Below are positions 1 through 18,900 of a stretch of DNA of 18,900 nucleotides, piece by piece. Each line of letters begins with the position of its first letter. Within the stretch, counting starts at the first letter, position 1. This stretch comes from Candidatus Bathyarchaeia archaeon (GTDB taxonomy: Archaea > Thermoproteota > Bathyarchaeia > Bathyarchaeales > Bathycorpusculaceae). The stretch lies in the NCBI GenBank assembly GCA_038883855.1, contig JAVZLH010000017.1:1-18900 (forward strand), given 5' to 3'. Position numbers and translations under genes: made by a program. The notes beneath the pieces were generated by a model. That model was given only the letters and a program-made list of their open reading frames with translations. It did no database searches and was not told the origin of the DNA.

Positions 1-1035
1 CCCAAGACCAGCTTGACCAATACCCGTGAGACCCTCTTCTTTAAGCAGTCTATTAAGAGACTTCTGCAGTTTCGCTCTCTCCTCTCTAGGCAGTGAACCG
101 AACAAAAGATTACCGCCAACGCTTCTAGTAAAAGGCGGATTCATTATGCAAATGTGGAAACTTGGAAGCTCAACAGTTTTAGCCTCCCTCTTTGAAACAC
201 TCACAACCTCTTGTCCACGAACAGCTCCACCGTGAAGCACCATATCTTGACCAAGAACAGAAGACGACAAAAAGTTGATGCTACCTAAGTATTTCTCCTC
301 ACCCAGTCTCAAAGCAAAAAGCTTTGACCCACGCACTGGAATAGGATTATGCAAAGAAAGCACAGTTGCAGCAAGATGAACCGCATGATGCAAAACATCA
401 AAACCCCATATTCCCTCCTCAACAAGATACCTATGTAAATCGTCAATTCTCAAACTTTCACTTTCAATTCTATGTCTCGCATTCATCTCCTTATAAATAG
501 CTGATAGCAACGTACCCGAACCACACGCAAAATCAACAACTCTAAAAAGTTTCCCATTATATGTTGGAGGAACACTCCTCGCATCTAAACCAGAGGGCAA
601 GTTTATTAGAAGCCTAGCCAACAACCGAGCAGCAGGAATCGACGTATAATATGTCGCATGATACTTAACCAAATTCCCCAAAAGCAGCCTATGATAAATT
701 CTACCAAAAAGGTCATGCCTAAGCAAAACCTTAGAAGACGCTATATCATAAGCCAAATTAGCCAATGACCTCAATTGTCTATCCAACACGGGACTAGCAG
801 GCATATTAACCAAAATGTCGAGGGCAATTTCAAGCACAGGCTCATAATTAATATTCTGAATTATATACCGCCAAGAATTCTCCAACTCCTTCTTCAAATT
901 CGCAGACGACATAAGCATTGAAAGTGTTGGGATATCCTTATGAAAAGCAGCTATAATCTCATGAAAAACCATAGCATCGACAAGCAGTAATCCCGCAGTC
1001 GAAACAAGCTTATGCACATCTTCCCTACTGCTCAT
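1..1035 (-). CDS. N6-adenine DNA methyltransferase (type IIG/Eco57I-like MTase moiety), 3'-truncated by window edge; not in ORF track
   Basis: Manual translation of the - strand from ATG at 1035 (MSSREDVHKLVSTAGLLLVDAMVFHEII...) stays in the same frame to base 1. It contains motif I VVDFACGSGTLLSA (~500-540) and catalytic motif IV CIMNPPFTRS (~122-151). A purine-rich SD-like GAAGGGGA lies upstream. Confidence 0.88.
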   Translation of the reverse strand, partial: MSSREDVHKLVSTAGLLLVDAMVFHEIIAAFHKDIPTLSMLMSSANLKKELENSWRYIIQNINYEPVLEIALDILVNMPASPVLDRQLRSLANLAYDIASSKVLLRHDLFGRIYHRLLLGNLVKYHATYYTSIPAARLLARLLINLPSGLDARSVPPTYNGKLFRVVDFACGSGTLLSAIYKEMNARHRIESESLRIDDLHRYLVEEGIWGFDVLHHAVHLAATVLSLHNPIPVRGSKLFALRLGEEKYLGSINFLSSSVLGQDMVLHGGAVRGQEVVSVSKREAKTVELPSFHICIMNPPFTRSVGGNLLFGSLPREERAKLQKSLNRLLKEEGLTGIGQAGLG

Positions 1036-1630
1036 CTGATTCCCCTTCTGCCTCCTTCAACTCCAAAACTTCCTTCAAACGCTCCATATTAACCGAAGTA
1101 GAAACCTTGCTCGCAAAATCATCCAAAACCTCATTCATTCTCTTAATAACAGGCCCTATAATGTCCTCCTTCACAACCCTACCATAAACACTCATCAAAT
1201 ACGTTAAAAGCTCATCAAAACTAACATCCATATACTTCTCAGATTTTGGCGCAACAGCCATCCACTTATCCAACCCAATCCTATCCACATAAGAAAGAAA
1301 ACCCACATTAAATCTACCTCTCAATAAAGCATCTCTAACATCCGACTGGTCTGGCACAAGTTTCCTTAATTTTACATCAGCGTATTCAACCATAACACAT
1401 AAATCGCAAACATTGTTATCCAGCCTTTCCTTGCATTGCTCAACCAAAACATCCCACATTCCAAGTTTCTTGCCCTCAATAACAATTCGCACTCCATTCA
1501 ACTCTATAAGAACATCAGGCTCAAGTCTTCCACACTTCTTTCTTAAAACCACTTCACCCAAAGCCTTCAATCCCTTTTCGCTCAAAAGCTCAGCCAATAC
1601 AACATTCAAGTTCTCCTCTCTCAAACTCAT
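1025..1630 (-). CDS. PD-(D/E)xK nuclease-like protein, probable restriction-endonuclease moiety partnering the downstream MTase
   Basis: 201-aa ORF with EPDVLIELNGVRIVIEGKK (PD...EGK) near the N-terminus. It overlaps the MTase start by 11 nt. Confidence 0.65.
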   Translation of the reverse strand: MSLREENLNVVLAELLSEKGLKALGEVVLRKKCGRLEPDVLIELNGVRIVIEGKKLGMWDVLVEQCKERLDNNVCDLCVMVEYADVKLRKLVPDQSDVRDALLRGRFNVGFLSYVDRIGLDKWMAVAPKSEKYMDVSFDELLTYLMSVYGRVVKEDIIGPVIKRMNEVLDDFASKVSTSVNMERLKEVLELKEAEGESDEQ

Positions 1631-1738
1631 TAAACCGCAGCCTCAATAACTAAAAGACATCACACCCTTTATAGCAATTACCTTTAACTCTGAGCGCAGC
1701 ATTCCAGAATCTTACAAAAAGAATCTTTGAGGGATAGC

Positions 1739-2296
1739 TTATACGATTACTTTGAATAGGTCAGCCTTCGTTATTATACCAATCACTTTTCCCTTTTTTG
1801 CAACAAGAACTGCAGGGTAAACATGCAACAAACTTGAAACCAGCGGCAACGGTGCATTCTCGTTAATCTGGGGAAGCGCCTCCTCCATAATTTCTTCAAC
1901 AAGCCCTTGAGACACTTGCGAGAGTTCTCTGCCAGCCGTAACCTGATTCAGTATCGTTTTTTCTGAGACGCATCCGACAACTTGTTCGCCGTCGAAAACT
2001 GGAAGCTGCGAGTAGCCGTGCTCCATCATTAAGCGAATAGCCTTAGCAATCTTGTCAGTTTTTTGAACGCCGATAACGCCTTTATGGAATATTTTGTTTG
2101 CAGTGTAATTCACTCTTGTCTCCATCTTTTCGAGCATGTCAAAAATGATTTTCACTTTGTTGTATGAAGGGTCTATTTTGCCTGATTCTATTTTCGCTAT
2201 GAAAGATTGGCTTACGCCAGCCATCTTTGCCAACTGCTTCTGGGTTAAACCCAACATTTTCCTTTTCTTCGCTATTTCGTCCAAGGATGGCAGCAT
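1739..2296 (-). CDS. XRE/Cro-type HTH + CBS-pair transcriptional regulator
   Basis: N-terminal RKMLGLTQKQLAKMAGVSQSFIAKIESGKIDP is a classic HTH_3. It is followed by two CBS motifs (GYSQLPVFDG..., GKVIGIITKADL). Confidence 0.92.
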   Translation of the reverse strand: MLPSLDEIAKKRKMLGLTQKQLAKMAGVSQSFIAKIESGKIDPSYNKVKIIFDMLEKMETRVNYTANKIFHKGVIGVQKTDKIAKAIRLMMEHGYSQLPVFDGEQVVGCVSEKTILNQVTAGRELSQVSQGLVEEIMEEALPQINENAPLPLVSSLLHVYPAVLVAKKGKVIGIITKADLFKVIV

Positions 2297-2320
2297 GGTT
2301 TTAGGCTTAGGGAGGAAGCG

Positions 2321-2366
2321 GCATATATTCTTTTTGGAATATTTTTGTCAAAAAAGTATTTTAATT
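2321..2366. promoter_or_regulatory. Back-to-back archaeal BRE/TATA promoters with inverted repeats
   Basis: The - strand reads CCAAAAAGAATATATG ~25 nt before the regulator ATG, which fits leaderless spacing. The + strand reads CAAAAAAGTATTTTAATT. Inverted repeats: ATATTC-N6-GAATAT (2325-2342) and TTTTTG-T-CAAAAA (2342-2354). Confidence 0.5.
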
Positions 2367-3903
2367 GGAATCGCCATTTGCTTCGAAAAACACTTGGGGG
2401 TGCAATACGCTCGAAAAAAGAACCGTAACCGAAATAAACGAAAAAATCAAACGCGGAGACGTTCAAGTTTTAACAGTTGAAGAAATGAAAAAACTCGTAG
2501 AAGAAAAAGGAGTGAAAAAAGCCTTCAAAGAAGTTGATGTTGTAACAACTGGAACCTTTGGAGCCATGTGCTCTTCAGGAGCAGTCATCAACCTCGGACA
2601 CTCAGACCCGCCAATAAAAATTCAAAGAGCATGGATAAACGACGTAGAAGTTTCCCATCCGGGAGCAGCAGTAGACCTGTACATTGGTGCCGCTCAAATG
2701 TCCGAAACCAAACCATTCGAATACGGCGGAGGACACATAATAGAAGATTTAATAAGCGGAAAAGAGGTGGAGCTCCGAGCAATAGCCTATGGAACTGCCT
2801 GCTATCCCAGAACCAAGATCGAAACCCTGATAAGCAAAGATGATTTGAACCAGTTTATCCTTTTAAACTTCCGCAACTGCTATCAGCGTTATGTGTGCGC
2901 AGTGAACAGCAACGACGAAATACTATACACGTACATGGGCAAACTTCTCCCCCACTTCGGAAACGCCACATTCTCAGGAGCAGGAGAACTAAACCCGCTC
3001 ATGAACGACCCAGACTACGAAACCATAGGCATCGGAACACGCATATTCCTAGGCGGAGCCCAAGGCTACGTCATAGGTGAAGGAACCCAGCACGATCCCG
3101 GAAAACAGATGGGCACCCTTATGGTTAGGGGAGACTGCAAAAAGATGAGTCCAGAATTCATCCGTGGAGCAGCCTTCACAAAGTATGGGACAACGCTTTA
3201 CGTGGGCATAGGCATACCCATCCCAATCCTAAACGAGGAAATAGCCAAAAAAGTAGCCATTCGAGACGAGGAAATCTTCGTTCCCATAGTTGATTATGGA
3301 GTTCCAAGAAGAGACCGCCCAAAGCTTAGGGAAGTCAGCTACAAAGAGTTAAAGTTTGGCAAAATAGTCATTAATGACAAGACCGTGAAAGTTAGTCCGC
3401 TTTCAAGCCTTCAAAAAGCTAAGGAAATTGCTGAAACATTGAAACATTGGATAGCGGAAGGCGCATTCTACCTCTCGGCGCCAGTTGAAAGACTACCGCT
3501 GGACACTGTCTTTAAGCCTATGAAACAGACTAAGGACATAGTTTTTGTTGAAGCCCTAATGCGCTCGGCTACCACATGCGGAGAAGATGAGTCTATTGAA
3601 AAGGTTGCAAAAAAAATCATAACTAACTCAGTCAACCACATAGTGGTTGTAGACGCTCAAGAAAAACTTAGGGGAATAATCACTTCATGGGACATAACAA
3701 GAGCTGTGGCTGAAAATAAAAAAAGCTTAACAGACATAATCATCAGAAAAGTTATAACAACAACACCAGACGAGCCTGTGGAAGCCGCCGCGAGAAAAAT
3801 GACTCAACACAACATCTCAGCCCTACCAGTAATCAATAAAGAAGGAAAAGTGTTGGGCATCATAACCTCGGAGGATGTAGCCAAACTCATAGGGGGCAAA
3901 TAA
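2365..3903 (+). CDS. Homocysteine biosynthesis protein / L-aspartate semialdehyde sulfurtransferase (DUF39 + CBS pair; MA1821/MJ0100 family); true start probably near 2407
   Basis: Family-typical N-terminus RTVTEINEKIKRG and motif VDVVTTGTFGAMCSSGA carrying the conserved Cys. Also NPLMNDPDYETIGIGTRIFLGGAQGYV and a C-terminal CBS pair. It is adjacent to a NIL-ferredoxin. Confidence 0.9.
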   Translation: MESPFASKNTWGCNTLEKRTVTEINEKIKRGDVQVLTVEEMKKLVEEKGVKKAFKEVDVVTTGTFGAMCSSGAVINLGHSDPPIKIQRAWINDVEVSHPGAAVDLYIGAAQMSETKPFEYGGGHIIEDLISGKEVELRAIAYGTACYPRTKIETLISKDDLNQFILLNFRNCYQRYVCAVNSNDEILYTYMGKLLPHFGNATFSGAGELNPLMNDPDYETIGIGTRIFLGGAQGYVIGEGTQHDPGKQMGTLMVRGDCKKMSPEFIRGAAFTKYGTTLYVGIGIPIPILNEEIAKKVAIRDEEIFVPIVDYGVPRRDRPKLREVSYKELKFGKIVINDKTVKVSPLSSLQKAKEIAETLKHWIAEGAFYLSAPVERLPLDTVFKPMKQTKDIVFVEALMRSATTCGEDESIEKVAKKIITNSVNHIVVVDAQEKLRGIITSWDITRAVAENKKSLTDIIIRKVITTTPDEPVEAAARKMTQHNISALPVINKEGKVLGIITSEDVAKLIGGK

Positions 3904-3904
3904 C

Positions 3905-4297
3905 ATGACGAGAGCCGTACTAAAGTTTTCGAAAGAGATTACAAGCGAGCCAATAACATCGCAAATAATCATCGAACATAAGACGCCAATAAACATTTTG
4001 ACAGCCCACATCGACCAGCAAGGCGGAGAAATACTTGTTGAAATACCCTCAGCGCAAGCTGAAAAAATCATCGAAGCTTTCCGTAAAAAAGGCGTAATCG
4101 TCGAACCGCACAAGCCTGTGAAAGTGGATAAAGAGGAATGCATTAGCTGCGGCGCATGTTTTTCTCTCTGCCCAGTGAACGCTATAAAAATCAATGAAGA
4201 CTTTTCAGTTACTTTCAACGACGAGAAATGTTTGGGTAGCGCCTGCAAACTTTGCGTAGACGCTTGCCCCATGAAAGCCATAAAAGTCAGCGTTTAA
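3905..4297 (+). CDS. NIL domain + 2[4Fe-4S] ferredoxin (MA1822/MJ0099-like Fe-S partner)
   Basis: N-terminal NIL-like EPITSQIIIEHKTPINILTAHI. Cys motifs CISCGACFSLCP and CLGSACKLCVDACP. Starts 1 nt after the preceding stop. Confidence 0.88.
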   Translation: MTRAVLKFSKEITSEPITSQIIIEHKTPINILTAHIDQQGGEILVEIPSAQAEKIIEAFRKKGVIVEPHKPVKVDKEECISCGACFSLCPVNAIKINEDFSVTFNDEKCLGSACKLCVDACPMKAIKVSV

Positions 4298-4313
4298 CGA
4301 AGGCAAGGATGCT

Positions 4314-5036
4314 ATGCAAGCTAGAAGTTTGTTCAAGGAAAACTTTGAATTTAAGGAGACAAGAGGCTTAATCCTATCAGACAGCAGAGAAGCCATAGCA
4401 AAAGCAATTTCTTCACTTAGAGAAAACAGAGAAAAACTTGAAAGATACATTCGCAAAAACCCAAAATTTTTCTATTCCTTAAAACCCGTTGAGGTTGATG
4501 GTGACAGCCCGTTGGTGGCTAAGATGATGGCTGAAGCTGCCGCGAAAGCTGGTGTTGGTCCTATGGCGGCTGTAGCTGGCGCTTTAGCCGATTTAGCTGT
4601 TAGAGAGATGGTTTCCGTTGGAGCGAGGGTTGCCGTTGTCGAAAATGGAGGCGAAGTTTCAGCGATTTCCGAATCGCCAATAGACATTGCCCTTCTAGCC
4701 TTAGACACGACATTATCAAGAAAGATTGGTTTTAGACTTGAAAAATTTCCAGTTGGCGTGGCAACCAGCTCCGCAACTTTCGGACACGCATTCAGTCTAG
4801 GAGAAGCAGATTCTGTTACAATATTTTCTAAAGACGCATGCCTAGCGGATGCCGCAGCCACAGCGGTCTGTAACGCTGTTAAGGGGGAAGATTGTGATTT
4901 GGCTGTAAGACATGGAATTGAAGTAGCTATGTCAATTGGCGATGTCAAAGGTGTGTTCGTAATCTTTAGGGGGAAAGTTGCAACTGCAGGGGAAATCCCA
5001 AAACTGATTAACATTACGGATGAGGTTATGGTGTAG
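4314..5036 (+). CDS. ApbE-like UPF0280 protein (MA1715-like, sulfide assimilation)
   Basis: Motifs GVGPMAAVAGALAD, VVENGGEV, GVATSSATFGHAFSLGEADSV and LADAAATAVCN. Operonic with the two preceding genes. Confidence 0.88.
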   Translation: MQARSLFKENFEFKETRGLILSDSREAIAKAISSLRENREKLERYIRKNPKFFYSLKPVEVDGDSPLVAKMMAEAAAKAGVGPMAAVAGALADLAVREMVSVGARVAVVENGGEVSAISESPIDIALLALDTTLSRKIGFRLEKFPVGVATSSATFGHAFSLGEADSVTIFSKDACLADAAATAVCNAVKGEDCDLAVRHGIEVAMSIGDVKGVFVIFRGKVATAGEIPKLINITDEVMV

Positions 5037-5094
5037 GCGTAATTTTTCATTTCCAATTGCTTGTTTTCAGTTTTTAGCTACAGCCCAATTATTT

Positions 5095-5153
5095 TGACTA
5101 TTTTTAGTCATTATTGTTATGAAAAGAAAAAATATGACCAAAAAATATTTAAG
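5095..5153 (+). promoter_or_regulatory. lysW operon promoter (BRE/TATA) with putative operator half-sites
   Basis: Perfect inverted repeat TGACTA-TTTT-TAGTCA (5095-5110). TGACCAAAAAATATTTAAG (5135-5153) includes a TATA-like TATTTAAG and matches the argG upstream element at 18/19 nt. Confidence 0.65.
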
Positions 5154-5187
5154 ATTCTGTCAAATTAATGCTTCGCCGTGAAATAAA

Positions 5188-5364
5188 ATGGAAACAGCTG
5201 CTTGCCCAGAATGCGGTGCAAAAATTGAAGTACCCGAAGACGTAACGAAAGGCGAGATAATAACTTGCCCAGACTGTGGACTTGAACTCGAAGTAAAAAG
5301 CGTAAACTCAGACTGTGTCGTAGTAGAGGAGCTGCAAATAGAAGGAGAAGATTGGGGCGAGTAG
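5188..5364 (+). CDS. lysW: LysW/ArgW amino-group carrier protein (58 aa); not in ORF track
   Basis: Manual translation: METAACPECGAKIEVPEDVTKGEIITCPDCGLELEVKSVNSDCVVVEELQIEGEDWGE*. Two CPxCG zinc-ribbon motifs, acidic composition and the diagnostic C-terminal EDWGE. Confidence 0.97.
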   Translation: METAACPECGAKIEVPEDVTKGEIITCPDCGLELEVKSVNSDCVVVEELQIEGEDWGE

Positions 5365-5365
5365 C

Positions 5366-5396
5366 TTTTTTGGCCGAGCCCCACCCAACTTTTTTT
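5366..5396 (+). terminator. Oligo-T tracts after lysW, possible partial archaeal terminator
   Basis: T6 (5366-5371) and T7 (5390-5396) in the 57-nt lysW-lysX gap. Confidence 0.4.
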
Positions 5397-5421
5397 GAAT
5401 TTAATCATCGGATGAACAAAG

Positions 5422-6618
5422 ATGAGCATTGCAATCCTTTATGAACACGCAGGAACAGATGAGATAGGAATACAACTAACCGCTCAAACGCTTGGAATAG
5501 ATTTAACTTTCATACCAGCCCGCAAAATCTCCTTCCTATTCGAAAATGGCAGCCATCAAATCAAAAGCGAGGGAAAAGATTACTTAGAAACTCTCAGAAA
5601 TGTTTCCGTTGTGCTAAACAGGGCGCAAGGCAAAAACCGCAGGCTGTATGTTGGAACAATATTTGAAGCGTTAGGGAAAAACGTCGTTAACCCATCACAA
5701 ATAGAATACGTATGCTTCAGCAAACTCAGAACACTTTTACGTTTCTGGAAAGAGAAAGTCAAGATACCCGCAACAGTCTATATTCCATGCGACCCAAAAG
5801 AAACAACAGTTGACGGACGCAAAATTTCCAACGAAAACGAAATTGCCAGCTTAATCCAACAAGAGTTAAGCAATAAACCAGTAGTGGTTAAGCCAGACGC
5901 AGGCTCCCATGGCAAAAACATCAAATTAGCAAAGGAAAGACAGGAGCTTCTAAAAATTTTAAGCGAAATCGAACCGTCCGTGATAAACCCTATTGGTGTT
6001 TTGGCGCAGGAATTTGTTCAGAAATGGTTCTTCGACTTGAGGATAATTGTTGCCAAGGAAAAGGGAAAGGCTTCTCACTGCTACCCAAAAGCGATGGCTA
6101 GAACTGGACTTAGGGATTTTAGAACAAACGCTTACTTAGGCAACATGGTTTTCGGAATAAACCTTTCCCAAAGGATAAGAGAGGAAGCTGTAAAATGCGC
6201 TGAATCCATCGCGAAAGAATGCGAAGCGTGGGTTTTAGCCCTCGACGCAATGGTAGACTTCGGAAAAGAAATGGTTATTGACAAGGAAATGCTTTCTGAA
6301 TTCGAAAAGCTAACGCCGTTATTCAACGAAATACAGAAGGTCAAAAGCAAAAAAATCACCAGAGAAAACTTTGCCAACTGGAATGAGAAGTTAGAGAAGG
6401 CTTTTCACAACTATGAGAGTTCAGAAGCCTACTGCAACATCAAAGAAACAATAGAGAAAAGCGTCAAAAGCATGGAAAACCACGTAATGTTTCATGAAGC
6501 AAACGCATGCCCAGATTTCTGGGAACAAACGAGGCTGGCGGCTGGAATCGATGTGGCAAAGCAGCTTTTAATGTGCGCCGAAAGCCTCGTTGACAAACAA
6601 ACGTGTTTAACGCATTAA
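5422..6618 (+). CDS. lysX: Atypical RimK/LysX/ArgX-family ATP-grasp ligase (probable LysW:amino-acid ligase)
   Basis: ATP-grasp motifs VVVKPDAGSHG, QEFV, DLRIIV, FRTNAYLG, LALD and HEAN. Lies between lysW and lysY. At 398 aa it is much longer than canonical LysX/ArgX (~280 aa). Confidence 0.72.
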   Translation: MSIAILYEHAGTDEIGIQLTAQTLGIDLTFIPARKISFLFENGSHQIKSEGKDYLETLRNVSVVLNRAQGKNRRLYVGTIFEALGKNVVNPSQIEYVCFSKLRTLLRFWKEKVKIPATVYIPCDPKETTVDGRKISNENEIASLIQQELSNKPVVVKPDAGSHGKNIKLAKERQELLKILSEIEPSVINPIGVLAQEFVQKWFFDLRIIVAKEKGKASHCYPKAMARTGLRDFRTNAYLGNMVFGINLSQRIREEAVKCAESIAKECEAWVLALDAMVDFGKEMVIDKEMLSEFEKLTPLFNEIQKVKSKKITRENFANWNEKLEKAFHNYESSEAYCNIKETIEKSVKSMENHVMFHEANACPDFWEQTRLAAGIDVAKQLLMCAESLVDKQTCLTH

Positions 6619-6636
6619 AATGGGGAGATTAGCAAA

Positions 6637-7689
6637 ATGAGAGTTGGTGTTGTTGGCGGTTCAGGATACGTGGGCGGAGAACTTTTGAGGCTATTATTTC
6701 TCCATCCAAAAGTGGAAATAACCGCGGTGACTTCACAAAAATACGCTGGCGAATTTCTGTTCGTTGTCCACCCAAACCTAAGAGGAGTCACTCAACTAAA
6801 ATTCACTCCTTACAATTTATCTGAAATCGGGAAAAACTGCGACTTGGTGTTCACAGCCCTACCCCATGGAACATCAGTCAAGTTTATCCCAGAACTGCTC
6901 AAAGCTGGTTTAAAAGTTATTGACATGAGCGCGGACTTTCGCCTAAAAAACCCTGAAGATTATACTAAATGGTATGGATGGAGCCACCCCATGCCAGAAT
7001 TGCTGAAAGAAGCTGTTTACGGTCTTCCAGAACTTCACAGAGAGGAAATTAAGAAGGCGAATTTGGTGGCTTGTCCCGGTTGCATGTCAACCGCAACGAT
7101 TTTGGCTCTTGCGCCGCTGGTTAAAGAGGGCTTCATAGACAATGAGAGGATAGTTGTTGACGCAAAAATTGGTTCGTCTGGAGCTGGCAACAACCCGTCA
7201 ATAGCGTCGCATCATCCTGAACGGTCTGGCGGCACAAGACCATACAAGCCAGTTGACCATAGGCATATTGCTGAAATAGAGCAAGAACTTAATTTGGTTG
7301 CGGAAAAGCCTGTTAAGGTTTCGTTTACTCCTCACGCCGTTAACATGGTGCGGGGCATACTTTCGACTGTTCACGCTTTTCTGGTTAAGAATGTGGCGGT
7401 TAAAGACGTGTGGATGGCTTACCGCGCATTGTATGAAAATGAGCCCTTCATCCGCTTTGTCCGTTACAAGAAGGGACTTTACCAGTTTCCAGACCCAAAA
7501 ATCGTGGTTGGCTCAAACTTTTGCGACATAGGCTTTGAGCTGGATTCGCGGGTTAACAGGCTTGTGGTTTTCTCCGCCATAGACAATTTGGTGAAAGGCG
7601 CCGCTGGTCAAGGAATTCAATGTTTCAACATAATGTTGGGTATTGATGAAAAAACGGGTTTGGAACATCCAGGCTTTCATCCGGTGTAG
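6637..7689 (+). CDS. lysY: [LysW]-aminoadipate/glutamate-phosphate reductase (ArgC family)
   Basis: GGSGYVGGEL Rossmann motif, DMSADFRL, VYGLPEL, catalytic CPGC and DNLVKGAAGQ. Confidence 0.95.
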   Translation: MRVGVVGGSGYVGGELLRLLFLHPKVEITAVTSQKYAGEFLFVVHPNLRGVTQLKFTPYNLSEIGKNCDLVFTALPHGTSVKFIPELLKAGLKVIDMSADFRLKNPEDYTKWYGWSHPMPELLKEAVYGLPELHREEIKKANLVACPGCMSTATILALAPLVKEGFIDNERIVVDAKIGSSGAGNNPSIASHHPERSGGTRPYKPVDHRHIAEIEQELNLVAEKPVKVSFTPHAVNMVRGILSTVHAFLVKNVAVKDVWMAYRALYENEPFIRFVRYKKGLYQFPDPKIVVGSNFCDIGFELDSRVNRLVVFSAIDNLVKGAAGQGIQCFNIMLGIDEKTGLEHPGFHPV

Positions 7690-7692
7690 AAA

Positions 7693-8505
7693 ATGTTGAT
7701 TGTTGTGAAAGTTGGGGGAAAAGTTCTGCAAAGCAGCCTTTCCGAAATCGCCGAAGACATAAAGGACATAGTCTGCAAAGGCGAGGATAAGGTGGTTTTC
7801 GTTCATGGAGGAGGAGCAGAAGTAACGCTTATCGCCCAAAAATTGGGTTTAGAACAGAAGTTTGTGATGTCTCCAGAGGGCTTTCGAAGCCGCTACACGG
7901 ACAAGGATACTGTGGAAACGTATAATATGGTGATGTCTGGGAAAATCAACAAAACAGTTGTTTCAACTTTTCAAAGCTTTGGAATAAGAAGCGTTGGGTT
8001 GTCTGGTGTTGATGGCGCGCTTCTTAAGGCGAAGAGGAAGGAAAAGATTATTGTGGTAGATGAGGGGGGGAGGAAGCGGGTTGTGGATGGGGGATTCAGT
8101 GGTAAAATATGCGGGGTGGACACTGGATTGCTTAGGTTGCTAATTGAAAATGGTTATGTGCCAGTAATCTCTCCAGTGGCCATAGGCGAAGAATTCGAGT
8201 TGTTGAATGTTGACGGTGACCGCGCGGCAGCCAACATCGCCGGCGCTTTGCAAGCGGATAGGCTTGTTCTATTAACTGATGTTGACGGTGTGATGCTTGA
8301 CGGGAAAGTCTTGGAAAGGTTGAAGCTTTCTGAAGTTAAAAGCGTTCTTCCAAAGATAGGGGCTGGTATGAGCACTAAGATTCACGCAGCTACAGAAGCC
8401 CTAAACCTCGGCGTGAAAGAGGCGATTATAGCTTCTGGAATGCGGAAATCGCCCGTCTCCTCTTCTGTTAAGCATGAAAGTGGAACAGTGATAACCCATG
8501 GATGA
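7693..8505 (+). CDS. lysZ: [LysW]-aminoadipate/glutamate kinase (ArgB family)
   Basis: Motifs VVKVGG, VHGGG, SPEGFRSRYTD, LLNVDGDRAAA, LTDVDG and GAGMSTK. Confidence 0.95.
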   Translation: MLIVVKVGGKVLQSSLSEIAEDIKDIVCKGEDKVVFVHGGGAEVTLIAQKLGLEQKFVMSPEGFRSRYTDKDTVETYNMVMSGKINKTVVSTFQSFGIRSVGLSGVDGALLKAKRKEKIIVVDEGGRKRVVDGGFSGKICGVDTGLLRLLIENGYVPVISPVAIGEEFELLNVDGDRAAANIAGALQADRLVLLTDVDGVMLDGKVLERLKLSEVKSVLPKIGAGMSTKIHAATEALNLGVKEAIIASGMRKSPVSSSVKHESGTVITHG

Positions 8506-9718
8506 AAAATGGGTGATTGAAACAGAAGATAAGTATTTGGCAAGGGTTTACGCGAAAAAACCAGTTGTGCTCGCTAGGGGAAAAGGAGCTTTCTTGTGGG
8601 ATATTAATGGCAAGAAATACTTGGATTTTACAGGAAACTACGGCGTCTGCATCATCGGATATTCTCGCCCAGAAATAATTCAGGCGTTAAGGAAGCAGAT
8701 AGAGAGGCTTATTCCTTGCCACGGGTCATTTTACAACGAGAAAAGAGCGGAACTGCTGGAAAGGCTAGCGCAGATAGCGCCTAAAGGTTTAACAAAATCC
8801 TTTTTGGGAAACAGCGGAACTGAAGCGGTTGAATGCGCCATCAAAATGGCGCGCAAGTTCACTGGGAAGCCGGAAATAATTGCTATGATGGGTGGCTTTC
8901 ATGGAAAAACTATGGGTGCGCTTTCCGCGACTTGGAAGGAGAAGTATAGGGAGCCTTTTCAGCCTCTTGTTCCAGAGTTTAAACACGTGCCAAGATATAA
9001 CCTTCAGAAAATAAAGGAGGCTATAACAGAAAAGACAGCCGCAGTCATAGCCGAACCAATACAAGGGGAAAGCGGCGTTATTCTTCCGCCAGAAGGTTTC
9101 TTCCAATCTTTAAGGGAGTTATGCGACAAAACTGGAGTTCTTTTAATAATGGATGAGGTTCAGACTGGAATGGGTAGGACAGGCAAGATGTTTGCTTGCG
9201 AACATTGGGGGATAACTCCAGACATCCTTTGCGTTGCGAAGTCCATTGCGGGCGGATTCCCGCTTGGAGTAACCATGGCAAAAGAGGAAATAGCGTCTTC
9301 ATTGGAGGTTGGGGAGCACACGAGCACTTTCGGCGGGAACGCTGTTGCTTGTGCTGCGGCATGCGCCACAATTGATTTGATAGTGCGGGAGAGGCTTCCT
9401 GAAAGGGCTGAGCGTTTGGGGCGTTACTTTTTGGACAGGCTTAGGGAGTTGCAGTCTAAATATAAGGTTGTTAGGGAAGTGCGGGGTTTAGGTTTGATGA
9501 TAGGTGTTGAGTTTAGGGTTGACGTTTTGAATGTTATACTTGGGATGATGCAGAGGGGAGTTTTGGTGCTTGACGCTGGCAAAAACGTGGTGCGGTTCCT
9601 ACCGCCCTTAATCATCACGGAGAAGGATATAGACACGGTCATCGCTGTTATGGATGAAGTTTTGGAGGGAGAAAAGGATAAACGATTACGCAGTTCAGTT
9701 TCTAACGAAGCTTCTTGA
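8498..9718 (+). CDS. lysJ: [LysW]-aminoadipate/glutamate semialdehyde transaminase (class III PLP, ArgD family)
   Basis: NSGTEAVE, FHGKTMG, EPIQGESG, DEVQTGMGRTG, PLP lysine in AKSIAGG, and STFGGN. 8-nt overlap with lysZ. Confidence 0.94.
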   Translation: MDEKWVIETEDKYLARVYAKKPVVLARGKGAFLWDINGKKYLDFTGNYGVCIIGYSRPEIIQALRKQIERLIPCHGSFYNEKRAELLERLAQIAPKGLTKSFLGNSGTEAVECAIKMARKFTGKPEIIAMMGGFHGKTMGALSATWKEKYREPFQPLVPEFKHVPRYNLQKIKEAITEKTAAVIAEPIQGESGVILPPEGFFQSLRELCDKTGVLLIMDEVQTGMGRTGKMFACEHWGITPDILCVAKSIAGGFPLGVTMAKEEIASSLEVGEHTSTFGGNAVACAAACATIDLIVRERLPERAERLGRYFLDRLRELQSKYKVVREVRGLGLMIGVEFRVDVLNVILGMMQRGVLVLDAGKNVVRFLPPLIITEKDIDTVIAVMDEVLEGEKDKRLRSSVSNEAS

Positions 9719-10769
9719 AATTTACAGCCCCTCAGGCAAAGAAGGGGAAATAGGCGCTTTCATAGCGGATGAAATGAAAGAATTGGGTTTTAAAGTTAAA
9801 GTGGACGCGGTTGGAAATGTTATAGGCGAAGTTGGAGTGGGGAAGCCTGAAATTTTGCTGTGCGGTCACATGGACACTGTTCCAGGCTACATTCCAGTGA
9901 GGGCGGTTGACGGTAAATTGTATGGTAGGGGGGCTGTTGACGCGAAATCCTCTTTGGCGACGATGGTTTTAGCCGCTAATTCTGTTGCGGAAAGGTTTTC
10001 GTCTGGAAAAATTTTGGTTGCTGGTGTTGTTGAGGAGGAGAAAACGGGTAAGGGAATGAAACATTTAATAAAGGAGGGTTTGTCGGCGGATTATGCGGTT
10101 TTTGGGGAGCCAAGCGGGGTAGAGAACATAGTTATTGGGTATAAGGGAAGTTTGAGGCTGAAATTGGCTTGTGAAACGCAGGCTGGGCATTCTGCTGCTC
10201 CTTGGCTTTTTGAAAACGCAATTGAGAAGACGTTTGAAGTTTGGAAAGTGATAAGGGAAACTCGTTTTCCAAACGAGGATTTAAACAGCCATTTTTACTC
10301 TGTCACCTCGTGTCTAATTCGGCTTAGAGGAGGCGAATCCGCTGCTTCAAATGTTCCCTCCAAATGCGAAGCCTTAATAGATGTGAGGGTTCCGCCGCAG
10401 TTAACATGCGCGCAAGTTTATGAAGAGATTAAAGGTAAGGTGGCGCAGTATCAGGCTGCAAACCCAAAGGTTACGGTTAACATAAAAGTTGTTGATTCGG
10501 TGGAAGCTTTCGAAACAGACAAGGGCAACCCGCTTGTTAAGGCTCTTTCGTCAGCTGTTAGGAAAGTGAGGGGTAAAACGCCTGTCTTGGTGAGGAAAAC
10601 TGGGACTAGTGATATGAATTTGCTTAGCAGAGCCCTGAAAATTCCAGTTGTGGCTTATGGACCTGGAGACTCGAGTTTGGACCATACTCCCAGTGAGTGG
10701 GTGAGCGTGGAAGAGTATTTGGATAGTATTCGGGTTCTTCAAGAAGGTTTAACAAAGTTGCTTTGTTAA
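9654..10769 (+). CDS. lysK: [LysW]-lysine/ornithine hydrolase (M20 peptidase, ArgE family); start may be 9678
   Basis: YSPSGKE, CGHMDTVPG, YGRGAVDAK, EEE, GEPS, TGTSDMN and YGPGDSSLDHTP. Confidence 0.94.
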   Translation: MKFWREKRINDYAVQFLTKLLEIYSPSGKEGEIGAFIADEMKELGFKVKVDAVGNVIGEVGVGKPEILLCGHMDTVPGYIPVRAVDGKLYGRGAVDAKSSLATMVLAANSVAERFSSGKILVAGVVEEEKTGKGMKHLIKEGLSADYAVFGEPSGVENIVIGYKGSLRLKLACETQAGHSAAPWLFENAIEKTFEVWKVIRETRFPNEDLNSHFYSVTSCLIRLRGGESAASNVPSKCEALIDVRVPPQLTCAQVYEEIKGKVAQYQAANPKVTVNIKVVDSVEAFETDKGNPLVKALSSAVRKVRGKTPVLVRKTGTSDMNLLSRALKIPVVAYGPGDSSLDHTPSEWVSVEEYLDSIRVLQEGLTKLLC

Positions 10770-10788
10770 GCTGTTATGGGTGGAAAGC

Positions 10789-11244
10789 ATGTTTAGGCAA
10801 CGTGAAAATATCCAGAAGTGGCTGTCTGAAATTATTGCGAAGTTTCGGGAAAAGGGCGCCGTCAGCCCAGAAAAGGCAATGAGCGCTGAGGAGCTGGGGG
10901 CTTCCACCAGTCTTTGAAGAGGCAATGAGGGGACGTCTTGGGCGCTCCGGAATTTTTGTTGAGGTGGATGGTAAATACTATCTTTCTGAGGAAAGGTTGA
11001 AGCAGATAAAGGAGATGCTGTCAGCAAGGGGCGAAATGCCAAATCTGAGAAAGAAAGTTACGACGTTGCGGCTGATACAGTTGGTTGCTGTCGTTGTTGT
11101 TGTGGTTATTTTATTGTGAATTTGTTTGTTCAGAGCTGGGAGCTTAGGGTGGTGTCTATTGTTTTACTTGTTGTTTGGCTGCTAATAGCTATACTACAAA
11201 TCTACTACATAACAAAAATACGGAGAAAGTTTACATTTCAGTAG
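10789..11244 (+). pseudogene. Doubly frameshifted gene for a wHTH-like domain plus two transmembrane helices (~151 aa if repaired)
   Basis: Frame 1 gives MFRQRENIQKWLSEIIAKFREKGAVSPEKAMSAEELG and shifts at G5 (10896-10900). Frame 2 gives LPPVFEEAMRGRLGRSGIFVEVDGKYYL...VAVVVVVV and shifts back near T4 (11109-11112). Frame 1 then continues VNLFVQSWELRVVSIVLLVVWLLIAILQIYYITKIRRKFTFQ*. Confidence 0.7.
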
Positions 11245-11413
11245 AAGTCTCTCCTACACTTGCTTAATTGTTCATCTCTTTTGTAAGCACATGTCTGAAT
11301 ATTGACTTGATGGTCAAAGTTTTATCCAAATACAAACTCATTCACTAAAATATTCACATACGGAAAAGCCTGAAAAACCTTTTTTATTCCGAATAATTAA
11401 TAGATAATCATTA

Positions 11414-12091
11414 GTGCAAACTTTGCGCTCCAAATTTCAAAAGATCTTACTCATAGTCATTCTATTAATCCTTAGTGTAGCAATGACTTTTGTTTTGCAA
11501 CATGCAGAAAGCACTCGAATTGAGCAACGTACATTTACTACCACAATAACCATCTCAAATTAAACCATGTTTGGTTCTCCTTTCAATGCTTTTGTTAACA
11601 GAGGTCTCTTTAATTCTCTTGGAGATGTCTATGTGTATATGTCTTCTCCATATGCCAATTATTGGAATACGTTCAACTTTTGGATGTCCTTAGATAACCC
11701 CTCCTGGAAAGATATTCCCTTTATGGAATCCATTACAGATGATTTGACTCAAATGGCATATCCAGGGCGCATTAGTCTATCTGATCCTCAACTAACAATT
11801 TATCAGAAGTACTACGTTCCACCACAAACACTACTTCTTCCGCTTAATGTCACAAAAGAAGACGTTTCAAATATAAGAGCAAATGTTTTGGTTAAGCTAC
11901 AAGCTACACCAGCCGACAGAACTCAATGGATACTAGCGTTTATTACGATGTTTGGGCTTGTTGCGTCTATTGCGGCTATTTTGGATCATTCCTTTTTAGA
12001 AAAAGAATTCAATAAAACTAAGAAATCGCGTACTCACACACTAGAAAGAAAGAATAGAATACTTAAAACCATAAGAAGGTACTTGGACTAG
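11414..12091 (+). pseudogene. Membrane/secreted protein gene interrupted by an in-frame TAA (11561-11563); the ORF track shows only 11567-12091
   Basis: GTG at 11414 gives MQTLRSKFQKILLIVILLILSVAMTFVLQHAES...TISN*TMFGSP..., in frame with the 174-aa ORF. N-terminal signal/TM helix and C-terminal TM (WILAFITMFGLVASIAAIL) with a basic tail. AT-rich. Confidence 0.6.
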
Positions 12092-12127
12092 AAGGTAAAC
12101 TTACTCTTTTGTGATTGTTTTTGGTGG

Positions 12128-12631
12128 TTATAGTTTTATTCCTTTGTGTTTTTTGACGTAGGGGACCAGTCCGCCTTCTTTGAAAATTTCGAAAACCAGC
12201 TTCGGCAAAGGTTTAAACTTGAGTGACTCTACGCTTCTAGTGTTTTCCACCGTGCCCTTCTCCAAATCTACCCTAAGGATGTCTCCTTCCTTCACTGCGT
12301 CTGATATTCCTTTGCATTCTAGGGCTAGCATTCCAGAGTTTATGGCGTTTCTGTAAAATATTCGCGCAAAGCTTTCAGCCACAACCACTTTTATGCCCAA
12401 AGCCTTCAAAACCAGCGGAGCCTGTTCCCTGCTTGAGCCGCAGCCAAAATTTTTTCCAGCCACTATCAAGTCGCCTTCCCGCACCTTCTCAGCAAAGTCT
12501 GGGCGTATAGCCTCAAAAGCGTGCTTAGCCATCTCCCTCATATCCAACGTGTCATACTTATACTTTCCAGCAATAATCAAATCCGTGTTCACGTCGTCCC
12601 CAAACTTCCACGCTCTACCCTCAACCCTCAT
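12128..12631 (-). CDS. Aconitase-family small subunit (homoaconitase HacB/LysU or isopropylmalate isomerase LeuD)
   Basis: FGDDVNTDLII, AGKNFGCGSSREQAP, AESFARIFYRNAIN and EGGL. Substrate cannot be determined from sequence alone. Confidence 0.92.
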   Translation of the reverse strand: MRVEGRAWKFGDDVNTDLIIAGKYKYDTLDMREMAKHAFEAIRPDFAEKVREGDLIVAGKNFGCGSSREQAPLVLKALGIKVVVAESFARIFYRNAINSGMLALECKGISDAVKEGDILRVDLEKGTVENTRSVESLKFKPLPKLVFEIFKEGGLVPYVKKHKGIKL

Positions 12632-12634
12632 ACC

Positions 12635-13894
12635 CTACAACACCTCTTTAGGACTGGTTATTTTCCCAGTTATTGCCGAAGCAGCGGCAACAGCAGGCGA
12701 AGCCAAATAAATCTCAGCTTTTGGATTTCCCATCCTACCCTTAAAATTCCTATTCTGCGTACTCAAACAAACCTCGCCGTCACCCAACAAACCCAAATGC
12801 CTCCCAACACACGGACCGCATCCAGGCGGGTTTATAACAGCGCCAGCAGCCAACAAACTCTCGATTATTCCAGCTTTCAAAGCCTTCAAATACACTTTGC
12901 GAGAAGCGGGCTGAACAAGCAACCTCACACCCTCCTTAACCTTCCTCCCGCCCAAAATTCGCGCAGCCGTCTGCAAATCCTCAAACCGCCCATTAGTGCA
13001 AGTCCCAATAAAAACCTGATCAACCTCCACGTCGCCTAGTTCAGCAACCGTCTTCACGTTATCAACCGAATGCGGCACAGAAACCATAAAATCAAGCTCA
13101 CTGGCTTTTACGGTGATTTCAGCCGCGTAACGCGCGTTTTCGTCAGGTCCAAGCTCACGGAAACTTTTTCCTCTCTCTTCAAGAAGGAACTGCAAGGTCT
13201 TTTCGTCCACTGGGCAGAAGCCAACCTTCGCGCCAGCCTCAATAGCCATGTTCGTCATCGTAAACCTCGACTCCATACTCATCTCCTTAACGCCTTTGCC
13301 GACAAACTCAATCGCCATATAATCAGCCCCATCCGCGCCCAATTCACCAATCACATAAAGCGTCAAATCCTTAGAAGTTAAAGGCCAATGCAGCCTTCCT
13401 TGAACATCAACCTTTATCGATTCAGGAACTTTCAGCCACGTTTGACCATACGCCATTCCAACCGCTATTTCAGTACTACCCATCCCAGTTGCGAAAGCGC
13501 CCAATGCGCCATGCGTGCACGTGTGGCTGTCAGCGCCTATGATGAGCATTTCTGGCTCAGCAAATTCTTCAATCAAAATCTGGTGGCAAACTCCATACCC
13601 TACATCGCGAAAGTTGCACGAGTGTTTATGTGCAAAATTGCGCATCATCTTGTGAATGTTGCTTACCCTGTCGCTGGGACTCGGCCCCGTATGGTCTATT
13701 ACAAAAAGGATTTTGGAAGAGTCGAAAACTTTGCTGACGCCGAGTTCTGAAAATTCCTCTATTGCAAGTGGTGCCGTTCCGTCATGAGCCATCAGGAAGT
13801 CTATGTCGGCAACAATGATTTCCCCAGCGGTAACAGTCCTTCCAACTTTTTTGGAGAGAATCTTTTCAGCCATAGTTAAGCCTTTTTTGTCCAT
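12635..13894 (-). CDS. Aconitase-family large subunit (homoaconitase HacA/LysT or isopropylmalate isomerase LeuC)
   Basis: GADSHTCTHGA, [4Fe-4S] ligands in IGTCTNGR and GCGPCVG, and NRNFKGRMG. Confidence 0.93.
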   Translation of the reverse strand: MDKKGLTMAEKILSKKVGRTVTAGEIIVADIDFLMAHDGTAPLAIEEFSELGVSKVFDSSKILFVIDHTGPSPSDRVSNIHKMMRNFAHKHSCNFRDVGYGVCHQILIEEFAEPEMLIIGADSHTCTHGALGAFATGMGSTEIAVGMAYGQTWLKVPESIKVDVQGRLHWPLTSKDLTLYVIGELGADGADYMAIEFVGKGVKEMSMESRFTMTNMAIEAGAKVGFCPVDEKTLQFLLEERGKSFRELGPDENARYAAEITVKASELDFMVSVPHSVDNVKTVAELGDVEVDQVFIGTCTNGRFEDLQTAARILGGRKVKEGVRLLVQPASRKVYLKALKAGIIESLLAAGAVINPPGCGPCVGRHLGLLGDGEVCLSTQNRNFKGRMGNPKAEIYLASPAVAAASAITGKITSPKEVL

Positions 13895-13940
13895 GCCTTT
13901 GCCTCTGAAACTTCATGACACATCAGGCTTTTAATCATTT

Positions 13941-14639
13941 CTAACGTTGAATCGGTTCTTTAATCATCTTTTTGCTCAGCTTCCTTGCTTCCGCAATCAA
14001 ATTTGTCAACGCAGTCAAAGCCTTCCCAACATCCTTCAACTGCAAAACCAGTATCGTTTCAGTTGAACAGCTTAGGGTTTCCTCAATGTTTACACGCCTT
14101 CTGGAGACAGCGTTATAAAAGGTTGTAATGCAACCGGGAGTCTCAATTATTTTTTGAGGGCTAGTTATTATAAGGGTTACTAAATTGTTTTTCTCTTCAA
14201 AAATGTTTTCCAAGGGAAAGTCTGAACGGATTTTGTCAAACAATTTTTGATCAAAAATTATAGTGACTACTTTAGTTCCTTCTATAATTTGAACATATTC
14301 TTCACGCGCTAAACTAGCCAATATCTTCCGTAGAGTTTCAAGGTTTTTTCTGGTTTTTTCAGCCGAGATTTTCGCTATGTCTGTTCTCAAGTTTATGACG
14401 CTTTCCGCAATAACTTCGGTTACATCCATGTTGTGCGTGGGCTTGTAGGTTACGCTGGCTCTCTTCACCGCCGTTATCACGCTTTCAAGCTTAACCTTGT
14501 GGTTTAAAACTTCTTCAACCATAGGCTTCAGCATCCGCGCTACGGCGCTATAGTTTGCATAGCCCTTCTCAAGCGCGGACTGAAGCGAGAAGTCTTTGTC
14601 TATCAATTCTTGAACAATTCTGGATATACTTTCACTCAA
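13941..14639 (-). CDS. Uncharacterised regulator with N-terminal HTH-like region and C-terminal ACT-like ligand-binding domain(s)
   Basis: N-terminal SLQSALEKGYANYSAVARML...VKLESVITAVKR (helix-turn-helix-like). C-terminal ETPGCITTFYNAVSRRRVNIEETLSCSTETILVL resembles aspartokinase-type ACT. No kinase domain. TTG start. Confidence 0.75.
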   Translation of the reverse strand: MSESISRIVQELIDKDFSLQSALEKGYANYSAVARMLKPMVEEVLNHKVKLESVITAVKRASVTYKPTHNMDVTEVIAESVINLRTDIAKISAEKTRKNLETLRKILASLAREEYVQIIEGTKVVTIIFDQKLFDKIRSDFPLENIFEEKNNLVTLIITSPQKIIETPGCITTFYNAVSRRRVNIEETLSCSTETILVLQLKDVGKALTALTNLIAEARKLSKKMIKEPIQR

Positions 14640-14690
14640 TTTTGGTCACTTTTACAGTTTTTGATATACTTTGACCAAAAAATATATAAG
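14640..14690. promoter_or_regulatory. Divergent regulator/argG promoter with inverted repeat TTTTGGTCA-N23-TGACCAAAA and TATA box
   Basis: Perfect 9-bp inverted arms at 14640-14648 and 14672-14680. TATATAAG at 14683-14690 lies ~24 nt before ATG 14714, consistent with leaderless spacing. Confidence 0.7.
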
Positions 14691-14713
14691 GCTTGCTAGC
14701 ACAAAGCGAACCC

Positions 14714-15937
14714 ATGTCGAAAGAAAAGGTTATACTCGCATACTCAGGTGGATTAGACACATCCATAATGATAAAATGGATTCAAGAAAATTATGAAGCC
14801 GACGTGATTACATTAACCGTGGATGTAGGTCAAGGAATAGACCTTAAAGCCGTAGAAGAAAAGGCATTGGCGATCGGCGCCATTAAACACTATTCAATAG
14901 ACGCAAAACAAGAATTTGTCACAAATTATGTTTTTCCAGCTATAAAGGCAAACGCCCTATATGAAGAAAAATATCCTCTCTGCACAGCGCTTTCACGACC
15001 ATTAATAGCCTCGAAATTAGTTGAGATTGCAGAAAGGGAAAACGCTTCAGTAGTCGCCCACGGATGCACTGGAAAAGGAAACGACCAAGTTCGTTTTGAC
15101 ATAACAACAAAAGCGTTAGCACCAAACCTTAAAGTGATAGCCCCCGTTAGAGAATGGCGATTAACAAGAGACGAAGAAATAGAATTTGCAAAAGAAAGAA
15201 AACTGCCAATCACCTTAAACGCAAAAACCGCCTACAGCACCGACCAAAACCTTTGGGGACGCTCAATCGAATGCGGCATACTCGAACACCCAGATCAAGA
15301 ACCACCAGAAGAAATATACGAGTGGACTCTACCGCCAGAAAAATGTCCAGACGAACCCACATACGTCACCATTGAATTTGAACATGGCGTTCCATGCGCA
15401 CTCAACGATGAACGAAGCGACCCAGTTTCGCTTATTACAAAGCTAAACAAAATTGGGGGGATGAACGGAGTTGGGCGCATAGACCATATTGAAGACAGAA
15501 TTGTGGGAATAAAATCAAGGGAAATCTACGAGTGCCCAGCCGCCACAATCTTAATAGAAGCCCACAAAGACTTAGAAAAAATGGTTCTAACACGCCACGA
15601 AATCGCATTCAAAAAACATGTAGAGGCAGAATGGGCCTTCCTAGTTTACGCAGGTTTATGGGTTGACCCGCTTAGAAAAGACTTGGACGCTTTCATAGAC
15701 AAAACGCAAGAGCACGTAACAGGCAAAGTCAAGTTGAAGCTTTATAGGGGAAACTTGATGGTTGTTGGGCGTTCTTCACCATACTCATTGTACGACTTGA
15801 ACTTGGCAACTTACGACGTGAAAACAACTTTCGACCAGTCTTTAGCACATGGCTTCATTGAACTTTGGGGGCTTCAGTCAAAAACATTCAATGCTCTTAA
15901 AACAAAGCTGGAGCGCGTAGAGAGGAAAGCACTGTGA
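14714..15937 (+). CDS. argG: Argininosuccinate synthase (start at ATG 14714 preferred over TTG 14693)
   Basis: LAYSGGLDTS, HGCTGKGNDQVRF, DQNLWGRSIECG and GIKSREIYECP. Confidence 0.97.
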   Translation: MSKEKVILAYSGGLDTSIMIKWIQENYEADVITLTVDVGQGIDLKAVEEKALAIGAIKHYSIDAKQEFVTNYVFPAIKANALYEEKYPLCTALSRPLIASKLVEIAERENASVVAHGCTGKGNDQVRFDITTKALAPNLKVIAPVREWRLTRDEEIEFAKERKLPITLNAKTAYSTDQNLWGRSIECGILEHPDQEPPEEIYEWTLPPEKCPDEPTYVTIEFEHGVPCALNDERSDPVSLITKLNKIGGMNGVGRIDHIEDRIVGIKSREIYECPAATILIEAHKDLEKMVLTRHEIAFKKHVEAEWAFLVYAGLWVDPLRKDLDAFIDKTQEHVTGKVKLKLYRGNLMVVGRSSPYSLYDLNLATYDVKTTFDQSLAHGFIELWGLQSKTFNALKTKLERVERKAL

Positions 15938-17439
15938 GCGTGCTGTTCAAAAATGGAAGAATAAAATCATCAAGAGAGGATGTTACCCGCTTTATATCCT
16001 CCATAAAAGACGACGAGAAAATTTTGAAGCATGTCATCGAAATAAACGAAGCCCACACAATAATGTTGATGGAACAGAAAATAATAGATAAGGAGCGGGG
16101 AGCCGAACTCCTTAACGCTCTGGAAAAGCTAAAGGCTGAAGTGAAAATTAAGCCATGGATTGAAGACATACATTTATACGTCGAGGAAGAAGTCGCTAAA
16201 AAGGCTAAAGGAGAAGCAGGAGAAAACCTCCACATAGCAAAAAGCAGAAACGACCAAGTGGCAACAGCCATCAGAATGAAGCTGCGCGAAGAACTGATAA
16301 GCCTAATGAAAACTGTGCTTGATTTCCAGAAGGACCTTTTGAAAAAAGCTGAAAAACACACTGAAACAATCATACCTGGCTACACCCACTTAAGAGCAGC
16401 CCAACCAATAACCTTCTCCCATTATATCTTATACCAGTTTGACGTTTTTCAAAGAAGCTTGCAGAGACTCATGGAATGTTATGGTAGAGTTAACGCTTGT
16501 CCGATGGGAGCAGCAGCCATAGCCACAACAAGCTTCCCAATAAACAGAGAACGCGTTGCAGAGCTTTTGGGTTTCGCCGAAGTTCTTGAAAACTCTATGG
16601 ACGCTGTCGGCAGCAGAGACTTTGTTCTGGAAACCCTCGCGATTTTGTCAATAATTGCCATTGACATAAGCCGCCTAGCTGAAGACCTAATAGTTTGGAG
16701 CACTCCAGAATTTAATCTAATAGAGCTGCCAGACGAGTTTTGCTCAACCAGCAGCATAATGCCGCAGAAAAAGAACCCCGACATGCTAGAGGTTATACGC
16801 GCCAGAATGAGCCACGTAATAAGCAATTTTACGGCCTGCGCATTAACCTTAAAGTCCCTTCCGTCGGGCTATAACTTGGACTTTCAAGAGGTTACACCGA
16901 AACTTTGGGAATCACTGGAAAAGGTTAACGAATCACTTAAAATGTTATCCAATGTGGTCGCTTCTTGCGAGCCTAAAGGACAAACCGCAAAAAATCCGAT
17001 TTTGGCTTTTTCAACATCGACCGAACTTGTGCGCATACTATTCCAAAAATATAATGTTCCTTTCAGAACAGCCCACAAGATTGTTGGCGCCTTAGTCAGA
17101 AAACTAAGCGAGAAGGAACTAAACATTACAGATGTAACGGCGGAAATGCTGAAGGAAACAGCAAAAGAAGTTGCGGGCATATCATTGACGGCAAGCACAG
17201 ACGATTTGAAGACAGCCGCTGACGTGGTTAGCTTTGTTAAAACCCACAGCGTTCGGGGAGGTCCATCTCCAGTGGAAGTTCAAAGAATGCTTGGTTCTCG
17301 CAAGGACATTTTTGCCTCAATGAATGTGCAGTTAGCTAAAATGGAGACAGAAATCGTGGATGCACACAAAAAACTGGGTGACTTGGTTGAAAAACTGTGC
17401 AGTTCACCAAAACCAAAAAGCTTAAAAATGGTGGTGTAG
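15934..17439 (+). CDS. argH: Argininosuccinate lyase
   Basis: SRNDQVAT, PGYTHL and the fumarate-lyase signature SSIMPQKKNPD. GTGA overlap with argG. Confidence 0.97.
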   Translation: MSVLFKNGRIKSSREDVTRFISSIKDDEKILKHVIEINEAHTIMLMEQKIIDKERGAELLNALEKLKAEVKIKPWIEDIHLYVEEEVAKKAKGEAGENLHIAKSRNDQVATAIRMKLREELISLMKTVLDFQKDLLKKAEKHTETIIPGYTHLRAAQPITFSHYILYQFDVFQRSLQRLMECYGRVNACPMGAAAIATTSFPINRERVAELLGFAEVLENSMDAVGSRDFVLETLAILSIIAIDISRLAEDLIVWSTPEFNLIELPDEFCSTSSIMPQKKNPDMLEVIRARMSHVISNFTACALTLKSLPSGYNLDFQEVTPKLWESLEKVNESLKMLSNVVASCEPKGQTAKNPILAFSTSTELVRILFQKYNVPFRTAHKIVGALVRKLSEKELNITDVTAEMLKETAKEVAGISLTASTDDLKTAADVVSFVKTHSVRGGPSPVEVQRMLGSRKDIFASMNVQLAKMETEIVDAHKKLGDLVEKLCSSPKPKSLKMVV

Positions 17440-17443
17440 AATT

Positions 17444-18592
17444 TTGAGAGGGCTTTTGGGTAAGGAAATATCGCCCAGAGAAAGAAAAGCGGCACTAGCC
17501 TTAGAAGACGGAACCTGCCTTATTGGTTATGGTTTTGGAGCAACCAAGAAGGTAACAGGGGAAGTCGTGTTTTCAACATCCATGGTAGGCTATGTAGAAG
17601 CCCTAACAGACCCCTCCTACCACGGTCAAATCCTAACCTTAACCTATCCCCTAGTAGGCAATTATGGTGTTCCAGCACATTCTAAAGGGAAATTGTCGCC
17701 GCCCTTCGAGTCGGACGGAATCAAAGTTGACGGGCTTGTGATTCACGAACTCTGCGAAAAACCACACCACTGGGCTTCCAGAAAAACCTTGAATGAGTGG
17801 CTAATGGAAGAGGGAGTTCCAGGAATCTTCGGGGTGGATACACGAATGCTTACGAAGAAGCTTAGAATCAGCGGTGTAATGCGTGGAATACTTCAAGTTT
17901 TTGAGGAAGGCGAAAAACCAGATGTTGGAAAGCTTCTGGAAGAGGTTAAAGATGTCCCAGACCCAAACTTGAGAAACTTGGCTGGTGAAGTTTCAATAAA
18001 AGAACCTATATGTTATAACCCGGAAGGAAAAAAGGCTGTTGTGTTAATTGACTGCGGCGTCAAACACAGCATTTTAATAAACCTGATCGCGCGTGGGTTG
18101 AAGGTTATCCGTGTTCCATACAACTATTCAGCCAAAGAAATAATGGAATACAAGCCAGACGGAGTTATAGTAAGCAACGGTCCAGGAGACCCAAAGAAAT
18201 GTTGGGAGACGGTGGAATGCGTCAGAGAACTTATAGAAGAAGAGTTTCCAGTGATGGGGATATGTCTTGGAAACCAAATAATAGCTTTGGCACTTGGCGC
18301 AAACACCTACAAAATGAAGTATGGGCATCGCTCGCAAAACCAGCCTGCGCTTAACCCTGAAACAAACAGATGCTACATAACAACCCAAAACCACGGTTAC
18401 GCCGTGGACGCAAACTCCCTAGGCGAAACAGAGCTTAAGGTTTGGTTTGTAAACGCCAATGACGGCACAGTTGAAGGCTTGAAACATAAGCAAAAGCCTG
18501 TTTTCTCCGTCCAGTTTCATCCAGAAGCAAGTCCAGGTCCATATGACACCGAGTTTCTTTTCGACGATTTTATATCGCTTATGAAAGGGTGA
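17444..18592 (+). CDS. carA: Carbamoyl-phosphate synthase small (glutaminase) subunit
   Basis: [18 protein letters not shown], catalytic [13 protein letters not shown] and [10 protein letters not shown]. Confidence 0.97.
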
Positions 18593-18594
18593 AA

Positions 18595-18900
18595 ATGATG
18601 CCGAAGTTTGAATGGGTAAAGAAAGTTCTGGTTCTGGGAAGTGGCGCAATAAAAATTGGCGAAGCCGCAGAGTTTGATTATTCTGGAAGCCAATGTCTTA
18701 AGGCGTTAAAAGAAGAGGGGATAGAAACAGTTCTCATCAACCCCAATATAGCTACGATACAGAGTGACCCGCGCTTAGCTGGGAAAGTTTACCTACTTCC
18801 AGTTGAACCCCAATACGTTGAAGAAGTCATCAAAAAAGAGAAGCCTGACGCCATACTGCTCGGTTTCGGAGGTCAAACAGCTCTAAACTGCGGCGTTCAG
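18595..18900 (+). CDS. carB: Carbamoyl-phosphate synthase large subunit, N-terminal fragment (runs off window); not in ORF track
   Basis: Manual translation: [58 protein letters not shown]...[13 protein letters not shown]. Confidence 0.97.

Follow-up and report, generated by a model that had tools for sequence, protein, structure and literature searches.

A candidate amino-acid-sensing regulator encoded divergently from argG in Bathyarchaeia

In bacteria, feedback control of the arginine genes is exerted by ArgR, which also autoregulates its own gene and binds palindromic boxes overlapping promoters. The control of arginine biosynthesis in most archaea is poorly known, and bacterial-type ArgR is, to our knowledge, largely absent from them. 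Another described system close to the one treated here is LysM of Sulfolobus, an amino-acid-sensing protein of the Lrp/AsnC type which regulates lysWXJK and is encoded next to its target, as is proposed below for the candidate regulator. The principal and accessory sites described for LysM (PMC3597687) can be likened to the dyad and the proximal site of the present locus. A third point of comparison is the regulatory (beta) subunit of aspartokinase, whose fold and glycine-containing TPG stretch are shared by the C-terminal part of the protein in question.

The window, i.e. the whole stretch of DNA analysed, is a complete 18.9-kb contig of a 1.1-Mb archaeal MAG (85% complete), and its closest protein relatives are labelled Bathyarchaeia. 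DNA of the window is also present in hot-spring metagenomes, with no RNA data set among the runs listed. Rfam and tRNA scans of the window gave no match. On the forward strand, lysW (5188–5364) is followed by a lysX-like ATP-grasp gene (5422–6618), lysY/argC (6637–7689), lysZ (7693–8505), lysJ/argD (8498–9718) and lysK (9654–10769), and further along by argG (14714–15937, ATG at 14714), argH (15934–17439), carA (17444–18592) and carB (18589 to the window end, incomplete); the latter four are co-directional and overlap or abut, and are therefore likely an operon. On the reverse strand, the small (12128–12631) and large (12635–13894) subunit genes of a homoaconitase/isopropylmalate-isomerase-type enzyme are located, the latter 46 bp downstream of the candidate regulator gene on the same strand. 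This gene (13941–14639, reverse strand) encodes 232 aa from a TTG start and is, as a preliminary description of this DNA had stated, divergent from argG. The open reading frame cannot extend further because of an in-frame TGA three codons upstream of the TTG; this codon, together with homologs aligning from residue 1–4, makes the start assignment sound.

Searches of the 232-aa protein against Pfam and NCBIfam returned nothing significant, with only a weak aspartokinase C-terminal match (6.6e-4). The DUF7523 (PF24367) and ACT models of Pfam did not match it at E ≤ 1, and the DUF7523 model found no match at E ≤ 0.01 in the whole genome of the window. Relatives are numerous: a word-indexed search gave 151 of the same length (E ≤ 0.001), and an exhaustive phmmer search at the same threshold 1178 representative clusters, 322 of which reach E ≤ 1e-10, with most of the phmmer matches listed spanning roughly residues 3–220. 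A family alignment was built from 52 hand-picked relatives covering 23–77% identity, in which ACT_7 was detected in 47 members, ACT_9 in 28 and DUF7523 in 21, the DUF7523 matches falling in the N-terminal 60–135 residues. The distant member P0181, retrieved with the window protein at 1.9e-18, matches DUF7523 at 6.9e-16, and neighbouring clusters in the ESM Atlas are named 'DUF7523 domain-containing protein' and 'UCP014439, ACT family protein'. Judged by homology, the 232-aa protein is thus a member of a large uncharacterised family (Pfam DUF7523 plus ACT_7), the assignment resting on full-length homology to relatives that match both models and not on a direct match. In this DUF7523/UCP014439 family, which has no function attached to it, the relatives carry DUF7523 and ACT_7 over their full length, the window protein itself scoring below the Pfam model. 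The family might belong to COG2150, annotated as 'predicted regulator of amino acid metabolism, ACT domain', which PMC1852104 lists as euryarchaeal.

The protein had been described as resembling neither ArgR nor Lrp/LysM, and both statements hold. No Arg_repressor match was obtained in Pfam/NCBIfam at E ≤ 1, and the structural likeness to ArgR is limited to a generic Z of 6.3 over 68 residues of its oligomerisation domain (1b4b); the proposed role, arginine feedback control with autoregulation, is alike, whereas the motif differs and the transcription machinery is archaeal (TBP/TFB). Unlike LysM, the protein has no HTH_AsnC or RAM/AsnC_trans_reg match in Pfam, its sensor is a tandem ACT domain of the aspartokinase type, and its conserved partner is argG or carAB instead of lysW. 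The spacing of the sites also differs, being 39–40 bp here and 21 bp for LysM.

An AlphaFold (AF2) model of the protein (pLDDT 93.8) was divided into an N-terminal four-helix domain (residues 1–70) and a tandem ACT domain (residues 71–219). Using VIA-align, residues 71–219 were superposed on aspartokinase regulatory domains over about 130–142 residues with Z of 14.9 (5yei_C), 13.9 (3c1m_A) and 13.8 (3mah_A); Foldseek matched the same part to 3c1n_D (4.8e-08), and a PDB profile search with the regulator found 3l76 (1e-10). The model contains two beta-alpha-beta-beta-alpha-beta units and a conserved glycine-containing stretch, as in ACT domains. In the 52-sequence alignment, G169 is invariant and lies in the conserved TPG stretch, which, by analogy with other ACT domains, would be the ligand loop; P161 and P168 are near-invariant. 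On the predicted structure, residues 71–219 are an aspartokinase-type tandem ACT sensor, which agrees with the ACT-like C-terminus noticed before. The regulator differs from the aspartokinase beta subunit in its additional, conserved helical N-domain of 70 residues, in the lack of a neighbouring kinase domain and in its partner, which is argG or carAB in divergent orientation. A homodimer prediction scored 0.29 against a mark of 0.42 and was given weight in neither direction.

The N-terminal domain was modelled alone from 22 of 30 loci, with near-duplicates left out along with one truncated copy, one pseudogene and one copy lacking a canonical start. The resulting model consists of four helices (pLDDT 86). 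Its best structural match in VIA-align, a weak one, was the N-domain of GlnRS (Z 6.1); BEN–DNA complexes reached Z of 5.9, 5.3, 4.5 and 4.3 and a homeobox 4.1, the BEN scores being below those reached by unrelated helical domains. No match was found with this domain by Foldseek at E ≤ 0.001 or in a PDB profile search at E ≤ 10, and hhalign of its profile against an Lrp/AsnC HTH alignment from related genomes gave a probability of 0.2. For the HTH-like N-terminus of the preliminary description, the prediction is a four-helix domain lacking a significant structural match, and an HTH in residues 1–70 is accordingly not shown. N29, A34 and R60 are invariant or near-invariant across the 52-sequence family alignment; in the 22-sequence alignment of the N-domain the same applies to S31 and R35 as well. 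Comparing single residues of the N-domain with the motif classes described below revealed no clear pattern of co-variation.

The gap between the regulator gene and argG (14640–14713, 74 bp) contains the perfect inverted repeat reported earlier, TTTTGGTCA-N23-TGACCAAAA, whose left arm TTTTGGTCA (14640–14648) and right arm TGACCAAAA (14672–14680) are 100% complementary with 23 nt between them. Coordinates read directly from the sequence place the left arm in contact with the TTG start codon of the regulator and the right arm, the promoter-proximal half-site TGACCA(AAA), against the BRE/TATA of argG, also as reported. TGGTCA-N20..27-TGACCA has a single exact copy in the 1.1-Mb genome, which is the one in this gap. 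The 19-mer TGACCAAAAAATATWTAAG occurs in that genome at 5135 and 14672 only, with no further site at 4 or fewer mismatches genome-wide, and in 0/200 shuffles of the window. The repeat at argG is real and non-random. The 9-mer TGACCAAAA alone is not special, as its 11 genomic copies are about what base composition predicts (roughly 12 by our own arithmetic); three of the copies fall in the argG and lysW promoters.

A putative TATA box of the regulator, GTATATCAA (14661–14669, reverse strand), lies about 26 nt from the TTG, so that the TGGTCA arm is situated between TATA box and start, and from this spacing the regulator mRNA would be leaderless. In the other direction, the half-site is fused to the putative argG BRE/TATA as AAAAAATATATAAG (14672–14690, forward strand). 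The putative argG TATA (14683–14689) is 25–31 nt before the ATG; the argG mRNA is hence probably leaderless as well, and the half-site at 14672–14677 would consequently cover the BRE position. On the regulator start codon, the sequence CACTCA-ATTT-TGGTCA (14633–14648) takes the position of the 16-bp dyad described in the following, with a decayed coding-side arm (4 mismatches) and an intact upstream arm TGGTCA (14643–14648).

For the comparison, 201 genomes of the class were sampled, 107 of which have a family match and 26 (G000 included) clear orthologs at E ≤ 1e-57. Alignment of the ortholog intergenic sequences identified a 16-bp dyad, TGACCA-N4-TGGTCA (ideal duplex form TGACCATTTTTGGTCA), as the part that is conserved; one of its arms is formed by the start codon together with the four bases after it (ATG/TTG GTC A). 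Directly upstream of the argG TATA, 23–24 nt past the dyad, comes a third half-site, TGACCA(AAA). The dyad was found with 2 or fewer mismatches on the regulator start in 20/20 ortholog loci outside the window's clade, namely 18 from a scan upstream of argG and two (L011, L019) scored at the regulator start, because argG is not upstream-adjacent there and the argG-upstream scan would be meaningless; these two keep the dyad although argG is not their divergent neighbour. In the window's clade the coding-side arm of the dyad has decayed: L004 shows 2 mismatches, L005 shows 3, and L001 and L003 show 4 each (in the latter two, 3-mismatch matches fall in coding sequence and the position-equivalent dyad has 4). 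The functional unit is most likely the 16-bp dyad plus the promoter-proximal half-site 39–40 bp away; compared with the orthologous loci, the N23 repeat reads as the inner dyad arm and the half-site, a remnant in the window's clade.

Co-conservation of the arms with the gene had been proposed as a check, and the sample largely showed it. Besides the 20/20 ortholog loci, a dyad at 3 or fewer mismatches was absent from all 42 loci whose family member is a distant one only (best 4), and of 40 regions upstream of argG that do not have the gene beside them, 3 contained one at 2 or fewer. All three (G103, G137, G176) belong to one genus. G137 carries an ortholog with its own 1-mismatch dyad on another contig, so that persistence of the motif without the gene, named beforehand as contrary evidence, does not apply to it. 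It may apply to G103 and G176 (each 84% complete), in which the dyad is present upstream of argG and the gene was not found, also with the G137 protein as query; this counts against the pairing of regulator and dyad. The exact N4 dyad was found at 21 sites in 15 of the 201 genomes, six of the 21 exactly on a regulator start and two about 95 nt upstream of argG (G103 and G137). A control with the wrong N5 spacing gave 15 sites in 12/201 genomes, 0/15 at the regulator gene. A conserved dyad is thus present at the regulator's own and at the target promoter and co-occurs with the gene, as would be expected of an operator. Other dyad matches in ortholog-bearing genomes are mostly inside long ORFs or have G+C-rich spacers and were treated as chance. 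As a counterpoint, the start-codon dyad is in part constrained by the protein sequence too (ATG GTC AAx).

The recurrence of the argG arrangement at lysW, claimed previously, is real, though the two promoters are not alike in every part. The TATA-proximal element is identical, consisting of half-site and TATA element TGACCAAAAAATATTTAAG (5135–5153, forward strand); the distal element, 24 nt before it, is a complete dyad, TGACTA-TTTT-TAGTCA (5095–5110), and in this differs from argG. This module of dyad, N24 and half-site/TATA is kept at lysW in the window and two sister genera, with diverging flanks: G145 has TGACTA-N4-TGGTCA followed by TGACCAAAAAATATATAAA, and G190 has TGACCA-N4-TGGTCt followed by TGACCAAAATATTTATAAG. 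lysW was not found in G163. In the ortholog-bearing genomes of families f5 and f2, the module was not found at lysW; an Lrp/AsnC gene lies back-to-back with lysW in those f2 genomes that were checked (confirmed with Pfam for L163 and L172). Control of lysW by the TGACCA-type module would, from its distribution, be specific to the window's clade (3 genera). In f1 genera with a distant 201-aa form of the protein, a different motif is common to argG and lysW; together with the f5 and f2 lysW regions lacking the module, this suggests that joint control of argG and lysW is lineage-specific and yet recurring.

Synteny with arginine genes, which had been proposed as a check, was evident. From 25 ortholog loci, one (L026) is cut by a contig end, and in 22 of the 24 assessable the regulator is adjacent to and divergent from argG. 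The exceptions are L011, with no argG within 1.5 kb, and L019, in which lysX on the opposite strand is followed by the regulator and then by lysW-argG on the same strand. The regulator and the aconitase genes are co-directional in the window's clade only and convergent elsewhere. Of the three units supposed earlier to be under common control (lysWXYZJK, the regulator–aconitase pair and argGH-carAB), argG and lysW retain the module, the latter clade-specifically, and the regulator–aconitase unit is not conserved. Lrp/AsnC genes fill the equivalent slot by argG or lysW in related Bathyarchaeia, and where a genome lacks the regulator gene, argG is often divergent from an ORF of this type (seven such ORFs; HTH_AsnC-type Pfam scores of 1e-13 to 1e-18 in all four tested), which marks the slot as a position where regulators sit. 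The genome of the window itself has four Lrp/AsnC genes, none on the window contig.

For the distant members, 40 genomes were picked in which one (about 20–35% identity) and argG are no more than about 1 kb apart; each of these, like L030 and L031, shows a divergent pair with argG (42 loci). This number is a selected lower bound, since other distant members (genus g38, family f29) are not beside argG. With P0181, 15 loci of Hydrothermarchaeota and related MAGs were retrieved, 14 of them divergent from carA, and carB lies beyond carA in those loci that reach that far. The motifs beside distant members vary between clades. In the Bathyarchaeia f1 genera g3, g4, g7, g8 and g9, the start of the distant member is adjoined by ATGTAYCA-AA-TGGWACAT-like dyads; in family f18 and others, TTTGTAACAnnTATGTCATAAA is fused to a single TATATA box about 25–30 nt from the regulator ATG, and in Hydrothermarchaeota TGTCAnATTTGAC or AATGTATCAAATGGTA is found. 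ATGTAYCAAATGGWA is present in 5/207 fetched loci, three regulator–argG gaps of Bathyarchaeia and two regulator–carA gaps of Hydrothermarchaeota; only the family member is shared by these five, an argument for recognition of the motif by the family itself. In our own reading, TG(N)TCA may be a loose common half-site of these clade-specific motifs.

Taken together, the 232-aa protein is probably an amino-acid-sensing, autoregulated transcription factor of an uncharacterised archaeal family, its DNA binding and its ligand being inferred from sequence and gene neighbourhood. In the mechanism proposed, the ACT module would bind a metabolite of the pathway, either its end product or an intermediate, most likely L-arginine, as argG or carAB is the conserved partner, and possibly lysine. 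Dimers or higher oligomers would recognise TGACCA-type half-sites in the 16-bp dyad, with the second half-site, fused to a BRE/TATA box, 39–40 bp away from centre to centre; this is about four helical turns and suggests two cooperative dimers. The module would act before lysWXYZJK and in the 74-bp gap shared by the regulator and argGH-carAB, where one site would mediate autoregulation from the regulator's own transcription and translation start and the other would lie on the argG BRE/TATA. Binding that depends on the ligand would then occlude TFB/TBP and the regulator's own start site. Repression of this kind, with autorepression, is considered somewhat likelier than activation. Comparative genomics largely bears out the pairing of regulator and dyad, in a revised form of the operator, to which the N-domain is predicted to bind.

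The alternative that survives best, and which we regard as unlikely, is an ACT sensor or regulatory subunit acting on a protein partner (ArgG, carbamoyl-phosphate synthetase or another transcription factor), the dyads being bound by another factor, e.g. of the Lrp/AsnC type. Residues 71–219 do closely resemble the stand-alone aspartokinase beta subunit, structure and profile searches found no DNA-binding fold for the N-domain, any of the four Lrp/AsnC proteins encoded elsewhere in the genome could in principle bind the dyad sites, and G103 and G176 show the dyad where the gene was not found. Enzyme subunits are, however, normally co-transcribed with their partner, whereas the gene is divergent from it in 22/24, 42 and 14 loci of the three sets; and the partner changes by phylum (argG or carAB), yet divergence and a motif close to the regulator are both retained. 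The presence of the dyad moreover tracks the ortholog, the dyad keeps its place on the regulator start also in loci with argG elsewhere, and genomes lacking the gene have a bona fide regulator in the same slot.

It is very improbable that the N-domain instead binds RNA and acts post-transcriptionally on the 5' ends of leaderless arg/lys mRNAs. The weak top match of this domain is indeed the tRNA-binding domain of GlnRS, and the motif overlaps start codons, but most of the dyad and the TATA-proximal half-site are upstream of any plausible transcript, the lysW dyad is about 40 bp upstream of its TATA box, and dyad symmetry fits double-stranded DNA. Least probable of all is a repeat that arose by chance or as shared BRE/TATA promoter sequence next to an unrelated ACT protein, since, despite the ordinary frequency of the 9-mer and the A/T-rich TATA region within the common 19-mer, the latter is absent from the shuffles and from the rest of the genome, and the half-sites are conserved across genera and families where the surrounding intergenic sequence diverges.

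In agreement with the preliminary description, no account of such a regulon was found in the open-access papers searched. These papers do not mention 'DUF7523', and of UCP014439, PIRSF014439, IPR014424 and COG2150 they contain COG2150 alone; the GapMind preprint discusses other ACT proteins. On a broader scale, there is an even chance that DUF7523-ACT proteins are an unrecognised cross-phylum family of archaeal transcription factors, combining a new four-helix DNA-binding domain with an aspartokinase-type tandem ACT sensor, which would serve as arginine regulator where ArgR is absent, would have argG as divergent partner in Bathyarchaeia and carAB in Hydrothermarchaeota, and whose TG(N)TCA half-sites would have drifted with the protein. 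If so, a function would be given to a large DUF family (the 1178 representative clusters at E ≤ 0.001), a new DNA-binding domain would be added to the archaeal repertoire, and the predicted operator, regulon and ligand class would be directly testable. The locus would further exemplify regulator replacement at a fixed genomic slot, occupied by Lrp/AsnC in some lineages and by DUF7523-ACT in others. Haloferax volcanii was the sole one among 14 control genomes to match the DUF7523 model; it is genetically tractable, so that a family member could be tested in this host.

In loci L076-L101, which belong to taxonomic family f18 and others, only ~25-30 nt lie between the ATG of the regulator, the candidate ACT-domain transcription factor encoded divergently from argG, and a single TATATA box, and the same box also precedes argG. 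The arrangement suggests a bidirectional promoter, with one TATA box common to both genes. The start codon embedded in the dyad, ATG or TTG in relatives, is replaced by CTG in the ortholog at locus L021 of genome G196 (CGACCAGTTTTGGTCA); translation may begin there at a non-canonical codon, or the change may be a recent mutation. What is left of the regulator at G043:C24:4584-5174 (locus L029), flanked by lysW-argG and lysX, contains 9 in-frame stops and looks like a pseudogene.

Two dyads were located side by side ~70-95 nt 5' of argG in loci L134 and L135 (G103:C28 and G137:C34), in the order TGACCA-N4-TGGTCA, a gap of 5-6 nt, and TTGTCCA-N4-TGGACAA, with a centre-to-centre distance of ~21 bp. 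Orphan copies of the module, comprising TGACCA-N4-TGGTCA, ~24 nt and then TGACC[A/G]TAAGAGATAA, were present at L049:1501-1580 (G191:C14) and L142:1501-1580 (G137:C19), and are conserved between two distant families; neither a conserved ORF nor an Rfam RNA was found downstream of them. In family f5, the lysW promoters of six loci (L153, L154, L159, L160, L164 and L165) carry the palindrome TACGAAnTTCGTA 5' of lysW, and the element TCCGAAATTCTTATAAATA likewise lies upstream of the gene. The palindrome is conserved and differs in sequence from the regulator's dyad; together with the element it is presumably the operator of another regulator.

Within the window, the lysX-like ATP-grasp ORF (5422-6618) encodes 398 aa, of which the RimK and LysX models span only residues ~1-267; the C-terminal extension of ~130 residues gave no family match. 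Two successive short frames at 10790-11120 (~10790-10916 and ~10925-11119) read like one small gene with a hydrophobic C-terminal stretch, in which a frameshift has split the coding sequence where five G stand in a row (near 10887-10891). The next 450 bp (11120-11566) contained no ORF, tRNA or Rfam match. Just 5' of the lys cluster, the region 2365-4297 holds an unusual pairing: a 512-aa ORF similar to methanogenesis marker 16 metalloprotein, with C-terminal CBS domains, and after it a NIL-domain ferredoxin that has two 4Fe-4S clusters.
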